A stretch of DNA of 64,000 nucleotides from Octopus vulgaris (taxonomy: Eukaryota). Below the pieces are notes generated by a model. The model did no database searches, was not told the DNA's origin, and worked only from the letters and a program-made list of their open reading frames with translations. This document shows positions 1 to 64,000 of the stretch, piece after piece. Each line of letters starts with the position of its first letter. Within the stretch, counting starts at the first letter, position 1. Made by a program: the position numbers and the translations under genes. The stretch lies in contig OX597822.1 in the NCBI GenBank assembly GCA_951406725.2, positions 53,072,001 through 53,136,000 on the forward strand, in the 5' to 3' direction.

Positions 1-90
1 CAAGGTCAATGTTACCAAGCGACTTCACTCTGCGTGCTTTAACTTCGTTACTATAGCAACAATCTGGATACTTATTGATCAGACAATGTA

Positions 91-282
91 TACAGATTCC
101 TTCAAGAAATCCCGGATAAACCCCCTACACCCGGATATGTCTCTGTAAACAATAACTCTCTACTTAGTGGGCCATAGTGCCCAAATTCTGACTTGAAAGA
201 CTTCACCAGGTGGTGCTATTAAGTTAGACATGGCCTGGGCCAATAATGGCCGAAACCTATCAAAGTATCAAAGTATCAAAGT
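91..282 (+). mobile_element. CR1-clade LINE 3' end with (ATCAAAGT)3 tail
   Basis: Translates YRFLQEIPDKPPTPGYVSVNNNSLL, homologous to the C-terminus of the LINE at 47875-48690; tandem 8-mer tail at 259-282. Confidence 0.7.
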
Positions 283-283
283 A

Positions 284-346
<63 letters not shown>

Positions 347-962
347 ATATATAACAGAATGTGTCTGTGGTGGGGTGTCTGCATATGTGCATCACTAAAA
401 CTAAAGAACTACCGAACTGATTTCATTCAAATTTTACACATGCCATACTTAGGGTCCATGCAGTGGCATGGGCCAAAACAATTTTCCACTTCTTGCCTAA
501 TGCGAGCCCGGAGCAATCTCTTATCTTATACGCCATTTCAGTATTACGGGTCAAAAGTGAAACAATAACATGTCTATAATAATGTGAGATAATACTTCCA
601 GTTAATGCTTTCACTACTATATTACATACAGAACTGTGAATGTGGTCCGAAGAGACAAAGTAAAGTATATCATTTGACAGAAAGAAATATATATTAGAGT
701 TCCTATAAATCTAATCTCTTACCGTACCATTCTCATGATAAGTCGTTTTGTACACGTTGGCATCGGTTTTTTGATATCTACATTTCACCAAAAATTTGGC
801 AGTATTCATGCAAGAACACAATCTGAAAGATTAAGTTTAAATAAGTTTAAAATTCAATTTATTAAATATGAAAAGGGACCGAAATTTGAAATTACAATAA
901 TAAAAAATAATCGTAGAGGATTGATAGGAAATAAAACTAGAATAATACCGGGAACGATATAG
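347..962 (+). mobile_element. Probable non-autonomous Helitron remnant
   Basis: TATATATAA..TGTCTGT..AACTACCGAACTGATTTCATTCAAATTTT 5' pattern and degenerate CCGGG..TAG 3' end. Confidence 0.4.
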
Positions 963-1407
963 ACAAGAACTTGAAGTACCTCCATATAGAAACTCACATG
1001 CATATCAAAATATATGCATACACACATATACATATAAACAAACACGGGTAAACACGATACACATACAGGTAAAATTAACAGACTCATATGCATGTATACA
1101 TATGTGTGCGTGCGTGTATATGTGTATGTAAGTGTATGTATATATCCCTACACGTACATACATATAAACACATATACACATACCCACATAAATGAAATAA
1201 ACTCGTACGAAGCTGCATTGAATACAATATATGCATGCACGATAATATCTAATACGTTTGTGTACATTCGAACATGGACAGACCTATCGCTCTATGTATG
1301 TATGTATGTATGTATGTATGTATGTATGTATGTATGTATGTATGTATGTATGTATGTATGTATGTATGTATGTATGCATGTATGTATATATGTATATATA
1401 TATATAT

Positions 1408-1796
1408 AGATTCAGATGAATATGGTACTTAAGTTGAGTCCATACAATTTCAAAATAAGATGATAAAAATCAAAATAAGCAACAGGGATATCCAGAGGTA
1501 ATGTAGTACGAACGTTTCAAGCAATTTCATTTAATTAAACAATGCAATCATTTCATCGATTTAAATGCAGAGCAATCCTAAGCTGCATAAAGACATAGAA
1601 TTTAATAAAATTAAAACAGATGGATACATTAGTATAATTTTACCTAAAATCTTCAAGAAGGTAAGAACATGCTGTCTTCACTTCAGCTTAGACTTGATGA
1701 AATGATTGCATGATTGCATTGTTCAGTTAAATGTAGTTGCTTGAAACGAACGTACTGCATTACCTCTGGATATCCTTGTTGCTTATTTTGATGTTA
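1408..1796. mobile_element. Penelope-like inverted insertion with decayed hammerhead
   Basis: Inverted arms ~1466-1557 and ~1696-1796 between microsatellites; minus strand AUGCAG CUUAGGA..GAAAC GUUC GUA CUACAU (1588-1501). Confidence 0.55.
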
Positions 1797-2392
1797 TATA
1801 TATGAATGCATATGCATGCACATAAATACGGATGTGCTTGGATATGCGTGTTAGTTGTCTTGAGATCACATGACAGTTGTAAACGACTTTCGCCGTCACA
1901 TAAGCTGTATTGTTTCAAATTCTCCATGGAAACATTATTCAGGCATTGGGGAAATATTTTCTTACCCAGAAACAGAGAGGTTAGAAAAATTTGTGTCCAC
2001 GAATTCTGTCATACCCATTAGAGCATAGAAAAATTAGACATTAAAATGACGATGATATTCGTCATGTGATACATCACAACTGACCAGCCAATATGCTGTC
2101 TTTACCAATATTAAAGCTATTAACTAAAGTTACACACCTAACATAAACTATAAACTTAAGTTGCCTTCTCGTTACCTAATCGCATTAATATTTCTGGTAA
2201 ATTTGTGATTAATAAGATCGCAGTGTTTCTGTTTCAATTGCTTCAGTCATGACAGGAATGATGCTAATATCACAATTTCTAATAAATATTTGGAGGAAAT
2301 GCTTGAGAATTAGATTCGTTGACGTAACACCGGAGGTATGATAGTAGAGCGACAACAGATGTTAAAATAATCACATAAGAAATCAAACTTAC

Positions 2393-2534
2393 TTGGCAGA
2401 TTCATTAAAAACGGCGAAGCTGAAGATTCGAATCTTACAGAAGCGGATACAAAAGTACAGAGAAACGCCTGAACGTACGTTTGTCTTAATTCGATTGGCA
2501 TTCATATCAGTGGGCGATAGACATCCATAAATAC
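2393..2534 (-). CDS. Exon: N-terminal half of second WSC domain
   Basis: ttattttgcatgatag acceptor, gtaagt donor; phase 1 in, 2 out; IYGCLSPTDMNANRIKTNVRSGVSLYFCIRFCKIRIFSFAVFNESA has the WSC GC..CxxxC..FA pattern; same phases as the first WSC exon. Confidence 0.78.
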
Positions 2535-3404
2535 CTATCATGCAAAATAATAAGAAAATTTATCTTCGATTATTTCTCATAATGCCGGTAGATGAGAACC
2601 GAGTGTTACTTAAATACTGTGACAAGATGTCATGTTAAAGCTAATTTAAAATGTTCTGGAACATTTTTAACGAGATAGTTTAATGGTAGCTTAAGATGCC
2701 CAAAATGTTTGTGGGTGAGATTGATGTAGGTGATCAATGTGAAAGTTTTAACAAATCAGCTATAAAGATTACAGCTAAGAATCTTTATACTTTTATTCAA
2801 ATCTCTTGTCCCTTCATATTCCTGAAGTTACAAGCAAGAAAATACCCCCGCCATCAAATTCTAAAACGTGTATGTATCAAGGGAGCATATTTCCCCATTT
2901 CCACAAAATTGCGTATGAACAGTGAAGATCAATGAAATAAGAACACTGACTTAGAACCTGCATCGATATTGATTCTATTTGTCAGACAGAACGTGGCTTT
3001 TAGAATCGTTTTCGAAACAATCATCATCTATTTAATCTCCATGTCTATATTAGTTATATTTACCGAGTAGTTCTAAACCCCATATTTGCAATAGAAATTC
3101 AAAATATAGATTTCCCTTGAAAATCATGATTGATCTCGTAGTCGAGACGCCAGTGAGATCTTCCTTAAGTTACATCATTATTTGTAGCTCGCTTCTACAC
3201 GTAAAACAACTTTTAATGTGAATACTAATATGTGCAGAAGAATTTTTATTAAATTACTTTACCAAACTCTTTTACATGTCTTTTCACACACACATACACA
3301 CACACACACACATTTAAATTTTATCTCATTTTGTGAAGTATATTAATGTTTCTATGTGGAGGATCACTACTCTGTAATGTAGATTTCAAAAGTTTAGCAC
3401 AGGG

Positions 3405-3596
3405 CCAACATGTTCGGGGTATGGGCTACACGATTACATCGATCTCAATGCTCAACTGGTACTTATTTTATCGACTCCGGAATGATGAAAGGCAAAGTCG
3501 ATCTCGCGGTGGAATTTGAACAACTCAGAACATAAAAACGCACGGAATGTCATAAAGTATTTTGTCCGGCGTGCTTAAGATTCTATCAGCTCACCA
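3405..3596 (-). mobile_element. Degenerate tRNA-derived SINE (Nin/Deu-type core)
   Basis: AACTGGTACTTATTTTATCGAC..GATGAAAGGCAAAGTCGA core shared with 8216-8633. Confidence 0.7.
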
Positions 3597-3834
3597 TATT
3601 ACTGCTCCGGTATATTAACGTCAATTGGACATCGGGCTAAATACATAGTATAAGATAGGTTTCTTCGAAACGTTCTCGTCAATGGTTACATATTTCACTT
3701 GATATACATCGAAAAACATTTAGATATAGACAATGCTATTTGCAGAGTTCCCTTTTTGTGCTTAGTTCAAATTTTTCTGGATTCTGTTTTGTCTTTTGAT
3801 GATCTGGGGCTGATATAATCAGTATTCGTCCAAA

Positions 3835-5362
3835 AGGTTAGGAGCAAAAATAGTTAAATAACGTTTCAGGAGTCAGCTCATGTCGACAGATATTGTTCGT
3901 CATCTTCCTTTGATCCAATCAAAACCGTCATCAACTTGCTTTAAAAGCAGATAGTAATTTTACCTTGTCCTTATTCTTAGAGCAATTTTTGAAAAGTGCA
4001 GCTCGATATAGCATTGCGGAATCTTTGCAAGTAGCTTGATAATTTAAAGTTTGCAATATTTAACATTTTGGGTACCTTACGACCAGACTGTCGATTTATA
4101 GGCATTATCGAAAAATCTATTTTTCCACGCACTAGATGATGGTCAGTCCCCCTCTCTGCCCCTCTCATGATCCGAACGCTAGAAACGTCTTTCATTTCAC
4201 GTTTCCTGATCAGAATATAATCTATGAGATGTCAGTGCTTAGATCTTGGGTGCATCCAGGTGGTTTTATATGTTTTTCTGCTTAAACTGAGTATTGGTGA
4301 CAACCAGATTATTCTCAGTACAAAACGTCAAAAGAGCTACTCCATTTTTATTGCATTTTCCAATCCCATGTCGACCTAAAACAGGCCATGAAACATAGTG
4401 TTTCCCAACTCTTGCATTGAAATCTCCCAATATGATCAGCTTGTCAGAAATTGGTACTTTCCTCAATAATCGTGCTAGATTGTCATAAGACTGTCCTACA
4501 TTTTCATCAGAATGGGATATTTTTGGCGCATAAATACTGATAACGGTAAGAAACCTAGCTTTTGTCAGTTTAATACGGCATGACATGATCCGTTTAGATG
4601 TCCCACTTGGAAGCTCTGCAATGGAGGATACTAATGTATTCTTGAGAGCAAACCCAACACCAGATTCTCTACGCTGACCTTTAGGTAGGCCTCTCTAAAA
4701 GATAGTATATCCATAAGTAGATTCATTTACTTGACCCTCACCAGAGAGACGAGTTTCAGAGAGCGTAACAATATCAAAGGAATATTTCTTGAGCTCACAT
4801 GCAATAAGTGCAGTACGCCTTTCAGGCCTCTTGTTGAAATTATCATCAAGAAGTGTGCGCACATTCCAACCACTAAAATTCAAAGGATGTTTATTTTTAC
4901 TTTTTCTTGAAGATTGTTCGACCACAGTGGCAGGATGACGACCGGGTCCAGTCTGTGATACACTGGGACATCTGCCGAGCCAGACCTGCTCTCCTGACTT
5001 TCCCAAGCATTTTTTGCCATTTACTGAATCTGTTTGAAACATTTTGGAGTAAGTTTCAAGTGCATTTTTAGGATTCTGCCAACCAACCAATTCAATGATT
5101 TTACTAAAACTTAGTGTACAGGAAATATCTGTGCAGATGAATAATTTTCAGTGGGTGTAGCTTGCACTGCACTATCCCTCACCTATTGGCCCAAGAAGAG
5201 TTTCGCCGGTGTGACATGGAAATTGACACACCGGGAACTTCCAAGCCCCCAGGTTTTATTTCGGAGACTTCCTTCTCCTAGGTAGATTACCAACCAAGTT
5301 TAAAGAGCTTCTACCTGTCCACGAGGTAAGCTATCCCATTCCAGACACCACACCGACACTCA
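3835..5362 (-). mobile_element. RTE LINE 5' part (5'UTR plus APE endonuclease), disrupted
   Basis: WNVRTL..RRTALIA..DIVTLSETR, ISIYAP, LGDFNARVG, TDHHLV motifs across ORFs 4695-5090, 4266-4586 and 3977-4195. Confidence 0.9.
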
Positions 5363-5648
5363 GACACTCTGTAAAGTGATCAAATATTACTCCGGTGACC
5401 GACGCGGAGTAGCTCATTCATAATAAAGAAAGGTACGATATGTGATTTGCAAATGTAAATAAAAAGTATATATAAATATAAAAAAGTAAAAGGTATGCAA
5501 TATATATAAATATATATATAAAAGTAAAAATATACATATATACATATACATGTAAAAAAAATTAAAACGGTATGATGTGTGAATAACAATTACATATAAA
5601 TAATATTGCATAAAGAAAAGTAAACGATATGCAATTAAAAGATATAAC

Positions 5649-5712
<64 letters not shown>

Positions 5713-6031
5713 TATAATACTATATATATAAACTATATGATATTGACAAATATTTAGGCATAAAAGAGGAACAAATCAATAAAGTTTGTCTGCTAAATTA
5801 TATATAAAAAATATCTTATTATGTGTATGTATATAGACTGACGGATACATATATACATACATACATGCATACATAGATACATACATAAATGCAGATAGAC
5901 AGACATACAGACGCACAGACAGACAGACACAGTGAAAGACGTACATATGGTCAGACACTCAGCCAAGCAGACAGACAAACAGATAGGTAGACATACATAT
6001 ATGCATATATATATAGGAATATATACATTGG

Positions 6032-6104
6032 GGTTCCATGGTGTAGTGGTTATCACATCTGCTTAACACGCAGAAGGTCGTGAGTTCGAAACTCGCTTGA
6101 ACCT
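6032..6104 (+). tRNA. trnV: tRNA-Val(AAC)-like gene or SINE head
   Basis: Cloverleaf: acceptor GGTTCCA/TTGAACC (one mismatch), anticodon stem TCTGC/GCAGA with AAC at 6065-6067, T arm GTGAG-TTCGAAA-CTCGC; TTTTT at 6115-6119. Confidence 0.75.
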
Positions 6105-6123
6105 TAGGTAAACATTTTTAAAT

Positions 6124-6190
6124 GGCGGTGCCCCAGGATGGCCACAGCTCATTGGCTGAAACTGGAAAAATCAAAAAATCATAGAATCAT
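6124..6190 (+). mobile_element. LINE/SINE-type 3' tail adjoining tRNA-Val
   Basis: GGCGGTGCCCCAGGATGGCCACAGC..GCTGAAAC resembles SINE tails (10641-10700) and the CR1 3' end (42108-42165). Confidence 0.65.
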
Positions 6191-6337
6191 ATATGCATGT
6201 ATGTATGTGTATGGGAGTAAAGATATACTTTACACACTCACACACGCGCGCGCACACACACAGACACATACATACACACACTTACAAATAAACCATAAAT
6301 AGCAAACAAAAAAACCAAAAAAAAAAAACAAACTTAC

Positions 6338-6430
6338 TATACGTTTGACAAGCTGGATGGTGAATTGCCTCCCATTCTTTATTAGCACCATGATTCTCAT
6401 TGGAAATACAACGTTTACCAAAATTCAACA
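6338..6430 (-). CDS. Exon: Sushi/CCP-like C-terminal half
   Basis: taatttcag / gtaagt; phase 1-1; LNFGKRCISNENHGANKEWEAIHHPACQTY with C..W..PxC. Confidence 0.62.
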
Positions 6431-6964
6431 CTGAAATTAATTTAATGTTTTCTATGATTACTTTTACGTACGACAACCGGATACAAGCAAGCGGTGAATA
6501 TTGATTTATTCATTGGGAATATGAATGTAATTATTGACAATTTCCCAAAGGACCGAACACAAACTGGGATACATTTCTATAATACCGGTTTTCTGCTTTC
6601 TCACCCGCGTTTTCCGCTTTTTCTGAAATTTTTGCAGGTCTATGAAAGAACATTCCTGTATGTACAGAAGCATGCACACATATGTTCATAAACACACACA
6701 CATACACACACACATGTATACATAAATACATTTATATATACGTCCATACCTATGTATACACACAGATACATGCATACATACACACATTCGTATATATACC
6801 AGCAGATCATTGCCGAAATATTATGATACACCGTATCAGTATTATTTCAACCTGCAAACAGGCTGTCTAAAAAAAAGCTATGAGTGTGTATGTATGTATG
6901 TATGTATGTATGTATGTATGTATGTATGTATGTATGTATGTATGTATGTATGTATGTATGCATG

Positions 6965-7036
<72 letters not shown>

Positions 7037-7041
<5 letters not shown>

Positions 7042-7325
7042 GGGACAAGAACGCAAAACATCCGAACAATTAGGTGATGCAAAAAGGGACAACAAAACAT
7101 CCAGATAGACGATACAAATAAACAAGGACGGGACATACAAAGATTTCTATCCTCAGTCAAGAACCAGATCCTCCTCGCAATTTCGGATGATTAATCTTGA
7201 GATTGCTCCAATCTGGTCAGCCCCAAGGAAAAACTAAGCTAAGAGCATTAGATTCCTTGGAAGAAAGCATCGATTGTATACGAAAACAAGGACAGAAAAA
7301 CAGACGATGTTACACAAATATAAAT

Positions 7326-7330
<5 letters not shown>
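7037..7330 (-). mobile_element. Repeat family Z-a in (TA)n, Penelope-like
   Basis: Homologous to 30715-31050; flanked by (TA)n on both sides. Confidence 0.6.
7142..7217 (-). ncRNA. Candidate order-scrambled hammerhead ribozyme, core intact
   Basis: ACCAGAU UGGA GCAAU C UCAAGA UUAAUCAUCC GAA AUUGC GAGGAGG AUCUGGU UCUUGA CUGAGGA. Confidence 0.55.
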
Positions 7331-7419
<89 letters not shown>

Positions 7420-7676
7420 ACATGGAGATGAAACGTCCTTGCTGAGCCACAGGATCATAAGGCTGGTTTTCCTGAAATTAATAGCGTATATATTTCCATC
7501 TGAGCGGTCCAGTGAAGAATTACTCATTACTCCTGCGTCTATAAATTATGATTACATCATCGGAATATGATGTGAAAAATTAGACTTGTACACATACATA
7601 CTGATATACACCACAATATATTTCAAAATTGTTGTAAATACATGTGATGTATGTCTATGTATACGTGCGAGCTCAC

Positions 7677-7729
7677 CATTTTTATTTCTCTTTCGTGTTA
7701 AATTCTGATATAATCGTAATCTACACCCA
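7677..7729 (-). CDS. Candidate linker exon of WSC gene
   Basis: gcctttcag / gtgagc; phase 2 in, 1 out; GCRLRLYQNLTRKRNKN; phase fits the next exon. Confidence 0.48.
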
Positions 7730-8215
7730 CTGAAAGGCATTTGAAGATTTCATAAAAAACATCTATTTCCCGAAAGTTATGAGGAAACAAATGCTACCCT
7801 GTGGATTTTCCGAAACTTTCTCCTTACACAAGAAAAATGATTCACCACAAATTTCGACATAATCGGAATCTTCACCATCGGAAGCGTATTCGTAGAAAAT
7901 TTCTTTATAAATTATCCTTTTTTCTGGAAGTTATGAGACAACAGAATCGATAGGAGGGTGGGGTATATATGTGTGTAGGTATCCCAAGCAATGAAATATT
8001 AATTCTTAGTAGAACGCTGGCAAAACATGCGCCAGATGAAAGTGTAAAATTTAAAGAACCTATAAGATAAAAATATCGCAAAACAATTTGTTAACAGAAC
8101 GTGCATTTAATATCTAAAAGTAAACAATTTATGAGAGCGATTACTGGATATCATTGCGCATGCGTTAACGCAAGTCCATAATACACATGCATTTATATCG
8201 AAGATATGACTCATT

Positions 8216-8633
8216 ATTTCTTTACTGCCCACAAGGGGCTATACACAGAGGGGACAAACAAGGACAGGAAAACGGATTAACTCGATTATATCGACACCAG
8301 TGTGTAACTGGTACTTATTTAATCGACCCCGAAAGGATGAAAGGCAAAGTCGACCTCGGCGGAATTTGAACTCAGAACGTAGCGGCAGACGAAATACCTA
8401 TTTCTTTACTACCCACAAGGGGCTATACACAGAGGGGACAAACAAGGACAGGCAAACGGATTAACTCGATTATATCGACCCCAGTGCGTAACTGGTACTT
8501 ATTTAATCGACCCCGAAAGGATGAAAGGCAAAGTCGACCTCGGCTGAATTTGAACTCAGAACGTAGCGGCAGACGAAATACGGCTACGCATTTCGCCCGG
8601 CGTGCTAACGCTTCTGCCAGCTCGCCGCCTTAA
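8216..8633 (-). mobile_element. SINE (Nin/Deu-type core) with tandemly duplicated 3' part
   Basis: Head AAGGCGGCGAGCTGGCAGAA near 8630; ~184-bp unit repeated at 8216-8399 and 8400-8580. Confidence 0.85.
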
Positions 8634-8794
8634 CATTTGCTCAAGGTGCCACGCAACAAGATTGAACTCGGAATCATGCAGTCGGGAAGCAATTGTTTTA
8701 CAACACAGCCACTCCATACTTCATAATTTGTGTTTTATTTCCAGTAACGTTGATTTCTATCATAGGGGCGATTCCACTATCTCAAGTAATAATG

Positions 8795-9008
8795 GTTTCC
8801 AATTTTTGGCACAAGCCAGCAATTTCGAGAGAGGGCGTAAGACAAGTATATCAACCCCAGGACTCAACTGGTACTTATTTCATCGATTGCGATAGTGCGA
8901 AAGGCAAATTCTACCTCGGTGGAATTTGAACTTAAAGCGTAAAGACGGACGAAATGCCGCTAAGCAATTTTGTCCAGTGCAGTAACGATTCTGCTAGCCC
9001 GCCACCTT
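8795..9008 (-). mobile_element. SINE (Nin/Deu-type core)
   Basis: Same head and core as 8216-8633. Confidence 0.75.
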
Positions 9009-9432
9009 ACAATATTCTATGATATTAACATCTATGTATTTCTGTACAAAAATGCCATATTGTAATATAATATCTGAAGCATTATCAGTTAAACTTCATG
9101 AAATATATTGTTTATCGGATGCATAATAAGACATGAAGAGAATCGTCCATGTTTCATTGGAAAGAAACAATCCTACTTCTGATAAATTCTTCGAAGGAAA
9201 TGTCTGGTCGTAGATACTGGATTCAAATAAGTAAAATTAAAGACGTATTTCTCATTTCTCATTGTGCAAACTTAAAAGTGTCGGTGAGGAAAGAACATTT
9301 CTTCCTAATGATAAATAATTAGATATAGCATATTCTAGATATTCAATAAGGCGGCTGATTGTCTCAGATATCGGCAATACAGTATTTCAAGAGCTCCGAA
9401 AATGTTTTCTCTGACAGCTATATAGATTTGCA

Positions 9433-9463
<31 letters not shown>

Positions 9464-9813
9464 GGACAAGCATACACACACGACCAAGCGTACACATTAT
9501 GCGCTCGCACAAACATTTACATCTACACATTCAAACATATGTATATATATATTATTATGCATGTATTTTATATGTTTGTATACAAGTACGTGTATGTGTG
9601 TGCGCGCTTGTGTAGGCTTCACGTAAGCGTCTATAATCAAATATACGTATGCGATGGTAGGAAAAATGTATGGAAACACAGAGAAACAAAAATAAGCACT
9701 TACACATTTATACACTCATACAGTCATCAATTGAATACTGACATAGATAAATGTAATCACACGAGGGCCGTTGGCAATTTTCCCTCTTTTTCTTTGGACT
9801 GCTTCTTTTCTCC

Positions 9814-9846
9814 TTTCCGACGAAGATTTATGCTCGAAACCTTAAA
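9814..9846 (+). ncRNA. Decayed minimal hammerhead in Penelope-like 3' fragment
   Basis: UUU CCGACGA AGAUUUAUGCUC GAAAC CUU AAA; same family as 47721-47753. Confidence 0.45.
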
Positions 9847-10019
9847 AACTCTCTCTTTCACCGAGCGTCAAACTAATATAATTCTTGTGCACGTCCTCAC
9901 ATTGGTTTTTAAATATTTTTTTCTCTTTTCGTTATTAATTCGTATTTTGAATTGTTCGTTCAACAAACGGAAAATATGACATACCTGCATCTATGTATAC
10001 ATAATTTTACAAATACTTG

Positions 10020-10296
10020 TAGTAAATAAACATACGAACATATGTTGTACATACGCAGACGAACAGAAAACGCAAAATATCACCAACTCCTCTTCCGTTA
10101 TCGGCCAGAGGGACAAGCGCAATTTCGGCCATTATCGATAATATTACACTGTGGAGGCATCAGCAAGAAACATACCAGGAATGAGGCTAAAACATAACAA
10201 AACGAGACGAGACCTTTAGTGGACGGACGAGGGACAAAACAATAAACAGAAGAAAGGTTTAGGGCCACACAAAGACAACAATTAAAATGATAATAG
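10020..10296 (-). mobile_element. Repeat family Z-b (inverted copy of 11604-11885)
   Basis: Reverse-complement match over ~280 bp; scrambled hammerhead motif at 10085-10154. Confidence 0.7.
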
Positions 10297-10300
10297 TCCA

Positions 10301-10705
10301 TAGCCGCAGGAGTGGCTGTGTGGTAAGTAGTTTGCTTACTAACCACATGGTTTCGGGTTCAGTCCCACTGCGTGGCACCTTGGGCAAGTGTCTTTTACTA
10401 TAGACTCGAGCCGACCAAAGCCTTGTGAGTGGATTTGGCATACGGAAACTGAAAGAAGCCCGTCGTATATATGTATATGTGTGTGTGTTTGTGTGTCTGT
10501 GTTTGTCACCCCAACATCGCTTGACAACCGATGCTGGTGTGTTTACGTCCCCCATAACTTAGCGGTTCGGCAAAAGAGACCGATAGAATAATTACTAGGC
10601 TTACAGAGAATAAGTCCTGGGGCCGATTTACTCGACTAAAGGCGGTGCTCTAGCATGGCTGCAGTCAAATGACTGAAACAAGTAAAATAGTAAAAGAGTA
10701 AAAGA
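10301..10705 (+). mobile_element. Major tRNA-derived SINE (family A)
   Basis: GCAGGAGTGGCTGTGTGGTAAG..GTTCAGTCCC head, GCACCTTGGGCAAGTGTC core, GACTGAAACAAGTAAAA tail. Confidence 0.9.
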
Positions 10706-10936
10706 TATACAGCAACCCCCCCCCCCTTAGGATAACACGAGAAGTTGGTCACCTTCTCTGTTTTTTGTTCGACTATGTGTTTAGTATATGTTCGTGTGTG
10801 TGTATATATATATATATAAAAACATTGATGAGAGAGCAAACATCATATTCGAGTCAACGACTTTATATAACACCACGCTTCCATACATTTGATCACCGAT
10901 CTGGTCGTGATTGTCTGAGCTCCTCCCTTCTCTCAG

Positions 10937-10979
<43 letters not shown>

Positions 10980-11207
10980 GCTGTCTGTCTTTCTCTGTTA
11001 TCCTCCTCCCACTATCACGTGATCCCTGACAGCCTAAGGCGGTGTCACTCTTTTTCGCGATGCCTTCGACCGGACCGGCCACGATATTATGAGCTCCATA
11101 CTCCACTCCTCCCGTGTGTATAGTCCTTTAGGACAGTTTCCATTTCTCCTTAGCGTTACCCATTTTTGTCTTGTCTTGCATTCTTAAGTCTTCTTTTTTA
11201 TGGTGTA

Positions 11208-11603
11208 CTAGCAGTATCGCCCGGCGTTGCTTGGGTTTGTAAGGGAAATAACTATATAAGCATTTTTAGAGATGTAAAGTATAATAGCCATCTCAATATG
11301 GCTAACCACAAAGGGGGGGTGTTACTGTAGCTTTTTACGTTCTGAGATTTAATAATAAATTTTTAGAGAGTTACTTCCCTTATATTTGCCAAAAATGCAT
11401 TAAAAATGGGAAAAATTGATGGTATTTTTTTAAAATCGTAGACTCATCGTAGACGCGCGCTAATACCCAGAAGGGCTCGATATGAATCACGACTATAAGA
11501 TACCCGGTTTTGGTTAAACTGCACCGCAAAATGTGGGAGTAGTTAGAAATCTAAATCGTAGGAGAGAGACAGCACACAACCTCACTTTTATATATAAAGA
11601 AGA
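11208..11603 (-). mobile_element. Non-autonomous Helitron
   Basis: Minus strand A|TCTTCTTTATATATAAAAG..CCCAAGCAACGCCGGG CGATACTG CTAG|T: TC start, subterminal hairpin, CTAG end, A^T target. Confidence 0.85.
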
Positions 11604-11885
11604 TATATTATTATCACTTTAATTGTTGTCTTCGCGTGGCCCTAAGCCTTTATTCTGTTCGTTTTGTCCCTCGTCCGTCCACTAACGGTCTTGTTTCGTT
11701 ATGTTTGGGTCCCATTCCCGGTATGTTTCTTGCCGGTGCCTCCAGAGTGGAAGTAATATTATCGATAATGGCCGAAATTGCGCTTGACCATCTGGCCGAT
11801 AACTAAAGAGGGGTTAGTGACTTTCTGTGTTTTCTGTTCGTCTGTGTAATTACTATATGTTCGTATGTTTATTTACTATATGTTT
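11604..11885 (+). mobile_element. Repeat family Z-b
   Basis: Scrambled hammerhead motif at 11742-11817; a third partial copy lies at ~10727-10795. Confidence 0.7.
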
Positions 11886-11907
11886 CTATTTTAAATTTAT
11901 ATATATA

Positions 11908-12310
11908 TAGGAGTGGCTGTGTGGTAAGTAGCCTGCTAACCAACCACATGGCTCCGGGTTCAGTCCCACTGCGTGGTATCTTGGGCAAGTGTCTTCTGCT
12001 ATAGCCCCGGGCCCACCAATGCTTTGTGAGTGGATTTGGTAGACTGAAACTGAAAGAAGCCTGTCGTATATATGTATATATATATGTATGTGCATGTGTG
12101 TTTGTGTGTCTGTGTTTGTCCCCCTAGCATTGCTTGACGACCGATGCTGGTGTGTTTACGTCCCCGTCACTTAGCGGTTCGGCAAAAGAGACCGATAGAA
12201 TAAGTACTGGGCTTACAAAGAATAAGTCCCGGGGTCGATTTGCTCGACTAAAGGCGGTGCTCCAGCATGGCCACAGTCAAATGACTGAAAAACGTAAAAG
12301 AGAAAGAGAA
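11908..12310 (+). mobile_element. SINE family A
   Basis: Near-full match to 10301-10705. Confidence 0.9.
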
Positions 12311-12333
12311 ATATACACACAGGTATGACATAC

Positions 12334-12361
12334 TTTCGATTTGTTGTCTTTTTATTAAATC
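12334..12361 (-). CDS. Candidate 28-nt exon of WSC gene
   Basis: agtttcag / gtatgt; phase 1 in, 2 out; FNKKTTNR; bridges the phases but the acceptor is weak. Confidence 0.28.
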
Positions 12362-12929
12362 CTGAAACTATTATTTATGCAACGAACGCACTCATTCTTT
12401 TTTACTTATATATATATATATATATATACGTACGTATGCGTATACATATATCAGGTGTATCCGTAATCAAATATATATATGCATGGGCATAGGTGCGCAT
12501 TGTTACATTCACATCTTTTAAACCACATATTCACACACGCTAGGACTCGCGTATATGAACAAGCTGATACACAAGAGACCAAGGAACACATACACATCTA
12601 ACTTAACTTGTCTTCGCTGCTCTAGCTCTTCTAGAAACTTCAGTTGCCATCACAGCTACATCCCTTCTCGCAAGTATTGTCTTAACAGCTTCATTTCAGT
12701 GTTCATCCGGCTTCACATCTACATCCTAAAATTCTTCTTTTCTCACAAGTACATCACTGTTTAGCTATGTTGTCAACCCTACAGCTTTTCTCACAACACC
12801 AACTGTCCTCACTACAACTATTCAATGTGAACATACAAATAAGTGTGTATTTAAGTGTATGAATACAATTCAATTAGCTGTGATTCTTTGAAATACGTAT
12901 TATGAAATATTCGGAATTGTTTAAATATT

Positions 12930-13070
12930 GATTTCAAATATTGGCACAAGGCCAGCAATTTCGGAGGTGGGTGGGGTAAGTCGATTACACCGACCCCAGT
13001 GTTCAACTTGTACTTATTCTATCGATCCCGAAAGGATGAAAGGCAAGGTCAGCCTCGGCGGAATTTGAAC
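12930..13070 (-). mobile_element. SINE fragment (Nin/Deu-type core)
   Basis: GTACTTATTCTATCGATCCCGAAAGGATGAAAGGCAA core. Confidence 0.7.
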
Positions 13071-13129
13071 TATTTATATATTAAACGTTGTTAGAAGAGG
13101 TATTTGAAATACTTCTATTTACTTGAGAG

Positions 13130-13514
13130 GGGAGGCGCAATGGCCCAGTGGTTAGGGCAGCGGACTCGCGGTCATAGGATCACTGTTTCGATTCCCAGAC
13201 CGGGCGTTGTGAGTGTTTATTGAGCGAAAACACCTGAAGCTCCTCGAGGCTCCGGCAGGGGGTGGTGGTGATCCCTGCTGTACTCTTTCACCACAACTTT
13301 CTCTCACTCTTACTTCCTGTTTCTGTTGTACCTGTATTTCAAAGGGCCGGCTTTGTCACTCTCTGTGTCACGCTGAATATCCCCGAGAACTACGTTAAGG
13401 GTACACGTGTCTGTGGAGAGCTCAGCCACTTACACGTTAATTTCCCGAGCAGGCTGTTCCGTTGATTCGGATCAACCGGAACCCTCGTCGTCGTAACTGA
13501 CGGAGTGCTTCCCA
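13130..13514 (+). mobile_element. tRNA-derived SINE family B (tail type 1) with 13-bp TSD
   Basis: GGAGGCGCAATGGCCCAGTGGTTAGG head; TSD ATTTACTTGAGAG at 13117-13129 and 13515-13527. Confidence 0.92.
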
Positions 13515-13569
13515 ATTTACTTGAGAGCAACTAATGCTGCAGTGTGTTTCAAATTTTTTTTATACTTAC

Positions 13570-13593
13570 GGCGGTCATGTTTCGAGAAGAAGT
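13570..13593 (-). CDS. Candidate 24-nt microexon of WSC gene
   Basis: Strong tttttctttctctttaccttgcag acceptor and gtaagt donor; phase 1-1; (H)FFSKHDR. Confidence 0.5.
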
Positions 13594-13725
13594 CTGCAAG
13601 GTAAAGAGAAAGAAAAATACATCTAAAAATATGCTGCAAGTTATACTGTCTTTATATAGATTAAACGAGAAGAAATGTACATGGTTGCGAGGATTGTTAG
13701 ATGAATCGTATACATAATGAAATAA

Positions 13726-13935
13726 CTCTTTTACTCTTTTACTATTTTACTTGTTTCAGTCATTTGACTGCGGCCATGCTGGAGCACCGCCTTTAGTCGA
13801 CCAAATCGACTCCGGGACTTATTCTTTGTAAGCCCAGTACTTATTCTATCGGTCTCTTTTTGCCGAACCGCTAAGTGACGGGGACGTAAACACACCAGCA
13901 TCGGTTGTCAAGCAATGCTAGGGGGACAAACACAA

Positions 13936-14030
<95 letters not shown>

Positions 14031-14195
14031 TACGACGGGCATCTTTCAGTTCCCGTCTACCAAATCCACTCACAAGGCATTGGTCGGCCCGGGGCCATAG
14101 CAGAAGACACTTGCCCAAGATGCCACGCAGTGGGACTGAACCCGGAACCATGTGGCTGGTTAGTAAGCTACTTACCACACAGCCACTCCTGCACC
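13726..14195 (-). mobile_element. SINE family A
   Basis: Reverse complement of family A with internal (TA)n. Confidence 0.9.
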
Positions 14196-14699
14196 TAACT
14201 GTATAACATCTAAAGATTGTACTGCGTTGCCTGATCACAGTAACAAGTAAAGAAAATATCTAAGAATAATTCCTGAACCATTTTCTTATCAAATTCTCGC
14301 ATCGGTTGAAACATTGTTCCTAATTTACCGGAAAAAATAATTAGCAAATGCAGTGCATAATTAACTTGAATCTAATTGAAAAACTACCTTTTTATATATT
14401 TTCTTTCTTACTTTTATCTCTTTACATATCTCTCAGACTCACTTGCCTGTAAGAATGAGAGATACATTTAGGAATCATCGACGAAACTTCTTTGTGGTCT
14501 TCCGACATGCTAGAAATATCAGCCTAACTTCTCCCTACTCAGAAACTAGAGTCTTAAACAAGTAATGAACACATTAGATGATATAACCTAATATACCGTA
14601 AAAAAGATTGAATTGGCATGGCTAATAAGACTTTGATCACAGGTCTCGTCAATTAGAAGTAAAGTTAATTTTCACTTTTAACATATTAAAAAGTTTTCC

Positions 14700-14700
<1 letters not shown>

Positions 14701-14763
<63 letters not shown>
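14701..14763. repeat. (TAA)n microsatellite
   Basis: Pure ATA repeat. Confidence 0.95.
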
Positions 14764-14766
<3 letters not shown>

Positions 14767-15039
14767 CTGCCTTGATGCAGTACCAAGCACTGGCTCTCAT
14801 GGCTTCTGATCTTGACAGGTTGGAAGTGTTATCAAGTACATGTTTAGTCTTGGTATGAAAGATGGTCTACAACAAACATTCTACTTAATACTTCAGATTT
14901 GCTTGTCAGTTGTTTGGCCATAACCAGTTGAGCATGTCCCTTGGTGGCTGACGGAATGTGCATCTCATATCACGAGAAAAAGTAGAGGGGAAACATCATA
15001 GTCCTGTACTGAGAGAAATTCGTTGGGGTTTGAATAATT

Positions 15040-15460
15040 ACCAGATGACCAGACATTAAAATCATTGAAAAGAGGAGAGAGCTTATAACTATCTAGGAGT
15101 ATTAGAATCTGACAGAGTACTAACAACAGAAATGAAAGCGAAAACTGAGAAGGAGTACATCAGAAGGGTGAGGAAGCTAATGAAGTCAAAGCTAAATGGT
15201 TCGAATCTAGTGAAGGCTGTAAATACTCGGGCAGTATCGTTATTTAGATACTCAGACGCGTTTGTAGTTTGGAAAAAAACTGAATTAGCAAAGCTAAACA
15301 GAATAATTAGGAAGAAATTCAATATGAATGAAGGACTCCACCCAAGAGCAGGAGTTGCAATATTATACCTACATAGGAAGGAAGGCGGAAGAGGGTTAAT
15401 ATCAGTAGTAGAAGACTGCATGGAGTTAGCTAGGGTAGATATGGACTCCTATGTGGGTAA
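15040..15460 (+). mobile_element. Dong/R4-type LINE RT C-terminal fragment
   Basis: YLGVLE..KEYIRRVRKLMKSKLNGSNLVKAVNT..LYLHRKEGGRGL. Confidence 0.8.
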
Positions 15461-15674
15461 TGCTACGAGTTCAGATTCTGCATTCCACCATGACAAAACA
15501 AGTACTAATAACATTGTTAGTACATCGAGGTAAAATTTCTTTAAAGGAATGAAACTTCATTTTCAACCGAGTCACCATTTTTCTTTCTGAATGGACGTTT
15601 CACAGTTAGGAAGCAATATGACGGTGTTAACAAGACATTAGGATGATGGTGAAGAATGCAAATAGCCTACTTAC

Positions 15675-15802
15675 GGTTTTTTAAAAGACTAATCTTTTGA
15701 TATCCTCCACATTCCTGAAATGGATTATCTTCGCACCTTAAAAAACATGGCTCTACTTTAGTATTTTCGGCTGGTCCCTTGTCGACGCAGTGGCAGATAT
15801 TT
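15675..15802 (-). CDS. Exon 3: C-terminal half of first WSC domain
   Basis: gcttaatttag / gtaagt; phase 2 in, 1 out; NICHCVDKGPAENTKVEPCFLRCEDNPFQECGGYQKISLLKN (CxC..C..C..CGG). Confidence 0.85.
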
Positions 15803-16563
15803 CTAAATTAAGCAAACACATGCAGCTTCAATCAAATGATACATAAGTTTACGTTTGTATGTATGCGTCTATATGAGCATGTTTGTGTTGGCATGTATGT
15901 ATGTCATTATTCAATTTTATTTCAAGATTTCTCGCCAATAGAGAAAGAGCCGGTTTCTATCCTAGATACAAAGCTCCTTCATTGGAATTTCAACATCAAC
16001 AGGATATTTTGAAGAGCAGTATGTATATATGTATGTAGTGCTATATTTATATTTGGGTATACACTTTGTAATATGTTGTTTAAAGCCCGTTCACAGTATT
16101 CGACTACCTGATGTCAACAACAATGTGTAGGTATATGCCACTGGATTTATTTCAGGAATTCCTTTGTGTCCATAAAGTTTATGTGAAAAATGAAGGAGAT
16201 GAGATAGAAAATGGAATTCCCAAGACTCTTAATTCAGAACCACTACGATCGTTTCGACCCATCATACCCCGCTACCTTGCAGGTCAGACACTGTACAAAC
16301 AATAGTCATGCATCAAAGGTTCTGATGTGTTTCTTCGGGTGACTTTTAAGCAAGTACCTCAACTTTTACTTGCCGTTTTGCTTATTAGATTTTAGTTAGT
16401 GTATCATACTCCCGTCTCCATAAGGAACTGAGGTATAATAAAAGAATTCTCCTCATATAAGCAATGAAATAAATATTCAAGGATGAAAGAATAAGGGAAC
16501 AAAAAATAAGATAGAATAAAATCTAATACACTGATGATAAGGCAGCACACTTTTGTATGCATG

Positions 16564-16597
<34 letters not shown>

Positions 16598-17062
16598 TGT
16601 ATGTATGTATGTATGTATGTATGTATGTATGTATGCATGCATGCATGCATGTATGTATGTATGTATGTATGCATGTATGTATGTATGTATGTATGTATGT
16701 ATGTATAATTCTATTTCAAATGCTGAATTTACATACTAAACTTTCGTGAAAATTTCGGATATGTATTTTTTCTCTAGAATTTACATCTACTCTAGATGTG
16801 TGAATGTGCGCGCGCGCGCGTGTGTATGTGTGTGTGTGTATGTATGTATGTATGTATGAATATATTATATGTGTGTACGTATGCATGCGTGTGTGTTGTG
16901 TGTGTGTATAGATAGCTGTATATTTAACTCTAAATCCCATAATTAAATGAGGGATTAAATGAGCACCGAAAATGTAACCTTTATATGCATCTGTTAATTT
17001 TCGAACTAATTGCACTCACTATATGCACCAATAAATTAAATCGCTTACTATACATACATACA

Positions 17063-17129
<67 letters not shown>

Positions 17130-17165
17130 GTGTATGTGTGTTATATGCCAACGTGGTAACATATA

Positions 17166-17242
<77 letters not shown>

Positions 17243-17246
<4 letters not shown>

Positions 17247-17385
17247 CGCATATTTGCCATTTGAATATGGCTAAGTACCCATAAGGTGGATGCTACTGTA
17301 GTTTGTAGCCCCAGGAAATATCTCCTCCAGCTGGCTATAGACACACTATCTGTGTCTTCTCAGTATTTGTGAAGGGGAGGATGAC
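17243..17385 (-). repeat. Structured repeat family Y fragment
   Basis: Shares TAGCCAGCTGGA..TTCCTGGGGCTA..CAGTAGCA with 34088-34225. Confidence 0.55.
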
Positions 17386-17391
17386 ATATAT

Positions 17392-17580
17392 ATATATGAC
17401 GGGCTTCTTTCAGTTTCCGTCTACCAAATCCACTCACAAGGCTTTGGTCGGCCCGAGGCTATAATAGAAGACACTTGCCCAAGATGCCATGCAATGGGAA
17501 TGAGCCCGGAACCACGTGGTTGGTAAGCAAGCTACTTACCATATAGCCACTCCTGCGTCTATACCACACAGCCACTCCTG
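17392..17580 (-). mobile_element. SINE family A 5' part
   Basis: Head and core match family A. Confidence 0.8.
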
Positions 17581-17733
17581 TTGATAAATTTTAACAAAAT
17601 CTTATGTAGACCCCCTAGGGTAATGTGGACCCCGGTTGAGAAGTGCTGGTCTAAACAAGCTCCATCAGCAAATTCTGAATGCCAGGTGAGTTTCAACTTA
17701 ACAATCTACTGTTGAGCAATGAATTAACTTTAC

Positions 17734-17878
17734 TTGTATATAATTCCTGCAAATCTTCTCTTCAATTTTCTGCAATGTTTAAAGCACTGGGGATGACCAG
17801 TTGTGAGAGGAATTGATGAATGTTGATAGGCCTCTAGTTCTTCGGCAGCTTTGTTGTAACGATAACAGCCAATATATA
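17734..17878 (-). CDS. Exon 2: N-terminal half of first WSC domain
   Basis: ttctttttacag / gtaaag; phase 1 in, 2 out; YIGCYRYNKAAEELEAYQHSSIPLTTGHPQCFKHCRKLKRRFAGIIY. Confidence 0.85.
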
Positions 17879-18289
17879 CTGTAAAAAGAACACATTGATC
17901 AAGAAGAGTTTAAAACATGAAATAATTCTCTGCAAAATAAATCAAATAAAAAGCTGACAACGTGCCGACATTATTTACTAACTATAGGCTTGTAAAAGCA
18001 AATATTTTATATATGTGCTAGTAAGCAGTTGTAGAAGCAAAGAGAAATCTTGTAGAGTTAGTAGAAGCTAATTTATGTAAAATGTACGAAGTATGCTGGC
18101 AAATGGAGATCGGAGAAAGAAGTACTCAATACAAAACAGAGTGCGATAGTTCATTTAGGCTCCTGAACCAATTCGACTATGACATATCCACGATGTGATC
18201 CAAATAATAGAAGACACACTGTGTGTATGTGTGTGTGAGTGTGTGTGTGTGTGTTGTTGTTGCTGTTGTTGTTGTTGCGTGTGCGTGTG

Positions 18290-18570
18290 TATGAAATGCG
18301 TTCAAAAGATATTCGACTTGACTTTTTTTCCACACTAAAATTAATGTCGTGTGGGGAAAACTACTTGGGTGGGAGGTAAAAGCATCCTTCCTGCGGCGCA
18401 TGCATGAAAATTTTCGAACCGGTAGTTCGAACCTGATTGTTACAAGGTACAGACGTGTAGTGCGTGCTTGTCAGATTTTTTTTTATACGCAAGATAACCA
18501 AACGCATCGAGCAGAGACCATAAACCCATGTGTCATCACCAGTAATGCAGTGATGATGATCCTCATGGTC
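18290..18570. mobile_element. Rearranged mariner remnant
   Basis: [10 protein letters not shown] on minus strand; segments homologous to 39240-39290 and 39760-39810. Confidence 0.5.
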
Positions 18571-18649
18571 TATTTTATACATACATACATACATACATAC
18601 ATACATACATACATACATACATACATACATACATACATACATACATACA

Positions 18650-19735
18650 TGGTGGTAGTCTACTCCTTATGGAAAATCATACCATCTCTTCTACATACAG
18701 CTTAGAGCGATCTTGGGGCCTGATGTAGCTTTTTAAACCAGACAATGTATTGAAAAGACGCCCACATAGTTTGCATATCTGATTTGGACCATCAAGAGCT
18801 GCATTTAAGTTCTGATATCTGTAGATCTTAAAATGCCTTTTGAGGGCCCCGTTAGACTTGCAGACCTTATGGCATACACGGCATTGAAAGGTGTGCACAG
18901 ATATATAGGCAGAATCGTTGATGATGGTTCGTTTTTCATGGGTCCGCCAATGAGATTTGAGCCCAGCAAAAGAAAGGCATGGTTTGTCACAAAATGTGCA
19001 CACAAAAAGGTCACGTAGATTCACCTTCCCGATTGCAACATTCTTCTTTAAATGTCTTTTGAGTCTTGCATGTGTCATCCTAGCCTCCTCAGAAGCTTTC
19101 ACTCCACTCCACATTTTTGTTCCCCACCCAGCTCGATCCGAAGCAAGGGTATCTATGGCCTTTGGATTCATTCTAAGTGACTTTACAGTAGTCCTTGTAC
19201 CGTTCGTAAACCTCTTTTTAGGTTTACACTGATTGCGTTTTCCCCCTGTAAGCTCGCCATAAAACAACTGTTTGGGCGTGCGTTCATCCGCCATTCGAAC
19301 AATATGGCCAGAGCATCTCATCTGATTTTTCTGAAGCATTGATTTAATTGAAGTGATGCCTGCAGACGCAAAGACATCTGTCTGGAGTAAAACAAAAGTC
19401 CCATTTAATTTTCAAAATGTGGCGAAGGCATTTTTGGTGGAATCGTTCTAATAATTTGAAATGTTTTTCACAGCATGTTCATGTTTCAGAAGAGTACAAC
19501 AGGGGTGGTAAGACAAACGATTTGTAAATAGGCAATTTTATGTTGTTATTTATATGTCGTTTGCGCCAAACGCGTGACTCCAAGCTCCAAATGCTTGTGC
19601 TGCCCTTTGAATTCGCAGAAGTATTTCTGTGTCCAGATTTCCATAATTTTGTACAGAGCTTCCGAGGTAGATGAAAGAGATAACAACCTCAAGTAACTTA
19701 TTCATAACGGAAATTCTAGTGGGGTTACAAACAGC
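18650..19735 (-). mobile_element. RTE LINE 3' part with C2H2 zinc fingers and (GTAT)n tail
   Basis: GHIVRMADERTPKQLFYGEL..G.R..PKKRF; three CxxC fingers; ends CCACCAT(GTAT)n. Confidence 0.9.
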
Positions 19736-20834
19736 ATCACCTGTTATTTTACACCTTCTATAAAATAGTTCTTAAATATGTATCAATAGTTCAACAGTTC
19801 TTATATATATAAGTTACATTTTTGAAGACCCTATATTATTGTATAAGTAAACATAAATATAATGACATAGTTATTGTGGAAATGCATAGACTTTAAATAC
19901 AATGTTATAATGAAAACAAAAAGGTTTTATTTAAATAATTTCTTATATTGATTCTATACACACTTCATGAAAATACCAGATATTGGGTATGTCATAGTAA
20001 TCTAAAAGTTGAGGGTATTTTACAAAATGGAAACTCCGTTTAGTTAATTTCATCGGCAAATTTGTGAGTCTATCAATCTATGAAGGTAAAATTTATGTTG
20101 TTCATATGCACTTGGAGATGTTTTCTGAAAATGTGACCATCAATATCGTCATAATTCTAAGACAAGTGCAACAATAAATTTTTACCTCAAAGCTACCCTT
20201 GTCAGACTAGCATCTGAACCCGTGCTGCACATAGAAATAAACGCCATGGGAAACAAACGGCATGAATGTATTGTTATGCCCGTCTTATTTGAAGGTGAAA
20301 TTTATATCTGTCTCAATGTGAGGTGAAATTTGTTTTCCTTAGGGTTTCTGTTGTGTTTTGGACATCAAAACCGTCAAAAAATATTTTATTCTTTTGATAA
20401 ACAACACGTTCAAAATGGAACGAATGCAATTGTAAAAATTTACACACGCGGCTGTACTTTTTACAGCAATAAACAACCCCACAGTTTTCTTCTCATTCTA
20501 GAGCTCTATAAATGCCGCCAAACATCGTCCGAACATCGTTCAACAGGGTTTGATGTAATTGACGGACTCCTCCCACAAAAGTTTCAGGCCTTGTACATAT
20601 GGTAGAAAAGATTTTATGGCTTTGCGGATTAGACAGAGTCAAGGATAATTTTTTTTCTTCTGAACAATGAACTAAATTACTCCAGTGATTAGATACGAAT
20701 TGTATTATATTTATGTATATAGAGAAAACGTAAACTTTTACTATCAATTTTAGAATTATTACATCCGACTTTAGTGGAACAAATATCACGTGAGACCTTT
20801 GTTCAAAAGCTAAATGTTAACATTACAACATTCT

Positions 20835-21025
20835 AAGGTGGCAAGCTGGAAGAATCGTTAGCACGCCGAACAAAATGCTTAGTAGCATTTCTTCCGGTTT
20901 TACATACTAAGTTCAAATTCCGCTGAAGTCACCTTTGTCTTTCCTAATTTCAGGATCGATAAAATAAGTACCAGTTAATCGACCGTCTCCTAGTTCCAAA
21001 TTTTCAGCCCTTATGCCTATTGTAG
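20835..21025 (+). mobile_element. SINE (Nin/Deu-type core)
   Basis: AAGGTGGCAAGCTGGAAGAATCGTTAGCACGCC head, AAATAAGTACCAGTT core. Confidence 0.75.
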
Positions 21026-21220
21026 GCGAGAGCTTACTTGAATAACGACTGATTTCCGACAGTTTTGATGGTAAGATTCATTCAAAACAAATCAAAAGCC
21101 AGAGAAAAAACAAATTTCATCTTCAAATGGTGACGGATGTAATAGCAAAAATTTACAAAAAACGAAAATCGCACAAAGACTCATAATAAAGAAAAGAAGA
21201 TTATGAAATCTTATACTCAC

Positions 21221-21293
21221 TTGGGGTTTTTCCTGCGAGACAATTGACGTAAAATGCGAGTTTTAGTAAAGTTATAAACGAAAGTTTAAACAT
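21221..21293 (-). CDS. Exon 1: signal peptide of a WSC-domain protein
   Basis: [24 protein letters not shown] then A|gtgagt; phase 1 joins exon 2 in frame (GKTPIYIGCY). Confidence 0.75.
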
Positions 21294-21379
21294 TCCGTAT
21301 TTCAGAACACCACATCTGATGCAATACTGAACTTCGAGTTAACAATATGGAGTCGCTTTTCTACGAAGAACGCTATTAC

Positions 21380-21402
21380 ATTGGTTGCTAGGAACGACGT
21401 AA
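21380..21402. promoter_or_regulatory. Putative proximal promoter: CCAAT, RFX X-box-like and CRE-like sites
   Basis: ATTGG, GTTGCTAGGAAC and GACGTAA clustered ~90-110 bp upstream of the ATG. Confidence 0.35.
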
Positions 21403-21428
21403 CAAACAAGGTCGCGTGCACTCCACTT

Positions 21429-21492
<64 letters not shown>

Positions 21493-21740
21493 CACACACA
21501 TACATGTATTCGTGGATATATTCACATACACGCACACATGTACATACATACATACATACATACATATTTGCATGTGTGTAGAGAGAGAAAGATGCGTATG
21601 TATGTGCGTGCGTGTGTGCGTGTGCGCGTGTGTCTACGTATGTATGTGAGTGTATGTCTACCTGTGTATGTATGTATATATATAAGCATGCACTTATATG
21701 CATATATATATATCTATATATATAAATATTTATATATATT

Positions 21741-21786
<46 letters not shown>

Positions 21787-21788
21787 AT

Positions 21789-21853
<65 letters not shown>

Positions 21854-22013
21854 GCCTGTCTACCTATATATGTGTGTATGTAACATATATATGTATGTAT
21901 GTATGTATATATGCATGTACGTATGTATGTATATGCGCAGATTTTTATGTTTTATTATGCATGTATTCTCATGCATTTAGTTACATATCTAGACATGCTC
22001 ATAAATATTTGAA

Positions 22014-22234
22014 TGCTAGACTTCTGGAAAGTTTTACAGATTTTTAGTTCCAGTGATAGATTGGATCTGCAGTCTTCGAATTAGCTTTCCCCTTTTTGGT
22101 TTTGAAAAGCCTAATTTCTCAAGATCGGTATTTAGGCAGTGTGTTGCATAAACCAGCACCGAAATAATTACAGGTATAAACCCGAACTTGTAGTCTGGAT
22201 AGAGTAACTGCAGATTTCTTAATAGTTCAGCGAT
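22014..22234 (-). mobile_element. Dong/R4-type LINE 3' fragment
   Basis: [21 protein letters not shown]; homologous to 55900-56100. Confidence 0.8.
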
Positions 22235-22343
22235 TGTATGTATGTATGTATGTATGTATGTATGTATGTATGTATGTATGTATGTATGTATGTATGTATG
22301 TATGTATGTATGTATGTATGTATGTATGTATGTATGTATGTAT

Positions 22344-22896
22344 GTCAAGTCACTTTCGAGTGCTACTGGTAACATGTAACCCAGTAGAACCTGTTGCATG
22401 GTCGGGTCGTCGGCGACTAAACCGGCAACCCCACCAAGCTTGCTTGGTGAGGAGGGTGTTTATTGGACACCCTGCGGGATGAAAAACAAAACCCGTCAAA
22501 GGGCGGAGGAACTCTTGAAAGTCAACGGCCATCCAATAAATGTCTTAAGGCTGTATCATGCGCAGGGACATAGAAATAATCGGACTGAATACCCAATCGC
22601 GCGGTTAAACCATTGGGAGTGAAGGACTCCTAGTGTTTGTTAGGGCATCCTTCTAGGAGAAGGTAACTCATGTAACTGGGATAACTCCGACATAAAACCT
22701 GCGGCTCTGTGGTTACCGATGTTGTTGGCTTGTTCTTCTTTTCGGATTATGGCTGCTGTTGCTTAGTGAGTGGGATTGACTCAGTGCACAGCCTTTCCTC
22801 ACTTTAAAAAAAATATTCTTGCACAGGCATTGCGCGATAACAACATTGATTAAGCTTCGTGCAATGGCCATACTCGATAACGAGGGGGCAGCCACC

Positions 22897-22899
<3 letters not shown>
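22344..22899 (+). mobile_element. ~550-bp RTE-related non-autonomous element in (TATG)n, copy 1
   Basis: Near-identical to 24321-24875; CTAGGAGAAGG..CTCCGA.ATAAAACCTG matches the RTE 5'UTR; CCACCAT 3' end. Confidence 0.8.
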
Positions 22900-22929
<30 letters not shown>

Positions 22930-22931
22930 TG

Positions 22932-22993
<62 letters not shown>

Positions 22994-23084
22994 TGTATGT
23001 ATGTATGTATGTATGTATGTATGTATGTATGAATGTATGTATGTATGTACATGTGTGTGTGTGCGTGTATACTTTTCTATTTTT

Positions 23085-23810
23085 ATTCATTTGGAGTCTC
23101 CTTTAAGGAAGGAGCTGGTTTCTAACAAGAATACAAAGCTCCATCGTTGGCTAATATATAACAAAACAGCATCATATTTTAAACTGTATCGCTTACAGAT
23201 TGTATTCTTAATGTGCGTGTTAGCTGGTTGGACCAGTCTTTGAGAACTAACTTTTCCTGATTGTCCTTTAAGCATTTCCTCACAAAATCAAATGTACCGG
23301 TTATTATTGGTATAAATGAGAACTTCTAATTTGGGTACAGAAGCTGAAGTCTTCGAAGCTGCTGGCCGTAGTACCCTCTTTCTCTTTGATGTTCTAGGTG
23401 ACATCCACGTCGGCAAGGCAGGTAATCTCTTTGGAGGTACACAATATTTTACGTCTGTCTCAAACTACGATATCCGATCTGTTATATTTGCTCTTAGTAG
23501 CAGTATATTTCTTCTATTGATGTTTATGCATATTTTCAATAATAGGGGGTGTTTTCAATATTTATACTCGGAGTCTGTTTTTTAGATGGCATTCAATATT
23601 GTTTTAATCATGTCGCATTGAGAAGTACCACCTTACTGATATTTTTGTGTAGCTGATGATGATATGGGTGATGTCTTTAAGAGAAATGTGACGTAATAGA
23701 CAGTTTTGGTTGTATCTCGGATTCCCAAGGGATTTGCTACGTATTTTGTTTATTAGGCAATTTGTAGCTATCACTTGCACTTGGATTTCAAATCCATAAC
23801 GTTCGAAGTG
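23085..23810 (-). mobile_element. Dong/R4-type LINE 3' part (RLE domain), decayed
   Basis: DRRKILCTSKEITCLADVDV..KEKE..LRRLQLLYP; 3'UTR shared with 56140-56185 and 15940-15990. Confidence 0.75.
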
Positions 23811-23912
23811 TCATGTGTAGTTGCAATCACGGGTACGAGAAAGGTATTAGTGTCGTTTTCAAGTCTTCGAGAAACATACGCATGCGTAATGTTTTTAGTG
23901 CACTGAATGGTA

Positions 23913-24260
23913 CGTACGTACGTACGTATGTATGTATGTATGTATGTATGTATGTATGTATGTATGTGTGTATGTATGTATGTATGTATGTATGTATGTA
24001 TGTATGTATGTGTGTATGTGTGTATGTATGTATGTATGTATGTATATACGTGTGTACGTACGTACGTATGTATGTATGTATGTATGTATGTATATATGTA
24101 TGTATGTATGTGTGTATGTATGTATGTGTGTATGTATGTATGTATGTATGTATGTATGTATGTATGTATGTATGTATGTATGTATGTGTGTGTGTACGTA
24201 TGTACGTATGTATGTATGTATGTATGTATGTATGTATGTATGTATGTAGGTATGTATGTA

Positions 24261-24309
<49 letters not shown>

Positions 24310-24320
24310 ATGTATGTTTA
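23913..24320. repeat. (TATG)n/(TG)n compound microsatellite
   Basis: Direct reading. Confidence 0.95.
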
Positions 24321-24875
24321 TGTCAGGTCACTTTCGAGTGCTACTGGTAACATGTAACCCAGTACAACCTGTTGCATGGCCGGGTCGTCGGCGACTAAAC
24401 CGGCAACCCCACCAAGCTTTCTTGGTGAGGAGGGTGTTTATTGGACACCCTGCGGGATGAAAGACAAAACCCATCAAAGGGCGGAGGAACTCTTGAGAGT
24501 CAACGGCCATCCAATAAATGTCTTAAGGCTGTATCATGCGCGGGGACATAGAAATAATCGGACTGAATACCCAATCGCGCGGTTAAACCATTGGGAGTGA
24601 AGGACTCCTAGCCTTTGTTAGGGCATCCTTCTAGGAGAAGGTAACTCAGATACTGGGATAACTCCGACATAAAATCTGCGGCTCAGTGGTCACCGATGAT
24701 GTTGACTTGTACTTCTTTTCGGATTATGGCTGCTGTTGCTTAGTGAGTGGGATTGACTCAGTGCAGACTTTCCTCACTTAAAAAAAAAATCTTCTTGCAC
24801 AAGTATTGCACGATAACAACATTGATTAAGCTTCGTGCAATGGCCATACTCGATAACGAGGGGGGCAGCCACCAT
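24321..24875 (+). mobile_element. ~550-bp RTE-related element, copy 2
   Basis: Direct repeat of 22344-22899. Confidence 0.8.
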
Positions 24876-24910
24876 GTATGTATGTATGTATGTGTGCATG
24901 TATGTATGTA

Positions 24911-24961
<51 letters not shown>

Positions 24962-25382
24962 TCACTCTTTACTCTTTTACTTGTTTCAGTCATTTGACTG
25001 AGGCCATGCTGGAGCACCGCCTTTAGTCGAGCAAATTGACTCCAGGACTTATTCTTTCTAAGCCCAGTACTTATTCTATCGGTCTCTTTTGTTGAACTGC
25101 TAAGTTACGGGGACGTAAACACACCAGCATCGGTTGTCAAGTTGGGTGGGGGGGGGGGGGAACACAAACACAGACACACAAAGATATACACACACATACA
25201 TATATATACATATATACGACGGGCTTCTTTCAGTTTCCGTCTACCAAATCCACTCAGAAGGCTTTGGTCGGCCCGAGGCTATAGGAGAAGACATTATGCC
25301 CAAAATGCAACGCAGTGGGACTGAACCCGGAACCATGCGGTTGGTAAGCAAGCTACTTACCACACAGCCACTCCTGCGCCTA
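24962..25382 (-). mobile_element. SINE family A
   Basis: Full-length reverse-complement match. Confidence 0.9.
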
Positions 25383-25387
25383 TATAT

Positions 25388-25426
<39 letters not shown>

Positions 25427-25433
<7 letters not shown>

Positions 25434-25533
25434 ACCGACCAGATCATCAGATTTTGTTACACATCGCTAGTCACAATGCGTTCGCATTGTTTTAGCCTTC
25501 GAATGACGCCACCCCGCTGGCTAAGCGAGCAGG

Positions 25534-25537
<4 letters not shown>
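25427..25537 (-). mobile_element. SINE family B tail type 2 fragment
   Basis: Matches the 3' part of 49415-49714. Confidence 0.75.
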
Positions 25538-25591
<54 letters not shown>

Positions 25592-26654
25592 AGGTCTTTA
25601 ATTTTATTTTGTGTCTCTATTATTAACCTCAATTTAGTGAGATAGTCTTCGTTCTCAGGAGTCATCGCTGCTGCAGATCAAGAGCAAGCCTTGTAGCCTA
25701 CATTGGAGCCTGCCAGAGATGATTACTGAACAAGAATAGACATCATATATTATTGCGACTGACAAGCAAATAACATTTTAATATTCAATATTTTATATGT
25801 TCTATCTATCCACATTGACAAACACATCGGTGGCTGAACGGAAGAGAGAAGGCTTATATTAGATATGATAATAAACTTATCATAGATAGAAAGATAAATA
25901 TTTCAATGAAAGTGAACTAACTTAGCAAAATAGTAGTGGATATTATTATTATTTGTTTAAATTTGTAATTTGAACTTTGTATCGACAGCAAGAGAAGTAG
26001 ATATAAACAAACTTCTGAACGGAAATAATCTTGGTTGGCAAGCAACTTGGAATGGGATTTTTTACTGAAAAGTATAATGACGGTGGTGAATGATGCTGGT
26101 GGTGATGATGGTGTTGGTAGATATGGCGGTGGTGAGTGAAAAATGATTTTTTTTTTCTTTAATTGAACTAGTGTTTTATATCACGTATCATACGCCATAA
26201 TTTATCGCCTGCTCGATTGAAAATTCATATTTTTTTTATGAAATATGGATGACAGACGATGTTAGCTTACAAGAGAAAGAATGAGACGTTATAGGCCACG
26301 ACATAAAGAGAAGCAGCAGAGAGGCGAAACACTAGAACAAGCACGGGTGCATCGGCATACACAAGGGAAAATATGAATCAAAGAGTATAGAGTGGATATT
26401 TACGACAGATAAGGAAACATGTTCAAAATAGAATATAAAATGAAAATGAGAACGTCCCACCCCACAAAAAAACGGTAAACTTATGGCTGAAAGTTACGAC
26501 AATGGTGACATAAATATTCTTTATAATTATTGTGAAGCTCTAAGATTTAAACATCTGATAGAAAGAGTAAGTCATGCCCCTTCGATTATCCAGGAGAAAT
26601 GAAACGTGTTTTTAAATGGAAATAATGCAGAATATATCTATAATAATAAATGTA

Positions 26655-27079
26655 TCTATAATAATAAAAGCAAAATTCTCTCTGTCCGTCTGGACCCCTG
26701 TATCTGAATCTACATTTGCTCTACATAGACGTATTATACTGGGGTTAAAAATCTGATCCTGGGATTAAAAATCTGCCTTTCATATGGTTCTTGAACATCC
26801 AGCATCAGGATATGATTTAAAAGCATTTGAGTTGATATTTCTAGCGGATAAACCTTGGCTGATTCACGTCATTTTGGTTGGTGTTCGTCAGATGATGTCA
26901 GAGATCAAAGGGGAGATAAACGACATCGCTTCGGCAATTTTACGCCGAGGAAAGAACTTTGGCGCAAATTGACCAACAGTTGGAATTCAACTTGGGATTG
27001 TAACAATAGAATGATTACATTAGAGAATTAATTCTCATCGGTCCTTAACCTCTGATCAAGCAACACCGGGGCATATAGT
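26655..27079 (+). mobile_element. Non-autonomous Helitron, decayed
   Basis: TCTATAATAATAAAAG..TCTGTCCGTCTG start; AAGCAACACCGGG..ATAG|T end resembles the 11208 terminus. Confidence 0.6.
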
Positions 27080-29149
27080 CATTCTAGACGTATTATAGTC
27101 ATACTATTTGATGTTAAATTAAGTTTTGTTTTCTCATCTTTACCACCACCATCAGGTACCCCATCAGATTTGTCAGAAGATCTTTCCTGGCTAATAACGT
27201 CTTTAACATAGCTATCTATGGCCACATTTCCTTGGAAGTAACTAGCTTTATACACCCTAAAAGGTTCCGGGGAGGGTAAGAATCTCCAAAAATGCAACTT
27301 TTAAATTACAAAAATGTACTTCATTTGCTTGAAGTACAAGAGTACTAAAGAAAATTTTTTAAATTCAAATTTCTCAACAAGAGAATCGGAGTGGGGATAT
27401 ACACCGAAATTCACAGTTAGGGGTGACATTTGTGAAAAGATATAAAGTTTTGAAAAAAAAAAGAAGGTAAATGCGAAGAATAACGACCTATTTTCGTGAA
27501 AGCGGTGGCTGCGAACACAGCAGATCCATAATTAATGTAAACTCTTATACACCATTAAATAATTAATATAATTTTTTTTTTAATTTTGATTAATCAAATA
27601 CTTCTAAGTTATAGAAATGTCATTTTCTCACAAAGCATATTTTGAAAATGGAAGTATTACTGACCTTTACAACATTATTGCATCTTAAAAGTTAATGGGT
27701 TTTTAATGTTGTTTCAAATTAATTATAAGTTGCTGTGGCTTTTTTTAAAGATTCTAATCGTAATTTATGCGCTTTTAAATTTACAATGTCATTTTTATGC
27801 TTTGTTTTCATTTCCGCATTTCAAGTAATCTGATATATTTTTGCACTTTATACTTGATCTATTAATGTAAGCCGATATCTATTTAATGCAATCCCTTTTC
27901 TTCGAAATATACGCAGTAATTTTCTACATTTAGGTGAATTTTTCTAGAAAGATTAAATTGATAACGCATTTAGAAAAAGTAAGCAAAAATATAATTTGAT
28001 AGGTTTCAGAAGAGGAATTTATAAATGGAGATATATTTTATTTCTGTTTAATAATTAAAAAAATTCAAATGAATATCATTACGTATCGAGTCGCCATTTT
28101 AATGTAAAATAATCGAAGGGATTTGCATTGATATAAAATTACTTTAATTGACTGTAAATGACGGTAGTAACATTATTGTTACTACAACTATTGTTATTGA
28201 TCTCAGAATAAAACTTCGGTGTGGTTACTCGTTCTGCTAGAAAGCACAGCCAGATCACCTTAACCCTTTTCTTTCAACTAGTTTTAATAAAAATGAAGAA
28301 ATTAGTGAAATAGCTAATTATGTCATTCATAACCAGGAATTTGGAATATTAATTAGCATGAAGTTTTGATGGAAGTTTAAAGTCTACATGAAGATTGTTC
28401 CATAAATTCATTAGGGTGGAGTGGTCTCAATCCGTTTAGTATTATGAGGTTTAAACATCACAGCTACATACTCCCAGGATAACAATACAAATATGAACAA
28501 TAATATATATATATATAAATAATTGAGTAGTTGAATGAATTATCTTATTATGGATAATTCGGTTAACCGATACCTGGGCAGCAAATTCGCGTCAGAAAAA
28601 CACGGTTGAAGCTACATAATGCACCCCTTATTCCTTCGAAATTAGAAATATGCAGCCTTCGAAACATATGTCGAAAATAAAATAAAGGAATTTTGTTAAT
28701 TCGTCGTTCAACTCCATTCTTTCATTTATATATATATATATATATATGCTTTCGGTGCGAATGTTTTTTTGTTTGTTTTTTTCTTTTATTCGACGCAGTC
28801 TTTTAAAATCCTGCAAATAATGATAATGGTATTTTTGTATAAGCTTAAAGCGAATGGTGCGAATTTCCAACCCGAAATTTTTCAGCTAAAGTTCAAGATA
28901 AATATTATCTTTTAAGTACTCAAATTGTAGACATATAGATTAGGAAATAAACAACTATACAATAATATATTAGTAGGGTACGTGGTCGCCTTTTCAAAGT
29001 GGTGACTGTTGTGTAATAGATTTTACAATGGTAATTTTCTGAAATGAGAGGGAGCATTCTCTTTTGCCCTGCAGATAACCTTAGGTTGAAATGCATATTC
29101 TTACTGTCAGTTATGTATGTTTATTCTCTACACCATATGATTCTATGGA

Positions 29150-29790
29150 TTGTTTCAAAGTTCTTAGAAAACATAACTTGGGATTCGATATCATACCTTG
29201 GTCCGTTGGCTTGAGTAAATAAATCCTGTTCTTGAACTTATATTTCACTCACACGGCGTTATTAAGTTCACTAAGTGGCTTGGTGCATTTTCTAAAAGAC
29301 ATAATGTTTTGTTGGAAATCCTCTACCGTTTCTCAGGATATCACTAGTCGCAACTCACCGGTAATTTCATGTTCCTCTTAAAGTTTTCAAACCAGCTTTC
29401 TATCGCCAGAGAAGTTTACATTATCTTCCTCTTTCTTCAAATGACCGTACATACTTCTGACATTTGCATGAATAACCATTATATTCAGTCCGATGATAGA
29501 TCCATAGACTCCATAGCCATTCTATGTTAAATTTCTCTTCAAATTTGCAAGAAAACAAATTTATAAGAAAATCCGGAAGTCAAGAGAGTAGTATGTTGAA
29601 CATTATACTTAATTTTGTCTTTATTTTCTCGCGTTTTGTAGATGCTGCAAGTTTTATATTTTACCAATTTGGTTGAATATTGACTTCCACATCAAACCTT
29701 GGTAAAACATAAATCTTAACGCCCAGCCGAATCCTTTTAAACCTTCTTTTTGCACAACTGCTTTCATTTCTACTTTCTGGCATTTTTCTA
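29150..29790 (-). mobile_element. Tigger/pogo transposase remnant
   Basis: MPES..KRRFKRIRL, SWFENFKR, LENAPSH and QPTDQGMI motifs in order. Confidence 0.65.
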
Positions 29791-30714
29791 GTCACTGTGA
29801 TTAAGAGCAATACAGTACACTGTATAAGTCAACGGCTAAATCTTGTAACATCTGCGATAGGCAAGAAATTCATACCAAATACTAAGGCAGAAGAATCCAA
29901 GGAAAGTAATGATGTTCTTTACGCGCAATTACTAGAAGTCATATTAGTTCGGGTAAAAGAAGGGGAATAAGAAAATGTAATTGTCAGGGAATCCAGTTAA
30001 ATTAAAATTAGTGACAAGACGAAGTACAGGCGTAGCTGTGTGGTGAGATACTTTGGGCAAATATCTTCTCCTGTAGCCTAGGGCCGACCAAAGTCTTATG
30101 AGTGGATTTAGCGTATCTTTGTGTCTGTGTTTGTTCACCACCATCACTTGACAACCGATGGTTATATGTTTACGTCTCTGTAACTTAGTCTCACAAAATT
30201 GAATGAAAACGTACGGTGAATAGCGGAGAAAAATAACGATACTAGACACATGAAAGTGTCACACAAATTATATATCATGTCTAAAATATATAAATATATA
30301 CCTATCAAGATTTTTGGTTTTAAAAATGTTAAAATGTATCAAAACTTCGATAAAACTGAGATATCTCGTCGTATCTCGTATTTAATTTCATGATCACTTT
30401 TTACATATTCTGCTAATGCAGTTAGGAGGATCCTTAGACCAGTGTCTCCTTCTTTGTATATGTGTGTGTGTGTGTGTGTCACTGTATGTGTGCGTGTGAG
30501 TGCGCGCGCGCATATATACATATATAATCCTTCAATCCCGCTGCCCCTACCCCTCTCTCCTCCTTCCACGTGACCGGTATCCGACCAGCTATGATCTTTC
30601 TTTCTTGGCCTGACAGCCGACCGCCAACACATCTTATGTCCATCTCCTAAGTTCCTGCCTTTAGGCTTTCATTTAATACACGCCAGCTCAATTTGATTCG
30701 TTCTCAGTCGAAAG

Positions 30715-31050
30715 ATGCCTTTTGTTATTTTCTTGTTGTTTGTATTTGTAATTGTGTACCATGTTCTCCGTTTTTTTGTCTTTGTTGCCGTACACATTCG
30801 CTAGCTTTCTTAAAAAAATAATCTAGTGTTCTTCGCTTAGACTTTTTGAGGGGCAACCAGATCAAACTATCTCAAGTGTAACTGCCCGAAACAGTAAGGA
30901 CTTCTGGTAACTTGACTGAGGAAAGAAGGCCACAAATGACCCGTCTTTTTTTTGCCTGTCCTAATTATTGTTTCTCCTGTCCGCCTTTGGAGCGTTTATC
31001 TGTCCGAATGTTTTATTGTCCGCTTTTGCATTTTTGTTCCATTTTTTTAA
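30715..31050 (+). mobile_element. Repeat family Z-a with scrambled hammerhead motif at 30856-30930
   Basis: ACCAGA UCAA ACUAU C UCAAGU..GAA ACAGU..UCUGGU A ACUUGA CUGAGGA. Confidence 0.6.
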
Positions 31051-31384
31051 TATTTGTATATACATATAACGGCGTACGTACACACTTGTACTCACCTTAT
31101 AGTAGGCCTGTGTCTAAATTTTCTACGACTCTGACTCTATTGTTTAGTCCCCCTCATACTTTCTCCGTCTTTTCTTTTTCTCGCCCCACCCTCTCTCACA
31201 TTTCTTGGCCCTCTCTCTAACTCCCACTTTCCCCACCTCGCTTATATCCCCTGTACATTGCCCTTTCTCTCTGATTTTTTTCTACTGTCCCTCTCGCGTC
31301 TGACCACTGTCCGAAGTCAGGACGCCATGATAGATCGTTAGCTCCTACACCCATTTTTTTCTCTCCTTGTTTTTTTCTGTATAT

Positions 31385-31420
31385 CTTTCTGTCGAAGAGC
31401 TTAGACTCGAAACCTAAAAG
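31385..31420 (+). ncRNA. Variant or decayed minimal hammerhead
   Basis: CUUU CUGUCGA AGAGC UUAG ACUC GAAAC CUA AAAG. Confidence 0.45.
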
Positions 31421-31510
31421 ACTGTTTTTTTTTCCCGAGCGCTATACTAATACATTTGTCTGTTTGTACTCCACCTGCCTTCGTCTTTTGTTTATTTTCG
31501 TAAACTTTCC

Positions 31511-31569
<59 letters not shown>

Positions 31570-31652
31570 GGTCCCGGGTTGATTCGGGGTTAACCACAGT
31601 AAGTAAGGTACTCAATACATAGCAGAGTAAAATTAATTTATTATATAGAAGG

Positions 31653-31703
31653 AGCTTCTACAGGACTAGTACTGTTTCATTCAAGAGAAATCTTCAGGAA
31701 GCT
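31653..31703 (-). ncRNA. Type I hammerhead ribozyme
   Basis: Reverse complement of 33814-33864. Confidence 0.75.
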
Positions 31704-31941
31704 ATTTAACAAGAATTGTATTAGCATTTATACATTTAGGCAGGTTTAAAGGAGTGGTGGTGGGGGACTTTTGGGGGTAGGCATAGCGCAGAATATCATA
31801 CTTGGGGGAGTGGTCAAGGAGTCAGTGGTAAGTTAGATGAAAGAATAGATAAATAAAAAAATAAAAAAATAAAAAAATAAAAAATATATATAAAAAATGT
31901 GTATGTGTGTATGTATGTGTATGTGTATGTATGTGTATGTA

Positions 31942-32003
<62 letters not shown>

Positions 32004-32487
32004 TGAGTGCGGGTGTGTATGTATGCATATATGTATGTATGCATGTATATGTGTATGTATATATATGTGTGTAAGTGTGTGCATATATGTATATGTAAGT
32101 ATGTGTGCGCGTATGAGTATGTATGTATATATATGTGTGTGTGTGTATATATATGGATGCGCGTGCGTGTGTGCACGTGTATGGGTACGCATGTATATGT
32201 GTATGTGCGTGTATGTGTATACGTGTATGTATGTATGTGTGTGCGTAGATTTGTATATGTATGTGTGAGTGTGTATATATATATATATATATATATACAT
32301 ATATATAGATGGGTGTGTGTATGCGTATAAATGCATGTAAGTATGGATGTATGGATGTATGTATGTATGTATACGTATGTATGTGTGTATGTGTGTATGT
32401 ATATATATATGTGTGTATATATGTTTGTGTATGTATATATACGTGTATGTATGTGTGTGTATATGTATGTGTGTATGTGTATGTATG

Positions 32488-32545
<58 letters not shown>

Positions 32546-33249
32546 TATGTATCTGTATGTAGGAGTATATATGTGTGTGTGTGTATGTATATGTGTGTAT
32601 ATATATATATATATGTATATTTATTGGTGTATATGTATAGACTAGCCTCCTAAAGTGTAGACACGAATCTGTAGGTACGAGTACGTATGTGTATATACGT
32701 GAACGTATGTAGATGTTTGTATGTATGAATATAACGCGTGCGTACGTGTATGTGTATGAGTGTACGAATGGGTGAATGTACGTGCTAATGAGTGTGCGTG
32801 CGGGAATGAGTACTTGCCTTCTAGTAGACAGACAAATGGACATGCAGCCATTGCCAGGATTCTTAGTTCTAGCGATCAAAGATAACAAAAGTAATAAATG
32901 AAGATAATAAAATTAAAATTAGGGAATGGGCCTGTATTGGATTGTATATATATATATATGTATATATATATCTGTATGTATGTATGTGTGTATGTGTAGG
33001 TATGTATAGGTACACATGTGTATGTGTATGTGTATGTATATATGTGTGTATGTATGTATGTGCACACATGTATATATATGTATGCGTGTATATGTTTATA
33101 CATATATATATGTACATAGGTGTATGTGGGTGTATGTATATATAGGTGTAAATATGTGTATATAGGGAACTAGGTGTGTTGTGTGTGCATGAGTGTATGT
33201 GCGTATGAATATATATTTTTATGTGTATATATGTATGTGTGGTCGTGGG

Positions 33250-33280
<31 letters not shown>

Positions 33281-33439
33281 GTGTGTATGCGTGTATGCAT
33301 GGGAGTGAGTGTATGCATATATACGTGTGTGTATGTGTAGACAGGTATAGGCATGTGCATGTGTATAAATTTGTATATATGGGCGGGTGTATGTATGTGT
33401 GTATGTAGATATGTATGTATGTGTGTATATATGTATGTG

Positions 33440-33486
<47 letters not shown>

Positions 33487-33813
33487 ATATATATGTGTAT
33501 GTACATGTGTGTGTGTAGATACGTATACATGTGTGTATAGGTATAAGTGAGAATCTCCTTATTTACCTATAACTCTATCCCCCCTTTTTTTATATATATA
33601 TATATATATATATTTTATATATATATTTTTTATATATATTTTTTTATTTTTTTATTTTTTTATTTATCTATTCTTTCATCTAACTTACCACTGACTCCTT
33701 GACCACTCCCCCAAGTATGATATTCTGCGCTATGCCTACCCCCAAAAAGTCCCCCACCACCACTCCTTTAAACCTGCCTAAATGTATAAATGCTAATACA
33801 ATTCTTGTTAAAT

Positions 33814-33864
33814 AGCTTCCTGAAGATTTCTCTTGAATGAAACAGTACTAGTCCTGTAGAAGCT
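33814..33864 (+). ncRNA. Type I hammerhead ribozyme
   Basis: AGCUUC CUGAAGA U UUC UCUU GAA U GAA ACAG UACUAGUC CUGU A GAAGCU: stems I, II, III and a GUA site. Confidence 0.75.
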
Positions 33865-33875
33865 CCTTCTATATA

Positions 33876-33930
<55 letters not shown>

Positions 33931-33933
<3 letters not shown>

Positions 33934-34225
33934 TTATATGGAATCGCTGAGCGAGATATAAACAGTAGCAATACGGAATCGTAACATATAATTGCCAACC
34001 AAGTGTGGCGTCCAAACAGGAGATGGGTAGCTACTCAGAAACACGAGTCAGTGTGTATCACGTCTAGGCTAAAGATGGGAGCGATGACCTCCCCTCGCAA
34101 ACATTAGTCGGACACAAAATGTGTATCGTTAGCCAGCTGGAAGGGATGTCTTCCTGGGGCTATAAACGTCAGTAGCAGTCTCCTGTATAGGACGCCACAC
34201 TTGGTTGGCAATTATATGTTACGAT
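33931..34225. mobile_element. Family Y inverted insertion in microsatellite
   Basis: Arms 33978-34023 and 34179-34225 plus a left extension. Confidence 0.6.
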
Positions 34226-34230
34226 ATACA

Positions 34231-34262
<32 letters not shown>

Positions 34263-35940
34263 CACTACCGTCAGAAATTAATTAGCACCCTTGATTTGCT
34301 CTTCACTCAAGGTATTTGCTGTCACCTAGTGGCCATATCTCGAACTATTGCTTTGTTGTGAGTTCACTGTTGTGCAGAACGATGGCGTAACTTTGTTTGC
34401 AGAGCAGTTTGAGAGTCTACAGCCTAATGATGTGAACATAGCAGTGCAACAACAACTTGGAGTGCGGATGCAGACAAATCTTCCTTTGTTTAATAGATAT
34501 AGGTAGCGCCTCGCAAGGACCGAAATCACACCGTACTAAGTTTTCTCATCGCGTAAGACGTTTTGAACAGCTCGTAGGTTAATTGATTTGTGTATTTGCA
34601 AGATTTTTTTCCTCACAAATTCTCCTACACTCTGCTTGATGACGTCACTTCCGGTTCACAAAACTTTCTGTTATACATCAAATAAGGTGAGAAATTCTGC
34701 TTTCTTTCTTTTTTGTTTAATGAATAATAACTCATAGCAGTTTTGTGATAGCATAACATTATTCAAATGAATAGTTTTAATGAAAATAACTGGTTTTTAT
34801 CGTTCATTCCTAGATGGGCCCAAGACCTCGCATGACCTTGGAGAGACGGTACGAGGCTCTCTCGTGGCGTGGGAAGCTGTCGGAGGCTGCAATAGCCAGA
34901 AAACTTGGTGTAGCCAGGCGCACAATTCAGTGCTTATTTAAGAAATACGAGGAAACCAGATCAGCAGCCGACAAAAAGGGTAGGGGACGGAAGAGGCTGA
35001 CGACCCAGCAGGAGGACCGGATGCTGATCCGAAAGTCACTGTACAACCGAAGGGCAACGAGCCGGCAACTGGCGGAGGAGATGCAAAAGATGACAGGGAA
35101 GCAGTTGTCTACAACCACCGTCAAGACCAGATTACTGGAAGCCGCTCCTTACAGCCCAAAACCGGAAGAGGCGGCTGCTCTGGGCCCGTGCCCACAAGAC
35201 ATGGACCGTGCAGCAGTGGCAGACAGTGATGTTCACTGACGAGTCGCGATTCAGTCTCGTCAGTGACAAGCCTGTCCATGTGCGACGCCGCAGGGGTGAG
35301 CGCTTCAACAAAGACTGCATTGCTCCCACCATGAAGCATGGTGGGGGTGGTCTGATGATGTGAGGGGCGTTCAGCTACAGTGGTGTTGGGCGGCTCTATG
35401 CCGTCGAAGGCAACATCAACGCAGCAAAGTACGTTGAGATAGTACGGGATACCTCTTTGGTGGCGAAGAGTACGTGCTCCAGCAGGACAACGCGCCTTCC
35501 CACACAGCCAAGCTCACAACCGGTTTCTTCAAGGACCATGGGGTGACGGTCATGGACTGGCCTGGCCAGTCACCTGACTTGAACCCTATTGAGAACCTCT
35601 GGAGTCGATTGGGTAGGGATTTGAATGTGCAGCAACACAGGAACCGACACGAGCTGTTTGGGGCACTTCTTGCTGCATGGAGGGCCATCCCTGCACAGTA
35701 CCTGCAGGCACTCATAGACAGCATGCCGACCTGCGTAGCAGCTGTCATTGCTGCCAAAGGAGGAGCAACAAGATATTGACTAAATTTCACGATTAATAAC
35801 AATTATGTGGTGTGCTGGGATATGTTTTAATAAATTTTTGATTAAAAACGAGTTCGTTTCTGATAATAACTTAATTAAATTAAGAAAATGTAAGAAAATG
35901 TAGAAATTTGAGAAGTGCTAATTAATTTCCGACGCAAGTG
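34263..35940 (+). mobile_element. Tc1 DNA transposon (DD34E), TIR-bounded
   Basis: 26-bp TIRs CACTACCGTCAGAAATTAATTAGCAC / GTGCTAATTAATTTCCGACGCAAGTG (3 mismatches), TA on both sides. Confidence 0.93.
34814..35779 (+). pseudogene. Tc1 transposase, disrupted
   Basis: HTH..GRGRKR, FTDESRF, QQDNAPSH-34aa-E (SPDLNPIE); frameshifts near 35140 and 35448, TGA at 35361. Confidence 0.92.
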
Positions 35941-35946
35941 TATATC

Positions 35947-36021
<75 letters not shown>

Positions 36022-36091
36022 ATGTGTGTGTGTGGCCCTATCTGAAGTTATACACTTCATCGCATCGAAGCTTAATTTTCTTTTAGATATG

Positions 36092-36094
36092 AAT

Positions 36095-36131
<37 letters not shown>

Positions 36132-36183
36132 GCAACAACAGCAACAACAACAACAATAATAATAATAATAATAATAATAATAA
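36092..36183. repeat. (CAA)n-(TAA)n microsatellite
   Basis: Direct reading. Confidence 0.95.
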
Positions 36184-36554
36184 AGAACTAATTAGCAAAG
36201 AATTAACTGAGTTTCATTAAGACTTTTAATAATTATATTGACACAGATGTGGTAAACTGATTTATCAACAACTAGGTTGTGCCTGAAACAAGCGATTTTC
36301 TAAGGGAGATAATTGCTGTCATACCCAACATAGAGTTGCGTGCCTTTAAATTTATCTGCTTGCCGGAAGATTTAGCGAAAGACAGCAAATATGAACAGGT
36401 GTTGCAACTATTCTTTGGAAACTTGGTGCAAATGTATCTTCTACATTTCAAATCTTCATTCAAATCTACCAGCACTAAATGTAGTTGAATGTTTGGCGTT
36501 TTCGTTGATAGACGGCACGAGTGAAAGTAGTGCAGGTTATATATATATATATAT

Positions 36555-36940
36555 TGTTTTATTCATTTCTCTGATTTGACTGCAGCCATGCTGGAGCACC
36601 GCTTTTACTCGAACAAATCGACCCTAGGACTTATTCCTGGTAAGCCTAGTACTTATTCCATCGGGCTATTTTGCCGAACTGCTAAGTTACGGGGACGTGA
36701 ACACACCAGCATCGATTGTCAAGAAATGGTGAGGGGACAAACACAGACACACAAACCTATACACATACATATATACGACATGCTTCTTTCAGTTTCCGTC
36801 TACCAAATCCACTCACAAGGCTTTGGTTGGCCCGCGGCCATAGTAGAAGACACTCACCGAAGGCTCCACGCAGTGGGACTGAACCCGGAACCATGTGGTA
36901 GGTAAGCAAGCTACTTACCACGCAGTCGTTCCTGCGCCTT
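36555..36940 (-). mobile_element. SINE family A
   Basis: Reverse-complement match. Confidence 0.88.
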
Positions 36941-37088
36941 CGTTTATGTAACGTTAGAGATATGCAAATAAAGCTCCTATTTCATTATACCGGCTACCGT
37001 TTAATGATTTTCAGGGTTGCATCATTATTGTTATTATTATATTGTTATTACTGTATGTGTTATATATATATATATATAGATAGATATA

Positions 37089-37316
37089 TAAGGATAAGAT
37101 CGTTATTTAACTATCGATCTTATAAAGTGGCCAGCATGGCAATAAAAACCTTCAAAGGTAAGAATTATCATTAAAATCAAAATTATAATTTAGGGTATCT
37201 AAGAGATACCACCACGCTGGAAATAGCAGCCAAAACTTGACTCTAAAACTACATTAATGTGGCTTTAGAGCCAAGTTTTGGCTGCTTTTTCCAGCGTGTT
37301 GGTAGCTCTTATAAAT
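37089..37316. mobile_element. Family X palindromic insertion
   Basis: Imperfect palindrome 37201-37310 centred on ACATTAATGT plus a left extension; (TA)n flanks. Confidence 0.65.
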
Positions 37317-37320
37317 AATA

Positions 37321-37391
<71 letters not shown>

Positions 37392-38039
37392 ACAAAGGGT
37401 AAAATTAATCAATTAAGAAGTAATCAATAATTTCACTAAGTAGAATTCGGTGTGAAAAAAGGACCATTTCACGGCAAACTTAGGTAATACTAATAAAAGG
37501 GTTCAGCAAAGATTTGCTTCACCACACACCGAAGTTTAGAAATAGCAGCCAAAAATCCTAGATATTTCTTCTACTTTAAAAAGGGTCTCCCAGAGAAGCC
37601 AAAATACTTGAAGGTTATTCACACAGGCAGAGAGTAAAGCAACGAAAATCAATCAATGTGTATAAGATAGTGAGTATAAGTGTGTTCTTGTTATGAATTG
37701 TGTGGGAGTTCATCTACTGATGTCCTGTAAGCTGGTGGACACGGATATATGATATGCACCCACCCACACATAGAATGTACACACATCTTTAAACATACCC
37801 ATTACAACGTCCACTCATACACTCCAATATATATACAAGCAAGTGTTTATGCATATGTGTGCGCGTGTGTGTGTGTGCGCGCGGAAAGATAAAAGAGAGA
37901 AGAGAATAGAGAGAGAGAAAAGAGAGAGACTTCATGCTTTTGGCTCTGATGAAACTGTTAGGTGTTACTCAAGCGCACAGATATGAATACGAACCAATCA
38001 CATCTTGTGGTGGTAAAAGCTGTAAGCTAATAAAGTTCA

Positions 38040-39052
<1,013 letters not shown>

Positions 39053-39053
39053 T

Positions 39054-39156
<103 letters not shown>

Positions 39157-39164
39157 TTGTTTGA

Positions 39165-39830
39165 GTAAACTTTTAAAGGTGGAGCTCCAGAATGGCTTCG
39201 TTTCAATGACTGAAACGTGAGTTGCAGGAGATGTCCGAACACATCGAGCAGAGACCATAAACTCATGTCTCATCACCACTGATGAAGGTTTTCATATAGT
39301 CTGGGTCATTGTTTGCCTATCCAACATGGCATGAATGATTTCCATGCGAAGTTGCTTCTGTTTTTCCGCCAACACCTGAGGAACAAATTTTGCTGACACT
39401 CTCCACATACACAAATCCTCCATTAAAATGGAATACTCCGATCCTGTGCTTATTTCCACTTCCGGAGCAATTTCCTGGATTGTTACATAACGGTCTTCAT
39501 GACTATTTGCCGAATCTTCTCCAACGTTTGAGCCGTATTTGAAACGATTATACCACTCCTTGATCTGAGTTTCGCCCATGGCATCGTCGCCAAAGGTCTG
39601 CTGAATTTTCTGGCTGGTTTGAGCTTTAGTATCACCAAGCTTTTGGCAAAACTTTATGCAATATCTATGTTCTGTGCGTTCAGTGAAAACGACATTTCCG
39701 ACGTGTGCGCACTTCACAGGTGTACTCCAGGCGTAGCAGCCAGGAACTGACGCGACCTAGTGAGGCGAAAATTTTCACACGTGCGCAGAAAGGGTGGCTT
39801 TAGTTCACACCCAAAGGATTCACGCTCATA
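39165..39830 (-). mobile_element. mariner transposase remnant
   Basis: EHRYCIKFCQKLGDT..WYNRFK..RVSAKFVP..SGDET. Confidence 0.85.
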
Positions 39831-40139
39831 CTTACGGGTACACAAGCCTATAAAAATTATCCCTAATACAGTCACAATACCAGAAATGAAAGTGCTGAAT
39901 AGTTTATTATATTACCCAACAGTCCTTTACTGGAAGTTTATTTATCGACCCCATGAAGGATCAAGTGTAAATTTGACCCCCAGAATTGGCAGAAACATCT
40001 CCCCGTTAAAGATTTGTCTAGCGGTCCATCGATGCCGCCAATCTACGAAGTATATGTAAATGAACATATGTACACATAGATGTAGTCATACACATACACA
40101 CATATACATACATACATACATACTTACATACATACATAT

Positions 40140-40663
<524 letters not shown>

Positions 40664-40668
40664 ATATA

Positions 40669-40702
<34 letters not shown>

Positions 40703-40724
40703 GGCACGCACGCACAAGCACAGT

Positions 40725-40900
40725 TTTTTTAAAGAAAAAATGAGACACAAGTTTTAAACACAAAATGATTTAGTCAATCAATAATTACCGTTTCGTTCCA
40801 ATATCTTTTGTCATCTTATGGCCAGTTTCATTGCTCCCTACTCAAAGAATGTTCTGTCATTAGTGGCGCAAAACTCCTTCAAGTGAATTTTTGCATTCTC
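40725..40900 (-). mobile_element. mariner C-terminal remnant
   Basis: HLKEFCATNDRTFFE.GAMKLAIR.QKILERNGNY. Confidence 0.6.
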
Positions 40901-41018
40901 TTCAGACAATACTCTCTACAACTAGCAGGTGCTGAAGGCTTCTGGTAGATTGCCACGTTTGATCTGTCCAACAGGTCACATCTGAATAAAAAGCTCGTAA
41001 AAGACATATATATATATA

Positions 41019-41100
41019 CTGATGAGAAAAGTATAGATAATTGCTATGGTTGAAGTTAGCTCAGCCATAAGAACTTATATCTTCTCGAAACGGCCGTAAA
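41019..41100 (+). ncRNA. 5'-truncated hammerhead
   Basis: CUGAUGA, long stem II with UAUGGUUGA/UCAGCCAUA hairpin, GAA ACGGCCGU A; begins directly after (TA)n. Confidence 0.65.
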
Positions 41101-41415
41101 ATTTTGTAACTATTTAGGATTCCTCATGAATCATTTTATACTGTCCTTCTTATCTACCCTCCTCATTGATTCTAATACTGACATTCGGACTTCGCAAGTA
41201 TATCCATGTATTTATATTTATGTGTTTATGCATTTATGAATTTTTATGTGTTTGTAAATTTTTATATATATGTATGAACTTTTATATATTTATAAATCTT
41301 TGCATGTATATGCGTTTATAAATTCTTATAAATTTTTAGCATATCTCATATATGTAAACGTGTCTATGTATACTGTATACTGTGGAGAATTTCGATACGT
41401 TGAAATGGATTGAAT

Positions 41416-41479
<64 letters not shown>

Positions 41480-41502
41480 CATATGCATATTACTTTGTTG
41501 CC

Positions 41503-42165
41503 AATGAAATCAGGCGTCTGACCGGATGGATTCTTAGAACTTTCCGAACAGGAGACCAAGAAACCATGATGGTCCTCTGGAGTACATTTGTCCTAAGCCC
41601 TTTTGACTACCATACGGTGTGATTCTAACAGTGGAGCTACACGAAGAAGATAGTTTTAATGCAGTAAATTAGCTACTGGGAAAAAACTCAAGAGGTTAAG
41701 ACTTTTCTCCTTGGGGCGAAGACTGTAACTATGGAAGATTCTGGAAGATTCTTCGAGATGTACCTTGCAGCAAAGCTTTGGCGTTGAAAGTTATACTAAC
41801 ACCAGAACAAGGTGCCATTACATAGTGACCAAAATCCTTCTCCTACCGTACTAGACAGTACTAGATATTGCAATAGCTTGACATTCAGAGAGGGCACAGC
41901 TCTTCAATATCCTCCCGAAGGAACTCAAAGACCTACATGGTGTGTATGTAGATGTTTTCAAAATAGACTGGACCACCTATTGACAAGCGTCCTAGATGAG
42001 CCATCCTCATTGCAGGAAGCAGGAAGGAAGGCGGTAGCATCTAACACTATCATTAAGAAAATGCCAATTATTACATGATTATTAATGAAAGCGTACCAAC
42101 ACCAGTTGGTGATGTTGCAGCATGACCACAGCCCTTGAGCTGAAACTAGTAAAAGAATAAAAGAG
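41503..42165 (+). mobile_element. CR1-clade LINE 3' fragment
   Basis: RRLTGWILRTFRT..LWSTFVLS; RYCNSLTFR; tail GCTGAAACTAGTAAAAGA. Confidence 0.8.
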
Positions 42166-42359
42166 AAGACTAAAAGTCTATATAACTTCGAGAGTGAATA
42201 TGTATGTATATACTGGGGGTGAGAGGTGTTTTAGGACACTTAATCTTAAATATATTACTCTTTTCAAATCAATTATAAGAGTTTTTATATCTTCACAGGC
42301 TCCCGTAGCAGATAAAATGCTAACACAAAAAATGAGAAAAACATGCAATTATTTTTCCA

Positions 42360-42970
42360 TACATGCAGAACACGATTATTAGGAAAATGCCAACTTTCTG
42401 AACGTTGCAAAATCTTTTGTACATAAATTTCGGATAGAACTGGAAGCATTTAGTGAGAATGTAGCACAACGAAAAGAAAAAAGTAAAGAAACTCCAAACG
42501 TTCGTCTATTGTAAGGACACAACAATTCATCCATCAGGTTCAAAACACTATCGATGATGATATCGGAAAATCAATAAGGGCTATCGTCAAAACACTTTAG
42601 GTGTCGGAGTGGACTACCAGAACTGTGGTGCGTGAAGAGACAAGGAAACCGATTGTTGTGTGCATAGTAGTTACTTAACAACGTTCAGAGAACTCTCGCG
42701 AACATGAAAGCTTTGGATTTCTAATGAGATTCAAAGCTTCGACAAAGACCAAAAATCTAAAACGAAAAAGGACAGATGGTTATGTGCAGTTCCTTCTCAT
42801 ATCGCCAGAGTAATACACGCTAAGTTTCTAGCAATTCTTATGGTTTTAGAAGCAGTGAGCAACGACGGTCAAGTAATTGCCACCTTACATCTCTCCACGG
42901 GGTCTTAAAATTAATGCTGCTGTATACGCTGAAGATCTGGAGCCCGTTGAAAAATCCTAGATGGACCATG
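42360..42970 (+). mobile_element. Decayed maT-like transposase
   Basis: IDDDIGKSIRAI, FDKDQK..DRWL, MVLEAVSNDG, GLKINAAVY. Confidence 0.65.
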
Positions 42971-43847
42971 ATTATTACGTAATATGAAACATCATTAGCA
43001 TCATCCTAACGGGTGGTTAAGGAATAAATAACCCTCAGCCAGCAATAGTTATAGAGTATAATCAAAAGTGTGATTCATGGATAGCCAATCTTGTTGTTAA
43101 GACATCATGAAAGTTGAGTCTGTGTGAAGTAACTTGTTGAAGGCAATTAAGTTACAGAGATATGAGAGGCACATTTTAAATCATTGAAGAAATATGAAGT
43201 ATTATAGATAAAATTCTCTTTATTCAGCACATTGTTTTTCTCCCCCCCCCTTCTCTCTCTCTTTCTCTCCTCTGATCTCTGTATCCTACAACATTCTATT
43301 TCTTATCATTTTAATTACTTTCCCACGCTCCTTTTCCCTTTTCCTCTTTTTCGCTATCTTCCTTCTTATCTCTTTATTTCTCCCTTTCTCTCTCTCTCTC
43401 TCTCACACACACACCCTTTTGTTTACTTTCACTTTCTCTTTCCTTCCCCCCTTTTTCTTTCCTATAAACATTTTCCATCTCTCTATCCCCGCCATCCTGT
43501 TCTTTCTCTCTCTCACACATACATACATATACAAACAGCACTTCTTAACTCTCTTTTCCCCTCCTAGCAGGGTCAATAATAGATTGTTAAGAAATCAATA
43601 TATTCATTTAATTATTTATGAAACAACCAAAAAACAGCTTAATAATCTGCCATATTTATTTTCATACTTATAAATTAAATTCTTTTTTCTCTTCCCTTTT
43701 ATCGGTTTCTTTTTCATTTTTATGTAATTTTAAAATAAATTCAAATTACACAATCAAAAATATGAAAGGGACGAAAAGAAGAAGCAAAGGAAGGAGAAGA
43801 AGAGAGAGAGAGAGAGAGAGAGAGAGATAAAAAGAGAAATGAAAATA

Positions 43848-43889
<42 letters not shown>

Positions 43890-46627
43890 AAAAAGAGAAA
43901 TGAAAATACCAAGAGAGAGAGAGAGAGAGAGAGAGAAGGGATTTTTATCTGATTAAAATATAAATCTTCCTATAAGAATTATCTGATTCCTATACACCCA
44001 ATTAATATTCGTTAATCCAGATGATTGCTTCACTTCTTTGCTATCCACATGTATTTCATAGTAAGGTTGTTGCTATTGATGCTCTTTTTAAACTTGTGCC
44101 CTTTGATAATCGGTATTAAGAAAATAATCGGACCCACGCAACTAGAAAGATAATGCTAGTTTATGTTATTTTGCAAATGAGCAAACTGAATGAGATATAC
44201 TATAGTCTTTCATTTCAGATTGTTTATTTATATTTATCCATAAATGCCTGGGTGAACCGGGTATTTATTTATATTTATTACATTTTCAACTTTAGACATT
44301 AATATATTTTTTGCAATGGTGTTTCTTAATGCAAACCATTCAATTTTTCAGTTTTTTTTTTCTTCGCATGGTATATACATGATAGATCCATGTTCAACCA
44401 TTTAGTTCAATCGAGTTAGCTCTGAGTCAGACACTCAGACAAGACTCACAACCAGTTTCCGTGTCTTCTCAAGGAATCGCCACCCTTTACTCTTCATTGT
44501 GTTGCCAAAACAGCTAAACATACTTGTCGATTCTCCCCTCTCTTTTCTACTCCAGCCTCAGCACATCCCTTGACAAACTCCTTACCCTATACCTGTCCGA
44601 GACATAATAAAATCTGTCTGATATTGAGGTTACACTCTTTATCCAAATTTCATTCTGGAAAATGGTATCTGCGTATAAATAGATACCATCTTGTCACACA
44701 CCGGCCTTATCTAGATATCAGCAACAAACGCTTCCAGTTCGACTTGCTCAATGTCACCTATCCCTATTCATTCAAATACATCTTCTGCTAGCGTTTATCA
44801 AATTCCCCGGCCACTGACACTACTTAAACCTGATCTGCTACAGCATTGAAGAGATCTTTCTCACTTCACACTCTCCTCTTCTCAGTAAATTCAATGTTCG
44901 TAAATTCCCATGTTTCTTACACTCATCTCATATTGATGACGTCAGTCCAGAAACTGAATCGTGTGGAATCCTTTTTGTTCCTTGCATACCGTTCTGATTG
45001 ATCCACAAACATTCTAAATAAATTTGATTTCTTTCTCACTTTCTATCAAACCATAACCGTCCTTGCACCTAATGGGCCGTCCAAATATTGAGATATTGCA
45101 ACTATACACATCCATATATTACACAAAAGCCTCGATTATGAATTGTAAGGAACTTCAAATAAGCTGAAAGGTCGGAGCAGGACCAGTCTTATGTTAACTA
45201 TCCCTGGCAGTACATGAACTTTCCCTTGCCCTATCAGAAGCACTTAAGTGCATGATGCACCATCATTTTAAGAGCATCTAACCTCCATACACACAACAAA
45301 AACCCAAAACTGATTCATTACCTTCAACTCTTTAACCTTCCAAACTTCGACATTCTGATTCCATTTCTAGCAACTTTGCATAATCTTCTTTTTCTCACTT
45401 CTTAATATTGGTGGTTCTAGGAGCAGTACTCCCACATTTCTATAGAGAAATGCTCCACGATCATTACTCATTTTGTATCTAAGGCCACACAGCATACACT
45501 CTGTATAATCTCCTCCAAATATGTCCCCTTCCATGCCACTTGGTGACAGGAAATATATTTAAGACCAGATGTTATAGGCAATGGAGTTAGCAACCTTTTA
45601 ACTCAAGCAGGAATCTTTAATTGGTCTTCTGAAAATTATTCAAAGATAAATGGTAACTTGTGCTAGACCTTAGATATAACATGGATTAAATCTCTTTATG
45701 TTTACATACAAGCATTTTTACAATAGAAAAACATAAAGAAGCTAGGTTCTTATCTTTGCTTAACAGAAAATCTTTCAGAATTATCTCAGAACAGTAACAA
45801 TGTAATGAAAAATATTCTCTTAATACTAGGTCAAAAACGAAACGTCAGCTATTAAATTTTATGAAGATATATTAGCCGTAGAAATGTTCGCGAGAGGCTT
45901 GGGAAATCTTTTTTTTTTCTATATTTCATTTTAATATTGTTTTTCGTGTTCCTTCTCCTTGCCTCTCACTTTTGTCTTATTTTATGCTGCAGACTACTTT
46001 ATTTTATTACACATAGCTTTATGGTGAAAAGCGACTTACGAGCACAGTTTGAAAGTTAACAATATTGTTTTCATTATAAATGCAACCATGTGAATTTCTC
46101 TATATTCTTATAGCATGAATAACGTTTTATGAATGGCCAAAAACGGGAATTTATAGTGAGAAAGTGTTTCAATTTATGTATTCTACACAAGTCATTTTGC
46201 TCAGAAAAATTTCCAGCATTGTTTAACTCGTCGCCATCGCTAGCAGAATAAAATTTAGAAAACAACTCAACGCTTGTAGAAGAATCATACATTCATATGT
46301 GACACAAACATAAACACATACGTATAGCACTTAGAGCTAAGACAGCCATACCAGACACTTTAACACACACACACACACACATACACACACACAAATACAC
46401 ACACACACACACACTTCTAATGAAAACCTGTATTTAATAAGAGAAATGTAAGTTATATTTTGTTTGCACAAACATCCAACAAACAGATTTCGTCTGCATA
46501 ATAAATTTCTTCACTCACTTTTAAGTGATATGAATAAAATTTGTTTTGAACACATTTCTCTTTAGCTCTCTAGATCATACCTTCTCCCTCTCTTTCACTC
46601 TCTTTCTTTCTTTATCTCTCTCTCTCT

Positions 46628-46674
<47 letters not shown>

Positions 46675-46859
46675 ACCGCAATTAACTGGCAATTTAACTG
46701 GCCGTGTGCATACGTACATATGTATGTATGTATGGGCGTTCGTATATGTAAGTATATCGTTTGTTCTGCATATATATATCTGTATTTATGTACCCTTGAT
46801 ATATTCAATTGATGACGGTAAAGCTTATTTAAAGCAAAACCAGAAATCCTGGATCTTGA

Positions 46860-46995
46860 ATTATTCAATAACTTTTGCTGGTATATTTTGTCCCTCTGTC
46901 TTATCTCATAGTACGATATGAACACTTAACGTGGTTTTTATAGTCAGAATTTCGACTGCTATTTCGGCATGTTGGTGTCTCTCAGACACCCTCAT

Positions 46996-47004
<9 letters not shown>
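46860..47004 (+). repeat. Family X single arm
   Basis: Matches 58253-58343. Confidence 0.7.
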
Positions 47005-47042
<38 letters not shown>

Positions 47043-47059
47043 TATGGGGTGGGGTTGTA

Positions 47060-47600
47060 ACTTCTAGCAAAGTGGCCAGGAAGCCATAATGATCTTCTGG
47101 AGGACTTTTGTCCAAAGCCGTCGAGACTATTGCTCCCGTTTATGCTCATATATACAGTATCAAATTAATAGCGGAACTCGAAGCAGTCCAGCGAAGCTAC
47201 AGGAAGATAGCCTCCGTGCAACAAATTAGTAACTGGAGAAAACTCAAGAAGTTAATAATTTACACCTTGGAATGCAGTGAGAAAAATATACAGCAATACA
47301 CAATTGGGAGATCCTGGATAAACTTGTCATACATTCCATAGTATATAAAACCCCTCTTATGCCGTCGAAACAAACGACCAGATACTGCAATAGCTTGATA
47401 TTCAAGGGACACCAGCACTTCAATATCCTACTGAAGGAGCTGAGAGATCTCCATCACGTTCATGTAAACGACTTCAACATTAAACTAGATATCATACTAT
47501 CGAAACTCCTAGATGAGTCCACTTCAAGGCTGGATGTAGGGACGCGGGTAGCAACATCAAATTCCTTCATTAGGCCAATGCTAAACATGCACTCTCCTGC
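47060..47600 (+). mobile_element. CR1-clade LINE 3' fragment
   Basis: LIAELEAVQRSY..TRYCNSLIFKG..DLHHVHVNDFNIKLD. Confidence 0.78.
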
Positions 47601-47720
47601 CTTTGAAAGAACTTTTTCTTCACCAATTCCCTTCCGATCATTCAATATGTGACGGTGTGTGTATCGCTGGCGATTTTTTTTCCTCCGTCTTCCCTTCCTT
47701 GGATCTTACCTTTTTCTATG

Positions 47721-47753
47721 TTTCTGACGAAGAGCTTCGCTCGAAACGTTAAA
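47721..47753 (+). ncRNA. Minimal hammerhead with palindromic stem III
   Basis: UUU CUGACGA A GAGC UUC GCUC GAAAC GUU AAA. Confidence 0.7.
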
Positions 47754-47839
47754 TCCGCCTTCTTTTCCTGAGCGTCGAATAACACTATACTTGTTCCACG
47801 TCCTCGCGTTGTTGCGTTTTCAGGTTTGGGTTAACTATA

Positions 47840-47870
<31 letters not shown>

Positions 47871-47874
47871 TCAA

Positions 47875-48690
47875 GTAGTGAGATTTTGTTGGGTGAGTTG
47901 TATCCAATTATGGGTGGCTTATCTGGTATCCAATTATGGGTGGTTTGAAGGAATCTATCCAGACTCCGTTTAAAGTTGATGGGATCCTTTTCCTCTTTGA
48001 TCTCTTTAGGGACAATGTTAAATAGGGCAGGGCCTGTTGAGGAAAAGAAATTATGTTGCAGTGTACATGTATGCTGTGATCTTGAATTGGGCAGGGGACG
48101 TATGGCCCGTGGTCCCAGTCTTGGATGAACCTTGAAGCTAATGTTCAGGTCGTTTGGGCAAAGTTGGCGGTATATTCTCCACATCGTACAAATGATGTAC
48201 CGCTCACGGCGACGCTGGAGAGAGTAGTCTTTCAAGGCTTTAAGGCGATCCCAATAATCGAGAGCAGCCATGCCTTCAATTTGTTTAGTGAGTGCCCTCT
48301 GGGGTGATTCAATCCTCGAGATGTTTTGTCTTTTATGGGGAGACTACAGTGGGCAGCAGTATTCGAGGTGTGGCCGTACAAATGAGGAGAAAAGTGGTAC
48401 GATGACACCCTGTTCTCTGGACCGGAAAGTTCTTAAGATCCAGGAACTCATCCTACGAGCTATATCGACCTTATTGTTGATGTGTGCACTCCAACTGAGA
48501 TCGTCATCAACAATTATACCCATGTCTCTGATATTGTTAGAGGCTGTGAGCGGCTCCCCTGAAGGAAGAGAGTATGGCTGTTTTAGTGAGAAATTTCTTC
48601 CAAAATGCATCAGCTCAAATTTTCCCTCGTTCAGTTGCATTTTGTTTCTGTCTGCCCATTGACTCACAGCATATAGATCAGACTGGAGTT
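47875..48690 (-). mobile_element. CR1-clade LINE RT C-terminal fragment
   Basis: WADRNKMQLNEGKF..RDMGIIVDDDLSW..VRPHLEYC; YWDRLKALKDYSLQRRRERY. Confidence 0.9.
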
Positions 48691-48737
48691 GAAAATATAT
48701 ATATATATATATATATATTCATACCTACCTACATACA

Positions 48738-48772
<35 letters not shown>

Positions 48773-48788
48773 GTGTTTGTGTGATTGT

Positions 48789-49127
48789 GTATGGGGAGAG
48801 TAATTCTCTTTTAGCGCCTTATTATTTAATACACGCACCAGTTCTATTTCCACTCATTTACTTATTTATTTTTTCTAAAATTTTCCTTGCCGCATGCAAT
48901 CTTTTCAATAGTTGTTGACTCTGTCCGTAATCAGAGCAGAAAGACTCAATGACTATTGAAAAATGTTGCAAGACGCAACGAAAATTTTAGAAAAGAAAAA
49001 AAAAAGAAAATGACTGGAAATTAAAGTGGTGAATGTGCTAAATGATAAGGCACTAAATGACAATGAATCTCCCCAGACACAATAAAATATGCTTCAACAT
49101 ACAAATTCACATAAAGAATCTTGCAAA

Positions 49128-49130
<3 letters not shown>
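48789..49130. mobile_element. Foldback insertion with U3-A8 hammerhead variant
   Basis: Diverged inverted arms ~48789-48920 and ~48945-49080 plus a right extension. Confidence 0.6.
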
Positions 49131-49191
<61 letters not shown>

Positions 49192-49197
49192 GTATAC

Positions 49198-49228
<31 letters not shown>

Positions 49229-49247
49229 TATAGATAGAGAGAGAGAG

Positions 49248-49324
<77 letters not shown>

Positions 49325-49342
49325 TGATAGATAGATAGATAG

Positions 49343-49386
<44 letters not shown>

Positions 49387-49414
49387 CACGTATATATATA
49401 TATATATGTATATG

Positions 49415-49714
49415 TGGAGGCGCAATGGCCTAGTGGTTAGGGCAGCGGACTCGCGGTCGTAGGATCGTGGTTTCGATTCCCAGACCGGGCGTTGTGAGTG
49501 TTTATTGAGCGAAAAACACCTAAAAGCTTCACGAGGCTCCGGCAGGGGGTGGTGATCCCTGCTGTACTCTTTCACCAATCTTTCTCTCACTCTTCTGTTG
49601 GCCTGCTCGCTTAGCCAGCGGGGTGGCGTCATTCGAAGGCTAAAACAATGCGAACGCATGTGACCAGCGATGTGTAAAACACATGATGGTCTGGTCAGTC
49701 ACGTGATCACGTGA
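49415..49714 (+). mobile_element. SINE family B (tail type 2)
   Basis: Same head as 13130 with a different tail ending TCACGTGATCACGTGA. Confidence 0.9.
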
Positions 49715-49787
49715 TATATATATATGTATATATATATATACGTATATATATATATATGTATATATATATATACGTATATATATTCGC

Positions 49788-49821
<34 letters not shown>

Positions 49822-50392
49822 ATTCATATCGTAAATATGAGGGTAATAAAGTAAGATAATTTATTACACTCATAATATAATAATTTATTACCAGTGGCTA
49901 GCATGCATAAATAAAAGTCATAAGACATAAAATATTTATATAAACATAAAATGGATAAAATATTTTTATACTCAGAGAGGAGACCTTCGACTTAGCTTCT
50001 TACATGCTAGAAAGAGCAGTTAAAACCCAAACTGCGAAAAAAAAAATTAAATTCATGGAGCATGCTGTTATAACACGAGAACTACCAAACACTAAATGAG
50101 TCATTCTCGAACTCGAGTTTCTCTATCATTTGGCCAATGAACTAATTTGGAATCTGTAGATCGACAGCGAGATCGCTAACTAATGAATAATTATAAAGTT
50201 GCAAACACGCGCCGAAGTCACGTGCGGCAAGACAGCAACGTCTTTATCCGTTATGGATTCGAACTTAGCGAGCAAGCGTAAATATATAACCCAGCAGTAA
50301 ATCTCTCCTCTTTGTGTATAAAAATATTCTATACACTTTATATTCTTAAATATATATATATATATATTCACAAACACACACGCGCGCGTCCA

Positions 50393-50504
<112 letters not shown>

Positions 50505-50639
50505 CATATACGTATATATATATACACGTATATATATATATATATATATATATACGTATGTATATATATATACATATACAAGCATACATATACATATATA
50601 CGTATATGTATACATATATATATACATGTATATATATAC

Positions 50640-50677
<38 letters not shown>

Positions 50678-50679
50678 GT

Positions 50680-51035
50680 ATAGTAGCTGTGTGGTAAGTA
50701 GCTTGCTTACGAACCACATGGTTCTGGGTTCAGTCCCACTGTGTGACACCTTGGGCAAGTGTCTTCTACTATAGTCTCGGGCCGACCAAAGCCTTGTGAG
50801 TGGACTTGGTAGACGGAAACTAAATATGTGTGTGTGTGTTTGTTTGTCGCCCCAACATCGCTTGACAACCGATGCTAGTGTGTTTACGTCCCCGTAACTT
50901 TACGGCTCGGCAAAAGAGACCGACAGAAAAATGTAATAGACTTACAAGGAATAAATGTCCTGGGATCGATTTGCTCAACTAAAAGCAGTGCTGCAGCATG
51001 GCCGTAGTCAAAATGACTGCAACAAGTAAAAGAAT
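50680..51035 (+). mobile_element. SINE family A
   Basis: Head, core and tail match. Confidence 0.87.
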
Positions 51036-51058
51036 ATACCGTATATATATATATATAT

Positions 51059-51234
51059 GTAGGTCCCGGGTTGAGTCGGGGTTAACCACAGTAAATAAGG
51101 TACTCAATACATAGCAGAGTAAATTAATTTATTATATAGAAGGAGTTCTACAGGACTAGAACTGTTTCATTCAAAAGAAATCATCTGATGATTTCTTTTG
51201 AATGAAACAGTTCTAGTCCTGTAGAAGCTCCTTC

Positions 51235-51242
<8 letters not shown>
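51059..51242. mobile_element. Mini palindromic copy of the 31567 element
   Basis: Same GTAGGTCCCGGG extension; fold-back centred on the CTG of the hammerhead core at 51185-51187. Confidence 0.78.
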
Positions 51243-51288
<46 letters not shown>

Positions 51289-51290
<2 letters not shown>

Positions 51291-51681
51291 TTTTACTCTT
51301 TTACTTGTTTCAGTCATTTGACTGCGGCCATGGTGGAGCACCGCCTTTAGTTGAGCAACTCGACCCCAGGACTTATTCTTTGTAAGCCCAGTACTTATTC
51401 TATCGGTCTCTTTTGCCGAACGCTAAGTGACGGGGACATAAACACACCAGCATCAGTTGTCAAACTATGCTAGACACGCAAACACACACGCACACACATA
51501 TATATATATATACATATATACGACGGGCTTCTTTCAGTTTCCGTCTACCAAATCCACTCACAAGGCATTGGTCGGCCCGAGGCTATAGTAGAAGCCACTT
51601 GCCCAAGGTGCCGCGCAGTGGGACTGAACCCGGAACCATGTGGTTGGTAAGCAAGCTACTTACCACACAGCCACTCCTGCG

Positions 51682-51685
<4 letters not shown>
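51289..51685 (-). mobile_element. SINE family A
   Basis: Full-length reverse-complement match. Confidence 0.9.
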
Positions 51686-51719
<34 letters not shown>

Positions 51720-52037
51720 TGCAGCTGAAGGAAGAGGTCTGGACCGTAAAAATCCAGACGTCCATATAAATATTGTAGCCTTTGTCAAACATTAACCTGT
51801 ATAAACACACACACACACACACACACACGTTAACGAAGGCTGCTATAAGCAATATAAAACCAAAAAGAAAATTTCAATTGTCAATAATTGTGACTGACAT
51901 TGCTAGAAATAAAAGCTCATCAGTGATGACTATATATATGACGGGCTTCTTTCAGTTTCCGTCTACCAAATTCACACCAAAGACTTTGGTCGTCCTAAAG
52001 CTACTGTAGAAGACACTTCCACAAGGTGCCGTGCAGT

Positions 52038-52079
<42 letters not shown>

Positions 52080-52092
52080 ATAATATAATATA

Positions 52093-52140
<48 letters not shown>

Positions 52141-52142
<2 letters not shown>

Positions 52143-52446
52143 AGACGCAATGGCCCAGTGGTTAGGGCAGCGGACTCGCGGTTGTAAGATCACGGTTTCG
52201 ATTCCCAGAACGGGCGTTGTGAGTGTTTATTGAGCGAAAACACCTAAAGCTCCACGCGGCTCCGGAAGGGGGTGGTGGTGATCCCTGCTGTACTCTTTCA
52301 CCACAACTTTCTCTCACTCTTTCTTCTGTTGGCCTGCTCGCTTAGCCAGTGGGATGGCGTCATTTGAAGGCTAAATCAGTGCCAAGCGCATTGTGACCAG
52401 CGATGTGTAGCAACACATCATAGCCAGGTCGGTCACGGTGATCACG

Positions 52447-52451
<5 letters not shown>
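52141..52451 (+). mobile_element. SINE family B (tail type 2)
   Basis: Matches 49415-49714. Confidence 0.9.
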
Positions 52452-52484
<33 letters not shown>

Positions 52485-52789
52485 TGCGCGTATGATTGTT
52501 ATTTTACATAATGTATTTAGCTATTTATATATGCTTATATGTTTCCATTTCACACTTACTTGAATATGTCTACGCTCTTCTAAATTACATCATGATCGAG
52601 ATACTTCGTGTATTCATATATTGTTAACCCTTTTGCAAATTTATACAAAGTTACACTTAATTTTGCTGTGTTATATCAATTTATACTCATCAAAATTAAA
52701 TATAATTTTGTATAGCATTCCGCCGAAGTAGCTTACATATAATAATTTTCTTTTACATCGTTTTTGCCTGTAAGTTGTGGTCATACTGG

Positions 52790-53230
52790 GGGTACTGCCG
52801 TTGCTGTTGCTACACTTTTATTGACCCTCCTCTTTTAGCATTTTATGAATGAGGGAGTTCGAAATTGCTACCCTCAGTTATGTCTGTTGCTACGAAGAAG
52901 GCTTATCTGAAATTTCAGACAGGTGCTTCGTAAAGATATCTACATCCATACCATGTAAGTCTCACATATCTTTCCGTAGCATATTGCAAAGCTCTAAGCC
53001 TTTCAACTTAAATCTGGTTGGCGATGATGGCGTCTTTGGTAGTATGCAGTAGCGCCTTGTTCGAGAATTAGTTAAGCTCCCAATAGCAAAGTTTGTTGCA
53101 AGTCCTTTCAGGATCTTCCATACATATACTACTGCGTATCTTTCCCATTTTTGCTATAGGAAAGAGAGTCTTAACTTTTCAACCATTTCCAGCAGCTGAT
53201 CTGTTGCATTGAAGCAATGTTTCTGAAGCC
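52790..53230 (-). mobile_element. Decayed CR1-clade LINE 3' fragment
   Basis: ERYAVVYVWKILKGL..DLHGMDVDIF..SNSLIH. Confidence 0.7.
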
Positions 53231-53445
53231 CCGCTGGATTTTTTCAAGTTTTGCCGTTAATTTTGCACTATGTAATGACTACAATTGAGAGCAATAATCT
53301 CGACGGTCGAGGACAAATGTCCCCTAGAGGATCATCATAATTTCCTGTCCTCTTAAAAACACGATTCAATCTGTGACTATACGACTAGCAGACAATTTTT
53401 TTAAATAACATTACAAATTTATATTGAACTAGGTAACTTATAACT

Positions 53446-53749
53446 CGCACTCCATCGGTAACGATGATGAAGGTTCCAGCTGATCTGATCAACGGAACAG
53501 CCTTCTCGTGAAATAAACGTGCAAGTGGCTGAGCACTCCGCAGACAGGCACATGAACTCTTAACGTAGTTCTCAAGGGGATTCAGCGTGATAGAGAATTA
53601 CAAGTAGTACTAATTTTTTTCCAGCTGAGTGGACAAGAGCAAAGTAAAATAAAGTGTCTTGCTCAAGGGTACAGGTGTCAGCGGGGGTTGAACTCACCAC
53701 CTCAAGATCGCGAGCCGAATATCGTAACCACTTAGCCACGCGCCTTCAT
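53446..53749 (-). mobile_element. SINE with different head and core but family B tail type 1
   Basis: TGAAGGCGCGTGGCTAAGTGG head, CCTTGAGCAAGACAC core, tail as at 13370-13510. Confidence 0.75.
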
Positions 53750-54925
53750 ACATAACTTCTAATTTCAGTATTTCTTGTGGACTTATATCTTTACTATCAA
53801 GTTTATATTTACGAACATTAGAATCTTTAATTCGTTCAATTTAATTTATTTGTGTATTTTTCTTTTTATTTTACGTCAATTAGTAAATTCAACAAATCTC
53901 AAATAAGCATACAAAATAAAAACTACCTCTACGCTTATAAACACGTACATAGACATATAAAAACAAACACACACATATATCAGAAATTAAATTTCTTTTA
54001 ACAAACTGTTATAGATGGTTAACTTTGTTTCCACATAAAACATTATATAAACTCAATTTTTTTAGAAAGTTATCACCTAAAAAGTGATTTTTATTGGGCC
54101 ATAATAACAAGCCATATTTTAAAACAACTCTCATTTACGCCCATTTAAACAAACACCTCACACACACACACTCACACACACGCACACACACAAAACACTC
54201 ACCCATATACACACATTTATAACACCATACTCAATGCAGCTTACACCTCAACTCATTGTAAGAAAAAAAAACTTTTTAGCTTTTATTTGAATTACCCATG
54301 TAACTAATTGATTGATTGCTTCTTCAGTTCATTTTCACACATGACCAATTACTGGCCTGTTTTCAGATATCTTTACATTAATATTTTTAATTCATTCACA
54401 CTGACTTTTATTTTTTATTTTACCTTTGTGTTCCTAATTTTTATCTCATATTACCCTTTATTTACTAATTTGGTTATACTTTAAATATTTTATATATTTC
54501 ATATACGTTTATTTTTTTAATTTTCCTTCCTCATATGTAACTTTTCTTAATCTGCCTGACTTCTGGTTTCAACCTTTAAATATGTTGTCTGGCCTTTTGA
54601 CTCGTTTATCAGCTAAAATATTAAAAGTTTTGTATTTATGGGTTATAAAATGTATGTAAATACTATTCACAAAAAATCGTTTTCCAATGAAGCTCTCCAG
54701 TCTGCTTATGTAAACTGAAACCTTTTAAGCTGCCAGGGAGAAACATAAAGTTCCGGGCAACATGAATTTTGCTATAATTTAAATATACACACACACTGTT
54801 TTGAGTTTTTTTTAATAACAATAAATGTTATGTTTTTTATTGTTAAAATTACTTTTAAATAGTCCCGATTTAACACACACATATAGACACACACGCATAC
54901 ACATACATATACATTTACAAACACA

Positions 54926-54954
<29 letters not shown>

Positions 54955-54956
<2 letters not shown>

Positions 54957-56190
54957 CATACCAAGGTATTGGAAATAAAGATAGAGTGACCCAAGAATAT
55001 TACACCATACTAAGAAAAATATGGCAATCTGGATTTTCCTTTTATAAAACAATATCCTACAATCCCAGTGCTGATTCCAACATTGGAGATACTCGACTGG
55101 TCTGTAGAAATCCACTCCATAGACATTAAAACCCACAAGATTCTAACATCAATTGGAAATCACCACAAAAATGGTGATATCGACAGGCTCTACCTAAGAA
55201 GAGTTGGAGAAGGTAGGAGCTTGAGATCAGTGAAGTCAGCTTTCACATATCGCATAGTCTCTCTTAGATAGCACTCGCTAAACAACAGCAGCAAAAATAA
55301 TACGTTAACTTAGTGCTGAAAAGTGAAGAAAATAATATCGTATATGTTGGAAGTGAGCTTCTCGAAAAGTACTCCCGAAGACTTGAAGAAGATAGTAATA
55401 GTGACATGAAGCGAAGCCTCTCTTGGATTCGTGAGCGCTACATCACGTCACAGAAGATTACTGCTAAATACCTAATCAACAAAAGAGACAGTGAAATCCC
55501 TGGAGTTTCAAGATGTAACTGTAAATGTAGATTGTCATATTTCTGTGGAAGAAATTACACATATGATTAGCAGCTGCACCAAATTTCATCAAGGTACTAT
55601 CTATCTATGGGACATGACGTTGTTTATCAAAAATAATACGTAATGCCATTCGGCAAAAAAGACTGTTCTGGAATAAATATAGAGAATAACCCAGTTATTG
55701 TAAGCCTACACAAATATCAGCACAAGGAATACTGGTGGAACATTCACATCAAAACATCTGACAAGTGTAAGTGTAACAGGCTGGATATTGTTGTTTGGGA
55801 CAGACAAGAAAAAACCTGTAGCGTCAAAGAGATCAGCTGTGCTGCTGATGTGAATATCTCTTTGAAAATGAAAGAGAAAGAAGATAACTATGGACAACGG
55901 ATTTGAAACCTTCAGCTTCTATATCCGGATTACAAGTTTACGTTTATAGCAATAATCATTGGAGCACTTGGTTTTGTAAGCAAATGCCTAACTGTCAGTC
56001 TGGGTAAGTTTGGATTTTCAGAAAAAGAAATCAACCGATTAGCACATTACAAATACAATCTGCAAACGGGGCAGTAGACCTATGCAATACTTTTCTCGGG
56101 TTTAAAATGTGAAACTGTATTTTTTTTTATCTACATTCCAAACATCTTTGAATCTTAGTTATAAACCAGCTCCTTCAACAAAGTAACAGT
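54955..56190 (+). mobile_element. Dong/R4-type LINE 3' part in (CATA)n
   Basis: DIDRLYLRRVGEGRSL, CCHC-finger relic, WWN..NRLDIVVWDRQEKTCSVKEISC..KEKEDNY (RLE). Confidence 0.85.
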
Positions 56191-57095
56191 CATGTACACA
56201 ACTTGGACGGACACATGCCAGTACACGGACATACGTTCACATACACATACACATGTACACACTCTCACAGACACGTCTGCCCATTCTCCTAGACACTCAC
56301 ATACATACGTAGCACATGAGTACAAACATACATACATACCTACGTATGGGCATACACACGTACATACGCACGTACATGTACGCACACACATACATGGGCA
56401 CATGCATACGTGCGCGTATACATACATACGCACATGCGTACGTATGTACATACACACATACATACACACATACATACATACATGCGCACATACATACATA
56501 CATACGCACAATAGTAAAACAAAAGTTCTGTGATATAGAGATAAAGATCTGATAATAGGTTTTAGGGTATAGTTTTGGGAGTAAGGGTCGTAAATCACTT
56601 CCAGGCTTCGGCCGGAGGAAGTTGAAATTTGATATTATTGTGATGAGTGGTCACTCTACATCTATCCATCGCTACAGGTTTATAGCTTTATGTTTATAGA
56701 GTGTATGTGCGTGCATATACACACACATACATATATACATACATACATACATACATACATACATACATACATACATACATGCATACACAGGCGTATGTAA
56801 GTACATGCATACGTACATACATACACACATGTATGCATACATACACACATACATACGTACATATATATGACGAACTAACTGTTACTTTCTCAGATGCAGC
56901 ACGGATTTTTGTCAGTGAACAGGTCGCGGATTTTAGCGACGAAAATATTTTGACAAATTAAACTTAAATGTTGAAGTGAATTGAACGGCTTTTGTGTGTT
57001 TCTTAAATGGCTTATAAACACCTTCCACGCTGCAATTGTTTTCGTTTCAGCACACGATCTCAGATCAAATTACTTGCTATGCGAGTACATCTCCG

Positions 57096-57140
<45 letters not shown>

Positions 57141-57210
57141 TGCGATCACAATTATCTCTGCAACGCATATGGACATCTATAAGCCATCATAGGGTTAAAT
57201 AACTCTCCGT

Positions 57211-57245
57211 TGTCTGATGATCGGCTACGTGAAACACTGATAGCA
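57211..57245 (+). ncRNA. Decayed hammerhead
   Basis: UGU CUGAUGA UCG GCUA CGU GAAAC ACUGA UA GCA; similar to 61842-61879. Confidence 0.45.
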
Positions 57246-57280
57246 TTTCTGAAGTCTTTTCAACATCATTAAAACACTAT

Positions 57281-57317
<37 letters not shown>

Positions 57318-58006
57318 TGTTCGTGTATGCGTGTGTGCATGTGTTTGTGTGTTCGTGTTTGTGTGTGTGTGTGAATATATATAAATGTATTTGAAAAATG
57401 TGTTCTTAAATTAAAAATTATAAATTATATTTAAAAAATTGTTTAATATACAGACTCAATAGGAATGCGTTTCTGTGCAAGCGCTTTCACCGATTTCAGG
57501 ATATCAAGCACACGTTTCTAAGGCATTACGCTGTGATTTCTCACTTGCTAATATTTCTTGCACGTTCTGGCTGCTTCTTTCCTACTTTTTTCATTTTTGC
57601 CTTTGCTGTTTATACCTTGCGTCTAGCATATCCTTAAGTGCTTCATTTAAATAACTTGACTTCAACTTGATGTATATAGATGCTGTCAGTAGACAGATCA
57701 ATCTAGACTACATAACAACGATAGCCAAATTCATCAATTTTGACATGCGTGGATGTACAAATTTCATGTGGGGACAACTGCTGGTTGAAGCAACAATCGG
57801 CTGCTGAGAGCCTTTTATGTGATACGCCAACCTTGCCAAAATACCTACGAAATATACTAAAATATATATAAAATTTGAGTAGACATTGGACAAGGCAGTC
57901 AGGCGTACACTTTACCACATATGGTCGTTCATTCTCTAATTAATAGTCAAAATTACTTTGTTTTGAATTTGTTTTACCAATTTTATTCTTTTCCTAGTTC
58001 CGTATA

Positions 58007-58054
<48 letters not shown>

Positions 58055-58115
58055 AAGCGAGAGACATTTTAAAAAATCTTAATTTACACATTATTCTAAT
58101 TACATATCATTTCAC

Positions 58116-58155
<40 letters not shown>

Positions 58156-58163
<8 letters not shown>

Positions 58164-58412
58164 ATGAGGGTGTCTAAAAGACACCAACATGCCGAAATAG
58201 CAGTCGAAACACTGACTATAGTACCACGTTAAATGTTCATATCGCACCATGGTGCGATATGAACATTTAACCTGGTACTATAGTCAGTGTTTCGACTGCT
58301 ATTTCGGCATGTTGGTGTCTTTTAGACACCCTCATTTTTAATTGTTAAAAAAAATTTTTTTACCTTTGTAAGGTATTTCTTTCATGCTGGCCACTTGATA
58401 ATTTCGACACTT
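58156..58412. mobile_element. Family X near-perfect palindrome plus extension
   Basis: 188-bp palindrome 58156-58343 centred on CCATGG; (TA)n flanks. Confidence 0.8.
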
Positions 58413-58428
58413 AAATATCGATATTATC

Positions 58429-58489
<61 letters not shown>

Positions 58490-58554
58490 GTTACAATATC
58501 ATAAATCAGGAGAAGAGCATACCCTATAAAATATAGAGCAGTTATGATTATATA

Positions 58555-58672
<118 letters not shown>

Positions 58673-59520
58673 CTATGCATACAGGTATGTATACATATAT
58701 TTAGATAGATAGATAGATAGATATGTATATCATAAATTCTTGTATACTTTACATACATGTGTTAGAGATCCCCACTGCAGTACCCACAGAGATAGATAAC
58801 ATTATCGATCGCCTGTAAACCGAATCGATATATTGACATACAGATTGAGTGTGAAGCAGACTTCTTTCCCATTTTAATGCACTGCTGTACACAAAAAGAA
58901 CGCATTGCCTTAGGTGTGTTATCAGTACTCTAGCAGTACACTAGCGATGGATCTAGTGGTTAGCTTACTGTTCACAGTTGGAGCATTTTCTGGTTATTAA
59001 AACAGCATTTTATAGTAAAATATTTGATTCATAAAAAAATATTTGCAAGGATAACTTAGTATATCTTGATTGACAGACACCTTTCCGAATATCTACTGTG
59101 CTATTTCCATTGTATCTTGCTGGTTCAGGGTGGTTGTTTTCTAACGGGAGTATTGATTTGTACTGCTCAGTATATCAGGGGCAATGTTACATGTGAAACA
59201 ACATTGAAGAAGATTGAAAAAAATCTGAAATCGAAGAATGAAAAAATATTTTTGACAAGAAGGCAGCAAATAGTTTTCTCTCTTGAACAAATCTTTGAAG
59301 TAGATTAACTTATATCGAATAAAAAAAAATCAAAGTTTTGCTGAAATGGTACTTTAGATATTATACAGAATACACAAATAGGACAAAGGTACCGAAAATT
59401 TTAAGCCAGTGCCACTTTTCAATGAAAAATATATTGCAAGCAATATTACTATTTCTCTTTTAGACGTTGTACTATAATAGAATGCCAAAAAGTCAAGTAT
59501 TTTCGGTTTTTTTTATGGAT

Positions 59521-61455
59521 TTAAAAGGGTTAATATAGGGCGTTACGATTATCAGAAAATCAAAAAAAAAATGTGTGTAATAGGTGTAAAACAACTTCCT
59601 ATGAACGAATATGAAAAAAAAAATTCGCGCACGCGAAAGGGGAGTGGGGGAGAGCCTCGGAAAATTCACATCGGGAAGTTCCGAAAGCGTCTGAGGGGCT
59701 GACTCGGGCACCAAAACAAAAATAAAATAGTGTAATATGTGTAAAACAACTTGCTCTAAACGAATATGACAAAAAAAATGCGTTCTCGCGAAAGAGGGGT
59801 GGGGGAGAGGCCTCGGAAAATTTATATCGGGAATTTCCGAAAGCGTCTGAACCGGGCACAAAAACAAAAACAGCGTAATAGGTGTAAAACAACTTGCTCT
59901 AAACGACTATCATGAAAAAAATGCGCGCTCGCGAAAGGGGGGTGCGGGAGAGGCTTCGAAATTTCACATCTTCAGTCCACGGCCTTTAAACTAAGAAAAA
60001 ATAGTGTAATTGGTGTAAAACTACTTGTTCTAAACGAGTATCAAGAACACACACTCACACATGAATCATAAACTCCGTATTTTTGTACATATTTCGCAAA
60101 AAAAATAATAAATAAAGAGAAGAAATTCTGGAAAAAGTGAAGAAATGTTGGATCTCATTCCTTGGTTAAAGCTATTTTAAACATTAAATTTATGCTTTTC
60201 TTTGAAATACTTCAGATATATGCAATTCTTCTCACTTATTAAGATGCATTTATCAGAAAAAAAGAGACAGAAAAAATTATTATTTTGTGTCAATCCTTCC
60301 CTAATTATCCTTTATTAATTAGTTTTGGCGTGTATTTTTTTCCCAAATTTATTTTTTCACCTTTACAACACTGTTTAGTAAAGCAATTAATTATCTTTAT
60401 AATTTGCATATTTGACTTATTAATCAAAATTCTCTAGATGTAATATATACTAAGTAATGCATCCTTCATTTATGTGTTCCGTTCTGTATTATGCATGCGT
60501 GACTGTTTGTATGTAAGTGTGTTTAACTGTGCACATGAATGTGAATATTAAAGAACATATTTATTTACTATGATTGTTATTTTCAGAACAAATAAATCTT
60601 TTGGCTGTTATGTTATTGATGTTATTATTATTGCTAGTTAAAGGGTGGTGACTTGGTTGAATATTTTGAGTCTTGTAGTATGTAGTTGTGTTAGTCAATA
60701 TTCTGAGTTCAAATCCAACTCATTTCTTTATCATCATTATCGATGAACCACTCAAAGAGGTATGTATACATTATCATTTTCGTAACATAATTTCTGTAGT
60801 ATTTCAAGATGTTTCTGACACGTATTTTGATTCACATGGCGGAGATCCAACATTTCACTTTTTCCAGAATTTCTTCTCTTTATTTTTTTTTTTTGCGAAA
60901 TATGATTTTATGATTCATGTGTGAGTGTGTGTTCTTGATACTCGTTTAGAACAAGTAGTTTTACACCAATTACACTATTTTTTCTTAGTTTAAAGGCCGT
61001 GGACTGAAGATGTGAAATTTCCGAAGCCTCTCCCGCACCCCCCTTTCGCGAGCGCGCATTTTTTTCATGATAGTCGTTTAGAGCAAGTTGTTTTACACCT
61101 ATTACGCTGTTTTTGTTTTTGTGCCCGGTTCAGACGCTTTCGGAAATTCCCGATATAAATTTTCCGAGGCCTCTCCCCCACCCCCTCTTTCGCGAGAGCG
61201 CATTTTTTTTGTCATATTCGTTTAGAGCAAGTTGTTTTACACATATTACACTATTTTTTTTTGTTTTGGTGCCCGGGTCAGCTCCTCAGACGCTTTCGGA
61301 ACTTCCCGATGTGAATTTTCCGAGGCCTCTCCCCACCCCCTTTCGCGTGCGCGAATTTTTTTTTTCATATTCGTTCATAGGAAGTTGTTTTACACCTATT
61401 ACACACATTTTTTTTTTGATTTTCTGATAATCGTAACGCCCTATATTAACCTTTA
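59521..61455. mobile_element. Foldback element with ~620-bp internally repetitive TIRs
   Basis: Arms 59521-60156 and 60842-61455; 130-155-bp subrepeats; TTAA-AGG-like termini. Confidence 0.8.
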
Positions 61456-61841
61456 AAAGTAAAGTTAGTCTAGGTATCGTTTGAAGCCAGACCATTTATA
61501 GCCAATCGTAACATTTTTGTCAAGAATCTTGCACCTCAAGCGTGTGCTTCTGAACTCGATGCGACCGTGTGACAGTTTGAGTAAGTGTCTTTTACCAAAG
61601 ACAAGAGTTAACCAGTATCTCGTAAGCTGAATTTGGTTAATAGAAACCGTGCTGTGCTGAATTCCATTTCATACACATTATTCATACACGTTTATTAATT
61701 TTTATAGATGTGTATAAGTGTATATATACGTGCATGCGTGTATACCTGTGCGTGAGAGTGTATGTGTGCGTAAGTATTGGTTTGTGCGTGTGTATATATA
61801 TATATATACTTCATTTAAAAGCAGCAGAAATTTAACAAAAG

Positions 61842-61879
61842 CTGTTACTCGGAGTTTCACGTTCCCGTTCGTCGGACAG
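61842..61879 (-). ncRNA. Type I hammerhead (U4C variant) in an inverted insertion ~61812-62040
   Basis: CUGU CCGACGA ACG GGAA CGU GAA ACU CCG AGU A ACAG; stem I extends UUAACAAAA/UUUUGUUAA. Confidence 0.65.
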
Positions 61880-62038
61880 TTTTGTTAAAATGGAACCGAG
61901 ATGACAATTCGATCTAAATTAGCATAAACGATATCGTTTTTGTAAAATTTCTGCTGCTTTTAAATAAAGCATATTACTCTACCGCTGGTATTTGGGTACT
62001 CTTCTTTTCACCTTGTTTCACATTTATGTGTTTACTCC

Positions 62039-62078
<40 letters not shown>

Positions 62079-62280
62079 GTATATATATGTTATCTTACCG
62101 TTTTATCAATATATATATATATAAAGTGTATATATATATATATAAAGTGCTAAGTGTAGATATTAGACCTTGATCTTAGCCATTAAGTTTTTGATTTAAC
62201 TTACAAAACAAAGTTCAGCAAATTCAGTCGTATTTTTCGTAATTCAACACTTTGAAATATATATATATATCTACGGATAT

Positions 62281-62732
62281 TCTTTTATTCTTTTACTTGT
62301 TTCGGTCATTTGAATGCGGCCGTGCTGGAGCATCGCCTTTAGTTGAGCAAATCTCAACTCCATGTCCCCCTACATGGCCTTGCTATTTGCTTTTGAGCCA
62401 AATTAACTAACTAACTAACTAACAAATCGAGCCCAGGACTAATTCTTTGTAAGCCTAGTACTTATTCTATCTGTCTTTTTGCCAAACCTCTAGGTAACGG
62501 GGACGTAAACGCACAAACATCGGTGTCAAGCGATGGTGATGGGTGGGGACAAACGCAGACACGCAAGTAACATACATATGTATACATACGACGGACTTCT
62601 ATCAGTTTCCGTCTATCGAGTCCTCTCACAAGGGTTCGTCGGCCCGAGGCTATAGTGCCCCGCAGTGGGAATGAACCCGGAAGGTGAGGCTGGAAGGCAA
62701 GCTTCTTACTACACAGCGACTCCTGCGCCTAC
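62281..62732 (-). mobile_element. Diverged SINE family A
   Basis: Reverse-complement match. Confidence 0.8.
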
Positions 62733-62733
62733 A

Positions 62734-62771
<38 letters not shown>

Positions 62772-63405
62772 GCGTGTGTGTGTGTATGTGTGAATGTATG
62801 TGTATGTATGTGTGTATGGAGATGCAGGTGTGTATGTGTGTTTGTGTGTTCATGCGTTTGTGAGTGTGTGTATGTGTAGGTATGTGTGTGTGGATGTACG
62901 TGTGTATGTGTGTATGTGATTATGTGGGAGCACACCGTCACAGCTGTGAAGTATGAATAAGGTGACCTCAGCTCGAAGGATTTACAAGGGTCATATTTTC
63001 ACAAGAACTCGACATTTTTTGACTCCTAAGGCATTCCATTTCTTTATTCCTGATAGACTAATCTCTTCTTCCTACCATTTTCAACTACATTTTGTCTTCT
63101 TACTCTTAAACTTTACCTTCCTTCTTCTTTCCTCTTGCTTTTCTTCATATTCTTTTTTCCTTCCACCACTTTCTTTTTCCTTTTTATTTTTTATTCCTTC
63201 TTTTTTTCACAGATGCTGCTATATTTACATTTTGTAATCTTTTATTATTTTTTATATCATTTTTTTTATATTAAGCTTTATATTCTTTTATTTTCTATCT
63301 TATATTTTCTATTAAATATTATACCCCTAAAAGCCATCTTTATTAATTTTTTCGAATATGCTACACGGTACCAAGAAGTTTTTTATTATTATATATACAT
63401 GCATG

Positions 63406-63444
<39 letters not shown>

Positions 63445-63480
63445 TGCATGTATATATACATGCATACAGACATATATGCG

Positions 63481-63535
<55 letters not shown>

Positions 63536-63569
63536 GCGTGTGTGTATACATATCTATACATACGTCGTG

Positions 63570-63775
63570 GCACACCTTCGGTTAATACGACGAGGGTTCC
63601 AGGTGATCCGATCAATGTAACAGCCTGCTCGTGAAATTAACGTGGTAGTGGCTGAGCACTCCACAGACACATGTACTCTTAATGAAGTTCTCGGGGAGAT
63701 TCAGCGTGAAACGATGTGCGACAAGGCTGGCCCTTTTGAAATACAGGTACAAGAGAAACAAGAAGAAAGAGTAAC
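63570..63775 (-). mobile_element. SINE family B tail type 1 fragment
   Basis: Matches 13310-13505. Confidence 0.8.
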
Positions 63776-64000
63776 TGTAAACATTATACTTAAAAAGAAA
63801 ATTATCCCCACAACAGCCATCTCTACTCATTTTTTCAAAAAAAAAAAAAATATATATATATATATATATGAATACATACATATATGCATATATGTATATA
63901 TACATGTACATATATATGTATATATATATATATAAATATACATACCTACAAACGTTCACATACATATATACATACGCACAAACACATACACATACATACA

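Follow-up and report, generated by a model that had tools for sequence, protein, structure and literature searches.

The window analysed here, a 64,000-nt stretch of Octopus vulgaris DNA (contig OX597822.1), carries on its minus strand a 5′-truncated copy (7036-7330) of a non-coding, Penelope-like repeat that belongs to the family we term 1a. The copy runs from 7330 to 7036, comprises approximately 295 bases with microsatellites on either side, and has its 3′ end fixed at a (TA)n tract. Within it lies a hammerhead-like motif that an initial annotation had placed at 7142-7217, in an intron of a WSC gene. A WSC-like exon, whose PF01822 match (E 8e-4) falls short of the cut-off, is indeed present on the same strand as the motif at about 17746-17877, 10.5 kb upstream, but no exon downstream of it was found within the 64-kb window. 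Rather than being a feature of the host gene, the motif is part of a Penelope-like (Naiad-type) retroelement family, and the two weakened helices of the window copy make a strong effect on the host transcript doubtful.

The segments named in the initial annotation are all present on the minus strand, and we arrange them according to the blocks S, G and C defined by Eckert et al. (2023; PMC10085705). Block S (7195-7206) consists of the 5′ strand of stem III (GCAAU, 7206-7202), residue C17 (C 7201) and the 3′ strand of stem I (UCAAGA, 7200-7195). Its triplet is AUC, and the predicted cut falls between 7201 and 7200, in agreement with the annotated site 3′ of C7201. Block G (7177-7190) holds the 3′ strand of stem II (7190-7185), GAA (7184-7182) and the 3′ strand of stem III (AUUGC, 7181-7177). 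Block C is shortened (7150-7162), with the 5′ strand of stem I (UCUUGA, 7162-7157) followed by CUGAGGA (7156-7150). The additional helix of the initial annotation (7216-7210 with 7170-7164) is also present and corresponds to a clamp that holds stems I and II, with its 5′ strand at 7210-7216 and its 3′ strand at 7164-7170.

The annotated bounds were nonetheless too short, as the motif spans about 7268 to 7142. The 5′ strand of stem II, identified from the pairing counts given below, lies at 7217-7222 (G10.1 at 7222), apart from the CUGAnGA strand. It is preceded by hairpin V (7223-7260; 7260-7253 paired with 7230-7223), which sits between helix IV and G10.1 without a gap. The 5′ strand of helix IV (7261-7268), a helix less well supported than stems I to III, finds its partner (7142-7149) directly behind A9 (7150). 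Because the motif reaches about 7268, a construct ending at 7217 would lose stem II. A 4-base link joins stem I to stem II in this copy, and links of 1-5 bases are found across families. Two changes are private to the window copy, one at 7187 that breaks a pair of stem II and one at 7143 that breaks a pair of helix IV. With one mismatch in each of these helices, the copy is probably a weakened relic.

A second copy, of family 2a and 72% identical to the first, occupies 30740-31046 of the plus strand (G10.1 at 30851, C17 at 30871, GAAA at 30888-30891 and the core at 30916-30922), and its stem letters differ from those of the first copy in compensatory fashion. The first copy and this relative at 30916 (+) are the only matches to our own descriptor in the window; one of 40 shuffled windows contained one match, and a stricter descriptor gave 0, 0 and 0 matches when 1.1 Mb of loci was shuffled three times. 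Standard descriptors miss the motif, as the initial annotation had anticipated. No hammerhead stands among the 150 Rfam matches listed for the whole window, Rfam recognizes no hammerhead in 7030-7320 (the sole match being a chance snoRNA, E 4.5), and a canonical SGC descriptor has no match in the 64-kb window. The stability of the nested fold does not exceed that of shuffled sequences (z +0.98), which is expected of a pseudoknot.

Several other features also lie in the window. A minimal type I hammerhead of the ordinary sort carried by Penelope-like elements lies at 47718-47755 (+), and three copies of another repeat, at 31697 (-), 33820 (+) and 51185 (+), carry CUGAnGA and then GAAA, with two of these copies forming a diverging inverted pair around a microsatellite tract. 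In addition, we noted a tRNA match above the Rfam cut-off at 6032-6104 (+; 56.4 bits), perhaps the head of a SINE, a C2H2 zinc-finger frame at 18677-19411 (-) and a LINE-type endonuclease fragment at 4266-4694 (-).

The carrier repeat is abundant in this 2.8-Gb genome. The window copy used as query returned 1775 first-look candidates, 40 of which were scored and showed 92-96% identity, and the second copy returned 2372; a 27-mer of the 3′ end has 2204 exact matches, compared with 0 for the control. The 3′ ends are fixed, lying at (TA)n in 82 of 94 copies, and the 5′ ends are scattered. In seven of the 94 copies the start of the next unit adjoins the 3′ end, and head-to-tail pairs have units of 720 and 772 bases, the carrier unit as a whole being about 720-770 (~750) bases in length. 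Two family 1 copies 3.7 kb apart were considered as a full element and rejected as a local duplication around a (TA)n tract.

These characteristics resemble those of Naiad elements, for which (TA)n targets, 5′ truncation, partial tandems and short tails are described in the sections of PMC8557442 that we covered, and all of which are found in family 1. In contrast to Naiads, family 1 is non-coding: it has no ORF with an N-terminal GIY-YIG and a C-terminal reverse transcriptase (RT), and no coding frame of any kind was seen in its unit. Narrow searches of 30 RT loci and the best 30 GIY-YIG loci revealed no coding partner with a family 1 or 2 end, and the GIY-YIG loci were set aside as C-terminal-endonuclease elements or unrelated sequences that hold no family 1 or 2 sequence. 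The link of family 1 to Naiads is therefore one of shared plan and target only. We take the carrier to be a non-coding Penelope-like repeat that is likely mobilized by Naiad elements, and we infer that it depends on them.

Support for the fold was sought by aligning 28 copies of families 1 and 2 with MAFFT; the alignment comprises both window copies and the 26 most central of 203 collected segments (some of them duplicated) and was built with no fitting to the fold. Across stems I-III, 94.7% of 476 cells are paired, compared with 16.6-43.5% for slid controls, and nine of their 17 pairs are changed on both sides. None of 500 shuffles attains the pairing or covariation score of these stems, while 83 of the 500 attain their number of double-changed pairs, a control that is inflated by kinship among the aligned copies. 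When six subfamily majorities are compared, 16 of the 17 pairs hold in all, and 14 of those show two to four pair types. Covariation of stems I and III as drawn in the initial annotation is thus seen both in the alignment and in the subfamily majorities. The two invariant pairs are G10.1-C11.1 and A15.1-U16.1, those that hammerheads fix; the former is named as a typical hammerhead pair in the sections of PMC4209133 covered. Family 3 was misaligned by MAFFT and is kept outside this count, anchored on the core instead.

Stem II had been described as pairing poorly, with its strand sought in the bases behind the core. Those bases were rejected as stem II, given that only 28.6% of their cells are paired, 53 of 500 shuffles score as high and the best slide reaches 60.1%. 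In contrast, the upstream strand 7222-7217 pairs with the six bases before GAAA in 89.3% of cells, and four of these six pairs are changed on both sides. With its 5′ strand located upstream of the cut site, and not behind CUGAGGA, stem II leaves the catalytic strand broken between A9 and G10.1.

This result bears on the alternative that the motif is an ordinary type SGC hammerhead whose stem II behind the core has decayed, or a chance pattern in a repeat. Family 4 (see below) can form four weak pairs behind its core, as such an explanation would have it. However, among ten sequences chosen from six families, the other nine have only 0-2 consecutive pairs there, the 28.6% pairing in the alignment is matched by shuffles as noted, and it is the upstream strand that covaries. 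We consider this explanation very improbable.

The same ten sequences are paired in 150 of 150 cells over the initial five pairs of each of stems I-III, and every triplet conforms to NUH. The other families carry GUC, GUA or GUU, and the AUC of the window copy is a triplet that is rare in nature and cleaves well (PMC1636495, in the part covered). An intact core is present in 36 of 45 copies of family 1a and in 14/19, 6/8, 20/35, 10/15 and 41/53 copies of the other five subfamilies. Among the variants listed for thousands of contigs from four public runs, position 7152 (the free N7) is the only core position that varies. The motif therefore has the CUGAnGA, GAAA and NUH elements of a hammerhead, with stems I to III in register with this core and covarying (stem II through its upstream strand). 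It departs from a hammerhead where A9 should meet G10.1: the two are not connected directly or through one or two bases, since helix IV comes after A9 (7150) and hairpin V precedes G10.1 (7222). On this evidence, the fold is very probably real and maintained by selection.

The gap in the catalytic strand is itself structured. Behind A9 runs a strand that pairs far upstream to form helix IV, whose partner is followed by hairpin V and then by G10.1, with no bases between these parts. Folds predicted for the family 1a and family 5 majorities hold IV, V and II together, and hairpin V appears in the predicted folds of the family 1a, 1b, 1c and 2b majorities. In the ten sequences, taken without gaps, helix IV is paired in 43 of 50 cells and hairpin V in 42 of 50, counts that are too low for family 5, where the wrong upstream strand was used (its stem II partner is GCCCAA, as judged by eye and from the predicted fold). 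The numbers of shuffles per 1000 that reach the IV/V score are 0, 0, 16, 69, 89, 95, 320, 362, 430 and 981, a control that gives a clear result in three sequences and a weak one in the rest. Helices IV and V are consequently less secure than stems I to III. The clamp helix has 5-10 pairs in most families, with differing letters; its columns are shifted in the alignment, and it was left out of the pair count. With strands that would continue from C11.1 to G12 and from IV to V and cross at A9/G10.1, we infer that the arrangement has the layout of a four-way junction.

The block order recognized in the initial annotation, in which the C17 site is followed by GAAA and then by CUGAnGA, is upheld, and with it the description of the motif as a non-circularly permuted, pseudoknotted hammerhead. 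Its statement that no natural precedent was known has been overtaken, as the same order was validated as type SGC (Eckert et al., 2023; PMC10085705). According to the sections of that paper covered, types SGC and CSG cleave in vitro at 0.004-0.19 per minute, SGC single motifs cleave during transcription, and both types combine a short link between stems I and II with a clamp helix, the clamp-to-stem III link being 0-44 bases in SGC. The octopus motif is similar to SGC (the HRIMA-1 motif and its variants) in its order of cut site, GAAA and CUGAnGA with an intact core, in its 1-5-base link from stem I to stem II, and in the helix that clamps the far ends of these stems, which corresponds to the 'I' helix of SGC. 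However, the stem II and clamp strands of SGC follow CUGAnGA, whereas in octopus both precede the cut site, the gap is occupied by helix IV and hairpin V, and block C is not unbroken. The motif also shares with type CSG a cyclic block order and a clamp strand that runs into stem III, but CSG opens between stem III and the clamp, in contrast to the opening inside the catalytic strand seen here.

The block order is thus already known, and what is new is the split of block C and the host. In the sections covered, Eckert et al. (PMC10085705) assume that interruptions of block C never exceed one or two bases, give no tested hammerhead with a longer insertion between CUGAnGA and stem II, report neither SGC nor CSG from the genome of a known organism, and publish CSG from two metagenomic sequences only (CSG-1 and CSG-2). 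A term search of the supplement of that paper found neither 'octopus' nor 'Naiad'. Similarly, the parts covered of PMC3088659, PMC12118343 and bioRxiv 10.64898/2026.07.22.740005 hold no split form, and a literature search that took in few subscription journals and no bioRxiv supplements found no paper tying Naiads to permuted hammerheads or describing a split block C. The min-HHRs of Penelope-like elements usually have one base between positions 9 and 10.1 (PMC4209133, sections covered), which hints that the A9-G10.1 link tolerates change.

The split plan is common to five families in the octopus genome and to one in metagenome contigs. Families 1b, 1c, 2a, 2b and 3 were found without the pairing descriptor. 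Family 3, with 273 exact pattern matches, has no sequence in common with family 1 beyond the core and corresponds to the 3′ end printed for Naiad_Obim and Naiad_Ovul. In five of 30 RT loci, its motif lies 1.2-1.5 kb behind a reverse-transcriptase frame (RVT_1, E 2e-4). The family 3 frames are broken, with text of the endonuclease end preceding the RT text; at one locus (L393), the sequence upstream of the RT resembles, by eye, the endonuclease end of Naiad_Ovul.

Families 4 and 5 emerged from a scan of 1.1 Mb of loci chosen for these families. Family 4 (2552 candidates; L248:1375-1530 (+) and L536-L560) is young, at 96-98% identity, and is the best-paired split form, with a 10-pair clamp; family 5 has 709 candidates. 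Families 4 and 5, like the single copy 1d, came to light through the pairing descriptor itself; they add breadth and, being circular in this respect, do not serve as an independent test. The Naiad_Amil pattern matches 115 stretches with the split plan in metagenome contigs, and the family 1/2 pattern has no match in metagenome contigs. A single match to an unsplit-SGC descriptor, with 6-8 pairs per stem, was observed at L081:1650-1735 (strand opposite to that listed), where it lies near a GIY-YIG match.

The published Naiad ends carry related motifs. We inspected by eye alone 50 Naiad consensus records over their final 330-380 bases, together with further passages, in the part of the PMC8557442 supplement covered. 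Eleven of the 50 ends have the split form (Bfor, 3_Chem, Amil, Aacu, Anas, 2_Movir, Plae, EuTe, Obim, Ovul and Esco), with the exceptions that stem I of Bfor has only two pairs, stem II of Esco has a mismatch, and helices IV and V are not visible in EuTe. A further six, all from nematodes, appear by eye to be complete type CSG (1-, 2- and 3_Nbra, Hcon, Hpol and Asuum). Both core halves are present in another layout in five arthropod ends (Ptep, Smim and 1-, 2- and 4_Dst), which carry them in S-G-C order with CUGAnGA in a hairpin loop, perhaps a further arrangement. No such motif was seen by eye in the part covered of the other 28 ends. Several bivalve and hemichordate ends carry a different conserved, structured motif in the place of the hammerhead. 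In the sections of PMC8557442 covered, Naiads are said to be without canonical hammerheads and bear only the flags 'HHR_core' and 'HHR_half_core', with half cores flagged in eight Naiads, including Ovul, Esco, 3_Nbra and Hpol (Craig et al., 2021).

If the cut RNA serves as template, genomic 5′ ends should gather at +1. Of 94 copies of family 1 selected through their 3′ end, 64 reach the cut zone, and 12 of these 64 end within +1 to +15, where 2.9 are expected (p 3e-5). These ends lie at +5 to +12, with none at +1 to +4, and nine of the 12 start at TA or AT, compared with 16 of 73 elsewhere. Such starts, and the absence of ends at +1 to +4, mean that short-match joining to (TA)n can explain part of the excess. 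No excess at the cut is found in family 2 (2/33) or family 3 (2/50). In the metagenome family, 12 of 67 ends fall at +1 to +11 (5.1 expected; p 0.004), a count that includes probable duplicates and has no downstream control. The genomic 5′ ends are thus mixed evidence, and we rejected their accumulation as proof of cutting.

The motif could also descend from a hammerhead but be retained for another function, such as protein binding, priming or RNA stability, with cutting lost or too slow. The 52 of 64 family 1 copies that run through the cut site, the lack of 5′-end excess in families 2 and 3, and a break in the catalytic strand that is without tested precedent all suit such a function. However, read-through is expected from uncut or re-joined RNA as well, and eleven core letters plus NUH are kept across families whose stems are unrelated, a conservation that catalysis, and not mere structure, would require. 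We judge retention for another function to be quite unlikely. Instead, the motif is probably a non-circularly permuted, pseudoknotted hammerhead near the 3′ end of the repeat, predicted to cut the element RNA after C7201.

The proposed ribozyme would be a circular permutation of SGC/CSG opened between A9 and G10.1. Its parts follow one another as the 5′ strand of helix IV, hairpin V, the 5′ strand of stem II, the clamp, the cut-site block, the GAAA block, the clamp again, stem I with CUGAnGA, and the 3′ strand of helix IV. A four-way junction formed by helix IV and hairpin V may allow stem II to stack on A9-G12 despite the break, and the resulting pseudoknot would cut after C17, at a point some 165 bases from the element's 3′ end. 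The split and CSG forms would be mutual circular permutations, of a kind that tandem repeats can generate.

Whether a single molecule can adopt this fold is a separate matter. The fold and the cut could be real and yet need two molecules or tandem units, with the loop of stem III docking on the stem I/II flanks of a partner. The links from the clamp to stem III are short (3-4 and 6-8 bases in families 1-3) and may strain a monomer, and nested predictions give a clamp and stem III hairpin with stems I and II open. Tandem units exist, and dimer action was proposed for Penelope-like min-HHRs (PMC4209133, sections covered). However, SGC monomers cleave during transcription with clamp-to-stem III links in the 0-44-base range (PMC10085705), stem III of the split form has 5 to 13 pairs, as opposed to the 1-2 pairs that force dimers, and the A9/G10.1 break persists in a dimer. 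We therefore view an obligatory dimer as unlikely.

The self-cleaving monomer can be placed in a broader scheme, which we put forward tentatively as somewhat short of probable. According to this scheme, the motif is a Naiad-clade hammerhead that stands outside the six 'possible' permutations, opened at A9/G10.1 and held by a four-way junction, and its self-cleavage as a monomer would yield unit-length circles that drive tandem insertion. The more probable reading given above likewise has two cuts in a tandem transcript releasing a free unit of about 750 bases, whose ends could re-pair through four helices (stems II and III, the clamp and helix IV), so that re-joining into a circle could be favoured. 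The circle could then serve as template, and copying round it would generate partial tandems; a circle-template model has been put forward for the hammerheads of other Penelope-like elements (PMC4209133, sections covered). The motif might, with the same tentativeness, be the ribozyme that a large part of the Naiad clade has seemed to lack (comb jellies, cnidarians, cephalopods, a crustacean and an acanthocephalan), with CSG taking its place in nematodes.

A comparison can be made with non-LTR retrozymes and with the min-HHRs of pLTRs (PMC4209133; bioRxiv 10.64898/2026.07.22.740005; sections covered), which likewise combine a non-coding repeat, a hammerhead near its end, head-to-tail units and reliance on a Penelope-like element. 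Their hammerheads are type I with a tiny stem III, whereas the octopus motif is non-circularly permuted and has a full stem III. Family 1 also differs from retrozymes in being mostly dispersed, with few tandems.

If our interpretation is correct, non-circular hammerhead permutations, so far represented by a few environmental RNAs, occur in animal genomes in thousands of copies, the CUGAnGA block can be interrupted contrary to the stated rule, and the view that Naiads multiply without hammerheads is overturned. It would also bear on whether ribozymes help Penelope-like elements or merely ride along with them, and the new opening point would be of use in ribozyme design. At one further locus (L400, about 4600), a family 1 unit lies directly behind a family 3 (Naiad) 3′ end at the same (TA)n tract, an adjacency that reflects either a shared target or a hint of dependence on Naiad.
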